In this document: positions 1 through 33,715 of the stretch, one piece after another
Numbering within the stretch: the stretch's first letter is position 1
How the letters are laid out: each line of letters starts with the position of its first letter
Source: an uncultured Bacillales bacterium
Lineage (GTDB): Bacteria; Bacillota_I; Bacilli_A; RF39; UBA660
DNA length: 33,715 nucleotides
NCBI GenBank assembly: GCA_946402785.1
Contig: CAMIXP010000001.1
Span: 1-33,715 of the forward strand
Reading direction: 5' to 3'
Translations under genes and position numbers: made by a program
The notes under the pieces: model-generated
Seen by the model: the letters and a program-made list of their open reading frames with translations, nothing else
What the model was told of the DNA's origin: nothing
The model's database searches: none

Positions 1-277
1 ATGAGTGTCCAATCATAATTGGCTTTTTAACTTGAACCTGATTTAAAAAATCTTCTAACATTTCATTATAATTTGACATGGTCCATGCTTCTTTTGGTTC
101 TTCACTTTGTCCAAATCCTGGTAAATCTAGGATGGTTATTCGATATCGATCACTGAATGGATCTCCTAATGGCTTCATCATTTCAATATTTTGTCCCCAT
201 CCATGTAAAAGAACAATATCTTTTCCTTTTCCATATTGTACATAATTAATTTTTAACCCTTTTACACTTATTTCCAT
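1..277 (-). CDS. alpha/beta-fold hydrolase, N-terminal part (C-terminus runs off the window)
   Basis: ATG at 275-277 preceded by AGGAAGTGA. Translation is MEISVKGLKINYVQYGKGKDIVLLHGWGQN...ITILDLPGFGQSE...PIMIGHS. It shows the HG oxyanion motif and the start of the G-H-S-x-G nucleophile elbow. The frame is open to position 1. Not in the ORF track because it is truncated. Confidence 0.7.
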   Translation of the reverse strand, partial: MEISVKGLKINYVQYGKGKDIVLLHGWGQNIEMMKPLGDPFSDRYRITILDLPGFGQSEEPKEAWTMSNYNEMLEDFLNQVQVKKPIMIGHS

Positions 278-395
278 TGAATCACTTCCTATTAAATTAT
301 ACCATATAACCTTATATATAGAATAGAAAAACCCTTCTTTTTACAGGACTTTGTTTTATCATATTGTAAAGTATCAAATTTTTTTCTTTTTCAAT

Positions 396-424
396 CTTGT
401 GTGGTTGATTTTTTATGCTATAAT
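396..424 (+). promoter_or_regulatory. candidate sigma-A promoter for 451..1668
   Basis: Extended -10 TGcTATAAT at 416-424. Weak -35 (cTTGTG) about 17 nt upstream. Confidence 0.45.
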
Positions 425-450
425 TATAGTGTATTATAGTAGGTGATAAG

Positions 451-1668
451 ATGATAACAGTGTACAATAAGATTGAAAAATCTATGGAAAACACAAGCGG
501 TTTCCAAGTCGTTCCTAATTACGACTCACTAGAGAGACCATTTCTATTGTGTCTTTCCCCTCAAAACAATTTGAGTAAAAGCATCTATGGAATTATGAGA
601 GAAGGAGCTCAAGCTGCTAGAATTCTTACTACCCAAGGGGTTGCTGGAAGATTCAAATTAGATGAATTCCCTGCAGACATTCTAGGTGTAAGATTTGAAA
701 GTGATGATCAATATCAACAAGCTTATACAGAAATTGCAGATAAGTTTCTACATCCATTCCTTATGCAGAAAGGACAACGCTTCGACATTGTTCGTAAACA
801 AGCAAGAAAAATTAACATTTTTGCTTACTGCGATGGAGTATATACTTATAAAGGTATAGAAGAACGTCTAGAAACATCATTAGAAAGAGATGGATATAAT
901 GCTGAAGAAATTCATGGCATTCTATCTCAAATTTCTTTAACTGCATTAGAAAGTTTAGTTGAAACTGGTAGTTTACATGCTACTTCTGCTGCATTCATTG
1001 ATGTAAATGATAAAGAAATTGAATGTGATAAGACGGATAGTTACCGTAGTTTATTAGGATCTGAGGAACAAAATTCTGTATTCTCTCCTCTTGGTAATAG
1101 TAATGGTGTTCTATACATTTATAGAGGAAATGGTATCCATAAAGTAAAAGCATTCTTTAAAGATGAAAGCAATATTGCAAAACCAGCTGTTTGTGGTGTT
1201 GTATCTATGTTCTTAGAGAATTCCTTAGAAAATTCTTTAGGTGGAGAATTATCAGAAGTTAGTGTTAATCAAATCATGGCTCAAATTGAACGTTTTGAAA
1301 ATGAAGATGTTTCTCCAAATGAATTATTAGATCGTTTGGATGAAGCTTTGGTTTATAACCATGCTCCTCGTTACTCTGAGGAAACGGCTCAAGTTAAGAT
1401 GGAACTTGATTCTGCTTACAAATTACTTCGTAAGACAAATCAAGCATTTATCCATTCTTTAAATTATAGACAAGGCCAAGATTTAAGATTAAGTTCTGTC
1501 ATTCGTGGTATTCATGAATTTAGTAGTGATGTTACATTTGAACAAATCTTAACTTATGCTCATATGTGGCAACCAAAAGATGGTAAAGATGTGTTATCTC
1601 TACCAAGTGATAAACAAGTTCGTTTATCTATCTTCTCAAATGATAATATAGGAAAAGAAGTAGACTAA
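451..1668 (+). CDS. hypothetical cytoplasmic protein, 405 aa, no family recognised
   Basis: ATG at 451 lies 4 nt after AGGTGA. Long ORF followed by a strong terminator, so it is monocistronic. Codon choice (cgt/ggt/gct/tct) and G+C look higher than in neighbouring genes. Confidence 0.8.
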   Translation: MITVYNKIEKSMENTSGFQVVPNYDSLERPFLLCLSPQNNLSKSIYGIMREGAQAARILTTQGVAGRFKLDEFPADILGVRFESDDQYQQAYTEIADKFLHPFLMQKGQRFDIVRKQARKINIFAYCDGVYTYKGIEERLETSLERDGYNAEEIHGILSQISLTALESLVETGSLHATSAAFIDVNDKEIECDKTDSYRSLLGSEEQNSVFSPLGNSNGVLYIYRGNGIHKVKAFFKDESNIAKPAVCGVVSMFLENSLENSLGGELSEVSVNQIMAQIERFENEDVSPNELLDRLDEALVYNHAPRYSEETAQVKMELDSAYKLLRKTNQAFIHSLNYRQGQDLRLSSVIRGIHEFSSDVTFEQILTYAHMWQPKDGKDVLSLPSDKQVRLSIFSNDNIGKEVD

Positions 1669-1686
1669 AAAGTCTACTTTTTTTTT
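1660..1686 (+). terminator. rho-independent terminator
   Basis: GTAGACT-aaaa-AGTCTAC hairpin followed by a run of 9 T. Confidence 0.85.
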
Positions 1687-1731
1687 GGCGTTTGTGATAC
1701 AATTTTATTGTATAATCGTAGGAGGAAACTT

Positions 1732-2508
1732 ATGAGTAAAAAAAGTGCAATTATCCTTATTATTGTTTTAGTATTCATCCTTATTGGTGGAGGAGTTTAT
1801 TATTTATGGGAGTATACAGAGGTATTTGGTAAAAAAATGATTCCTATTAAAGTAGAATCCATTACTATCCAATATACACCTGGTTTTTCTGTTAAAGATG
1901 CGAATACATTTAATCAAGATGAAAAGAAAACAGTAGAAAAGCAAGTTCTTTCCTTAAAAGGAAATGACTTCAAGAATCTTAAGAGAGTTGTGAAAGGAAT
2001 CAAAAAAGGAAAGAATCTATCTGGAGAAGTCTTTAAAGATGAGGCAGAAATCGTTATTAATGATAAAATTACAGTACAAATCAGTGATGGCGTTGGATAT
2101 GTTCAAAAAGGAAAATCCAAGACCAAAGTAAAAGTACCTCATTCTTGTTATGAAGAAGTAATGAAGATGATTGATAAGAATAATCAAAAAGTCATTCAAA
2201 ACTTTACGGCAGAAGCTGTTACCGTTAAAATAGATGGAGCTTCTATTGCAATTAAGAATCCAGATAATTTAAAATACATCAATGATTCATTTGCTTACTA
2301 CCCTGTTACAATCGATATTCCCTATTCTGAATATGAAAATGGATATCAAGCAGAAGTTATCTTAAATGATAAAAGAATTTATTTATATAAAGATCGTATT
2401 GGATATATTGTTCAAAAAGAAGGAGAACAAGATACCAGTACTTATGTCGTATTCATAGAAGACTTATATGATTTAATTCAACAGATTTATCAAAAGTCGA
2501 TTGCCTAA
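1732..2508 (+). CDS. membrane-anchored hypothetical protein
   Basis: The ORF-track start at 1708 is TTG. ATG at 1732 lies 7 nt after AGGAGG and gives MSKKSAIILIIVLVFILIGGGVYYLW, an N-terminal TM anchor. The rest is a Lys-rich soluble domain. Confidence 0.75.
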   Translation: MSKKSAIILIIVLVFILIGGGVYYLWEYTEVFGKKMIPIKVESITIQYTPGFSVKDANTFNQDEKKTVEKQVLSLKGNDFKNLKRVVKGIKKGKNLSGEVFKDEAEIVINDKITVQISDGVGYVQKGKSKTKVKVPHSCYEEVMKMIDKNNQKVIQNFTAEAVTVKIDGASIAIKNPDNLKYINDSFAYYPVTIDIPYSEYENGYQAEVILNDKRIYLYKDRIGYIVQKEGEQDTSTYVVFIEDLYDLIQQIYQKSIA

Positions 2509-2537
2509 AAAAAAGAACTAACATAAGTTCTTTTTTT
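2507..2537. terminator. bidirectional terminator between convergent genes
   Basis: A8-AGAACT-aacata-AGTTCT-T7. The stop codons of both convergent ORFs abut or enter the hairpin. Confidence 0.8.
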
Positions 2538-3336
2538 GATATACATAGCCTTCCTCTTTTGGAATAAATTCGAAACTTTTTTCAAAGATTCTTTTCTCTT
2601 TGTCCATCTCATCTCGTGTTCGATAATGTAATTTACTACAAATAACACTACCACCCGGTCTTATCAATCGATCTAAGTTTTCATAGGCGATTTGAATCTT
2701 TTCAGGATCCACTTTTGATGAATCCAAGATATTGGAGATTAATCCAATATCATATTGTTTTGGTAAATGAAATTCTTCAAATAAATTAATGGGATAAAAT
2801 GTTAATTCTGGACTTAGACATTCTACTAGTTCTTCTGGTTTTGTGAATAATGTTCTACCTTCTGGCTGCATTTCTAAATCGTAGAATAATTGATCCATTT
2901 GTGTATTATCATGTACATGAAGTTCAAAATAATGTTTTGCTAAAGCTTCTTGTTCATTTCTTGGTTGTACCCATCCTAATAAATAATATAACCAAGTATT
3001 ATCCCCATCCATGATTTTTGGATATAATAATCTTCTATATTTTAATGTCCATAATCTTAAATAAAAATAATAGATTGTTAATGGATTGTAGTCAAAAGAA
3101 TCTACTGTTTTTGCATCTAAGTAACGAGCTGTTAAAACTTGGTCACCGGATGCTAAAACAGATATGACGTCTTTATCTTTAAAATCAACATCTAGATAAG
3201 CATCTACTAAATCTTCATTTGTTTTATAGAATGTTTTGTTATAACCATCTACTTTTTTTCCGAAGGAAATAACTCTACTGACTAGATAGTCTTTATTAAA
3301 ATCACGTACTTCACTCATTGAAATTACTTTTCCCAT
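2518..3336 (-). CDS. DUF3419-like SAM-dependent methyltransferase-fold protein
   Basis: The track start at 3345 is GTG. ATG at 3336 lies 8 nt after AAGGGG. VISVLASGDQVLTARYL...VDSFDYNPLTIYYFYLRLW resembles the DUF3419/BtaA-type SAM-binding segment. LIRPGGSVI is present C-terminally. Confidence 0.5.
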   Translation of the reverse strand: MGKVISMSEVRDFNKDYLVSRVISFGKKVDGYNKTFYKTNEDLVDAYLDVDFKDKDVISVLASGDQVLTARYLDAKTVDSFDYNPLTIYYFYLRLWTLKYRRLLYPKIMDGDNTWLYYLLGWVQPRNEQEALAKHYFELHVHDNTQMDQLFYDLEMQPEGRTLFTKPEELVECLSPELTFYPINLFEEFHLPKQYDIGLISNILDSSKVDPEKIQIAYENLDRLIRPGGSVICSKLHYRTRDEMDKEKRIFEKSFEFIPKEEGYVYQKKNLC

Positions 3337-3362
3337 TTTTTCCACCCCTTAATTGGTTGCTT

Positions 3363-3391
3363 ATTATACCATTTTTCCTTGTTTTTGTCAA
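3363..3391 (-). promoter_or_regulatory. sigma-A promoter for 2518..3336
   Basis: Minus strand reads TTGACA-N17-TGgTATAAT (-35 at 3386-3391, -10 at 3363-3368). Confidence 0.65.
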
Positions 3392-3401
3392 AAATAGGCA
3401 C

Positions 3402-3425
3402 AAAAAAACTAGTCATAGGCTAGTT
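3402..3425 (-). terminator. terminator of the tRNA-Cys/tRNA-Gly unit
   Basis: Minus strand reads AACTAG-cctatga-CTAGTT followed by T7. Confidence 0.75.
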
Positions 3426-3434
3426 CATTTTCAA

Positions 3435-3510
3435 TGGAGCGAACGGGGGGAATTGAACCCCTATCACAGCCTTGGCAAGGCCGTATTCTAACCATTGAAC
3501 CACGTTCGCA
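3435..3510 (-). tRNA. tRNA-Gly (GCC)
   Basis: The reverse complement GCGAACG...CGTTCGC-T-CCA folds as a cloverleaf. Anticodon stem is CGGCC/GGCTG with loop TTGCCAA. The T-loop is TTCAATT. CCA is encoded. Confidence 0.9.
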
Positions 3511-3517
3511 AAAAAAA

Positions 3518-3591
3518 TGGAGGGGCCTACCGGATTTGAACCGGTGATCAGGGTGTTGCAGACCCACGCCTTACCGCTTGGCTAAAGCCCC
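3518..3591 (-). tRNA. tRNA-Cys (GCA)
   Basis: Reverse complement is GGGGCTT...AGGCCCC-T-CCA. Anticodon loop is CTGCAAC. T-arm is ACCGG-TTCAAAT-CCGGT. Discriminator is U73. CCA is encoded. Confidence 0.9.
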
Positions 3592-3605
3592 ACTTCCTGT
3601 TTAAT

Positions 3606-3634
3606 ATTATAGCAATAATCTTATTAAAAAACAA
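3606..3634 (-). promoter_or_regulatory. candidate promoter of the tRNA unit
   Basis: Minus strand reads TTGttt-N17-TGcTATAAT, ending about 15 nt before the tRNA-Cys 5' end. Confidence 0.5.
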
Positions 3635-3643
3635 CCAAAATAT

Positions 3644-3667
3644 AAAAAAAAGAAGTATTTCTACTTC
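3644..3667 (-). terminator. terminator after 3661..4854
   Basis: Minus strand reads GAAGTA-gaaa-TACTTC followed by T8. It overlaps the stop codon. Confidence 0.75.
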
Positions 3668-4854
3668 CATAAATCATAAATATTCTGATAATTGTATTTT
3701 AATTCATTATACTCTACGATTTTTCTTAATCCTAAATCTTCTTGATAAAGATATAAGGTATCGTCTTGTAGAAGAATCCATTCTTTTTCTTTTATTTTCC
3801 ACTCTACTACATTTTCTAAGTTGAATTGTTCTACTCGATTCATTCCTTTTATTTGACTATAGAAGGAATTGGATTCTTGGAAATAATAGATATTTTCTTC
3901 TAATTGGATGTTTTCAGATTCAGATATTTTCTTATTTTTAACAGGATTCCCTGTGAAAAATTGTTTTTTGGGAAAGAAATCTGTAATCTTCATGGTTTCT
4001 TTTTGATTATCTTTGATTATGATATATCCATTTTCAGGATTTCCTACTTCTAGTAATTCTTCTTTTTTAACATTCAATGTATACTGTTTCTTTTTCTTTT
4101 GATCGGTAATATAGATAATATCCCCTACTACTCCATTAATATAGGAATTTTTCTCTATTTTATCTTTTAAAGTAATCACTTTGTATTTTCCTTTTTTTAA
4201 GTCATAGCAATGGACTTTTTCAATTCCATTTACGGATGTATTTTCAAACATGACATAGTATCTTTTTGTTGTGGTTGCCATCAAATTATCATATAAATCA
4301 TAATCTAGGAATTTTTGATAAGAATTTTTATTTCTTTCTAAGATGATAATTCCTTTATAATCCCATAAGATGATTGCTTGATCATGAGGAATATTATTAG
4401 AATAAACTATTAAATTCTTATAATCTTGTTTGGTTTCACTTTCTTTAGATCCTTTTATTTTTTCTTTTTTCATGATTTTTTGAAAATCTTCATTTTCTTT
4501 TAGCATCTCATTGGATACTTGTATATTTCCTTTTCTGCAGTAGATTTGTTTTTCTTGGTTTTCTCGATAAGTAGGTATGATACAAGTTAGATCATTTTTC
4601 TTAATTGTTTTGATATTCGTAATGATTTTCCCTTTTTTATGAAGATCTGCTTTTAGAATATAGGAATACTCTTCTTTTCCTTTTTTCATGAAAAAAGTAT
4701 ATTGATGGTTTTTATTTTTTACTAAAAAAGATTCTTTTATATCATATCCATCTACTTTATAGGAAGTCTCTCTTTCTTTTAAAAAGGCTTTATAAAGAAT
4801 GGGTAACATCATAATGATGATAATTGTGATGATATATTGTTTATACTTTTTCAT
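3661..4854 (-). CDS. membrane-anchored hypothetical protein (beta-rich ectodomain)
   Basis: The track start is TTG. ATG at 4854 follows GGTGAGG and gives MKKYKQYIITIIIIMMLPILY, a TM anchor. The remainder is rich in K/Y/I beta-strand-like repeats. No family recognised. Confidence 0.7.
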   Translation of the reverse strand: MKKYKQYIITIIIIMMLPILYKAFLKERETSYKVDGYDIKESFLVKNKNHQYTFFMKKGKEEYSYILKADLHKKGKIITNIKTIKKNDLTCIIPTYRENQEKQIYCRKGNIQVSNEMLKENEDFQKIMKKEKIKGSKESETKQDYKNLIVYSNNIPHDQAIILWDYKGIIILERNKNSYQKFLDYDLYDNLMATTTKRYYVMFENTSVNGIEKVHCYDLKKGKYKVITLKDKIEKNSYINGVVGDIIYITDQKKKKQYTLNVKKEELLEVGNPENGYIIIKDNQKETMKITDFFPKKQFFTGNPVKNKKISESENIQLEENIYYFQESNSFYSQIKGMNRVEQFNLENVVEWKIKEKEWILLQDDTLYLYQEDLGLRKIVEYNELKYNYQNIYDLWK

Positions 4855-4896
4855 AAGCCTCACCATTATCATTATAGCAAACAAAAAGACTATTCT

Positions 4897-5349
4897 CTAG
4901 TCTTTTTCATTATCCTCTCTTTTGCCATACTTTTTCTTTTCTTCCATCATATAGCTTGTGATTTGTGTTTCTATTTCTGTTAAAGAATCTTTACTTAAGT
5001 TTGTAATGGTTACAAATTCTTTTACTGTATCAATATATACTTTTCCCCATAATAGACCACTTGATATTTTTAAATCATTATACATATCTGGTGTAATAGA
5101 GTTTAAGAAATAACCTACTAATACTCTTTTTCTACCAATTAAGATTCTTTTGTTTGTTAAGGCAATAACGGCTGTGTTAAAAATATTAAATGGATTATCA
5201 TTCTTTTGTCCAACAAATGCATAGATAACTTCTTCATCTGGATTGATGTGTCTTTCAACAACCGATGCGTTTTCTCTTAATCTCCATCCAATTGTCATTG
5301 GATATTTTTCTTTAAACTTTAATACTTTTTTGTATACAGATTCTCCCAT
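4897..5349 (-). CDS. bacterial PH-domain (bPH/YokE-like) protein
   Basis: ATG follows GAGGAGG. EEVIYAFVGQ...AVIALTNKRILIGRK matches the bacterial PH-domain strand pattern. Confidence 0.5.
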   Translation of the reverse strand: MGESVYKKVLKFKEKYPMTIGWRLRENASVVERHINPDEEVIYAFVGQKNDNPFNIFNTAVIALTNKRILIGRKRVLVGYFLNSITPDMYNDLKISSGLLWGKVYIDTVKEFVTITNLSKDSLTEIETQITSYMMEEKKKYGKREDNEKD

Positions 5350-5363
5350 TTTATTCCTCCTCT

Positions 5364-5900
5364 TTATTGAATCAAACCATTCTTTTGTAAGAATGAAACA
5401 TAATGTGCATAGTCTGTTAATCCATCTACTTTATCGGTGATAGTGGAATTATTCACTACTAATAGAAGTGGTGTTCCAAAACCATTTGTGAAGAATTCAT
5501 CTGATTGAAGGAAGTTTGCTTCCTCTTCTTCAGTAAATTCATCTGTATTTAAGTAGTTGATTTCTAAATTATACTCATAAGAAATCTTTTGTAGGATTGG
5601 TTCTGCAATTTGACAATACCCACAAGTTGGTCTTGCGACTAGAATTAATGTTGGTTTTAAACCATCACGATATTCTAAATAGTCTGCGACACGAATTTCT
5701 TTAAAATCTTTCTTTTCATTTTCTTTTACGCTTTCACTTTCTTGTTGTGCATTTGCTAAGATGGTTTGTGGATCATTGGATAATTCAGACTCTGTCACTG
5801 TTGTTGTTTTAGTAGATCCACTATCTATTAAGAAAGAAAGCCCTAATAATCCAACAATCACAATTGCTGCGACGATGATTAATACTTTATTCTCTTTCAT
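5364..5900 (-). CDS. membrane-anchored thioredoxin-fold protein
   Basis: The track start is TTG. ATG at 5900 follows GAGAGGAAG. There is an N-terminal TM helix (VLIIVAAIVIVGLLGL). The CxxC motif ARPTCGYCQ sits in a thioredoxin-like context. Confidence 0.75.
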   Translation of the reverse strand: MKENKVLIIVAAIVIVGLLGLSFLIDSGSTKTTTVTESELSNDPQTILANAQQESESVKENEKKDFKEIRVADYLEYRDGLKPTLILVARPTCGYCQIAEPILQKISYEYNLEINYLNTDEFTEEEEANFLQSDEFFTNGFGTPLLLVVNNSTITDKVDGLTDYAHYVSFLQKNGLIQ

Positions 5901-5949
5901 ATAATTCTTCCTCTCTTTCAATATAGTAAAATGATGGGTTTCTGTCAAC

Positions 5950-7539
5950 CTATTTTTCTACTCTATCGATATATTCTTCATAAGGAATTTGTCTATCAAT
6001 GATTTTTCCATCTTCTGTAATTTCAATGACACGATTGGCAACGGTTGCGTTTAATTCATAGTCACGCGTTGTGAATAAAATTTCTCCATCAAAATTACAT
6101 AATCCTTTATTTAAGGAAGTAATACTTTCTAGATCTAAGTGGTTTGTTGGTTCATCTAAGATTAAGAAGTTTGGTTGTTCTAGCATAATCTTTGATAACA
6201 TACATCTTGCTTTTTCTCCTCCAGACAATACATTTACTTTCTTAAATACATCGTCTCCTGAGAATAACATTCTTCCTAAGAATCCTCTTAATACGGTTTC
6301 ATCTTTAATATCATAGAAAGAACCAATCCATTCCATAATATTTTTTTCGGATTGGAAATATTTTGTATTATCTTGTGGAAGATATCCAGGATTTATTGTT
6401 TTTCCCCACTCAATGGTTCCTTTATCATACTTTTCTAATCCTGCTAAGATATTAAATAGAACTGTCTTTGCCATATCGTCTTTTGCAAGGAAACAAATTT
6501 TATCTCCTTTTAATACGGTAAAGGATACTTTATCTAATATTTTTTTACCATCGATTTCTTTGGTTAAGTTTTCTACTTTTAAGATTTCTTTTCCTGCTGG
6601 TTTTTCAATCTTAAAGTCAATAAATGGATATTTTCTACTACTTGGTACAATTTCATCTAATTCAATCTTTTCTAACATTTTCTTACGAGAGGTTGCTTGT
6701 TTTGATTTAGATGCATTTGCTGAGAATCTTGCGATGAATGCTTGTAGTTCTTTTATTTTTTCTTCTTTCTTACGATTAGACTCTTTCATTTGTTTTTGTA
6801 GTAAAACACTTGATTCATACCAGAAGTCATAGTTTCCAATATATAGTTTAATCTTGGTATAATCAATATCACAAATATGTGTACATACTTTATTTAAAAA
6901 GTGTCTATCATGGGAAACAATAATAACGGTATTATTAAAATTAATTAAGAATTCTTCTAACCAACGAATCGCTTCTAAGTCTAGCGAGTTGGTTGGTTCA
7001 TCTAATAGAAGAATATCTGGATTTCCAAATAAGCTTTGTGCTAGTAAAACTTTAACTCTTAGTTTTACTGGTATATCTTTCATTAATTGATAATGAACAT
7101 CTTCTGGTACTCCTAAATTGTTTAATAATTGAGCTGCATCTGGTTCTGCATTCCATCCATCTAATTCCATGAATTCTGCTTCTAGATTGGCTAGCTTCAT
7201 ACCATCTTCTTCTGAGAATTCTGTTTGTTGATACATCTTGTCTTTTTCTTCCATAATCTCATATAATTTGGTATTTCCCATAATAACGACATCTATTACT
7301 CTTTTTTCATCAAATTGATAGTGATCTTGTTTTAAGAAAGAAATTCTTTCTCCTTTTGATACAGTAATTTCTCCTGTCGTTGTCTCTAATTCTCCACTTA
7401 AAAGCTTTAGAAAAGTAGATTTTCCTGAACCATTCGCTCCTATTAATCCATAACAGTTACCATTGGTAAATTTTAAATTAACATCTTCAAATAAGGTTCT
7501 CTTTCCAAACTTTAAACTTACATTACTTACTTGTATCAT
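5950..7539 (-). CDS. ABC-F family ATPase (two tandem ABC domains, no TM domain)
   Basis: Two Walker A motifs (GANGSGKST and a degenerate second one). Two signature/Walker B pairs (LLLDEPTNSLD, LSGGEKARCML...LILDEPTNHLD). A K/E-rich interdomain linker is present. ATG follows GAGGTGA. Confidence 0.9.
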   Translation of the reverse strand: MIQVSNVSLKFGKRTLFEDVNLKFTNGNCYGLIGANGSGKSTFLKLLSGELETTTGEITVSKGERISFLKQDHYQFDEKRVIDVVIMGNTKLYEIMEEKDKMYQQTEFSEEDGMKLANLEAEFMELDGWNAEPDAAQLLNNLGVPEDVHYQLMKDIPVKLRVKVLLAQSLFGNPDILLLDEPTNSLDLEAIRWLEEFLINFNNTVIIVSHDRHFLNKVCTHICDIDYTKIKLYIGNYDFWYESSVLLQKQMKESNRKKEEKIKELQAFIARFSANASKSKQATSRKKMLEKIELDEIVPSSRKYPFIDFKIEKPAGKEILKVENLTKEIDGKKILDKVSFTVLKGDKICFLAKDDMAKTVLFNILAGLEKYDKGTIEWGKTINPGYLPQDNTKYFQSEKNIMEWIGSFYDIKDETVLRGFLGRMLFSGDDVFKKVNVLSGGEKARCMLSKIMLEQPNFLILDEPTNHLDLESITSLNKGLCNFDGEILFTTRDYELNATVANRVIEITEDGKIIDRQIPYEEYIDRVEK

Positions 7540-7593
7540 TGAATCACCTCGAAACTTCTTATATTTTACCGTAAAAACAAAAAAAAGACAAGT

Positions 7594-8268
7594 TTAACTC
7601 ATCTTCTTTACTAGTTCTTTCACGTTTTCTTGTCCTCTTAATAATTCAATTAAAAAGCTACTTGTTCTTTCATCCATATCTTTTAGACTTAATAGTTTTT
7701 TTACTTCATTAATCGTTGCTTGTGGAACACGAGATTTTCTTAAATCTGCTGCAATTAATTCTGTAATTAACAAGTGAATTTGAAATTGATTTAATTTTTC
7801 TAGACTCTTTGTATTTCCTAATTCTAAACGGCTATATCCTGCTGGATTAACTAAGTATATTTCTCCATTATATAAAACATATCCTGGATTGATTCCATTT
7901 AATAATACTTTCTTTTGACTTAATGTCTCATTGTCTCGTTCTAAAGCAGCGACACCTTCAATTAATTCTCTTTTTGGTGCAATTGTAATTCGTTTACCAG
8001 AACCTTTTTGTGTTACTAATTTCATAGAATAGCCTTTAAATAAAGAACTATTATAAATTAATAATTGTCTTGGTAATAAGATTCTTGCTGTCGATATTCT
8101 TGTAAAATAATCGGCTGTTTGTTTGTCGATTGGTTCTTCTCCGTCTCTAAATACACGAATGGCCATATTCTTATATCGATATACATCTCCTGCTTTGGTA
8201 CTAGGAGTAAAACTTATTTTTTTCAAGTTGGACAATTCGATTTCTTGATTTCCTAATCGATATCCCAT
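7594..8268 (-). CDS. small protein-kinase-like fold protein with degenerate catalytic motifs
   Basis: Aligns by eye with the 30816..31514 product: GDVYRY..MAIRVF vs GQEGVCYLL...VIKLL, and VLLNGINPGYVLYNGEIYLVNP vs ILIQDFHPGNMIYDGERFKIIDT. The Lys, catalytic Asp, Asn and metal-binding Asp positions are R, G, Y and N here. Confidence 0.45.
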   Translation of the reverse strand: MGYRLGNQEIELSNLKKISFTPSTKAGDVYRYKNMAIRVFRDGEEPIDKQTADYFTRISTARILLPRQLLIYNSSLFKGYSMKLVTQKGSGKRITIAPKRELIEGVAALERDNETLSQKKVLLNGINPGYVLYNGEIYLVNPAGYSRLELGNTKSLEKLNQFQIHLLITELIAADLRKSRVPQATINEVKKLLSLKDMDERTSSFLIELLRGQENVKELVKKMS

Positions 8269-8307
8269 ATATTCACGTCTCCCTTTGCAATTAGTTATTA
8301 TAACATA

Positions 8308-8898
8308 CTATCTATAAAAGTTTGAAACAAATTTTGCAAATCCATATAGAATAATAGAACTTTTGTTAATGGCAAAGCTCTTACCGATTGCTTTTCCCCC
8401 GATTGTTAATGCTGCAATCATAGCTGCTACTGTTAGTGTGGTAGGTAATACTGGAAAACTTGCTTCCTTAATTAATATAGCTGCGATGGTTGTTCCTGCA
8501 GCTCCTGAAATGATACCACAAATATCTCCTATGACGTCACAACAGAAACTAGATACTTTATCAGCACTTTTCTTAAACTTCACTGCAACAGAAGCTCCTT
8601 TTACTTTTCTAGAACTCATGGAATGAAAGATAGCTTCATCAGCTGTTGTAACAGAAACTCCAATAATATCAAATAGAATACCTAATAATATAAATAATAA
8701 GGTAATGATAATCCCTGCCCATAATGGAAATTTAGGAATCGTCATTTCTGATATAAAAGACATAAAGAAAGAGATCATAAAGGAAACAATTAAGACGATT
8801 ATAATCCATTTCCAATCTACTTTTTCTTTCTTAATTTTTTCTTTCTTTTTGGTTACTTCTATTAAATTTTTTAATTCACTTTGTTTTTTTTCTTTCAT
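8308..8898 (-). CDS. four-TM membrane protein, DUF21/CNNM-TM-like (about 21 kDa)
   Basis: Four hydrophobic helices. The segment TTADEAIFHSMSSRKVKGASVAV...VIGDICGIISGAAG resembles a stand-alone CorB/CNNM DUF21 core. Its start overlaps the upstream stop (ATGA), indicating translational coupling. Confidence 0.4.
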   Translation of the reverse strand: MKEKKQSELKNLIEVTKKKEKIKKEKVDWKWIIIVLIVSFMISFFMSFISEMTIPKFPLWAGIIITLLFILLGILFDIIGVSVTTADEAIFHSMSSRKVKGASVAVKFKKSADKVSSFCCDVIGDICGIISGAAGTTIAAILIKEASFPVLPTTLTVAAMIAALTIGGKAIGKSFAINKSSIILYGFAKFVSNFYR

Positions 8899-9206
8899 TT
8901 AACTCTCCTTGGATCTAATACAATTACTTGGTCATCATCTTTAAACATTTCTTGTAGTTCATCTAATTGTTGTTCTCTTTGTTTATCTTCTTCATCAAAA
9001 CGACTATAGGTTACATGAATGGTTGGATTTGCTTTTAGATTCTCTACCATCTGACGTAGTCTTCTTTCTGATACAAATGCTTTCATAGCAAAGGGACGAA
9101 TAGACATTACTTTTTGTCCTTTATCTGCTCTTTCCCATTTGATTTCTTCATATAAATCTCTATCGTCTTGTCTTCCTTGTATGATTTCAAATCTTTTATC
9201 GTCCAT
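8895..9206 (-). CDS. hypothetical charged cytoplasmic protein, 103 aa
   Basis: ATG follows AGGTGAG. The stop overlaps the start of the next gene. No family recognised. Confidence 0.7.
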   Translation of the reverse strand: MDDKRFEIIQGRQDDRDLYEEIKWERADKGQKVMSIRPFAMKAFVSERRLRQMVENLKANPTIHVTYSRFDEEDKQREQQLDELQEMFKDDDQVIVLDPRRVK

Positions 9207-9232
9207 TGTTTCTCACCTGGTTTCATTATATC

Positions 9233-9863
9233 AAAAAAAAAGTAGATTCACTACTTTTAATTTTTTTGGAATTGTTTGGCTATCGCAATAGTAAACTTTG
9301 AGCCTTAGGTCAAGTAGGATTTCCCTAATTCTTACAAGTTCGTTACCAAACTTGCGGTTCCCCTTTACTAGAATTAATATGGTGTTACCATTCCATACGA
9401 CTTGATTACCACTTAGTGCCCACTGCAATCCTATTTTGAAATACATCCTAGGAGATTTCCTCTCCAACACTTTATTCCTAATTCTTTTTTGCAAAAACAA
9501 TTTCAAAGCGCAATACGAAATAGAAAGTGGCCGCTTCCTATTTGTAAGTTCGTTTATCCCAATGTTTCCACTCAAGACAGGCTACGCTGCACATAGCTTG
9601 CGCCACATTACAGGTTTTATCCCATTTCGTAACAAATCATCAGATGTTGTCCGTATAGATTTGCCACAAGAATGGGTCTCCACGAATAGTGGGTCGTGAT
9701 TCATATGCCATTATGAGTCGCCCAAAATTCTCATCTCCAGCATCCACCCCAAACTGGGCGTAAGAAGCAGACACCAAAGGTTTCACAGATATGCCCTTTA
9801 ACGATCTTTTAAACTCGTCTTCATAATAAAGTAATTGACTAGAATAATGTGCCATCAATTACG
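9233..9863 (-). ncRNA. large (~0.6 kb) structured non-coding RNA, class unresolved (OLE/ROOL-type candidates)
   Basis: Bounded by a perfect promoter (9870-9898) and an AAAAGUAG-ugaau-CUACUUUU hairpin plus U-run (9233-9259). Visibly more G+C-rich than the flanks. Many nested helices are present: 9855-62/9831-38; 9461-65/9451-55; and 9427-32/9316-21 enclosing 9370-76/9326-32 enclosing 9349-54/9335-40. The only ORFs lack an SD. Confidence 0.7.
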
Positions 9864-9869
9864 ATAAAC

Positions 9870-9898
9870 ATTATAGCATATTTTCAAAAAAATGTCAA
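9870..9898 (-). promoter_or_regulatory. consensus sigma-A promoter of the large ncRNA
   Basis: Minus strand reads TTGACA (9893-9898), a 17-nt spacer, then TGcTATAAT (9870-9878). Both hexamers are perfect and the extended -10 TG is present. Confidence 0.8.
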
Positions 9899-9913
9899 AT
9901 GTGTCAAGTGAAA

Positions 9914-12193
9914 TTACTCTCCTAAAAACTTTCTTAAAACATCCATATCTTTATGAGTTTGTTCTATTAATTCGTCGTAACTATCTTTTACAAATTCAAT
10001 TCGATTATCACGACTTAATAGTTCTTGATTGTATGCTAAATCTGCAAGTCTTGTCATACCCATATAACGGGCATCTCCTTTTAATGCGTGTGCTACTGCA
10101 CTATAATTTTTCATATCTTCTTTATATAGATATTCTTCTAGTTTCTCTAGTTTATTTGGATAGTCTTTTAAAATATCTTTTGCTGTTTCACGATACATAT
10201 TCATATCTACTAATGTCTCTAATGCTTTCTTTAAATCAAATCCATTTTCTTCTAGATAAGCAATATTTCCAGTTGGTTCTATTTCATGAGTCGTTGTTTC
10301 TTCTACTGGTTCTAATTCTTCTACTTCTTCTTTTTTAGAAGTTTCTTTTCCTAGAAAGTCTAGTAATAATTCTTCTAATAAAATCTTATCAATTGGTTTT
10401 GATAGATATCCATCAAATCCCATCAATATGTATTTTTCTTTTACTCCGGATAAAGCATTTGCGGTTAAGGCAATGACAGGTGTTTTGAAATCTTCTTTTT
10501 TCTTTAGTTTTTCTAATACTTCAATTCCTGTCATTTCTGGCATTTGATCATCTAATAAGATTAAATCATAATTGTTGTTTTCTTCTACTTTATCCATACA
10601 TTCTTGTCCACTGGATGCGAAGTCTAGTTTTAAATTGTATTTTTGTAGAAGTCTCTTCGCAACTTTTAAGTTTACGCTATTATCATCTACAATTAATACT
10701 TTTTGTCCATTTCCTTTGAAGTTTTCTCTTGTGATGGATGGATCTGTTTCTTCTAATTCTTCTAAGGATTTATTTAAAATATTCTGTTTGATTTTAATTT
10801 CAAAAGTAGTTCCTTCTCCATAGGTACTATCTACATGGATGGTTCCACCCATTAAGTCTACTAATTTTTTGGTTAAAGCAAGACCTAGTCCTGTACCTTC
10901 TACATTGATATTTTTCTTAGTATCGAATCGTTTGAATTTCGTAAATAATTTCTTTAAGTCTTCTTCTTTGAATCCCATTCCTGTATCTTTTACACGAATG
11001 ATTAAGATTCCTGTTTCTTCATCTAACTTATCGAAATCCATTTCTAATTGAACATACCCTTTTTGCGTATACTTTATAGCGTTCGTTAGAAGGTTAACGG
11101 CTACTTGTTTAATTCTTACATAGTCTCCATATAATACAGGAGGAATATCATTACTATATTTATGAATAAATTGTAGTTTTTTGTCCCCTATTCTTCCTTG
11201 GGTCATGGTTACTAAATATTTATATACTTTTGGTACTCCATATTCTACATTAACGATTTCAAATCGATCGGATTCAATTTTTGAAATATCTAGAATTTCA
11301 TTAACTAATTCTAGTAAAGTATCCGATGCACTTGCGATATCTTCAATATCTTCTTTTACTTCTGGTTCTAATGGTTGTTCCAAAAGACTGTGTGAGAATC
11401 CAATAATCGCATTTAATGGAGTTCTTAATTCATGAGACATATCGGATAAGAAATCTGTTTTTGCATGGTTTGCTTTTTCTGCATCATTCTTTGCTTTTCT
11501 TAATTCTTTTACGATTTCAAAGTCTGGATTTTCATAAGCAAATACCGAAAAATACATGATTGTAATACAAAATACTAAGAATGCTGTAATTAATAGAAAT
11601 GCTGGGTTAAATAATTGAATCATGGTTGCTAAACCACCAAGAGCTGTTACGGATACAATTGGTACAATCTTTCTTGCTGGTAAGTCTTTTGCTCTTACAA
11701 TTAATAAAGACATCCATACTAAGATACAGAATCCGCCAATAATATAAGTAATGGTAGTAGCTGGTCCATAACTATACATGATATGAGCATCTTTCACATA
11801 AATATAAGTTGGTGCTAAGATAATAGCCATACTGATAATTACAATTAAATAGAAGATGATACTACGAATGGATTTATATTGTTTTATTTTTGTTTCATTA
11901 TCACTTACATTGGTAATAATAATGGCATATTCTGTATAGATTAATGCAAAACAAATTAATGTTATTAAGTAGCCTTTTGCTGAAAAAATTGCAAAAGCAG
12001 AATTTGGGTTTTCAAAGGCAGTTGCAATGGATACCATATCAAAAATCGCACTAAAAATTCCAACAATTACTAAATTGCGGAAGATGTAGTTTTCGGCACT
12101 TTCTAATTTCTTCTTACAATAGAATACAATTCCTATTAATAAGATATAAAGAAGTGAAATGAATTGGATAAAAATATTCTCATATAGTATCAT
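9914..12193 (-). CDS. hybrid sensor histidine kinase (multi-TM sensor, HisKA, HATPase_c, REC, HPt)
   Basis: About 7 N-terminal TM helices. H-box is SHELRTPLNAI. N-box is LLTNAIKYT. G-boxes are DTGMGF and GTGLGLAL. Receiver motifs are LIVDDN...LILLDDQMPEMTG...LSKP. C-terminal HPt is AHALKGDARYMG. ATG follows AAGGGG. Confidence 0.9.
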   Translation of the reverse strand: MILYENIFIQFISLLYILLIGIVFYCKKKLESAENYIFRNLVIVGIFSAIFDMVSIATAFENPNSAFAIFSAKGYLITLICFALIYTEYAIIITNVSDNETKIKQYKSIRSIIFYLIVIISMAIILAPTYIYVKDAHIMYSYGPATTITYIIGGFCILVWMSLLIVRAKDLPARKIVPIVSVTALGGLATMIQLFNPAFLLITAFLVFCITIMYFSVFAYENPDFEIVKELRKAKNDAEKANHAKTDFLSDMSHELRTPLNAIIGFSHSLLEQPLEPEVKEDIEDIASASDTLLELVNEILDISKIESDRFEIVNVEYGVPKVYKYLVTMTQGRIGDKKLQFIHKYSNDIPPVLYGDYVRIKQVAVNLLTNAIKYTQKGYVQLEMDFDKLDEETGILIIRVKDTGMGFKEEDLKKLFTKFKRFDTKKNINVEGTGLGLALTKKLVDLMGGTIHVDSTYGEGTTFEIKIKQNILNKSLEELEETDPSITRENFKGNGQKVLIVDDNSVNLKVAKRLLQKYNLKLDFASSGQECMDKVEENNNYDLILLDDQMPEMTGIEVLEKLKKKEDFKTPVIALTANALSGVKEKYILMGFDGYLSKPIDKILLEELLLDFLGKETSKKEEVEELEPVEETTTHEIEPTGNIAYLEENGFDLKKALETLVDMNMYRETAKDILKDYPNKLEKLEEYLYKEDMKNYSAVAHALKGDARYMGMTRLADLAYNQELLSRDNRIEFVKDSYDELIEQTHKDMDVLRKFLGE

Positions 12194-12238
12194 TTAGACA
12201 CCCCTTATTCTAGGTTAATTATACACTATTTTAGGCAT

Positions 12239-12266
12239 AAAAAAAACTACAATTTTGTAGTTTTTT
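12239..12266 (-). terminator. terminator after 12265..12948
   Basis: ACTACAA-tt-TTGTAGT hairpin flanked by A8 and T6. The minus-strand RNA ends in a U-run. Confidence 0.75.
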
Positions 12267-12948
12267 AATTGTTTCTAATCTTGTTTACGAACCAAGTAAT
12301 ATGTCCTGCCCATTCATTTCCTTCGCAGTATTTTGGTCCAATGGTTTCTGGAGTTGTTAATCCTAGTGCAAAGTAGTTTTTAGATAAATTATTAATTAGT
12401 CCTACAAGACCTTCATCTACCGTATCAAATTGCCTAAAAGCTCCTCCATTACAACTTGGTTTTCCTTTTTGACCTCCAAAGTTATAGCAGTATCTCGCTA
12501 GATTAGAGCATCCATTAGAACCCGTACATCCTGACTCTTGTGCAATGATAGCTACTACAATATAAGGATCTACCCCTTTATTTAGACTTTCTGTTGCGAT
12601 TAGTTCTCCTTTTCCTGCTACAATGTCGTTTCCTAAATGACGATTTAGACGAGCTGCTAATTCTTCTAATGTTTGTCCTTCGTATACTTCTACACGTGGT
12701 GGAACAATAATAGAAGCAGGAGCTGTTTCCATTTGTACTTCTGTTAATTTTAATGGCTCTGTCTTTTCTTCTTCCACTTCTTTTACTATCATGTTTGTAC
12801 TAGCAGCCATATTCTTTATATCAAAACTGCTCTTAACAGTTTCTTTTTTCATGGTCGTTTCTGTGTTGTTTTGCATGAATAATCCAACGGAAATCATCAA
12901 AACACCAACTAATGAAGTAAATAAGCATATCATTCTCAAACTTCTCAT
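12265..12948 (-). CDS. secreted cell-wall hydrolase-like protein (glucosaminidase/FlgJ-like lysozyme-fold domain)
   Basis: Signal/TM segment MRSLRMICLFTSLVGVLMISVGLF. C-terminal segment is DPYIVVAIIAQESGCTG...YNFGGQKG...FRQFDTVDEGL, with a catalytic-Glu context like the PF01832 family. It is unusually Cys-rich. Confidence 0.55.
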   Translation of the reverse strand: MRSLRMICLFTSLVGVLMISVGLFMQNNTETTMKKETVKSSFDIKNMAASTNMIVKEVEEEKTEPLKLTEVQMETAPASIIVPPRVEVYEGQTLEELAARLNRHLGNDIVAGKGELIATESLNKGVDPYIVVAIIAQESGCTGSNGCSNLARYCYNFGGQKGKPSCNGGAFRQFDTVDEGLVGLINNLSKNYFALGLTTPETIGPKYCEGNEWAGHITWFVNKIRNN

Positions 12949-12980
12949 TTTCTCACCTCATCAACCTTAATGTAATTAAT

Positions 12981-13009
12981 ATTCTATCCCAAGAATGAGG
13001 CTTTGTCAA
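12981..13009 (-). promoter_or_regulatory. sigma-A promoter for 12265..12948
   Basis: Minus strand reads TTGACA-N17-TAGAAT. Confidence 0.6.
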
Positions 13010-13068
13010 TTGCCTTTATTTGTTGAAAAATCAAGGACTATCTTTCTCATTTGTTGATATTTCGACAT

Positions 13069-13094
13069 AAAAAAAACTAGAAGTTTTTCTAGTT
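13069..13094 (-). terminator. terminator after 13097..13687
   Basis: Minus strand reads AACTAGAA-aaac-TTCTAGTT followed by a T-run. Confidence 0.8.
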
Positions 13095-13096
13095 TT

Positions 13097-13687
13097 TTAC
13101 CAACTTACATAGATATCGATAATACCATAAGCACAACCAGAATCATATACTTTTGCGGGTCCTAAGGATGTAATTAAGATAGATCCTTTTGGCATATAAG
13201 CTCCATCGGCAGCTACACAGATATATCCATCTCCATCACGAATCGTACCATCGTCCGCAACGTGACGTCCTGGAATATTTAAACTGTTTCCTGGTAATAC
13301 TTTTTCTGAGTAGTAAGTTTCCTTATGACCATTGAAGTATAAGGCACCTTTTGCTACGGATAAACGATCCCATGAGTAAGTATATAATGCTGAGTATTCC
13401 ATGTGTAGTGTTCCTGCATAAAGAGCTTCTTCCCTTTGTGCAATTGTCATATCATCATACATTTCTTGGAATGTCTTTTGTATGGTTGCTGGTGCAATAT
13501 TCAATGTTGTTGGAACCATATCTTCTGCTTGAATTCCTTTATCTTCTTTTTGAATTACTAAGCTAGAAGCCATACTATTTATATCTATCGAATTTGCTAA
13601 ATTATTTTGTTTGATAGCTGTTAATGAAACATATGCCACCAATACTGCCAAGAAGACTGTATAGCAAATCATTCGAATTTTTTTCAA
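13097..13687 (-). CDS. secreted 3D-domain protein (MltA/YocH-type cell-wall-associated)
   Basis: C-terminus GYICVAADGAYMPKGSILITSLGPAKVYDSGCAYGIIDIYVSW matches the 3D-domain pattern. The track start TTG at 13696 abuts GGAGG. TTG at 13687 (9-nt spacing) gives the signal peptide M-KKIRMICYTVFLAVLVAYVSLTA. The start choice is uncertain. Confidence 0.7.
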   Translation of the reverse strand: MKKIRMICYTVFLAVLVAYVSLTAIKQNNLANSIDINSMASSLVIQKEDKGIQAEDMVPTTLNIAPATIQKTFQEMYDDMTIAQREEALYAGTLHMEYSALYTYSWDRLSVAKGALYFNGHKETYYSEKVLPGNSLNIPGRHVADDGTIRDGDGYICVAADGAYMPKGSILITSLGPAKVYDSGCAYGIIDIYVSW

Positions 13688-13714
13688 TCTATTCAACCTC
13701 CATTGTTACGTAAA

Positions 13715-13743
13715 ATTATACCATATTTTGGCCAAATAGTCAA
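13715..13743 (-). promoter_or_regulatory. sigma-A promoter for 13097..13687
   Basis: Minus strand reads TTGACT-N17-TGgTATAAT. Confidence 0.65.
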
Positions 13744-13757
13744 TTTTGGCGGGTCTG

Positions 13758-13766
13758 TGGTATAAT
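13758..13766 (+). promoter_or_regulatory. extended -10 element for the Sir2 gene
   Basis: TGgTATAAT lies 16 nt upstream of ATG 13782. There is no good -35. Confidence 0.4.
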
Positions 13767-13781
13767 GAAACTGGTGATACT

Positions 13782-14507
13782 ATGAAAGATGTTGATACAC
13801 TCATTTCTTGGATAAAGGATGCTAAAAAGATTGTATTTTTTGGTGGTGCTGGTGTTTCTACAGAGTCCGGTTTAAAAGATTTCCGTAGTAAAGATGGATT
13901 ATACAATGAAAAGTATGATTACCCACCAGAAGAGATTTTGTCTCATCATTTCTTTATGCAAGAGACAGAGGAATTTTATAAATTCTATAAAGATAAATTA
14001 AATACCAAAGGATTTAAACCTAATATTACTCATATCGTTCTTGCGGAGATGGAAAAGAAAGGAATGCTTTCTTCTGTCATTACACAAAATATTGATGGAT
14101 TTCACCAAGAAGCTGGATCGAAAAATGTATTAGAACTACATGGTTCTATCAAACGAAACTATTGTAGAAAATGTAACAAGTTCTATGATGAAAAAGCAGT
14201 CTTTGATTGTGATGGTGTTCCTCATTGTACTTGTGGTGGTATCATTAAACCAGATGTTGTTTTATATGAAGAAGGGTTGGATCCTGATACGATTGAAAAA
14301 GCAATTCATGAAATTTCTACTTGTGACTTATTAATCATTGGTGGAACAAGTCTTAATGTATACCCTGCTGCTTCTTTTATCCGTTATTTTCACGGAAATC
14401 ATATGGTTTTAATTAACCGAGGAGAAACTCCTTATGATCATATGTGTGACTTAGTGATTCATAAGAACATTGGAGATGTATTTCAGAAAATAAAAAAAGA
14501 GATTTAA
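13782..14507 (+). CDS. cobB: NAD-dependent protein deacylase, Sir2 family
   Basis: GGAGVSTESGLKDFRS, TQNIDGFH and ELHGS motifs. Zn ribbon is CRKCNKFY...CTCGG. The track start at 13746 is TTG inside the promoter, so ATG 13782 is used. Confidence 0.9.
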   Translation: MKDVDTLISWIKDAKKIVFFGGAGVSTESGLKDFRSKDGLYNEKYDYPPEEILSHHFFMQETEEFYKFYKDKLNTKGFKPNITHIVLAEMEKKGMLSSVITQNIDGFHQEAGSKNVLELHGSIKRNYCRKCNKFYDEKAVFDCDGVPHCTCGGIIKPDVVLYEEGLDPDTIEKAIHEISTCDLLIIGGTSLNVYPAASFIRYFHGNHMVLINRGETPYDHMCDLVIHKNIGDVFQKIKKEI

Positions 14508-14518
14508 TCTCTTTTTTC
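14492..14518. terminator. bidirectional terminator between convergent genes
   Basis: A7-AAGAGATT-t-AATCTCTT-T5, spanning both stop codons. Confidence 0.75.
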
Positions 14519-15937
14519 AATTGGTTTCCAAGTTGTTTGCTTTCTTGCATTTTCTTTTGAAAGATTATATCCAAAGATTGTTTTATCATTTCTCTTATCC
14601 ATATGTCCTATATAGAATCTAAAACTATTTTTATCTATTTCTTTTATCTTGTCATCTTTTTCTATCATTTTATTTAATTTTCTTAATTGATTTAGATTAT
14701 CATAATTCGTATTTTGTAAGTAATATAAATCAATCTTACCTGTTCTTTCATATCTCTTGATATTGTTTTCAGCAATGATTTGATCTACTGAGAAACAGTT
14801 AATGACAGAATACATAATGACTGGGATTACTACGTAGAAACTCATAATATTTAAATTCTTATTGATAATATAATAAATCGTTGGGAGTAATAAAATAGCT
14901 TCTGTTAGAAGGATTGCATATACTCCTAATCTTAATACGGTATATCCATAAGCTGCTTCATATAAAGACATTCTTAAATAAGATGAATAAATAATAATGA
15001 ATGTTAAGATGACCATTAAAATACTTAATATTTTTGTTTTGATTTCTTCTTTGCATTTCTTCGATAATAAAATGATTGTAATATTAATGAAAGAAATAAT
15101 CATTAATTGGAAGAATCCACTTCTTGCATAATCTGCATAGTTAAAACCAGATGCTACTCTATGAAGCATTAATGAATTAATTTGAATAATATCAAATACT
15201 ACATAAATAACATTTAAACAGATTAATAATAGATTCAAAGTAAATGGATCTTTTTCTTTTGAATCTTTCTTTACTCTTTTTTCTTTTAAGTACTGATCTT
15301 TTAAGAAGAATATGGTTGATCCTAAATAGAAGAATAATAATACAAAGAAGAATATCCTTGTAAATACTTCTTCAAATGAGAACCATTTTAAATCAATTTT
15401 GAATACTTTTAAGAATAAATCTCCAAAGATACTATCTGCACTTGCTAATAGAAGAAGAACTACTAATACAATTGGTATTACAACTAGTAATGCTTTTAAT
15501 ACTTTGTAGTCTTTCTTTTTCGTTTCCGTTTTCTTAGTTGGTTTTGGAATCAATTTTACTTCTTCTTTGGTATATAGACCCATTGCATTTAATGGTTTTA
15601 CCATTAAGTTTAATACTTCTACTACGACATCCCCTATTGTTTTTACTGGTTTGATCGTAAATATGTAGAATAAGAAATATAAAATTGGGATCACCAATAC
15701 ATTTAAGTATTTTAATGTATTATCATATACAAAATATGTTATGGATAAAAGAATAATTGGGATTAAGAATAATAATCCTGCTTTATTTTTGATGAGTTTA
15801 TTTTCTTTCATCATATATAGAATGAATCCTGTTAATGGAATCATAAAACATACTACATTGATTCCCCATGACTGATTGACTAAGAGAATGGAATGTAAGA
15901 TACATAATAAAATGATTCCGATTGTTAGTTTTTTCAT
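14504..15937 (-). CDS. polytopic membrane protein (DUF4153-like)
   Basis: More than 10 hydrophobic helices, then a soluble C-terminal tail. Third gene of the DUF2975/HTH cassette. ATG follows AAGGAG. Confidence 0.6.
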   Translation of the reverse strand: MKKLTIGIILLCILHSILLVNQSWGINVVCFMIPLTGFILYMMKENKLIKNKAGLLFLIPIILLSITYFVYDNTLKYLNVLVIPILYFLFYIFTIKPVKTIGDVVVEVLNLMVKPLNAMGLYTKEEVKLIPKPTKKTETKKKDYKVLKALLVVIPIVLVVLLLLASADSIFGDLFLKVFKIDLKWFSFEEVFTRIFFFVLLFFYLGSTIFFLKDQYLKEKRVKKDSKEKDPFTLNLLLICLNVIYVVFDIIQINSLMLHRVASGFNYADYARSGFFQLMIISFINITIILLSKKCKEEIKTKILSILMVILTFIIIYSSYLRMSLYEAAYGYTVLRLGVYAILLTEAILLLPTIYYIINKNLNIMSFYVVIPVIMYSVINCFSVDQIIAENNIKRYERTGKIDLYYLQNTNYDNLNQLRKLNKMIEKDDKIKEIDKNSFRFYIGHMDKRNDKTIFGYNLSKENARKQTTWKPIEKRD

Positions 15938-15938
15938 A

Positions 15939-16145
15939 TTATTTCTCCTTTTCGTAATCCAAGATATCTCCTGGTTTACAATCTAATACTTCACATATTT
16001 TTTCTAGAGTAGAAAATCTGATTGCTTTCCCTTTTCCTGTTTTTAAGATAGAAAGGTTTGCTTGTGTGATTCCTACTTTTTCTGCTAGTTCCTGAGAAGA
16101 TATTTTTCTTTTTGCCATCATGACATCTAAATTTACTATAATCAT
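15939..16145 (-). CDS. XRE/Cro-type HTH transcriptional regulator (YozG-like, 68 aa)
   Basis: MAKRKISSQELAEKVGITQANLSILKTGKGKAIRFSTLEKICEVLDCKPGDIL is the typical short YozG-type HTH. Confidence 0.85.
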   Translation of the reverse strand: MIIVNLDVMMAKRKISSQELAEKVGITQANLSILKTGKGKAIRFSTLEKICEVLDCKPGDILDYEKEK

Positions 16146-16155
16146 AAAATACCCC

Positions 16156-16620
16156 CTAAATTGTTAAGTCATTTTCTTCTTTGTATTCGGTTGCTTGATG
16201 TAGTAATAAGCTTAATGTCCATAAAGCAATTCCTACTCCAAAGAATAAAATCATTAAGAATAGTAATACCAATATGTAATTGATATAGGTATTATGAATG
16301 ACTAGTATCATTAATAATAGATCTAATAGCCATAAGGCACTCATAATGAATGATAAGTATCCCGTTGTTTGTAAGATTTTTACATTCTTCATGGTGAATG
16401 GTTCTTTCTTTTCTAAGGAATCAAACATCTTGTAAAACTGATAGGATATTCCTAACATCAATCCTCCATTTGGATATACAATTAACATCGAATAGATAAT
16501 ACTATAATTATTACTTAATAAGAATGGAACTAAGATAATAGATGGAATCGCTAATACAATTCCTACAATGACAATGATCTTTAATAAATGTCCCATTTTA
16601 TCAATCTCTTTTGGAAACAT
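16156..16620 (-). CDS. DUF2975-like four-TM membrane protein
   Basis: Small 4-TM protein immediately upstream of a YozG-like HTH, which is a conserved pairing. ATG follows GAAGGAGG. Confidence 0.6.
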   Translation of the reverse strand: MFPKEIDKMGHLLKIIVIVGIVLAIPSIILVPFLLSNNYSIIYSMLIVYPNGGLMLGISYQFYKMFDSLEKKEPFTMKNVKILQTTGYLSFIMSALWLLDLLLMILVIHNTYINYILVLLFLMILFFGVGIALWTLSLLLHQATEYKEENDLTI

Positions 16621-16643
16621 AAAATTCCTCCTTCACACTTTTC

Positions 16644-16671
16644 ATTATAGTTCTTTATTTTTGAAAGTCAA
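16644..16671 (-). promoter_or_regulatory. candidate promoter of the DUF2975/HTH/DUF4153 operon
   Basis: Minus strand reads TTGACT-N16-TATAAT. Confidence 0.5.
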
Positions 16672-16707
16672 TATATTTTTATTGTTTTTCGATAATTTGT
16701 GTCAACT

Positions 16708-16729
16708 AAAAAAAGTAGATTTCTCTACT
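16708..16729 (-). terminator. terminator after the ABC operon (16733..)
   Basis: Minus strand reads AGTAGA-gaaa-TCTACT followed by T7. Confidence 0.75.
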
Positions 16730-16732
16730 TTT

Positions 16733-18310
16733 TTAATTTAATTTAAAGGTTCTTGGAGCAACTTTATATACTAAGAATAATGCGAGAGATGTATAGATAA
16801 TTACAAATAGTATTCCTAGAACAGATAAGATTTCAGATGATAAAACGACTCCTGATAACCAATACGTTACAATGTAAGTTCCTAGTGTTACAAAAGAGTA
16901 ACTTGCTTTTTTTACTTCCATTTCTTTATTGAATGGTTGCATCAAATAGTAGATCACTAAGTAATGAACGGAAAAGAATACACTTAAACTCATAATAAAT
17001 AAGAATGTTGTGAGTAATGTTGTTATAGGATACGTATTGGTTGATAATAGAAAGATAATGGTATTTCCTAATCCTATGACAAAAGCTGGTAATAAGTTTA
17101 CTTTCGTTACCGTTAATAGTCTTTTCTTAAAGAGTTCTAGTATGACAGTTGGCTCCCTATAAAAGTTAAACTGTAACATGGCATGATCACAGTTAAAGAA
17201 CATGGCTTGTGTAATAATGGCTCCTCTATTAATAAAGTACATGACTATGACAAAGGCTGCTAATTTGACATGTAAGAATTCTGCAATACTTTTATTGTAA
17301 TTGGTATAACGTATCATTAAGTAAAATACTACAGCATAAATAATTGCTAATATTAGAGAATACTTTCTGGCACTTCTTAGAAGAATCTCTTTATGTCTTT
17401 CAAAGAAAATGGTATTGAATAAATCATATCCTTCTTTTTTCTCTAGGAGTTTATGATCTATTTTTTTATCTTTTTCTTTTACATCAACCATTGCTTGTTT
17501 TAAGTAATCTTTTTCATTTTTTGAATTCATGACATTTGTGATTTGACTGAGATGTTTGTAGATTAATTTATAATCTTTGATTCTTAATAAATAGATGAGT
17601 GAAATGATACCTAATAAGATAAAGATGATTGTAAATACAATGATCAATCTCATCGAAATCGTAATATTGATACATGGTAAGAAACAACAAGCTAATAAGG
17701 ATAATACGATTGGGAAATATAAATTAGAATTGGTATACCAAACATAATGATATCTTCTAAAGAACAATATATTTAACATTTCTCCTACGAGTCTTACTGC
17801 TAGTGTAAAGACTACAAAAATCAAACTATAGAGAATGGTTGGGGATAACATTAAATAATCTAAGAAGAAATAGAAGAAGATTCCATTCATAATGGTACTT
17901 GTTAATAGATTCCAAAAGATATTAGCATGAAAGAACTTTGTTGCATCCATGTTAAATACTAACATTGCAAAATATTTCTTTTTATTGGTATTTAATAATT
18001 TATTATTAATAAACATTCCTATGATGGTTAAAAAGAAATAAATATGAAAGAATGCTCTTACCAAAATATCAGGAAAGAATTTTGTACATATTAATAGAAT
18101 TACAAAGAAATACATAAATTTCAGGAATAATGCTCTTACCATAGAGAGAATCATTCCAAAGAATCCTATGATTCTTTTGATTGTTTTACTCTTATAAATA
18201 TCATCTGTGATTAAGTCTTTAAAGATTGGTAATCTTCTTAATACATAGATAAAGGAATTAACAGAGTAAGCAATATCGATTTGTAATGTCTTATGAAGTA
18301 TGTTGATCAT
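16733..18310 (-). CDS. large polytopic membrane protein, putative ABC exporter permease partner
   Basis: 525 aa, at least 12 hydrophobic helices. Overlaps the upstream ABC ATPase gene by 20 nt. No recognisable permease signature. Confidence 0.55.
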   Translation of the reverse strand: MINILHKTLQIDIAYSVNSFIYVLRRLPIFKDLITDDIYKSKTIKRIIGFFGMILSMVRALFLKFMYFFVILLICTKFFPDILVRAFFHIYFFLTIIGMFINNKLLNTNKKKYFAMLVFNMDATKFFHANIFWNLLTSTIMNGIFFYFFLDYLMLSPTILYSLIFVVFTLAVRLVGEMLNILFFRRYHYVWYTNSNLYFPIVLSLLACCFLPCINITISMRLIIVFTIIFILLGIISLIYLLRIKDYKLIYKHLSQITNVMNSKNEKDYLKQAMVDVKEKDKKIDHKLLEKKEGYDLFNTIFFERHKEILLRSARKYSLILAIIYAVVFYLMIRYTNYNKSIAEFLHVKLAAFVIVMYFINRGAIITQAMFFNCDHAMLQFNFYREPTVILELFKKRLLTVTKVNLLPAFVIGLGNTIIFLLSTNTYPITTLLTTFLFIMSLSVFFSVHYLVIYYLMQPFNKEMEVKKASYSFVTLGTYIVTYWLSGVVLSSEILSVLGILFVIIYTSLALFLVYKVAPRTFKLN

Positions 18311-19010
18311 TACTATCTTCCTTTAATGCTTTAATAATTTTATCTTTATATTTCTTTGAATTTAAATTTTCTTTCTTTACAAGTTCTAAGTTTTTATTCG
18401 TTATTACAACAATTTCATCACATAGATCGGTTGCTAATTCTAAGATATGGGTTGAAAAGATAATGATATGATTTTTCTTTAGACCTTTTAATAGTTTTTT
18501 CATATCTTCTTGTACGACAATATCTAGAGATGTTAATGGTTCATCTAATAAAATGACTTTTGGATTGGCTATGATATTGACAAGAATTTGCATTTTATTT
18601 TTCATACCATGAGAATATTCTTTTAATAAGATATCTTGATCTTCTCGATTAATTTTTACTAAATCAAAATAATAATCGATATCTTTTAAGTCTTTTACTC
18701 GATCTTTATTGATATCTAAATAGAACTTTAAGAATTCTCTTCCTGTTAAGAATTCTGGAACGGTTGGAGTTGATACTACATAACCAATATCATTAGTACG
18801 TAGAATGTTTCTTCCAAACTCATCTTCTAGATAGAATCTACCATTATCAACTGGAATATCACTATTTAAAGCATTAAAGAAGGTTGTCTTTCCTGCTCCA
18901 TTTCTTCCTAATAATCCATAGATTTTTCCTTCTTCAAATGTGAAATTTACATCTTTTAAAACTTCTTTTGTTCCATAACTCTTTTCTAAATCATGTATTT
19001 CGAGTTTCAT
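18291..19010 (-). CDS. ABC transporter ATP-binding protein
   Basis: Walker A is GRNGAGKTT. A degenerate signature YSHGMKNK is present. Walker B is ILLDEPLTSLD. H-loop is STHIL. Confidence 0.9.
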   Translation of the reverse strand: MKLEIHDLEKSYGTKEVLKDVNFTFEEGKIYGLLGRNGAGKTTFFNALNSDIPVDNGRFYLEDEFGRNILRTNDIGYVVSTPTVPEFLTGREFLKFYLDINKDRVKDLKDIDYYFDLVKINREDQDILLKEYSHGMKNKMQILVNIIANPKVILLDEPLTSLDIVVQEDMKKLLKGLKKNHIIIFSTHILELATDLCDEIVVITNKNLELVKKENLNSKKYKDKIIKALKEDSNDQHTS

Positions 19011-19020
19011 ATGATCACTC

Positions 19021-20001
19021 CTATTTTAAGTATTGTTCTATTCTTCCTTTTCCTTCTTTACAAGTTACATGGGCTATTGCTCCATTGATGATGGTCATCT
19101 TTGGTACGACATGTCCAATGTCTGCTTCCATTATGATTGGAATATCTCCAAATATTTTTTGGAAGGCTTCTTCATAGGTCATTGAGCTAAAGCTATTGGG
19201 GAATAGTACTCTTCCTACGATGACTCCTTTTACGTGTTCAAACCATCCGGCTTCTTTTAATTGAAATAAAGATAGATACACATCTTCTGTCTTTAATGCA
19301 AAAACATCAAAGTACCAGATGAATCCATCTTCTTTATATTTTTCAACGAACTTTTTTGTTTGATCAAATTTGGTACCAGGTAGATATTGAAGACAGTCTA
19401 GGCATCCACCTATCATTCTTCCTGTGATATCCACTTCTCCATTTACTGCTTTCCATTCTGTTTTTTCTGTTAAAGCATAATCTCCATCTACTCTAGATTC
19501 CATATTCGTTTCATGATAATTGAAACTCTCTTGAGGAAGAATATTTCCTTTCAAGTATTCAAAAACCATTTTTTGAGAATCAAATAAATGAGTTGAATCA
19601 AAACTTCCTGCATTATGATCATAGATCGTTGCGATATCAAATTTGGTTGTGATGTAGTATAAAAGACTGGTTGGATCACTATAACCCATGACCCATTTAT
19701 CTTTGATTTTATGATCTTCTAAGTAAGGCAACATATCTAGTAAGAAATCTCCTCCAGATGCGCACATAATCATGTCTACAGAATCATCTGTCATTAAATC
19801 CATGAATTGTTTTGCTCTTTCTTCTGGTGGACCTGATACATCTCCGACTGCTCTTACATTTGCAGTTTCTAGAATTCTCCAATTGTTTTCTTTGATATGT
19901 TCTAATGATTTCTCAAATGCTTCTAATTTTTCTCCTTGCCCACGAGAAGGAGATGTAATTCCAATTAATGAATTTTCTTGTAAGAATTTTGGATAAATCA
20001 T
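19021..20001 (-). CDS. S66 family LD-carboxypeptidase / MccF-like serine peptidase
   Basis: GITSPS, MCASGGDF, the nucleophile motif GYSDPT, and a C-terminal E...GHV, all in the usual order for S66. Confidence 0.8.
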   Translation of the reverse strand: MIYPKFLQENSLIGITSPSRGQGEKLEAFEKSLEHIKENNWRILETANVRAVGDVSGPPEERAKQFMDLMTDDSVDMIMCASGGDFLLDMLPYLEDHKIKDKWVMGYSDPTSLLYYITTKFDIATIYDHNAGSFDSTHLFDSQKMVFEYLKGNILPQESFNYHETNMESRVDGDYALTEKTEWKAVNGEVDITGRMIGGCLDCLQYLPGTKFDQTKKFVEKYKEDGFIWYFDVFALKTEDVYLSLFQLKEAGWFEHVKGVIVGRVLFPNSFSSMTYEEAFQKIFGDIPIIMEADIGHVVPKMTIINGAIAHVTCKEGKGRIEQYLK

Positions 20002-20691
20002 TTAATCTTCCTCCTTCTTGTCTTTGTTTGCTTTTATAATAGATGCCATTACAAAGTAGATAAATCGAATGAGGATTCCCCCTACTAAGAGAATGATTCC
20101 TGGTTGAATTAATGCTTTATACGTAATTGTTGTGACATGAATTAAAGACTCAATCGTGTTTCTTAACCATTCTGTTAATAAGAGAATACTTAGTCCACTT
20201 AAAGCACATGCCCAAGAAGTTGGTTTGATCCATTTTACTGGAGACCATAAAGCTAATGCAATGAACAAAATATTCACTCCTATTAGAATCATCAAGATTC
20301 CTTTCATTTTTGCATTCGTAATAAAACGATACATATTTAAAGCAAATTTTTGTTTTGGATTTAGTTTTTCTTCTTGTTCTTCTACAAATTCATCAAAGGC
20401 TTTTTCTACTTCTTTTTCTACATTTTCTTTTGTTTTATCTATTTTATCTTTGATTTTATCAGTATCGATATATTGATCTAAAAATCCTTTTACTTTGTCG
20501 CTTTTCATGATGTCTTGAAACCAGTTACTTGCTTCTTCTGACTGATTTCGAAGTTTTTCTGGAATAATTGCTTTCCACGTTTCTTCTTTAATTTCTTCTA
20601 TGACTGTTTTAGATGTTAGGTTTAATACTAATGCAATGATTAGTAATGTTAGCGTAATTGTTAAAGGGATTACACGAAATAATTTTCTCAT
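20002..20691 (-). CDS. membrane protein, unknown function
   Basis: N-terminal TM helix, a charged coiled region, then 3-4 C-terminal TM helices. The stop abuts the next gene's ATG. ATG follows GAGGAGGGG. Confidence 0.7.
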   Translation of the reverse strand: MRKLFRVIPLTITLTLLIIALVLNLTSKTVIEEIKEETWKAIIPEKLRNQSEEASNWFQDIMKSDKVKGFLDQYIDTDKIKDKIDKTKENVEKEVEKAFDEFVEEQEEKLNPKQKFALNMYRFITNAKMKGILMILIGVNILFIALALWSPVKWIKPTSWACALSGLSILLLTEWLRNTIESLIHVTTITYKALIQPGIILLVGGILIRFIYFVMASIIKANKDKKEED

Positions 20692-20723
20692 AGGATCCCC
20701 TCCTCTTACTTATTATAACATAC

Positions 20724-20754
20724 AAAAAGAAGAAAACCTTTTAGATTTTCTTCT
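20724..20754 (-). terminator. terminator of clpB
   Basis: Minus strand reads AGAAGAAAA-9 nt-TTTTCTTCT followed by TTTTG. The stop codon lies in the loop. Confidence 0.65.
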
Positions 20755-22846
20755 TGATAACGAACTTATTATTTACATAATTAACGATTACTGTATCATG
20801 TTCTTCTAATGATCCTTCAATCAGTAATCTAGATAAATCTACTTCTAGAGTTCTACCTACTAAACGTTTGAGTGGTCTTGCTCCAAAGTTGATATCATAT
20901 CCTTCTTCTATGAAGGCATCTCTTGCTTGATCTGTTAATTCAATATGAAGGTCTATATCTTTTAATCTTCCTTCGATTTCATGAATAATTTTATCTAGAA
21001 TCTTATTAATTGCTTCTTTTGTTAATGGATTAAAGATAATGATTTCATCAATACGGTTAATAAATTCTGGACGGAAGGTTTCTTTTACTTCTTTCATGAC
21101 TTCTTCTCTATCATTTTCTAAGATGTGTTCACTTCCTAAGTTAGATGTCATAATAATAATGGTATTTTTAAAGTCAACGGTTCTTCCGTTTGAATCTGTT
21201 ACACGTCCATCATCTAGAATTTGTAATAATAGATTTAATACTTCTGGATGAGCTTTTTCAATTTCATCAAATAAGACAATACTATATGGATTACGTCTTA
21301 CAGCTTCTGTTAATTGTCCTCCTTCTTCATATCCAACATATCCTGGAGGAGATCCAATTAATCTTGATACTGAGAATTTTTCCATGTATTCAGACATATC
21401 AATACGAACCATATGACGTTCATCATCAAATAATTCATAGGCTAGAGTTCTCGCTACTTCTGTTTTACCAACACCTGTAGGTCCAAGGAACATAAAACTT
21501 GCAATGGGTCTATTAGGATCTTTAATTCCACTACGAGATTTCATAATGGCATCGCTTACTAATTTTAGAGCTTCATCTTGTCCCATGACACGCTTTTTCA
21601 TTTCATCTTCTAGATGTAGGACTTTTTCTTTTTCAGATGCCATTAGTTTTGTTACGGGAATATTGGTCCATTTTGCGATAATACTACAAATATCTTGATC
21701 CGTAACGGTATCACTTAATAATTTGTTTTTCTCTACTTTATTTAATTCTTCTAGTTCTTTTTCTGCCTTTGGAATTTCTCCATGACGAAGAACGGCAGCT
21801 CTTTCGAGATCATATTTGTTCTCTGCTTGGTCGAGTTCAAATCTCAATTTTTCTAGTTCTTTTTTCTTTTTACTGATTTGATTGTTGATATCTTTTTCTT
21901 TATTCCATGCTTCTGTTAGCTCTTGTTCTTTTTGTTTCATAGTTGTTAATTCTCGATCGATGTCTTCTCTTCTATGAACGGATAGTTCATCTTTTTCTTT
22001 CTTAATAGCTTCTTTTTCTATTTCAAGTCTCATAATTCTATGTGTTAAGCTATCTAGTTCAAAAGGAACAGAGTCCATTTGTACACGAATCGTTGCACAA
22101 GCTTCATCAATTAAGTCAATTGCTTTATCTGGTAAGTATCGATCAGTTATATATCTATTTGATAATGTAGCAGCCGAAATAATAGCTTTATCTTGAATGG
22201 TTACTCCATGATGGATTTCAAATCTTTCTTTTAATCCTCTTAAAATAGTTATTGTATCTTCTACCGTTGGTTCTTCTACTTTAATCTTTTGGAAACGTCT
22301 TTCTAGAGCTCCATCTTTTTCAATATATTTTCTATATTCATTTAAAGTAGTGGCACCAATTACATGGATTTCTCCACGAGCAAGCATTGGTTTTAAGATA
22401 TTAGAAGTATCCATAGATCCTTCTGTTGCACCGGTTCCTACTATCATGTGAATTTCATCAATAAACATGATAATATCGCCTTCACTCTTTTTAACTTCGT
22501 TTAAAACATTTTTAAGTCTCTCTTCAAACTCTCCACGGTACTTTGCTCCTGCAACTAAGGCAGCCATATCTAGTTCCCAAATTTTTTTATTCTTTAGAGA
22601 ACTTGGTACATCTCCTTTTAGAATTCTTAAAGCTAATCCTTCTACAATGGCTGTTTTACCAACACCTGGTTCACCAATTAGAACTGGGTTGTTTTTCGTT
22701 TTTCTCGATAAGACCCTTGTAATACTACGAATTTCATCATCTCTTCCGATAACCGGATCAATTTTACCTGCTTTCGCATCTTCTACAATATCTCGTCCAT
22801 ATTTTTCTAATACATTTTCGTTATCTTCTTCTGGATAATTATACAT
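20741..22846 (-). CDS. clpB: ClpB-type AAA+ disaggregase lacking the N-terminal Clp_N domain
   Basis: Begins directly at D1 ([28 protein letters not shown]...[15 protein letters not shown]). Has a long M-domain coiled coil. D2 Walker A is [20 protein letters not shown] precedes the ATG. Confidence 0.9.
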
Positions 22847-22868
22847 TTTCTATCACCCCTCAATGATT

Positions 22869-22896
22869 ATTATACTCTATTTTTAGCACTTGTCAA
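22869..22896 (-). promoter_or_regulatory. clpB promoter
   Basis: Minus strand reads TTGACA-N16-TATAAT. The -35 lies inside the CIRCE spacer. Confidence 0.65.
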
Positions 22897-22909
22897 TAGA
22901 GAGTGCTAA
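22883..22909. promoter_or_regulatory. CIRCE operator (HrcA binding site)
   Basis: TTAGCACTt-N9-GAGTGCTAA, compared with the consensus TTAGCACTC-N9-GAGTGCTAA. One mismatch. Confidence 0.85.
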
Positions 22910-22924
22910 TTATATTTTTGCATG

Positions 22925-22946
22925 AAAAAAAGAGTATTTCTACTCT
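22925..22946 (-). terminator. terminator after 22940..23503
   Basis: Minus strand reads AGAGTA-gaaa-TACTCT followed by T7. Confidence 0.75.
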
Positions 22947-23503
22947 TTTGTATATTCATCATATAACTCTTTTAAATGCTTTCTTTTTAGTACTTTATTG
23001 ATTCCATCTTTCGCAACTTCTGTATGAACTCTTTCAATGAGAGCTTTTGTTTTTGGATGAATAACACCTTTATCTTTTACTCGATTCCAGTAAGATAATT
23101 GATACTCTTTTGTCCAATTTTTTCCTTGATAGGTCATTCCTGCAGCATAAGAGTCACAAATTAACTCTAAGAAATACTTAAATGGCATCATAGGAGCTGG
23201 TGTTGGGGCATTATAATCATGCCAATACTCATAATGATGTTTATTATGATTCTTATGATGGATCCATGCGATGGAATAACCCGTTACTTCTTTACATTTA
23301 CGGATAGGACTATATTTTCCTTCATCAAAGTATCTAGCAGTTTCAAAAAATTCTACTGGTAAATATTTGGTCCAATCATGCCAGATTCCTTGCCATGGAA
23401 TTCCTACTTTACAGCAAAGACAAAATACTTTCCATCTATGTTTATTTACTACTTTAAAATGTCCCCATAATTTTTTGATTGTTAGTTTATATTCTTTTTC
23501 CAT
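22940..23503 (-). CDS. His-rich hypothetical protein (DUF5662-like)
   Basis: ATG at 23503 follows GGTGAAG. The upstream part of the track ORF covers a terminator and a TGtTATAAT -10 (23520-23528). Motifs are WHDWTKY and IHHKNHNKHHYEYWHD. Confidence 0.6.
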   Translation of the reverse strand: MEKEYKLTIKKLWGHFKVVNKHRWKVFCLCCKVGIPWQGIWHDWTKYLPVEFFETARYFDEGKYSPIRKCKEVTGYSIAWIHHKNHNKHHYEYWHDYNAPTPAPMMPFKYFLELICDSYAAGMTYQGKNWTKEYQLSYWNRVKDKGVIHPKTKALIERVHTEVAKDGINKVLKRKHLKELYDEYTKE

Positions 23504-23528
23504 AGACTTCACCATCTTCATTATAACA

Positions 23529-23551
23529 TAAAAAAAGAGCATTATTGCTCT
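23529..23551 (-). terminator. terminator after 23542..24213
   Basis: Minus strand reads AGAGCA-ataa-TGCTCT followed by T7. Confidence 0.7.
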
Positions 23552-24213
23552 TTCTTGTATTGTCTTGGTATTTTTTCAATTGGTAATTCTAATTCTCCAA
23601 AAATCACTTGAGGTGCTACATCTGTATCAACAAGTGCTTGTAATGCTTGTTTATAGTTAACATTGTTTTCATCCCCAGTACTCATTAATACAATGATTTT
23701 ATCATCTAATACCATAGCTCCACGGATACCTTGTTCTTCAAATGGAATTTGAATTTCTTCTTCTAAATCTACTGGATGACGTAATTCAAATTTACCTGTT
23801 AAGTCAGGGAAGTATTCACATACTTCGCTTCCTCTTTTTTTACTATCTAATAAAGCTTCGGTTAACACATCTTTATCTTTTGCGAACCAAACTTCTTTCA
23901 TATCTTCTTCTGGAATTTGTCTACCTTTCAAGAATTTTACTTCATTAAAAGGGATTCCACGTTCCAATAAAATATTTCTAAATTCTGGTCTTTTTAAAGG
24001 TCCGTTTTGCATAAGGATAATTTCTCTTTGTTTGTCTTCACTGATAAAGGCAGTATTAAATTGAACTGGTAACTTTCCTGCACCAATTCTTATATAAGAA
24101 CTACATCTTGCATATAGTGTATTATCTTTACTATCTTCTAAGCCATCGATTGCTGTATAAACTTCTTCTGGAAAATGTTGAATAGCCCAAATATCATATT
24201 GACTGTTTGCCAT
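23542..24213 (-). CDS. hypothetical cytoplasmic protein, 223 aa
   Basis: ATG at 24213 (MANSQYD...) follows GAGAGGGA. Upstream track codons overlap the GNAT terminator and a TGaTATAAT -10 (24242-24250). Confidence 0.7.
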   Translation of the reverse strand: MANSQYDIWAIQHFPEEVYTAIDGLEDSKDNTLYARCSSYIRIGAGKLPVQFNTAFISEDKQREIILMQNGPLKRPEFRNILLERGIPFNEVKFLKGRQIPEEDMKEVWFAKDKDVLTEALLDSKKRGSEVCEYFPDLTGKFELRHPVDLEEEIQIPFEEQGIRGAMVLDDKIIVLMSTGDENNVNYKQALQALVDTDVAPQVIFGELELPIEKIPRQYKKEQ

Positions 24214-24260
24214 ATAAATCCCTCTCTCATTGGTAGTTGTTATTATATCATATTTTCTTG

Positions 24261-24292
24261 AAAAAGAAAAGATAGAAAATAACTTTCTATCT
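24261..24292 (-). terminator. terminator after the GNAT gene
   Basis: Minus strand reads AGATAGAAA-gttat-TTTCTATCT followed by TTTCTTTTT. Confidence 0.65.
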
Positions 24293-25075
24293 TTTTTCAA
24301 TACTAAAATTAATTAAGTATCCTTCATCTTGATAGCCTACTTTTTTGTATGCATGATTGGAAGATGCATAGTTGTAATCGGTATAAAGAACGGGAACATA
24401 TCCATCTTCTAGCAGTTTTTTTGTTAAAGAATAGATCAAATACTGGCAATATCCTTTTCCTCTTTCTTCTTTATCCGTAAAGACATGCGTTACTTTTGCC
24501 ATATCATCTACTACTCCATATCCCGCCATAGAGACGATATCTCCATGATTATCTTTTAGGACATAGAAATTCTTTCCTTCTAGCCATCCCTCTACTTCTT
24601 CTAATGCTTCGCTTTGGGAAACTACTTTTCCATTATATAGTTCTTTTACATTTTGTCTCCAGAACTCAGCTAGTGTTACTTTATCTTCATGATTTGGTTT
24701 TACAAAGATTCCCTTTCCTTTTAATGGATTGATTGTTTCTTTACATGATAAGAATCCCATTTCTAAATAATTGGATGTTTCTTCTTTTTCTTTTAAATAT
24801 TCATATAATTCTTTTTTACAAGTAAAGTCATTTCTTCCTTTTTCATAGAATTCTTCTAGTACTTTCTCTACTTCTTTCTTTTTCTCTTCTGATAAATTGT
24901 CTTGTGTCCATATCCATGTAGGTAGTCCTGGCGCACTACGAGCGACGATATAAGACTTTAAATCAGAATGAATCATAGGACTATCTCCTGTTGCGATTAA
25001 AGAGATGACATAGAATAATTCTCTTTCTTGTTGGAAAAGATGAATCTTTTTTAAATCGTCTTTTTCAATTTTCAT
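24287..25075 (-). CDS. GNAT family N-acetyltransferase
   Basis: C-terminal acetyl-CoA motif ERGKGYCQYLIYSLTKKLLEDGY...NHAYKKVGY. ATG follows GGAGGGA. Confidence 0.8.
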   Translation of the reverse strand: MKIEKDDLKKIHLFQQERELFYVISLIATGDSPMIHSDLKSYIVARSAPGLPTWIWTQDNLSEEKKKEVEKVLEEFYEKGRNDFTCKKELYEYLKEKEETSNYLEMGFLSCKETINPLKGKGIFVKPNHEDKVTLAEFWRQNVKELYNGKVVSQSEALEEVEGWLEGKNFYVLKDNHGDIVSMAGYGVVDDMAKVTHVFTDKEERGKGYCQYLIYSLTKKLLEDGYVPVLYTDYNYASSNHAYKKVGYQDEGYLINFSIEKR

Positions 25076-25086
25076 GGGAATCCCTC

Positions 25087-25881
25087 CTAAATTCTTACAT
25101 TCATTAAGTTAGAACTACTATATTTTTTTAATCCTCTATTAAATACCAAGAAAGCAATGGTAATAAATAGAAGGGTACCAATTATGATATAGATCAAATA
25201 AATAAGTTTAAAATCACTAATTAATTGGATTGGTACATAGGCTGTTATTCCTAATGGTAAGATTGTATAAAATAGTATTTTAATGGCTCCTTTAAAGATA
25301 CCTTCTGGATAGGTTGCGAAGTTTGTCATTAAACTATTGATCGTATTAGCAATTACTTCTGTTCTACCGAACCAGAAAGATAGGGATGAAATGATAACAG
25401 AGATGCTTGCTACTACGAGTCCTCCACAAATACCACATAAGATAAATAATAGTAAGTTTTTGATGGTTAATCCAAAGATGGTAATCATGATCAATCCATA
25501 AATGATATCTCCTAGTGCAGATACTTCTACACTACTCGTAATACACTGAATCAAAACATTTTTTGGTTGTACTAAGTAGTTGTCTAATTTTCCACAGTTA
25601 ATGGTTTCTGATAATTCAAAGGAATCTCGGAAAAAGAATCTAGAAATGCCATATGTGAAAGATGCTAGTCCCCATAATAGAATAACTTGTTTAAAGGTAT
25701 ATCCTCCTACATCTTCTTTTAAAGAGTATAGGATAATCCATTGAATGATAAAGCATGCATTGTTTAAAATCATAAATAAGATGTTTGATACAAAAGTAAC
25801 TTTATTTAACATTTCTCTTTGAAGAGCATATCGAATAGATTGCCCTGTTACTTTTAATTGATTTTTAACCTCCGTTAACAT
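25087..25881 (-). CDS. ABC-2-type permease (ABC2_membrane_6/DUF990-like), subunit 2
   Basis: Six-TM protein of 264 aa. Overlaps the upstream paralogous permease by 17 nt. Confidence 0.7.
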   Translation of the reverse strand: MLTEVKNQLKVTGQSIRYALQREMLNKVTFVSNILFMILNNACFIIQWIILYSLKEDVGGYTFKQVILLWGLASFTYGISRFFFRDSFELSETINCGKLDNYLVQPKNVLIQCITSSVEVSALGDIIYGLIMITIFGLTIKNLLLFILCGICGGLVVASISVIISSLSFWFGRTEVIANTINSLMTNFATYPEGIFKGAIKILFYTILPLGITAYVPIQLISDFKLIYLIYIIIGTLLFITIAFLVFNRGLKKYSSSNLMNVRI

Positions 25882-26656
25882 TTAATTTTTTCACCCCCTT
25901 CTTGTATATTAAATGTGCAATCAACCAAGTAATTCCTAAATAAATTACTTGAATGATGATGATTTCTAATAATTTTTCATTACTATAATCTACAAATAAT
26001 TTTGCTGGTCCATAACTAACTACATAGATAGGACTATATTTGGCAATTGGTTGTAGGAATTGTGGAAAGAATTCAATGGGGAAAATGGTTCCTACCACTA
26101 AGATTAGTTTACTATATAACCAGAAGAATGGATTTGCATCTTCTATAAAGAATGATACTAAACCAATCGTTGTAATGATTAAGATATTGATAATCGTTGC
26201 AAGTGCACAAGATAGGATCACTCCTAGTATTCCTAGAATTGTTAAATGTGGAAATTCTCCTAAGAATAATAATCCTAGTAATATACCTAAAATCGTTATT
26301 AATACAAACTTTAAGGTTGTAATTCCTAAATGGCTAAATAAACTGTATTCAACATAGTTATATGGTTTTGTTATATTATAGGTAATATTACCACTTCTTA
26401 CATCATTACAAATCTTTTTACATAGTTTTCTTCCTCCTAAACTCATCCATAAGATTTCTGTTACAATAACATACCAAATCATTTGATTCATGGTGTATCC
26501 TTTGATTACTTCATTTGGATTACTATAGATATATTTCCATAGATTTAAGAAGATAAATATCATGATACAGTAACTTACAAATCCTACTAAGATATCAAAT
26601 GTATATTGTAAGTTTGTCATTAATTCTGATTTAAAGATGTATAGATATTTTTTCAT
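25865..26656 (-). CDS. ABC-2-type permease, subunit 1
   Basis: Six-TM protein of 263 aa. Its start overlaps the ATPase stop (TAATG). Confidence 0.7.
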   Translation of the reverse strand: MKKYLYIFKSELMTNLQYTFDILVGFVSYCIMIFIFLNLWKYIYSNPNEVIKGYTMNQMIWYVIVTEILWMSLGGRKLCKKICNDVRSGNITYNITKPYNYVEYSLFSHLGITTLKFVLITILGILLGLLFLGEFPHLTILGILGVILSCALATIINILIITTIGLVSFFIEDANPFFWLYSKLILVVGTIFPIEFFPQFLQPIAKYSPIYVVSYGPAKLFVDYSNEKLLEIIIIQVIYLGITWLIAHLIYKKGVKKLNVNGG

Positions 26657-27636
26657 TATTTATCACCATCTTTATAAATTTCACTAATGATTTGTTCTAG
26701 AGGAACATTTGATATATTAATATCAATCATATTATCTGGATTTAATAATTTAATAGCATCAGAAATACTTTTCTTCTTTAAATCTACTTCTAATTTGAGA
26801 TTGTAATCTTTGTCTTTTAAAATATTAATTCCTTCTTCACTATCTAAATTTACTTTTTCTTTCATTTTTGCATCGATTATTTTTTTATTTAAATAGTGAT
26901 ATTTTAAATTATCCATCGTATCATCTAATACAATTTGTCCTTTATTAACAATGATGACTCTTTTACATAATTTCTCAATATCGGATATATCATGAGAGGT
27001 AAGAACTACTGTTGTTTTATATTCTTTATTCATCCGTTTAATAAGTGTTCTTATTTTTTCTTTTACAACAGGGTCTAATCCGATTGTTGGTTCATCTAGG
27101 AATAATACTTTTGGTTCGTGGATTAAAGATGCCACAATCTCACATCGTATTCTTTGACCTAAACTTAAATTACGTACTGGTGTATTCATAAAGTCATCTA
27201 ATTCGAATAATTCCCTTAATTCTTCTATTTTTTTCTCAACTTGTTTTTCAGGAATATCATAGATGGCTCCAAAGAATTTAAAGTTATCATACGGTGTTAG
27301 ATGTGTCCATAATTGTTCTTTTTGTCCAAATACACATCCGATTTCATAGGCAAGTTTCTTTCTATCTTTCGTAGGATCATATCCTAAGACGTCTATTTTT
27401 CCTCCATCTGGGAAGAGAATTCCCGTCATCATTTTGATAGATGTAGATTTACCAGCACCATTTGGTCCAATGAATGCGATCATTTCACCCTTCTCTACAG
27501 AGAATGAAATGTCTTTAACAGCTTTGATGATATTATATTTGGGTTTGATGAAAGACTTTAAGCTTCCTTTTAGTCCTTTTTCTTTTACCTTAACTTTAAA
27601 AGTTTTGGATAAATTCTCTACTGTAATTACAGCCAT
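26656..27636 (-). CDS. ABC transporter ATP-binding protein with C-terminal extension
   Basis: Walker A is GPNGAGKST. Signature is LSLGQRIR. Walker B is LFLDEPTIGLD. The track start at 27645 is GTG inside the SD. ATG 27636 lies 8 nt after AAGGAG. Confidence 0.9.
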   Translation of the reverse strand: MAVITVENLSKTFKVKVKEKGLKGSLKSFIKPKYNIIKAVKDISFSVEKGEMIAFIGPNGAGKSTSIKMMTGILFPDGGKIDVLGYDPTKDRKKLAYEIGCVFGQKEQLWTHLTPYDNFKFFGAIYDIPEKQVEKKIEELRELFELDDFMNTPVRNLSLGQRIRCEIVASLIHEPKVLFLDEPTIGLDPVVKEKIRTLIKRMNKEYKTTVVLTSHDISDIEKLCKRVIIVNKGQIVLDDTMDNLKYHYLNKKIIDAKMKEKVNLDSEEGINILKDKDYNLKLEVDLKKKSISDAIKLLNPDNMIDINISNVPLEQIISEIYKDGDK

Positions 27637-27709
27637 ACTAATCACTCCTTTCTCAATATTTTGTTTTCATAGATATGATCATCAAAACCATTATAAACTA
27701 TTTATCGAC

Positions 27710-27797
27710 AAAAAAACACGGCAAAACACTTATTAAGTGACTCCGTGTTTACGTGTAGGTATTCCCCTATGCAGCTCGCTTCCTTATGCATACTCAC
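27710..27797 (-). promoter_or_regulatory. leader unit 1: conserved RNA element plus intrinsic terminator (candidate riboswitch/attenuator)
   Basis: RNA sense: GUGAGUAUGCAUAAGGAAGCGAGCUGCA-UAGG-ggaaua-CCUA-CACGUAAACACGGAGUCACUUaauAAGUGuuuugCCGUGU-U7. It is near-identical in its core to unit 2. Confidence 0.6.
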
Positions 27798-27823
27798 TTT
27801 TATCTATGAAAACTCGTCGAGTT

Positions 27824-27920
27824 AAAAAAAATACGGGCACTACTAAACTAGTAGTGACTCCGTATTAACGTGTAAGATTCTTCATCTTTATGCAGCTCGT
27901 TTCCTTATGCATACTCACTC
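27824..27920 (-). promoter_or_regulatory. leader unit 2: second copy of the conserved element plus terminator
   Basis: RNA sense: GUGAGUAUGCAUAAGGAAACGAGCUGCA-UAAGAU-gaaga-AUCUUA-CACGUUAAUACGGAGUCACUACUAguuUAGUAGUGcCCGUAU-U8. Confidence 0.6.
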
Positions 27921-27931
27921 GACTTGTCTAC

Positions 27932-27960
27932 ATCATATCTCATAAACAATTGTTTGTCAA
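27932..27960 (-). promoter_or_regulatory. sigma-A promoter of the ABC-2 operon leader
   Basis: Minus strand reads TTGACA-N17-TATGAT. It predicts a ~290-nt 5'UTR. Confidence 0.65.
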
Positions 27961-28012
27961 CCTTTTTTTGTTACCAAAGATAGAAAATGTTTGAAAAAAG
28001 GCAAAATAATAC

Positions 28013-28041
28013 TTGTCATTTCAAGGAAAAACTGATAAAAT
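28013..28041 (+). promoter_or_regulatory. promoter of tRNA-His
   Basis: TTGTCA-N17-TAAAAT with an extended TGa, ending 20 nt before the tRNA. Confidence 0.55.
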
Positions 28042-28060
28042 ATACTTGTTACTTTGAAAT

Positions 28061-28137
28061 GGCGCCGTTGGTGAAGTGGTTAACACGCTAGTTTGTGGCA
28101 CTAGTATGCGTGAGTTCGATTCTCACACGACGCCCCA
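28061..28137 (+). tRNA. tRNA-His (GUG) with encoded G-1 and CCA
   Basis: Anticodon stem is CTAGT/ACTAG with loop TTGTGGC. T-arm is GTGAG-TTCGATT-CTCAC. The extra 5' G pairs with C73. There is one C-A mismatch in the acceptor stem. Confidence 0.85.
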
Positions 28138-28149
28138 GTTTGAAATTAA

Positions 28150-28176
28150 AGAGTCTTTTTTAAAGATTCTTTTTTT
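28150..28176 (+). terminator. terminator after tRNA-His
   Basis: AGAGTCTTT-ttt-AAAGATTCT (9 bp including one G-U pair) followed by T6. Confidence 0.75.
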
Positions 28177-28225
28177 GTTAATATTTGGTATAATAGTATA
28201 TATAAATATAGATAAGGAGAATCAT

Positions 28226-29188
28226 ATGAATTATAAGAAAATAGTGGTTGCTGGTGGCGGTGTTTTAGGAAGTCAAATTGCTTTTCAATCAGCTTATTGT
28301 GGATATGATGTAACAATATGGTTAAGAAGTGAAGATAGTAAAACAAGAACACAGCCAAAACTAGATGCATTAAAAAAGAATTATATTGAAACAATTGAAT
28401 CCCTAAATCCTCAAGATGAAAATAATTGGGCAAGGGGAATTGCGGATATCGATCATTTTAATAAGGAAGAATGTTTAGAAAAAGTAGAAAGAGCTTACAA
28501 TAGTATTCGATTAGAAGTTGATATGAAAGAAGCTATGAAAGATGCTGATTTAGTCATCGAATCCATGGCTGAAATTAAAGATGAAAAGATTCAATTCTAT
28601 CAAACATTGGCTCCCTTTTTAGAAGATAAAACCGTTCTTGTAACAAACTCTTCTACTCTATTACCATCTACATTTGCCAAGTATACAGGAAGACCAGAAA
28701 AATATTTATCTCTTCATTTTGCAAATACAATATGGATTAAAAATACAGCTGAGGTAATGGCTCATGATGAAACTGATAAAAAGTATTTTGATGAAATTAT
28801 GGAATTTGCTACCAGTATTCGCATGTTACCACTTCCTGTATTAAAGGAAAAATCTGGATATCTATTAAATTCTATGTTGGTACCATTCTTGTTAAGCGGT
28901 ATGGATTTATTAACGAATGGAATATCAGATGCTAAAAGTATTGATACTGCATGGAAAAGAGGTACTGGTGCACCAAAAGGACCATTTGAGATTATTGATA
29001 CTGTAGGATTAACAACTGCCAAAAATATAGTTGAACAATACCAAAAAGTTCCTGGATTAATGAGTCCATTATTAAGGAAAATGATGTTACCTTATAATTA
29101 CAAGGGAATGTTAAACATGTTAAATCAATATATTGAGGAAGGTAAATTAGGGAAATCATCCGGGGAAGGATTTTACAAATACAACTAA
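28226..29188 (+). CDS. 3-hydroxyacyl-CoA dehydrogenase family protein (NAD-binding)
   Basis: ATG 28226 follows AAGGAGA, and TGgTATAAT is at 28186-28194. The track ORF start at 28076 lies inside the tRNA. Rossmann motif is VVAGGGVLGSQIA. The C-terminal GKSSGEGFYKY is typical of the 3HCDH family. Confidence 0.85.
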   Translation: MNYKKIVVAGGGVLGSQIAFQSAYCGYDVTIWLRSEDSKTRTQPKLDALKKNYIETIESLNPQDENNWARGIADIDHFNKEECLEKVERAYNSIRLEVDMKEAMKDADLVIESMAEIKDEKIQFYQTLAPFLEDKTVLVTNSSTLLPSTFAKYTGRPEKYLSLHFANTIWIKNTAEVMAHDETDKKYFDEIMEFATSIRMLPLPVLKEKSGYLLNSMLVPFLLSGMDLLTNGISDAKSIDTAWKRGTGAPKGPFEIIDTVGLTTAKNIVEQYQKVPGLMSPLLRKMMLPYNYKGMLNMLNQYIEEGKLGKSSGEGFYKYN

Positions 29189-29234
29189 TCTTAATTAGTA
29201 GATTGGTGTTATACATATATATTCAATTTATCAT

Positions 29235-29268
29235 AAAAAAAGGAACTAGACAGCAGTTCCTTTTTTTT
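29235..29268. terminator. bidirectional terminator between convergent genes
   Basis: A7-GGAACT-agacagc-AGTTCC-T8. Confidence 0.8.
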
Positions 29269-29797
29269 GATAATTCATATCATCGTATACTTCTTGTTTA
29301 TCTACTCTATTTATTAAAAGAGAATCCGATTCGAAAACGTTCCACTTGTATAATTTTGCATATTGTAGTATTTTTAATGTTTTTCGTAATAAGTCTTTAT
29401 GACCTGCAATTAATGAAAAAGGTAATGCTATTCCTTGAATTTTATCTAACCCTATTTCATCTTTCACATGATATTCATCTGAGAAGCAAGAGTATCTTCC
29501 TTTTTTAGGATCCACTACTTTTCCTTTTATTATTTCTGCATGGACTGCATCAATACTAGAATCAATTATAAATGCTGGGCACCAAAAAATCCATCCATAA
29601 AAACACGATTCATACCATGCTGTTTCCCCTTCTCTGTTCCATTTTCCAACACTAATATAATCATCACCATTATAAAGACCCGGAGAATTTCCTAATCTCT
29701 TATTATTACTTTTTATTCCACCGGATTCAATTATATCAAGCATAATATCTAAACCATTATTATATATTATATTTGTTCCATGATAATAATAATCCAT
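29246..29797 (-). CDS. hypothetical 183-aa protein with DT/PARP/DarT-like H-Y-E ADP-ribosyltransferase-type motifs
   Basis: N-terminal YYYHGT followed by ...LDIIESGGIKS. DDYISVG is around residue 47. SDEYHVKDEI is around residue 108. The order and spacing resemble the H...Y...E triad of ARTs. ATG follows GAGGGGAAG. Confidence 0.35.
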   Translation of the reverse strand: MDYYYHGTNIIYNNGLDIMLDIIESGGIKSNNKRLGNSPGLYNGDDYISVGKWNREGETAWYESCFYGWIFWCPAFIIDSSIDAVHAEIIKGKVVDPKKGRYSCFSDEYHVKDEIGLDKIQGIALPFSLIAGHKDLLRKTLKILQYAKLYKWNVFESDSLLINRVDKQEVYDDMNYQKKGTAV

Positions 29798-29834
29798 ACT
29801 TCTTCCCCTCGTTACGTGTTATTCTAACATTTTT

Positions 29835-30701
29835 TTACTGTTTTTTCATTATTTTCTGTATTAATGAATACTTTTCCTTTTCTTGTACTTCTTCATACAT
29901 CATGGTGTATCCACCAAAGTCAATTAATAGAATGACTTGATGATTGTTTTCTCCTAAATGAACTGTGTAACGTTCTCTTTCACTTTTGTTGAATAATTGA
30001 TTTCTAAAATAGACATGAAGGGCTACTCTTTCCATTGGTCCTTTTACTGGATAACAGTTTAAGAACTGATCAGATAATTGAGATATTTTCTTTTGAACTA
30101 AATCGAGACTATCTTCTGCTTCAAAGTATCTCATTGCTTGATTACGATCAATATATTTACTTTTCATTCTTTCGATGGAATCACTAAAGTATTCGTTTTC
30201 AATGACTCCTAAATCTAAGTCCATTTCTCGAATGGTATTATGAGAAAGTGTCATTAATTTACTTGGATCTAATAGAGAATGTTTGGAAACAATATAATTT
30301 CCGTATGTTACTGGTTGAATTCTATATTGTACTTTTGCTAAATCATTTAATGCATCTATAAAGTATCTACCATGTTCTCCATCTACTACTAAAGCATATA
30401 AAGGAACATTGGAATTGGTTGCCTGTACTAGTTTGGAATCAATTCCTATGTAATCTAAAACATCTTTGATTAGTAGATGAAGTGATTTACACATGACATA
30501 AGGATAAGTTGTTTCATATTGTAGTGTTGGTACTACTTTTAGTTTTTCTTCATCCCTTAATTGAAAGAATGATAAATCTCTTTGTACAAGTTTGGATATT
30601 TCTACTGTGACATAACGAATAGCATAATCCGTATTCCAGTTATGATCTAAAACAGTATAAATGATTCTTTGTATTTCTGGTTTTCTTAGTATACTATTCA
30701 T
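29835..30701 (-). CDS. hypothetical 288-aa protein with a transglutaminase/papain-like core segment
   Basis: YVMCKSLHLLIKDVLDYIGIDSKLV...PLYALVVDGEHGRYFIDALND resembles the Cys...His...Asp core of transglutaminase-like proteases. Tyr sits where His is expected in my alignment. ATG follows AAAGGGGAAG. Confidence 0.3.
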   Translation of the reverse strand: MNSILRKPEIQRIIYTVLDHNWNTDYAIRYVTVEISKLVQRDLSFFQLRDEEKLKVVPTLQYETTYPYVMCKSLHLLIKDVLDYIGIDSKLVQATNSNVPLYALVVDGEHGRYFIDALNDLAKVQYRIQPVTYGNYIVSKHSLLDPSKLMTLSHNTIREMDLDLGVIENEYFSDSIERMKSKYIDRNQAMRYFEAEDSLDLVQKKISQLSDQFLNCYPVKGPMERVALHVYFRNQLFNKSERERYTVHLGENNHQVILLIDFGGYTMMYEEVQEKEKYSLIQKIMKKQ

Positions 30702-30764
30702 ACGTCTTCCCCTTTCACAAACATGCGCTATTGTATCATATCTTGTTTAAAAAGTCATCTTTTC

Positions 30765-30793
30765 TTTACAGAAATGGCAAAAAATGATATAAT
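30765..30793 (+). promoter_or_regulatory. sigma-A promoter for 30816..31514
   Basis: TTTACA-N17-TATAAT with an extended TGa. Confidence 0.6.
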
Positions 30794-30815
30794 ATGCAAC
30801 GAATGAGGGGTTCCT

Positions 30816-31514
30816 ATGAAAGATTTACAATTTAAAAGTCGTGATGAGTTAAAACAATATATTCAAGATCATAAAGAAAAGTATTTAGGTGGAGGACAAG
30901 AAGGGGTTTGTTACTTGCTGAAAGATGGTTCTGTTATCAAACTATTACATGAGGATTATTTCCCACAATTTGCTTTACAATTTAGTGGTATTACCATTCC
31001 TACTTTCTATTTTGCAAAAAATGGAGCTTATGTTTCTGATATGGTTTCTGCCATCTTCATGGATCATGCTACGGGAGTTGTGCTTGAGAGACAGAGACCG
31101 GATGATCAAAGTTTTTCTATTTTAGGGGATCAATTAGATGTGGTTGTATCGGATGTTAAAAAAGCTTCTGATAAACATATTTTAATTCAGGATTTTCATC
31201 CTGGTAATATGATTTATGATGGAGAGCGTTTTAAGATCATTGATACGCTTCCATTCTTATTACTTCCTGGTAGTACTTATCAGAAAGAAAATATACGAGA
31301 AGTTATGGGAAGATTCTATGATTTCTTATTTGATGAAATGAAGAAATATCCTGTATTAGATGAAAAACATTCTTATCATGGAAAACTAGAATGCTTGGAA
31401 CATCCAAAGGAATACTTAATGTCTGTTAAAGCCTATTTAGAGGAATTAACGAATCAAGAAGTAGATACTTTTTCTGATGCTCATCAAGCATTACAAAAAA
31501 CATTTAAAAAATAA
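30816..31514 (+). CDS. small protein-kinase-like phosphotransferase (APH/ChoK-like motifs intact)
   Basis: G-loop LGGGQEGVCY. VIK lysine. Brenner-type motif ILIQDFHPGNMIY. Metal-binding motif FKIIDT. SD is GAGGGG. Confidence 0.55.
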   Translation: MKDLQFKSRDELKQYIQDHKEKYLGGGQEGVCYLLKDGSVIKLLHEDYFPQFALQFSGITIPTFYFAKNGAYVSDMVSAIFMDHATGVVLERQRPDDQSFSILGDQLDVVVSDVKKASDKHILIQDFHPGNMIYDGERFKIIDTLPFLLLPGSTYQKENIREVMGRFYDFLFDEMKKYPVLDEKHSYHGKLECLEHPKEYLMSVKAYLEELTNQEVDTFSDAHQALQKTFKK

Positions 31515-31535
31515 AAGACTCAAATGAGTCTTTTT
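31513..31535. terminator. bidirectional terminator between convergent genes
   Basis: AAGACTCA-aa-TGAGTCTT flanked by A and T runs, lying exactly between the two stop codons. Confidence 0.8.
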
Positions 31536-32184
31536 ATATTGCATAAAATAAGATACTGAATGATTGAAGAATACATCCTGCCAGTACAAATATATGAAAT
31601 ACAGAATGCATATATCTCATCTTTTTACCCATTCCATATAGAACAGCTCCTATCGTAAATACAATTCCACCACTTAGTAAATAGATCAATCCTTTGGTAG
31701 GAAGTGCTTGATATAAAGAGTTAAAAGATATTAATACCATCCATCCTTGGATTAAATATAAACCTAAAGATATTTTTTTGTATTTTTCTAAGTTAATGGA
31801 ATTGAGAATCACTCCTATGATAGCACAAGTCCATATGATTCCGAATAAAGTCCATCCAACAGCACCGCCTAATAGACTTAAACAAAAAGGTGTATAACTT
31901 CCCGCAATAAATGCATAAATGTCACAATGGTCTAAAATACGGAATACTTTTTTGGCTCCTATTCTAGGACTTAATGCGTGGTATAGGCAACTGATTAAAA
32001 ACATAATAATCATGGATGTTCCATAAATACAAGAAGAAACAATTCCAATTGTATTATGATGATACGCAGACATGATAATGGTTAATACTAAAATGGTTAT
32101 TCCAAATAATACACCAAATCCATGCGTAATCGAATTTAATAATTCTTCTCCTAAAGTGTACTTTGGCACAGTAATTTTACTCAT
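31534..32184 (-). CDS. hemolysin-III / PAQR family membrane protein
   Basis: Seven TM helices with LNSITHG, YHALSP, DHCDIYAFIAGSYTP and HSVFHIFVLAG motifs. ATG 32184 lies 7 nt after AGGAGA. The upstream ATG 32208 has no SD. Confidence 0.85.
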   Translation of the reverse strand: MSKITVPKYTLGEELLNSITHGFGVLFGITILVLTIIMSAYHHNTIGIVSSCIYGTSMIIMFLISCLYHALSPRIGAKKVFRILDHCDIYAFIAGSYTPFCLSLLGGAVGWTLFGIIWTCAIIGVILNSINLEKYKKISLGLYLIQGWMVLISFNSLYQALPTKGLIYLLSGGIVFTIGAVLYGMGKKMRYMHSVFHIFVLAGCILQSFSILFYAI

Positions 32185-32235
32185 TTTTTCATCTCCTAGT
32201 CGATACATAAAGAACTATTCGTTTGAATAGTTTTT

Positions 32236-32628
32236 TTAGTTGTCTTCTTTTTCTTCTTTTTCTTCTAACTGATCTTTTTCATCTTGTAATCTTGTGATTG
32301 TTTTTTCTTTTTCATCAATCGCATTTCCTACTTCTCTATTTGCTTTCATGTAGGTACTACGATTTACTTGTCTCATCGTTTCATAACGTTTTCTAAGAGC
32401 AACATTTACAATTGAATCTGATACAACGTTAATACAAGCACTTAAATTATTATTTAAATTATCTACTTCTTCTTGAATTTCTCTAAATTTCTTTAGAGCA
32501 CTCATTTCTTCATCAATTTGTTTTTGATATTGTTCTTTTTCACGTCGACGTTCTTCTCTTTTTTCTTCTTCTTCCTTTTCTTCTTTTTCTTCTTCTGTTA
32601 ATTCTTCTCTCTTTTCATTCTCTTCCAT
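32236..32628 (-). CDS. highly charged coiled-coil protein, 130 aa
   Basis: E/K-rich termini around a helical core. ATG follows GGAGG. Lies directly downstream of the LXG-like gene. An AACTATTC-aaac-GAATAGTT hairpin (32213-32232) follows its stop. Confidence 0.65.
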   Translation of the reverse strand: MEENEKREELTEEEKEEKEEEEKREERRREKEQYQKQIDEEMSALKKFREIQEEVDNLNNNLSACINVVSDSIVNVALRKRYETMRQVNRSTYMKANREVGNAIDEKEKTITRLQDEKDQLEEKEEKEDN

Positions 32629-32639
32629 ATATGTGCCTC

Positions 32640-33290
32640 CTATACTGTTACTGCTGGTTTGTATGAAACGGTTCTAGATGGAGAAATAGAATTAACTTGT
32701 TCTTTGAATCCAGGAAGACCTTCGAATGCAGCTTGTAGAATTGCTTCTGCTTTTTGATAAACTGGTTCGAATCCTTCAATCTTTGTGATTAAACGATCTA
32801 GTTCTTTTAAAGTTGTTTCTGCTTCTGCAATTTGTGCTTTAATATCACTGGCATCATACAAAGCAACGGTTCTTGTTTGTTGTTGTCCATTTGCATCTGT
32901 ATATGTTTGTGTTGTTGTAGCACTTAACATTTCATTTAATTTTGCAATACTGCTTTCACAGTTTTGTTTTGCTAATTTGTATTCATCTAATTTAGAAGTA
33001 TCTAGCATTAAGTCATCTCCTAAATAATCTTTTAGGATTTGTAATGCTTCTTTAATAGCTGCTGCTAGTTTTTGTGCTAGGGCTATTCTGGATTGAAGAG
33101 CAGCTCCTATACTTTCAAGATTTGCACGATATTTATCCCAACTAGTTCCTACTAACTTATCTTTACTTCCTGTTACAAAGTCTGTAATTGCTTGATTGAC
33201 ATTTGTTGCTTCTGTTGCGTCTGTGCTTAATGTATCGGTTGCTCCAGAACCAAGAAGAGCATCAACTTCATCTAAATATACTTTAGCCAT
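32640..33290 (-). CDS. LXG-domain-like (WXG100 superfamily) helical protein without a toxin domain
   Basis: MAKVYLDEVDAL..., KLVGTSWDKYRANL (the LxG position) and MLDTSKLDEYKL... follow the LXG N-terminal domain pattern. Only 216 aa. ATG follows GAGGAGGAA. Confidence 0.5.
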   Translation of the reverse strand: MAKVYLDEVDALLGSGATDTLSTDATEATNVNQAITDFVTGSKDKLVGTSWDKYRANLESIGAALQSRIALAQKLAAAIKEALQILKDYLGDDLMLDTSKLDEYKLAKQNCESSIAKLNEMLSATTTQTYTDANGQQQTRTVALYDASDIKAQIAEAETTLKELDRLITKIEGFEPVYQKAEAILQAAFEGLPGFKEQVNSISPSRTVSYKPAVTV

Positions 33291-33308
33291 ATTTCATTCC
33301 TCCTCTTC

Positions 33309-33715
33309 CTACTGCATATCCGCAAGTTCATCGGATGACCTTGCCGTATAGCTTCCTTCTTCAGCAACGGTATTTTCATCACCGTATGAATCGTCATATT
33401 CTACATCAACCGTATTTGCATTGGTTGTATATTCATCATCTTGATAATAATCATCATATGGGTCTACTTTTTCCTCTTCCCCATTATCATTATTCTTTTG
33501 ATGATCCATATAAGCTTTTGCACCAATTCCTGCAGCTGCGGCAATTGTTAATCCTGCAACTACTGGTACAACTGGACTTGATTTTTTCGTTGTTGGTTGT
33601 TGAACTGGTGTTTCTTGAACAGGGATTCTTGTCATAGATGGTTCACTAACCATATCTACTGGAGAAGAAGTTGTTCCTTCATCCATTCCTGTAATGTCAT
33701 CTGATAAGTCTCGAC
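33309..33715 (-). CDS. C-terminal part of a single-pass membrane protein with an acidic tail (5' end outside the window)
   Basis: The frame stays open upstream of the listed ATG to the window edge (…RDLSDDITGMDEG…). It has a P/T/S-rich linker, the TM helix VVPVVAGLTIAAAAGIGAKAY, and a D/E/Y-rich tail. Confidence 0.55.
   Translation of the reverse strand, partial: RDLSDDITGMDEGTTSSPVDMVSEPSMTRIPVQETPVQQPTTKKSSPVVPVVAGLTIAAAAGIGAKAYMDHQKNNDNGEEEKVDPYDDYYQDDEYTTNANTVDVEYDDSYGDENTVAEEGSYTARSSDELADMQ

Follow-up and report, generated by a model that had tools for sequence, protein, structure and literature searches.

An OLE RNA gene and oapA separated by a small orphan gene in an uncultured low-G+C Bacilli lineage

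Layout of the locus and its transcription signals

The window, i.e. the whole stretch of DNA analysed here, comprises 33,715 nucleotides of contig CAMIXP010000001.1 from an uncultured Bacillales bacterium (GCA_946402785.1). It contains a gene for OLE RNA, ole, and, downstream on the same strand, oapA, encoding a membrane protein of 196 amino acids. Between the two lies a small gene that we call X. We consider it highly probable (approximately 95%) that the locus encodes an OLE ribonucleoprotein system. OLE RNA and OapA make up a known bacterial RNA-protein system, to which this locus adds another member. Gene X is the sole non-standard element of the locus; the canonical ole-oapA arrangement lacks it. 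The features are listed below in the direction of transcription.

9870..9898, minus strand: ole promoter; 12/12 consensus match with the TG present, and a -10 position kept in 24 of 24 aligned OLE loci
9260..9871, minus strand: OLE RNA gene of the full-length type (Rfam RF01071); covariance-model match, covariation and MFE z-score
9233..9258, minus strand: intrinsic-terminator-like hairpin and T-run; sequence, fold energy and hairpins at the same place in relatives
9225..9233, minus strand: putative promoter of the X-oapA pair, an extended -10 element TGaTATAAT; conserved position, from which the function is presumed
9213..9218, minus strand: Shine-Dalgarno sequence AGGUGA of gene X; sequence, with GGTGA conserved in related loci
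8895..9206, minus strand: gene X, encoding a soluble, highly charged protein of 103 amino acids; an ORF of an orphan family adjoining oapA
8903..8910, minus strand: Shine-Dalgarno sequence AAGGAGAG of oapA, within the 3' end of X; sequence
8308..8898, minus strand: oapA, encoding the 196-aa membrane protein; homology to the gene after OLE across Bacillota, and hydropathy

The RNA gene occupies an interval bounded by the start of the 103-aa ORF (9206) and the end of a histidine-kinase ORF (9914). Its G+C content is 0.38-0.42, against 0.26-0.32 in the flanks. The stop codon of X and the start codon of oapA overlap as ATGA (8898-8895, from the ORF coordinates). Both the elevated G+C content and the coupled pair of a 103-aa and a 196-aa protein had been noted in a first-pass annotation of this DNA, and both hold.

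OLE RNA is hosted by Bacillota, typically by anaerobes or extremophiles. The closest OapA/OLE loci come from metagenome-assembled genomes labelled Bacilli, Mollicutes, Tenericutes or Erysipelotrichaceae bacterium, several of them from ruminant or gut source sets. Where individual related loci are named below, they carry our locus numbers (L001 and so on).

The ole promoter is made up of TTGACA (9898-9893) and TATAAT (9875-9870) on the minus strand, with a 17-nt spacer ending in TGc, as the first-pass annotation had read it. It is the sole 12/12 site within positions 7500-10500, while promoter-like sites in total (17) showed no excess over the 13.8 +/- 4.3 expected by chance. In each of the 24 aligned loci, TGnTATAAT stands equally far from the RNA core. 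Transcription probably starts at approximately 9862-9865, and the predicted primary transcript extends from approximately 9863 to approximately 9233, roughly 630 nt, both ends being predicted from the sequence.

At the other end we located the terminal hairpin and U-run that had also been claimed. The hairpin, AAAAGUAG-UGAAU-CUACUUUU, spans 9258-9238, and a nine-T run (9241-9233) begins within its 3' arm. The hairpin RNA has an MFE of -7.9 kcal/mol and a stem with 2 G-C pairs. A terminator scan requiring at least 3 G-C pairs did not report it, because its stem has fewer. In relatives, too, a hairpin and T-run occur at this position, with stems that differ in sequence. We predict that this is a weak but positionally conserved intrinsic terminator.

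Directly after the T-run there is a TGaTATAAT (9225..9233) without a good -35 element. A TGnTATAAT is kept at this place in the window and in L001, L007, L133, L132, L135 (TGTAATAAT), L143 and L144, and it also precedes oapA in the relatives L064, L066 and L068, which lack X. We suggest that it may serve as an internal promoter of the X-oapA pair.

Identity and fold of the RNA

The first-pass annotation had proposed an OLE-type locus with oapA and, as alternatives, a ROOL-like RNA or an entirely new class. A scan of the whole window at the Rfam gathering thresholds gave OLE and three tRNAs, and no other family. The OLE model (RF01071; gathering score 50) was matched over model positions 1-616 of 616 with 399.2 bits (E 4.5e-114), and the interval 9260-9871 is a full-length OLE RNA. 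Since a known family fits the interval from end to end, it is not a new RNA class. ROOL, GOLLD, HEARO, raiA, RNase P, tmRNA, 6S, SRP and group II intron models gave no above-threshold match in the window; the last five of these RNAs had already been judged missing by eye. Full-length OLE matches of 363-407 bits were also obtained for the related loci L001, L006, L007, L133, L135, L136, L137, L139 and L143.

The conserved OLE blocks GGGAAAUCCUACUUGACCUAAG, ACUAAGUGGUAAUC, GAGGAAAUCUCCUAG and GUGGAGACC are all found in the window RNA and show little or no variation in an alignment of 24 related loci (A3). The first of them, GGGAAAUCCUACUUGACCUAAG, is the OLE 3' pattern with which 120 OLE loci were retrieved from GTDB genomes. 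In Halalkalibacterium halodurans, the protein OapB docks on hairpin P13, at a GNRA tetraloop with a bulge two pairs below (PMC7936274). Compared by eye with that description, P13 of the window RNA reads GUAUGG-AA-UG-GUAA-CA-CCAUAU, with GUAA as its GNRA loop and the bulge below it, and is a candidate OapB site. The P13 loops of the relatives are GUAA, GAAA or GUGA in the 24-locus alignment. A k-turn flanking P5 is the site of OapC (PMC9723947), and the segments flanking P5, UGUGAAAC ... GAUGAG, are found in the window RNA.

Covariation, which had been put forward as a check on the RNA call, was examined in A3, a MAFFT alignment not fitted to structure. Over 152 mapped pairs, 89.4% of the cells were paired, against 39-48% when the partners were slid. 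Compensatory changes with both sides altered were present in 102 of the 152 pairs, and none of 500 shuffles matched the observed values. The predicted 631-nt transcript has an MFE z-score of -3.6; together with the full-length Rfam match this bears out the multiple helices seen by eye. The more distant members L062, L032, L069, L088 and L091 carry deletions like those of reduced OLE variants.

These results bear on two other readings of the interval. That it encodes a new large RNA class, or an RNA of the ROOL, GOLLD, HEARO or raiA type, is refuted by the outcome of the Rfam scan, in which the OLE model was matched in full and only tRNAs were found besides, and by the covariation of the OLE fold; we regard it as extremely improbable. 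A second reading takes the interval as protein-coding, through an ORF of 114, 87 or 72 aa, with incidental structure. Such ORFs do exist (114, 87, 72 and 40 aa by mechanical calling), and a gene caller placed a 67-aa ORF inside the OLE RNA of the related contig L143 (384-587). The candidate ORFs overlap one another on both strands, however, the RNA model scores 399 bits, and pairing is kept in the 102 helix pairs that are altered on both sides. The substitution pattern across relatives is that of paired RNA and contradicts protein-like codon periodicity. Covariation thus refutes the coding reading, to which we assign a negligible likelihood, and the earlier statement that the interval holds no credible CDS stands.

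OapA and gene X

Of the 120 GTDB OLE loci, sampled across Bacillota, 108 have enough downstream DNA to be informative, and in 104 of these the gene directly after OLE is a homologue of oapA. In phmmer comparisons, the 196-aa protein matched the ORF after OLE in these 104 loci with E-values of 1e-18 to 1e-91, in genera that include Lederbergia, Alicyclobacillus, Clostridium, Acetobacterium and Neomoorella. In all, 7305 homologues were found. On this sequence homology, the 196-aa protein is OapA. Its Kyte-Doolittle profile contains four hydrophobic segments, two of them strong (residues ~26-54 and 52-87) and two weaker (125-144 and 146-168), in line with the four-TM protein first described here. 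The N-terminus is Lys-rich, and D77, G80, D121, G124, D125, S131, G132, T165, K169, G172 and K173 are invariant in a 17-sequence alignment. The start of oapA follows the OLE 3' pattern by 406 nt, against 19-267 nt (median 70) in the 104 reference loci.

OapA proteins have a size of about 21 kDa, four transmembrane helices and conserved charged residues. According to the literature, OapA of H. halodurans is a four-helix membrane protein; as a dimer it binds OLE RNA, which it anchors at the membrane. There, by the same accounts, the OLE particle helps the cells to withstand cold, excess Mg2+, short-chain alcohols and poor carbon sources. The membrane-associated ribonucleoprotein, the RNA dimer and the stress phenotypes have been documented in H. 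halodurans and only a small number of others (PMC12265935, PMC12286853).

The X protein (103 aa) has a pI of 5.3 and a GRAVY of -1.14. Its family comprises 17 clusters among 1.84 billion proteins, and a metagenome scan with the X alignment A1 added five loci. X had no match in Pfam, NCBIfam, PHROG or PADLOC; a Pfam search with 22 family members gave nothing shared or meaningful at E <=1, and searches of PDB sequences, with X alone and as a 22-sequence profile, gave chance matches only (E >0.7). AlphaFold2 yielded a poor model from 11 sequences (pLDDT 51) and a usable one from 22 (pLDDT 76.7). Foldseek found no relative of the latter in PDB (best E 8, TM <=0.2) or in BFVD, and a scan of viral contigs gave no X. 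X represents an orphan family without a recognisable RNA-binding or other domain.

We read the context of X in approximately 15 distinct lineages, with 22-99% identity to the window protein. In every lineage with a long enough contig, oapA is found downstream of X. OLE is located directly upstream of X in the window and in L137, L139/L007, L001-4, L005/6, L133/4, L135, L136, L142, L143 and L144. X was not found in any of the 120 sampled GTDB OLE loci.

In brief, the locus would work as follows. A consensus sigma-A-type promoter of its own would drive ole, with transcription ending at the weak intrinsic terminator. The product would be a structured RNA of ~630 nt that has the conserved OLE fold, P13 hairpin included. 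In this lineage X would have been inserted ahead of oapA, behind the terminator/promoter region of ole, and would be translated just before oapA by way of the ATGA overlap.

Every examined X adjoins oapA on its upstream side, one of them with a further ORF between, from which we infer joint expression of X and OapA. X is a candidate accessory, specific to this lineage, of OapA or of the OLE particle, which we regard as its most likely role. We tentatively propose, at odds that we put clearly below even, that X is an unrecognised clade-specific subunit or regulator of the OLE particle, made together with OapA and binding OapA or the OapA-OLE interface. Alternatively, X may be a hitch-hiking, lineage-specific ORF without a role in the particle, residing under weak selection in a permissive and well-expressed spot, to which we give a nearly even chance. 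The rate of evolution fits such an ORF, as X has an omega of 0.35-1.0 (1.7 in the closest pair) in genome pairs that give 0.05-0.27 for OapA; between the window and its nearest relatives, on the other hand, dN/dS of X is 0.05-0.23, and the ORF is intact in 17 of 17 clusters. In the OapA tree, L103 and L025 lack X yet are nested inside the X-bearing clade, and unrelated ORFs occupy the same intergenic spot in L138 (216 aa) and L136 (179 aa, between X and oapA). The OLE alignment columns that track X are a few positions in a variable helix, with no sign of an X-specific RNA site, and the missing domain points the same way. Against hitch-hiking, X stays directly upstream of oapA down to 22-37% identity, even in L129-131 and L140, which have a sequence other than OLE upstream of X. 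Its Shine-Dalgarno sequence is conserved, and its spacing to oapA is tight or overlapping.

The contigs of L129-131 and L140 are too short to separate a loss of ole from an insertion like that in L138.

OLE RNA is among the largest bacterial RNAs of still unknown biochemical function, and each protein tied to it is therefore a potential clue. The locus mainly adds an ordinary OLE/OapA example from an uncultured low-G+C lineage of Bacilli where ole seems to be a transcription unit of its own. Should X prove to be a partner, this would show that clade-specific proteins are recruited by the OLE particle, and pull-downs could use X as a short and soluble handle. X would then also be the first partner of OLE, OapA aside, with a gene tied to the ole-oapA locus. 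Its leverage on the question of OLE function is limited, however, by its fast evolution, by the lack of a recognisable domain and by its dispensability in close relatives.

Comparison with known OLE systems

The locus was compared with a reference set for OLE and OapA consisting of Rfam RF01071, Puerta-Fernandez 2006, Block 2011, PMC11332333 and PMC12265935. It resembles the systems of H. halodurans and other Bacillota in matching the whole RNA model, with the conserved blocks and helices and with the GNRA loop and bulge of P13. As in those systems, a four-helix membrane protein of ~200 aa from the same family is encoded downstream on the same strand. It differs in the 103-aa gene between ole and oapA, since the papers give oapA as the usual immediate neighbour. 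The small hairpin at positions 424-435 of the Rfam model is missing in the clade of the window, and the host belongs to a low-G+C, uncultured gut-type Bacilli lineage. In H. halodurans, OLE RNA is made as part of a long operon, whereas ole, with a consensus promoter before it and a terminator behind it, appears here to be transcribed as a unit by itself. Isoprenoid and nucleotide-metabolism genes are commonly clustered with ole. The neighbours that the papers describe as commonly clustered with it are absent from the window.

Reduced OLE variants have been described from gut symbionts, variant 1 from TANB77 and variant 2 from RF39 (Fernando & Breaker 2024, PMC11332333). The hosts are alike in being uncultured and low in G+C, and records related to the window are labelled 'Bacilli', 'Mollicutes' or 'Tenericutes bacterium'. 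Unlike the reduced variants, the window RNA is full-length and has the long central hairpin. Variant 1 is often without the OapB site in P13, which is present here, and variant 2 is without P7 and P8 (PMC11332333).

OapA has a reported weak homology and predicted structural similarity to the DUF21 membrane domain of the Mg2+ transport proteins MpfA, CorC and CNNM (PMC11332333). The window OapA differs from these proteins in having no CBS or CorC domains. It had no Pfam CNNM match, and a 17-sequence OapA profile (A4) gave no PDB match. A JGI label on a fragment of the window OapA reads 'CBS domain containing-hemolysin-like protein'; support for the term 'DUF21-like' for this protein comes from that label and PMC11332333, the sequence-level searches being without a match.

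X may also be set beside OapB, a small beta-barrel KOW protein, and OapC (YbxF), of the L7Ae family, the genes of neither of which were found within the window. Pfam searches with X matched neither KOW nor L7Ae, and PDB gave no match by sequence or Foldseek. X shares with both a size of ~100 aa, solubility and a genetic tie to OLE. OapB and OapC occur widely outside OLE-bearing species and, to our knowledge, are not encoded beside ole, whereas X is found only adjoining oapA.

The OLE RNA and its downstream partner

The window encodes an OLE RNA (Rfam RF01071) on the minus strand, which carries all genes of the ole-oapA neighbourhood.

Features of the ole-oapA neighbourhood and tRNAs of the window
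3435-3591, minus: tandem tRNA-Gly(GCC) and tRNA-Cys(GCA)
5950-7539, minus: ABC-F type ATPase (two ABC_tran and ABC_tran_Xtn), one or two genes downstream of oapA
7594-8268, minus: 224-aa protein, directly after oapA
8308-8898, minus: oapA, 196 aa
8898-8895, minus: ATGA, overlap of X stop and oapA start
8895-9206, minus: gene X, 103 aa
9218-9213, minus: AGGUGA, Shine-Dalgarno sequence of X
9258-9233, minus: terminator-like hairpin 3' of the OLE RNA, AAAAGUAG-UGAAU-CUACUUUU and a nine-U run, -7.9 kcal/mol
9871-9260, minus: OLE RNA, 399.2 bits (threshold 50), E 4.5e-114, model positions 1-616 of 616
9898-9893 and 9875-9870, minus: ole promoter, TTGACA, 17 nt ending in TGc, TATAAT; the single 12/12 site in 7500-10500
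9914-12193, minus: hybrid sensor histidine kinase (HisKA, HATPase_c, receiver, Hpt, multi-pass N-terminus), immediately upstream of ole
28062-28137, plus: tRNA-His(GUG)

A gap of about 700 nt separates the start of the 103-aa ORF (9206) from the end of the hybrid histidine kinase gene (9914), and its G+C content is 0.38-0.42 against 0.26-0.32 in the flanks, a difference already seen in the first-pass annotation. That annotation called a large structured ncRNA here, either part of an OLE-type RNP locus with oapA or a ROOL-like or new RNA class. An Rfam scan of the whole window at gathering thresholds reported OLE as the sole family besides three tRNAs (Gly, Cys and His), which decides for the former. 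The scan gave no match to ROOL, GOLLD, HEARO or raiA, which had been named for checking alongside OLE, nor to RNase P, tmRNA, 6S or group II, whose hallmarks had been found missing by eye.

The Rfam consensus structure, as aligned to the window sequence by the scan, was transferred to 24 OLE loci (8 with and 16 without X) aligned by MAFFT from sequence alone. Standard pairs fill 89.4% of cells over the 152 pairs counted, compared to 39-48% in controls with the 3' partners slid by 1-3 columns, and both-sided changes occur in 102 pairs compared to 34-51 in the slid controls. The observed pairing values were reached by 0 of 500 shuffles. The fold is kept by compensatory changes, and therefore the mechanical ORFs of 114, 87, 72 and 40 aa inside the ole interval (the first three at 9231-9575, 9436-9699 and 9640-9858) were rejected as genes. 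In the related locus L143 a gene caller annotated an equivalent 67-aa ORF within OLE (384-587), so spurious OLE-derived "hypothetical proteins" are probably present in protein databases. The predicted transcript starts at about 9863, finishes with the U-run and is about 631 nt long, with an MFE z-score of -3.6.

The perfect TTGACA-N17-TGcTATAAT promoter and the terminal hairpin with U-run described from the sequence are both present. Promoter-like sites in 7500-10500 do not exceed chance in total; the ole promoter is credible because TGnTATAAT lies equally far from the conserved 5' core of the RNA in 24/24 aligned loci. The terminator stem has just two G-C pairs, which explains why the hairpin is missing from the terminator-scan list. 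Relatives carry a hairpin and T-run at the equivalent spot with differing stem sequences, as would be expected for a working terminator.

The 196-aa protein belongs to no Pfam or NCBIfam family and has 7305 homologues. Orthology was assessed by synteny, searching GTDB representative genomes for the conserved OLE 3' segment GGGAAANCCTNCNNGACCTAAG. This gave at least 120 loci; those listed come from Bacillaceae, Alicyclobacillus, Clostridium, Acetobacterium and Neomoorella as well as numerous MAGs. Of the listed loci, 108 have 800 nt or more of downstream sequence, and 104 of these 108 encode a homologue of the 196-aa protein (phmmer E 1e-18 to 1e-91), starting 19-267 nt (median 70) downstream of the OLE 3' pattern. 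The protein has four hydrophobic segments, and D77, G80, D121, G124, D125, S131, G132, T165, K169, G172 and K173 are invariant across the phylum homologues. OapA is described as a four-helix membrane protein and the commonest immediate downstream neighbour of ole (PMC12265935, PMC11332333). By synteny, homology and hydrophobic segments, all matching this description, the protein is OapA, as first proposed. Its earlier label "DUF21-like" found no backing at sequence level, with no Pfam CNNM match and no PDB match with the OapA profile; it rests on the "weak homology" to DUF21 reported in the literature (PMC11332333) and on a JGI label for a fragment of the window OapA.

In this clade a glucosaminidase-like gene and then a variable gene precede ole, and (X), oapA, (a variable 224-aa gene) and the ABC-F ATPase follow it. 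No other neighbour of ole-oapA is as conserved as this ATPase, which shows 84-91% identity across 13 related loci with and without X. The 224-aa protein has no family match; homologues (21-58% identity) follow oapA in L139, L103, L066, L005, L135 and L077, and not in L001 or L133. The histidine kinase has no counterpart in related OLE loci, save a weak match in L047, so the upstream neighbour of ole is variable. The tRNA-His overlaps the listed GTG start of a 3-hydroxyacyl-CoA dehydrogenase ORF (370 aa, 28076-29188), and the true start must therefore be further downstream.

Gene X between ole and oapA

The window oapA begins 406 nt past the OLE 3' pattern, compared to at most 267 nt in all 104 listed reference loci, because X fills the extra space. 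The X protein is soluble and rich in charged residues (pI 5.3, GRAVY -1.14), and its gene overlaps oapA at ATGA, in line with the charged, translationally coupled protein first described. A word-indexed search found 11 X clusters (51-98% identity), and only 17 came out of a profile search over 1.84 billion representative proteins. X was absent from all listed OLE loci of the GTDB set (at least 120; tblastn) and from viral contigs in a viral-contig scan. Judged from sequence, X is a real, conserved gene.

Family members are about 80-126 aa long, with the exception of P0143 (150 aa, N-terminally extended) and P0151 (488 aa, weak match). They share an N-terminal F-x-V-I-x-G, central S-E-R-R-L-R and V-T-Y, and a C-terminal E-L-x-E-M-F-K-D-D-x-K-V-I-V-F-D-P. 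X had no match in Pfam, NCBIfam, PHROGs, PADLOC or PDB sequences. Its AlphaFold2 model, moderately confident (pLDDT 76.7 with 22 sequences), has two short strands and two long helices, with no Foldseek relative in PDB or BFVD. X was therefore rejected as a homologue of the OLE partner proteins OapB (KOW) and OapC (L7Ae).

In P0143 the usual N-terminus is replaced by about 57 extra residues that include two hydrophobic segments; if real, this extension would anchor X in the membrane, a hint of a membrane-proximal role. P0147 and P0148 each carry the C-terminal motif (E-L-x-E-M-F/L-x-D ... V-x-V-F-D-P) twice, and the unrelated protein upstream of X in L129 (2-289) and L130 (2-199) ends with a similar E-L-x-x-M-F-S-D-E string. 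The likeness may be due to chance or mark a short interaction motif.

Contexts of X (WIN, window locus; L numbers, related loci or contigs)
X directly followed by oapA: WIN, L137, L141, L139/L007, L001-4, L005/6, L140, L132, L133/4, L135, L142, L143, L144, L129, L130/131
Full or truncated OLE directly upstream of X: WIN, L137, L139/L007, L001-4, L005/6, L133/4, L135, L136, L142, L143, L144

These contexts cover about 15 distinct lineages, whose X proteins share 22-99% identity with that of the window. Wherever the contig extends, oapA lies 4-23 nt after X or overlaps it, except in L136, where a 179-aa ORF (4317-4856) separates the two. In L138, whose X is 96% identical to that of the window, a Cys-rich 216-aa ORF (547-1197) separates OLE from X. 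Neither ORF had a Pfam-independent PHROG or PADLOC match; the ole-oapA junction in close relatives has accepted other, unrelated ORFs.

Non-OLE sequence lies just upstream of the X promoter in L129-131 and L140. A protein gene, terminator and promoter precede X-oapA in L129-131 (L129 1-357, L130 1-267), and unrelated sequence replaces the OLE 3' end in L140 (1-91). These contigs are short and could reflect ole loss or relocation, or an insertion as in L138.

The junction in X-bearing loci reads OLE 3' end, hairpin, T8-9, TGnTATAAT, about 10 nt, GGTGA and the ATG of X. This hairpin also occurs in the nearest relatives that lack X (L103, L066, L064, L068), often together with the extended -10, and oapA follows directly, so X appears to have been inserted between oapA and a promoter that already served it. 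In more distant relatives the hairpin is absent and oapA abuts OLE. Two transcription units are suggested, ole by itself and X together with oapA, and some transcription may run through the weak terminator.

A possible role of X in the OLE system

We give roughly one chance in three that X is an accessory subunit of the OLE system. This would fit the X-oapA adjacency, which outlasts very deep divergence of X, an ORF that is always intact and coupled or nearly coupled in translation to oapA, and dN/dS values of 0.05-0.23 in close comparisons with the window X. The same observations speak against X being a hitch-hiker ORF, a reading that we consider somewhat more probable. In other pairs X has a dN/dS of 0.35-1.0 (1.7 in one near-identical pair) against 0.05-0.27 for OapA in the same genomes, the same spot has taken other ORFs, and no OLE alignment column tracks the presence of X. 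Furthermore, a neighbour-joining tree of OapA places two X-less loci, L103 and L025, inside the X clade, which implies loss of X.

Comparison with known OLE systems

Reduced OLE variants have been described for the TANB77 and RF39 gut clades (PMC11332333); the window RNA differs from these in being of the full-length type. The P13 GNRA loop and bulge, which bind OapB in Halalkalibacterium halodurans (PMC7936274), are kept. The single element lacking is a small hairpin at model positions 424-435 (window 9435-9445 region), which would separate the GAGGAAANCUC hairpin from the large 3' domain. It is deleted in the window and all 23 close relatives aligned, and kept in Caloramator (L021).

Neither oapB nor oapC occurs in the window, and the genes reported to cluster commonly with ole are absent from it as well. 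The OLE literature searched does not mention a gene lying between ole and oapA. X merits note for OLE specialists and alone leaves the overall picture unchanged: OLE/oapA is a known system, the window locus is a further member of it, and the tie between X and oapA is the single unreported feature.

Follow-up and report, generated by a model that had tools for sequence, protein, structure and literature searches.

We have identified what are probably two complete riboswitches arranged in series, both of one previously uncatalogued class and each a transcriptional ON switch, in the leader of an ABC-2 exporter operon in the window (the whole 33.7-kb stretch of DNA analysed). The fold, conservation and position of these elements, the overlap of aptamer with terminator, and the recurrence of the tandem arrangement were established computationally, and in our view the motif is genuine and has good support as a candidate new riboswitch class. 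To our knowledge, few new classes now come to light that combine hundreds of representatives with clean covariation. Apparently this one was overlooked because every carrier is uncultured, all of them being Bacilli-type MAGs or metagenome contigs from gut, rumen or faeces.

Read along the minus strand from 27960 to 27634, the leader holds in order a strong promoter, two homologous units of ~67 nt, each with its own intrinsic terminator, and the start of the ABC operon. The duplication on which the original prediction was built is present on this strand as direct repeats, with 97% identity over 31 nt (27889-27919 and 27768-27798) and a repeated linker of 22 nt at 91% identity; terminator bases are repeated too. 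Exactly two copies of a 30-nt core are present in the window, where shuffles lead one to expect none, and across the 33.7 kb a covariance model of the motif matched only the two leader copies. Additionally, the 285-nt leader folds far more stably than its own shuffles (z = -4.5). Each computational check put forward with the original prediction favoured a riboswitch.

The leader is preceded by a sigma-A-type promoter (27932..27960, minus strand) that matches the consensus at 11 of 12 positions, with a -35 element TTGACA at 27960-27955, a 17-nt spacer and a -10 element TATGAT at 27937-27932. It is the only promoter-like site found on the leader strand, has an equivalent in two relatives (L003 and L007), and suggests that transcription starts near 27926-27924. 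At the other end lie a Shine-Dalgarno sequence (AAGGAG, 27650-27645) and the ATG of the ABC ATPase gene (27636-27634; together 27634..27650, minus strand), a start that is also called in relatives. The controlled operon (24287..27636, minus strand) has the same gene order in relatives: the ABC ATPase (26656-27636), two paralogous ABC2_membrane_6 permeases of family PF06182 (25865-26656 and 25087-25881) and a 262-aa GNAT protein (24287-25075). Two further minus-strand genes probably belong to it, one for a 252-aa protein (23542-24300) and one for a protein (22940-23542) whose BLAST cluster includes a protein placed in DUF5662 by Pfam.

Comparative data resolve the aptamer part of each unit as a four-helix junction, P1 to P4, where a three-way junction had been proposed. 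In the consensus architecture P1 encloses P2, P3 and P4, and a separate terminator follows; ~27 near-invariant nucleotides occupy the junctions and the P2 loop, and the helices vary freely. Unit 1 (27853..27919, minus strand; covariance model 74.6 bits, E 9e-20) comprises P1 (27919-27915/27857-27853, AGUGA/UCACU), P2 (27913-27908/27894-27889), P3 (27888-27884/27878-27874) and P4 (27870-27868/27863-27861), with conserved junction nucleotides G27914, ACA at 27873-27871 and GAG at 27860-27858, and a P2 loop of the form UA..AGC. Unit 2 (27736..27798, minus strand; 75.0 bits, E 7e-20) comprises P1 (27798-27794/27740-27736, perhaps extended to six pairs by A27799-U27735), P2 (27792-27787/27773-27768), P3 (27767-27765/27759-27757) and P4 (27753-27751/27746-27744). 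The minimum-energy prediction for the aptamer part of unit 1 taken alone coincides exactly with the four-helix model (-12.4 kcal/mol), and that for the aptamer part of unit 2 equals the model too (-11.3 kcal/mol). The AUGCA/UGCAU hairpin described earlier in the core is real, although it has 6 bp (UAUGCA/UGCAUA), not 5. Similarly, the ACACGU-N-ACGGAG segment is conserved as claimed, yet is more than a linker, as it holds P4 (CGU/ACG).

A terminator with hairpin and U-tract follows each aptamer on the minus strand. Terminator 1 (27824..27866) consists of a hairpin at 27866-27830 (-17.7 kcal/mol) and a U-tract at 27830-27824, and its 5' arm includes the 3' strands of both P4 (ACG) and P1 (UCAC) of unit 1. 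Terminator 2 (27710..27750), with a hairpin at 27750-27714 (-13.0 kcal/mol) running into a U-tract at 27716-27710, takes up the P4 and P1 3' strands of unit 2 in the same manner. Both U-tracts sit where premature ends had been predicted, near 27824 and 27710. Once the terminator 3' arm is added, the terminator replaces the aptamer as the minimum-energy fold, the energy going from -12.4 to -25.5 kcal/mol in unit 1 and from -11.3 to -22.2 kcal/mol in unit 2. The proposed alternative between P1 (GUGA/UCAC) and the terminator is in fact universal: among distinct units whose 3' sequence is long enough, 140 of 140 have a terminator (mean energy -17.4 kcal/mol) whose 5' arm re-uses the 3' strand of P4, of P1 or of both. 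As the terminator arm re-uses these strands, the logic is that of an ON switch.

The mechanism we propose is as follows. During transcription, the first ~67 nt of a unit would fold into the four-helix junction, and a bound ligand would keep P1 (GUGA/UCAC) and P4 (CGU/ACG) closed, withholding their 3' strands from the 5' arm of the terminator so that polymerase reads on. With the ligand absent, the more stable terminator would form and transcription would stop at ~27824 in unit 1 or at ~27710 in unit 2. Both gates would have to be passed before the ABC-2 exporter/GNAT operon is reached. Output should thus scale with the product of the two occupancies, so that leak would be low and the dose response steeper.

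Pattern and covariance-model searches of public genomes and metagenomes returned 278 units in 196 distinct regulatory regions. A same-strand ORF lies within 330 nt downstream in 184 of these regions and the remaining ones end at contig edges; every region with enough sequence precedes such an ORF. Genomes carry several copies, and unit-gene-unit-gene arrays occur. Covariation supports the fold. Units found by the DNA pattern show pairing in 98% of 1872 pair cells, their covariation score was matched by none of 500 shuffles, and sliding the partners by 1-3 columns drops pairing to 22-50%. The paired fraction is 97-98% overall, a count biased toward the structure in alignments A2 and A3, which follow the model. 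Compensatory changes are seen in all four helices, with massive support for P2 and P3 and support from rarer variants for P1 and P4. Among variants found by the model, which were not constrained by the DNA pattern, pairing in P2 is 100% and each of its 6 pairs shows double changes, P4 changes from CGU/ACG to CAA/UUG in 13-21 sequences, and P1 changes from GUGA/UCAC to GCGA/UCGC and ACGA/UCGU. The P1 core GUGA/UCAC is otherwise nearly invariant, its covariation comes from a handful of sequences, and 15-34% of units leave the fifth P1 pair open.

The predicted association with ABC2_membrane_6 operons also holds when the RNA is left out of the search. The motif lies directly upstream of the ATPase in 4 of 4 ABC operons chosen by permease protein homology alone, a sample drawn by a protein search from a divergent permease that returned only motif-bearing lineages. 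Tandem arrangement of whole units is recurrent (65 of 196 regions, 33%), and is found in 61% of regions before the ABC operon (47 of 77) versus 10 of 44 before GNAT genes; heterotypic tandems of subtypes A and B also occur. So high a share of homotypic tandems makes the motif a natural model for the sharpening of responses by riboswitches in series. A precedent exists in the two TPP riboswitches, complete tandem units, that Welz and Breaker are said to have described in 2007 before Bacillus anthracis tenA. Like the leader in the window, that arrangement places two full aptamer-plus-terminator units of one class in a single 5' UTR, each able to stop transcription, for a more digital response. 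Tandem TPP units are, however, OFF switches of a known class and rare exceptions within it; the motif differs in being an ON switch, in its frequency of tandems and in its A+B combinations.

No Rfam 15 family reached its gathering score in the whole window or in 13 loci, and at E<=10 the leader and a subtype B+A tandem gave only chance-level matches to snoRNA and miRNA models. The classes so covered, where the library holds them, are ykkC/ppGpp/PRPP, the guanidine classes, T-box, purine, preQ1, glycine and THF. The earlier failure to match the core to a known riboswitch class holds at this lax threshold. A description of the motif was not found in open-access papers. The compact candidate aptamer of ~67 nt is a concrete object for ligand hunting, and its regulon of ~200 gene sets in abundant gut bacteria spans an ABC-2 exporter, arrays of SpeG/AAC(6')-like enzymes, methyltransferases and peptidases.

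Among the 184 regions with a downstream gene, the first gene is most often ABC (77), followed by SpeG/AAC(6')-like GNAT (44), with methyltransferases (5), S51 peptidases (4) and others, including two small proteins, unk205 (15 regions) and unk269 (7 regions). Also in the regulon are an MccF-like S66 peptidase, a class-C-like serine hydrolase, a kinase-like protein, an MFS protein, nucleosidases and a LOG-like gene. Even at lax thresholds, neither Pfam nor NCBIfam offered a usable match for unk205, unk269, unk135, unk136, unk221 and related clusters. Varied but coherent genes under near-identical RNAs are as expected for a single ligand, and since the same RNA guards ~200 related gene sets, the putative effector is most likely one small molecule. 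No single ligand obviously explains the whole set of exporter, acetyltransferases, methyltransferases, peptidases, nucleosidases and leuA. The leading candidates appear to be a (p)ppGpp-type alarmone and a toxic compound bearing an amine, for example a polyamine or an antibiotic of aminoglycoside-like or peptidyl type.

A toxic amine-bearing ligand would switch on its own acetylation, methylation, hydrolysis and export, and we hold this to be a genuine, if tentative, possibility; a polyamine or diamine, an aminoglycoside-like compound, or a peptidyl or aminoacyl-nucleoside antibiotic are candidates. ON switches before detoxification and efflux genes are typical for toxic ligands, for example fluoride and guanidine. 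The motif precedes a GNAT gene as first gene in 44 of 184 regions, with up to 6 paralogues per operon (L033 and L095), and the nearest solved relatives of these GNATs are AAC(6') enzymes and SpeG/diamine N-acetyltransferases. The accompanying methyltransferases, S66 and S51 peptidases, serine hydrolase, kinase-like protein, MFS protein and ABC-2 exporters would fit such a response. However, substrate assignments of the GNATs and methyltransferases are weak, as every match falls below curated cut-offs, and so many enzyme types under one sensor favour a general signal over one substrate. An amine would also leave the association with leuA and a leucine attenuator unexplained.

Two known RNAs invite comparison. 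The guanidine-IV (mepA) riboswitch and its variant Gd4v, an orphan enriched in gut metagenomes, consist of two hairpins joined by a loop-loop pseudoknot, the second hairpin being the terminator (Lenkeit et al. 2022, PMC9788692). They resemble the motif as ON switches acting on a Rho-independent terminator and in their association with a GNAT N-acetyltransferase and an efflux pump. In contrast, the motif forms its four-helix junction before the terminator and controls ABC-2 operons and GNAT arrays rather than transaminase, MATE and sugE genes; identity with Gd4v is excluded by the different fold. The spermidine riboswitch, a SAM-I variant, is an OFF switch for polyamine biosynthesis genes (Salvail et al. 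2023, PMC10853860). It would have its ligand class in common with the motif if an amine or polyamine is indeed sensed, yet the motif, as an ON switch, precedes genes for acetyltransferases and exporters and has no likeness to SAM-I, and here too the different fold excludes identity.

The RNA might instead sense a (p)ppGpp-type alarmone and so form a second ppGpp riboswitch class structurally unrelated to the first, a reading that we put forward as a somewhat speculative possibility. The comparison of operons assumes that the permease families COG3694 and COG4587 correspond to PF06182. The main target here, an ATPase with two paralogous PF06182 permeases, would then parallel the operons of three ABC genes (natA, COG3694 and COG4587) that ppGpp riboswitches of ykkC subtype 2a control (Sherlock, Sudarsan & Breaker 2018, PMC6003355). 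About 40% of ppGpp riboswitches upstream of BCAA genes are in tandem with a Leu T-box (PMC6003355). In a similar way, three of our loci (L049, L064 and L076) place the motif and its terminator before a Leu-rich leader peptide attenuator (NLLGLLLRL or NLLLNLLLRL*) and then leuA, an assignment supported by 558.7 bits against NF002086 (cut-off 532). T-boxes in L044, L049 and L076 are not adjacent to the motif, lying ~2 kb upstream before metG, and a motif/T-box tandem before leuA was rejected.

Both RNAs are transcriptional ON switches with intrinsic terminators in Firmicutes that control operons of an ABC ATPase and two permeases and that also stand in series with a leucine sensor before a BCAA gene. 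Peptidases, nucleosidases and the LOG-like gene would additionally suit a starvation response. Against an alarmone, the motif has no likeness to ykkC in sequence or structure, being a ~67-nt four-helix junction with no ykkC match even at E<=10; just 3 leuA cases were found; and the GNAT arrays, its second commonest association, lie outside the known ppGpp riboswitch regulon. The ppGpp class lacks the large set of GNAT, methyltransferase and peptidase genes, and the word 'acetyltransferase' occurs 0 times in the ppGpp riboswitch paper (PMC6003355). A tblastn search of plasmids for a natA operon under ykkC-2a control found only distant cyanobacterial, Vibrio and Bacillus matches, and the protein search from the divergent permease did not reach organisms with the first ppGpp class. 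A common ligand is offered as a hypothesis only. Its fullest form, a 'ppGpp-II' class in uncultured gut and rumen Bacilli that, often as a double gate, links the stringent alarmone to an ABC-2 exporter, GNAT arrays and leuA with its Leu attenuator, is rather doubtful. Identification of the ligand would give a function to the PF06182 exporter family, whose link with ppGpp riboswitches, if it does correspond to COG3694 and COG4587, has awaited an explanation since 2018.

It is unlikely that the four-helix element is instead a site where a trans-acting antiterminator protein or other macromolecule stabilizes P1 and P4 and so blocks the terminator. The fold, conservation and terminator overlap would fit a protein as well as a small ligand, and unk205 and unk269, as frequent first genes, could be regulators. 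However, the neighbourhoods contain no CAT/PRD, ANTAR, PyrR, TRAP or similar RNA-binding family, and the element serves many unrelated operons, several times per genome. A compact ~67-nt junction with ~27 invariant nucleotides and free helices is, moreover, the usual signature of a metabolite aptamer.

Much less credible still is ribosome-mediated attenuation, in which an AUG inside P2 would start a leader peptide (MHKETSCIKMKNLTR* in unit 1) that controls the terminators. Both units in the window do have an in-frame AUG and a short ORF, yet across 233 units the position holds AUG in 107 and a non-start triplet in 76, and 191 different N-terminal 12-mers occur, many with very early stops. Variation at these sites keeps base pairing rather than coding, and the window units have no Shine-Dalgarno sequence at a workable distance. 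With peptides that are not conserved and lack a Shine-Dalgarno sequence, we rejected this reading. The chance that the units are dispersed or MITE-like repeats with no regulatory role is negligible: repeated copies per genome and unit-gene-unit-gene arrays could suggest it, yet the two copies in 33.7 kb share one 5' UTR, and the units lack terminal inverted repeats, covary, lie only in the 5' UTRs of a defined gene set, precede a same-strand ORF in every region and a terminator in every unit where sequence suffices, and recur in 4 of 4 operons of the RNA-blind control.

Two further helices could act alongside the paired riboswitches in the window, each formed by an inverted repeat on the minus strand. 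Around unit 1 and terminator 1 (27816..27923), GUCGAGU at 27923-27917 can pair with ACUCGAC at 27822-27816. A distance of 2-3 nt separates the 5' arm from the probable transcript start, this arm shares nucleotides with the outer P1 pairs, and the helix can form only once terminator 1 has been read through. The tandem clade retains the helix, singleton units show GUCAA/UUGAC variants, and the helix may have a function. A long-range helix is not general to every unit, as in this AT-rich sequence only the window's clade rises above background. Around unit 2 and terminator 2 (27663..27813), GUUUUCAUAGAUA at 27813-27801 pairs with UAUCUAUGAAAAC at 27675-27663 through 13 perfect pairs, and the 3' arm stops ~12 nt ahead of the Shine-Dalgarno sequence. 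This second helix is absent from the wider family; in ~18 relatives of the window's clade it spans 11-18 bp and carries compensatory changes.

The ABC operon of the window is preceded by two copies, in series, of a ~67-nt RNA motif, a four-helix junction with its own intrinsic terminator, which almost certainly is a genuine cis-regulatory RNA, conserved and with a terminator as its expression platform. On the minus strand, a near-consensus promoter (TTGACA-17-TATGAT, 27960-27932) is followed by unit 1 (27919-27853), with a strong hairpin and a seven-U run ending at 27824, and by unit 2 (27798-27736), whose own hairpin leads into a U-run that ends at 27710. After a spacer of ~60 nt come a Shine-Dalgarno sequence (AAGGAG, 27650-27645) and the ATG of the ABC ATPase (27636), followed in the operon by two ABC2_membrane_6 (PF06182) permeases and a 262-aa GNAT. 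Repeat comparison within the window gave a 31-nt core common to both units (97% identity) and a common 22-nt 3' segment (91% identity), and the stretches between them differ in sequence while keeping their pairing. The core is absent from the rest of the 33.7-kb window (0 expected by chance), and the 285-nt leader folds much more stably than its shuffles (z = -4.5). Given the core repeat, kept pairing and fold stability, the original observation of duplicated leader elements before an ABC-2 exporter was correct in all essentials, including a hairpin and U-run for each unit.

The window ATPase has many relatives of 88-100% identity in MAGs labelled 'Bacilli bacterium', and the tandem leader also stands on their contigs, where the first hairpin varies with compensation (AUGCA/UGCAU, GUGCA/UGCAC, GUGUA/UACAC). 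Scanning 185,579 species genomes with the pattern GTGAGT-N30-60-ACACGT-N3-8-ACGGAGTCAC returned 95 stretches, all but two of which share the architecture and terminator; the two exceptions are GC-rich chance matches. Carriers are gut, rumen and faecal MAGs labelled Bacilli, Erysipelotrichaceae, 'Tenericutes', Ca. Onthousia, Ca. Aphodocola and Ca. Faecimonas; by NCBI taxonomy, Ca. Onthousia and Ca. Aphodocola belong to Bacilli incertae sedis. In JGI/ENA metagenomes, the listed matches to the same pattern lie on contigs of human gut and rumen origin and, for one sample, of activated sludge. None of the carriers among the matches listed is a cultured organism. A covariance model built on 104 distinct units added ~40 more divergent units in genome loci and at least 132 units in metagenome loci, for a total of at least 278 units in at least 196 distinct regulatory regions. 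Several MAGs titled 'uncultured Muribaculaceae bacterium' (L008, L011, L028, L035, L084, L085) carry AT-rich loci that match those of Bacilli-labelled MAGs in motif and gene types, and the taxonomic labels of these bins look wrong.

The consensus fold, from RNAalifold and explicit pair counts, comprises P1, (A)GUGA/UCAC(U); a single G joining P1 to P2; a 6-bp P2 whose loop always starts U(A) and ends AGC and accommodates an inserted hairpin of variable length; a 4-bp P3, usually GGGN/NCCU; an ACA junction; P4, CGU/ACG, with a loop of 3-8 nt; and a GAG junction before the P1 3' strand. Thus, the paired multi-helix junction proposed originally stands with four helices rather than three, and its 5-bp AUGCA/UGCAU hairpin is kept as a P2 of 6 bp. 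Of 1872 cells in the set found by pattern, 98% are paired. P2 pairing is never broken, with double changes seen at each of its six pairs; none of the shuffles attains the observed covariation, and pairing collapses when the partners are shifted against each other. As the DNA pattern fixed GUGAGU, ACACGU and ACGGAGUCAC as invariant, the variants found by the model are the fair test of P1 and P4. In these model-fitted alignments, which are biased towards structure, the CGU/ACG of P4 is replaced by CAA/UUG in 13-21 sequences, and the GUGA/UCAC of P1 by GCGA/UCGC and by ACGA/UCGU; these compensatory variants are themselves directly visible in the sequences. Conservation reaches 97% or more at about 27 positions (GUGAG, U.A, AGC, G.G, C.UACAC, GGAGUCAC). 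Subtype A reads GUGAGU...ACACGU...ACGGAG. Subtype B (GUGAGG AGAUAUAAGC..GUGAGCUAUCUC GGG..ACACAA..UUGGAGUCACGAAUA) mostly precedes small proteins of ~135-205 aa ('unk205', 'unk269'), in some cases as the tandem partner of a subtype A unit; examples are L025 1957-2041, L020 5332-5422 (minus), L083 699-789 and L088 566-657.

All 140 distinct units with enough 3' sequence carry a hairpin adjoining a U-run (mean -17.4 kcal/mol), and in all 140 the terminator 5' arm includes the P4 3' strand (ACG) and/or the P1 3' strand (UCAC). Variable bases directly 5' of ACGG covary with the terminator 3' end. For units 1 and 2, the minimum-energy fold of the RNA before the terminator 3' arm coincides exactly with the comparative four-helix model (-12.4 and -11.3 kcal/mol); with that arm present, the minimum is the terminator (-25.5 and -22.2 kcal/mol) and P1 and P4 are open, so that the proposed alternative between a GUGA/UCAC helix and a terminator is borne out in the predicted folds. 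As modelled, this overlap is the standard layout of a kinetically controlled ON riboswitch, in which an effector would hold P1 and P4 shut until the polymerase escapes.

Neither the window leader nor other representatives match any Rfam 15 family with a cut-off as lax as E<=10, in agreement with the first reading of the core, and full-text searches of open-access papers gave no description of the motif. Judged by these two sources, the motif is a previously undescribed class within a known type of regulator. It differs from the closest RNAs in that literature, Gd4v/guanidine-IV, which has two hairpins and a pseudoknot (PMC9788692), and the spermidine riboswitch, a SAM-I variant and OFF switch (PMC10853860), whereas the motif combines a four-helix junction with predicted ON logic.

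Tandem arrangement is recurrent: among the matches listed, 65 of 196 regions (33%) hold a pair of units spaced 27-160 nt apart, both of which end in a terminator, and tandems precede 47 of 77 ABC operons vs 10 of 44 GNAT genes. Unit-gene-unit-gene arrays occur at many loci. Established work on tandem complete riboswitches suggests two independent gates in series, where read-through would be the product of two occupancies, with lower leak and a steeper response. Additionally, long-range helices enclose each unit and its terminator on the minus strand: GUCGAGU/ACUCGAC around unit 1 (27923-27917/27822-27816) and 13 perfect pairs around unit 2 (27813-27801/27675-27663), the latter present in ~18 relatives at 11-18 bp with compensatory changes. 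Both are specific to the window's clade and can form only after read-through; speculatively, they might be a 5'-terminal stabilising structure on full-length transcripts.

Among the matches listed, the following classes make up 166 of 184 regions with a first ORF: ABC ATPase with two PF06182 permeases (77), Acetyltransf_3-type GNAT (44), class I methyltransferase (5), S51 peptidase (4), Leu leader with leuA (3), PNP_UDP_1 phosphorylase (2), S66 (MccF/LdcA-like) peptidase (2), MFS transporter (2), and proteins without an assigned family, namely 'unk205' (15), 'unk269' (7), a 135-aa protein (3) and 'unk136' (2). The other 18 are minor or unclassified clusters, and a kinase-like protein comes first in one case. 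Two divergent ABC-operon subfamilies, with permeases 27% identical, both lie under the motif; the second (L024, L069, L072, L081, L023) has an ATPase ~46% identical to the window's. As an RNA-blind control, four ABC operons were picked by permease homology alone (51-68% identity to a 'Clostridia'-labelled member), and all four have a divergent motif copy directly upstream of the ATPase, which supports the anticipated association with ABC2_membrane_6-type transporters. Among solved structures, the GNATs are closest to AAC(6') and SpeG/diamine N-acetyltransferases; an operon can have up to six GNAT paralogues (L033, L095). Four to six stand consecutively in L033, L095, L014, L020 and L037, and such operons often also hold a class I methyltransferase and an ABC-2 exporter. 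Further down some operons are a class-C-like serine hydrolase, an MTA/SAH-nucleosidase-like protein and a LOG-like protein.

Two candidate ligands have real support; neither accounts for the whole regulon. A toxic amine-bearing compound would suit the SpeG/AAC(6')-like GNATs, methyltransferases, hydrolases and exporters that dominate it; a gene set of this make-up is what is classically expected under a detoxification ON switch. A (p)ppGpp-type alarmone would fit the peptidases and nucleosidases, as expected in starvation. BCAA genes are among the targets of the validated ppGpp riboswitch, which in ~40% of these cases stands in series with a Leu T-box; it also controls three-ABC-gene operons of natA, COG3694 and COG4587 (PMC6003355). 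In L049, L064 and L076, a Leu-rich leader ORF comes directly after the terminator of the motif and precedes a truncated leuA (leaders at L049 3545-3725, L064 6232-6075 on the minus strand and L076 6641-6835; also L044 5077-5165). The peptides read MF..NLLGLLLRL.. or MFIVSNTTNLLLNLLLRL (…NLLLNLLLRL, then stop), and the ORF has its own alternative hairpins (GGUAAUAGGU/AGACCUAUUAC/AGUAAUAGGUCU), terminator and U-tract; judged from these features, a classical leader-peptide attenuator stands in series with the motif before leuA. Where the ppGpp riboswitch pairs with a Leu T-box before BCAA genes, the motif pairs with a Leu leader ORF before leuA, a direct functional parallel. The window operon also shares the three-ABC-gene architecture, and COG3694 and COG4587 probably correspond to PF06182.

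That the motif is a small-molecule riboswitch acting as described seems to us quite probable; it may instead be a protein-dependent antiterminator. The motif does not itself encode a leader peptide: fewer than half of the units (107 of 233) have the AUG, the peptides show no conservation, and a Shine-Dalgarno sequence is lacking. The MITE-like repeat considered at the outset fails, with the core only twice in the window and units in regulatory regions before genes.

Elsewhere in the window, a tRNA-His gene (28062-28137, plus strand) with its own promoter-like site (28013-28041) is divergent from the leader promoter, and tRNA-Gly and tRNA-Cys genes are also present (3435-3591, minus). A ClpB-like protein of 701 aa (20741-22846, minus), which comes after the exporter operon in several relatives, aligns only to ClpB model positions 149-852 and thus is without the N-terminal domain. 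A full-length OLE (ornate large extremophilic) RNA lies at 9260-9871 (minus; 399 bits vs Rfam RF01071).
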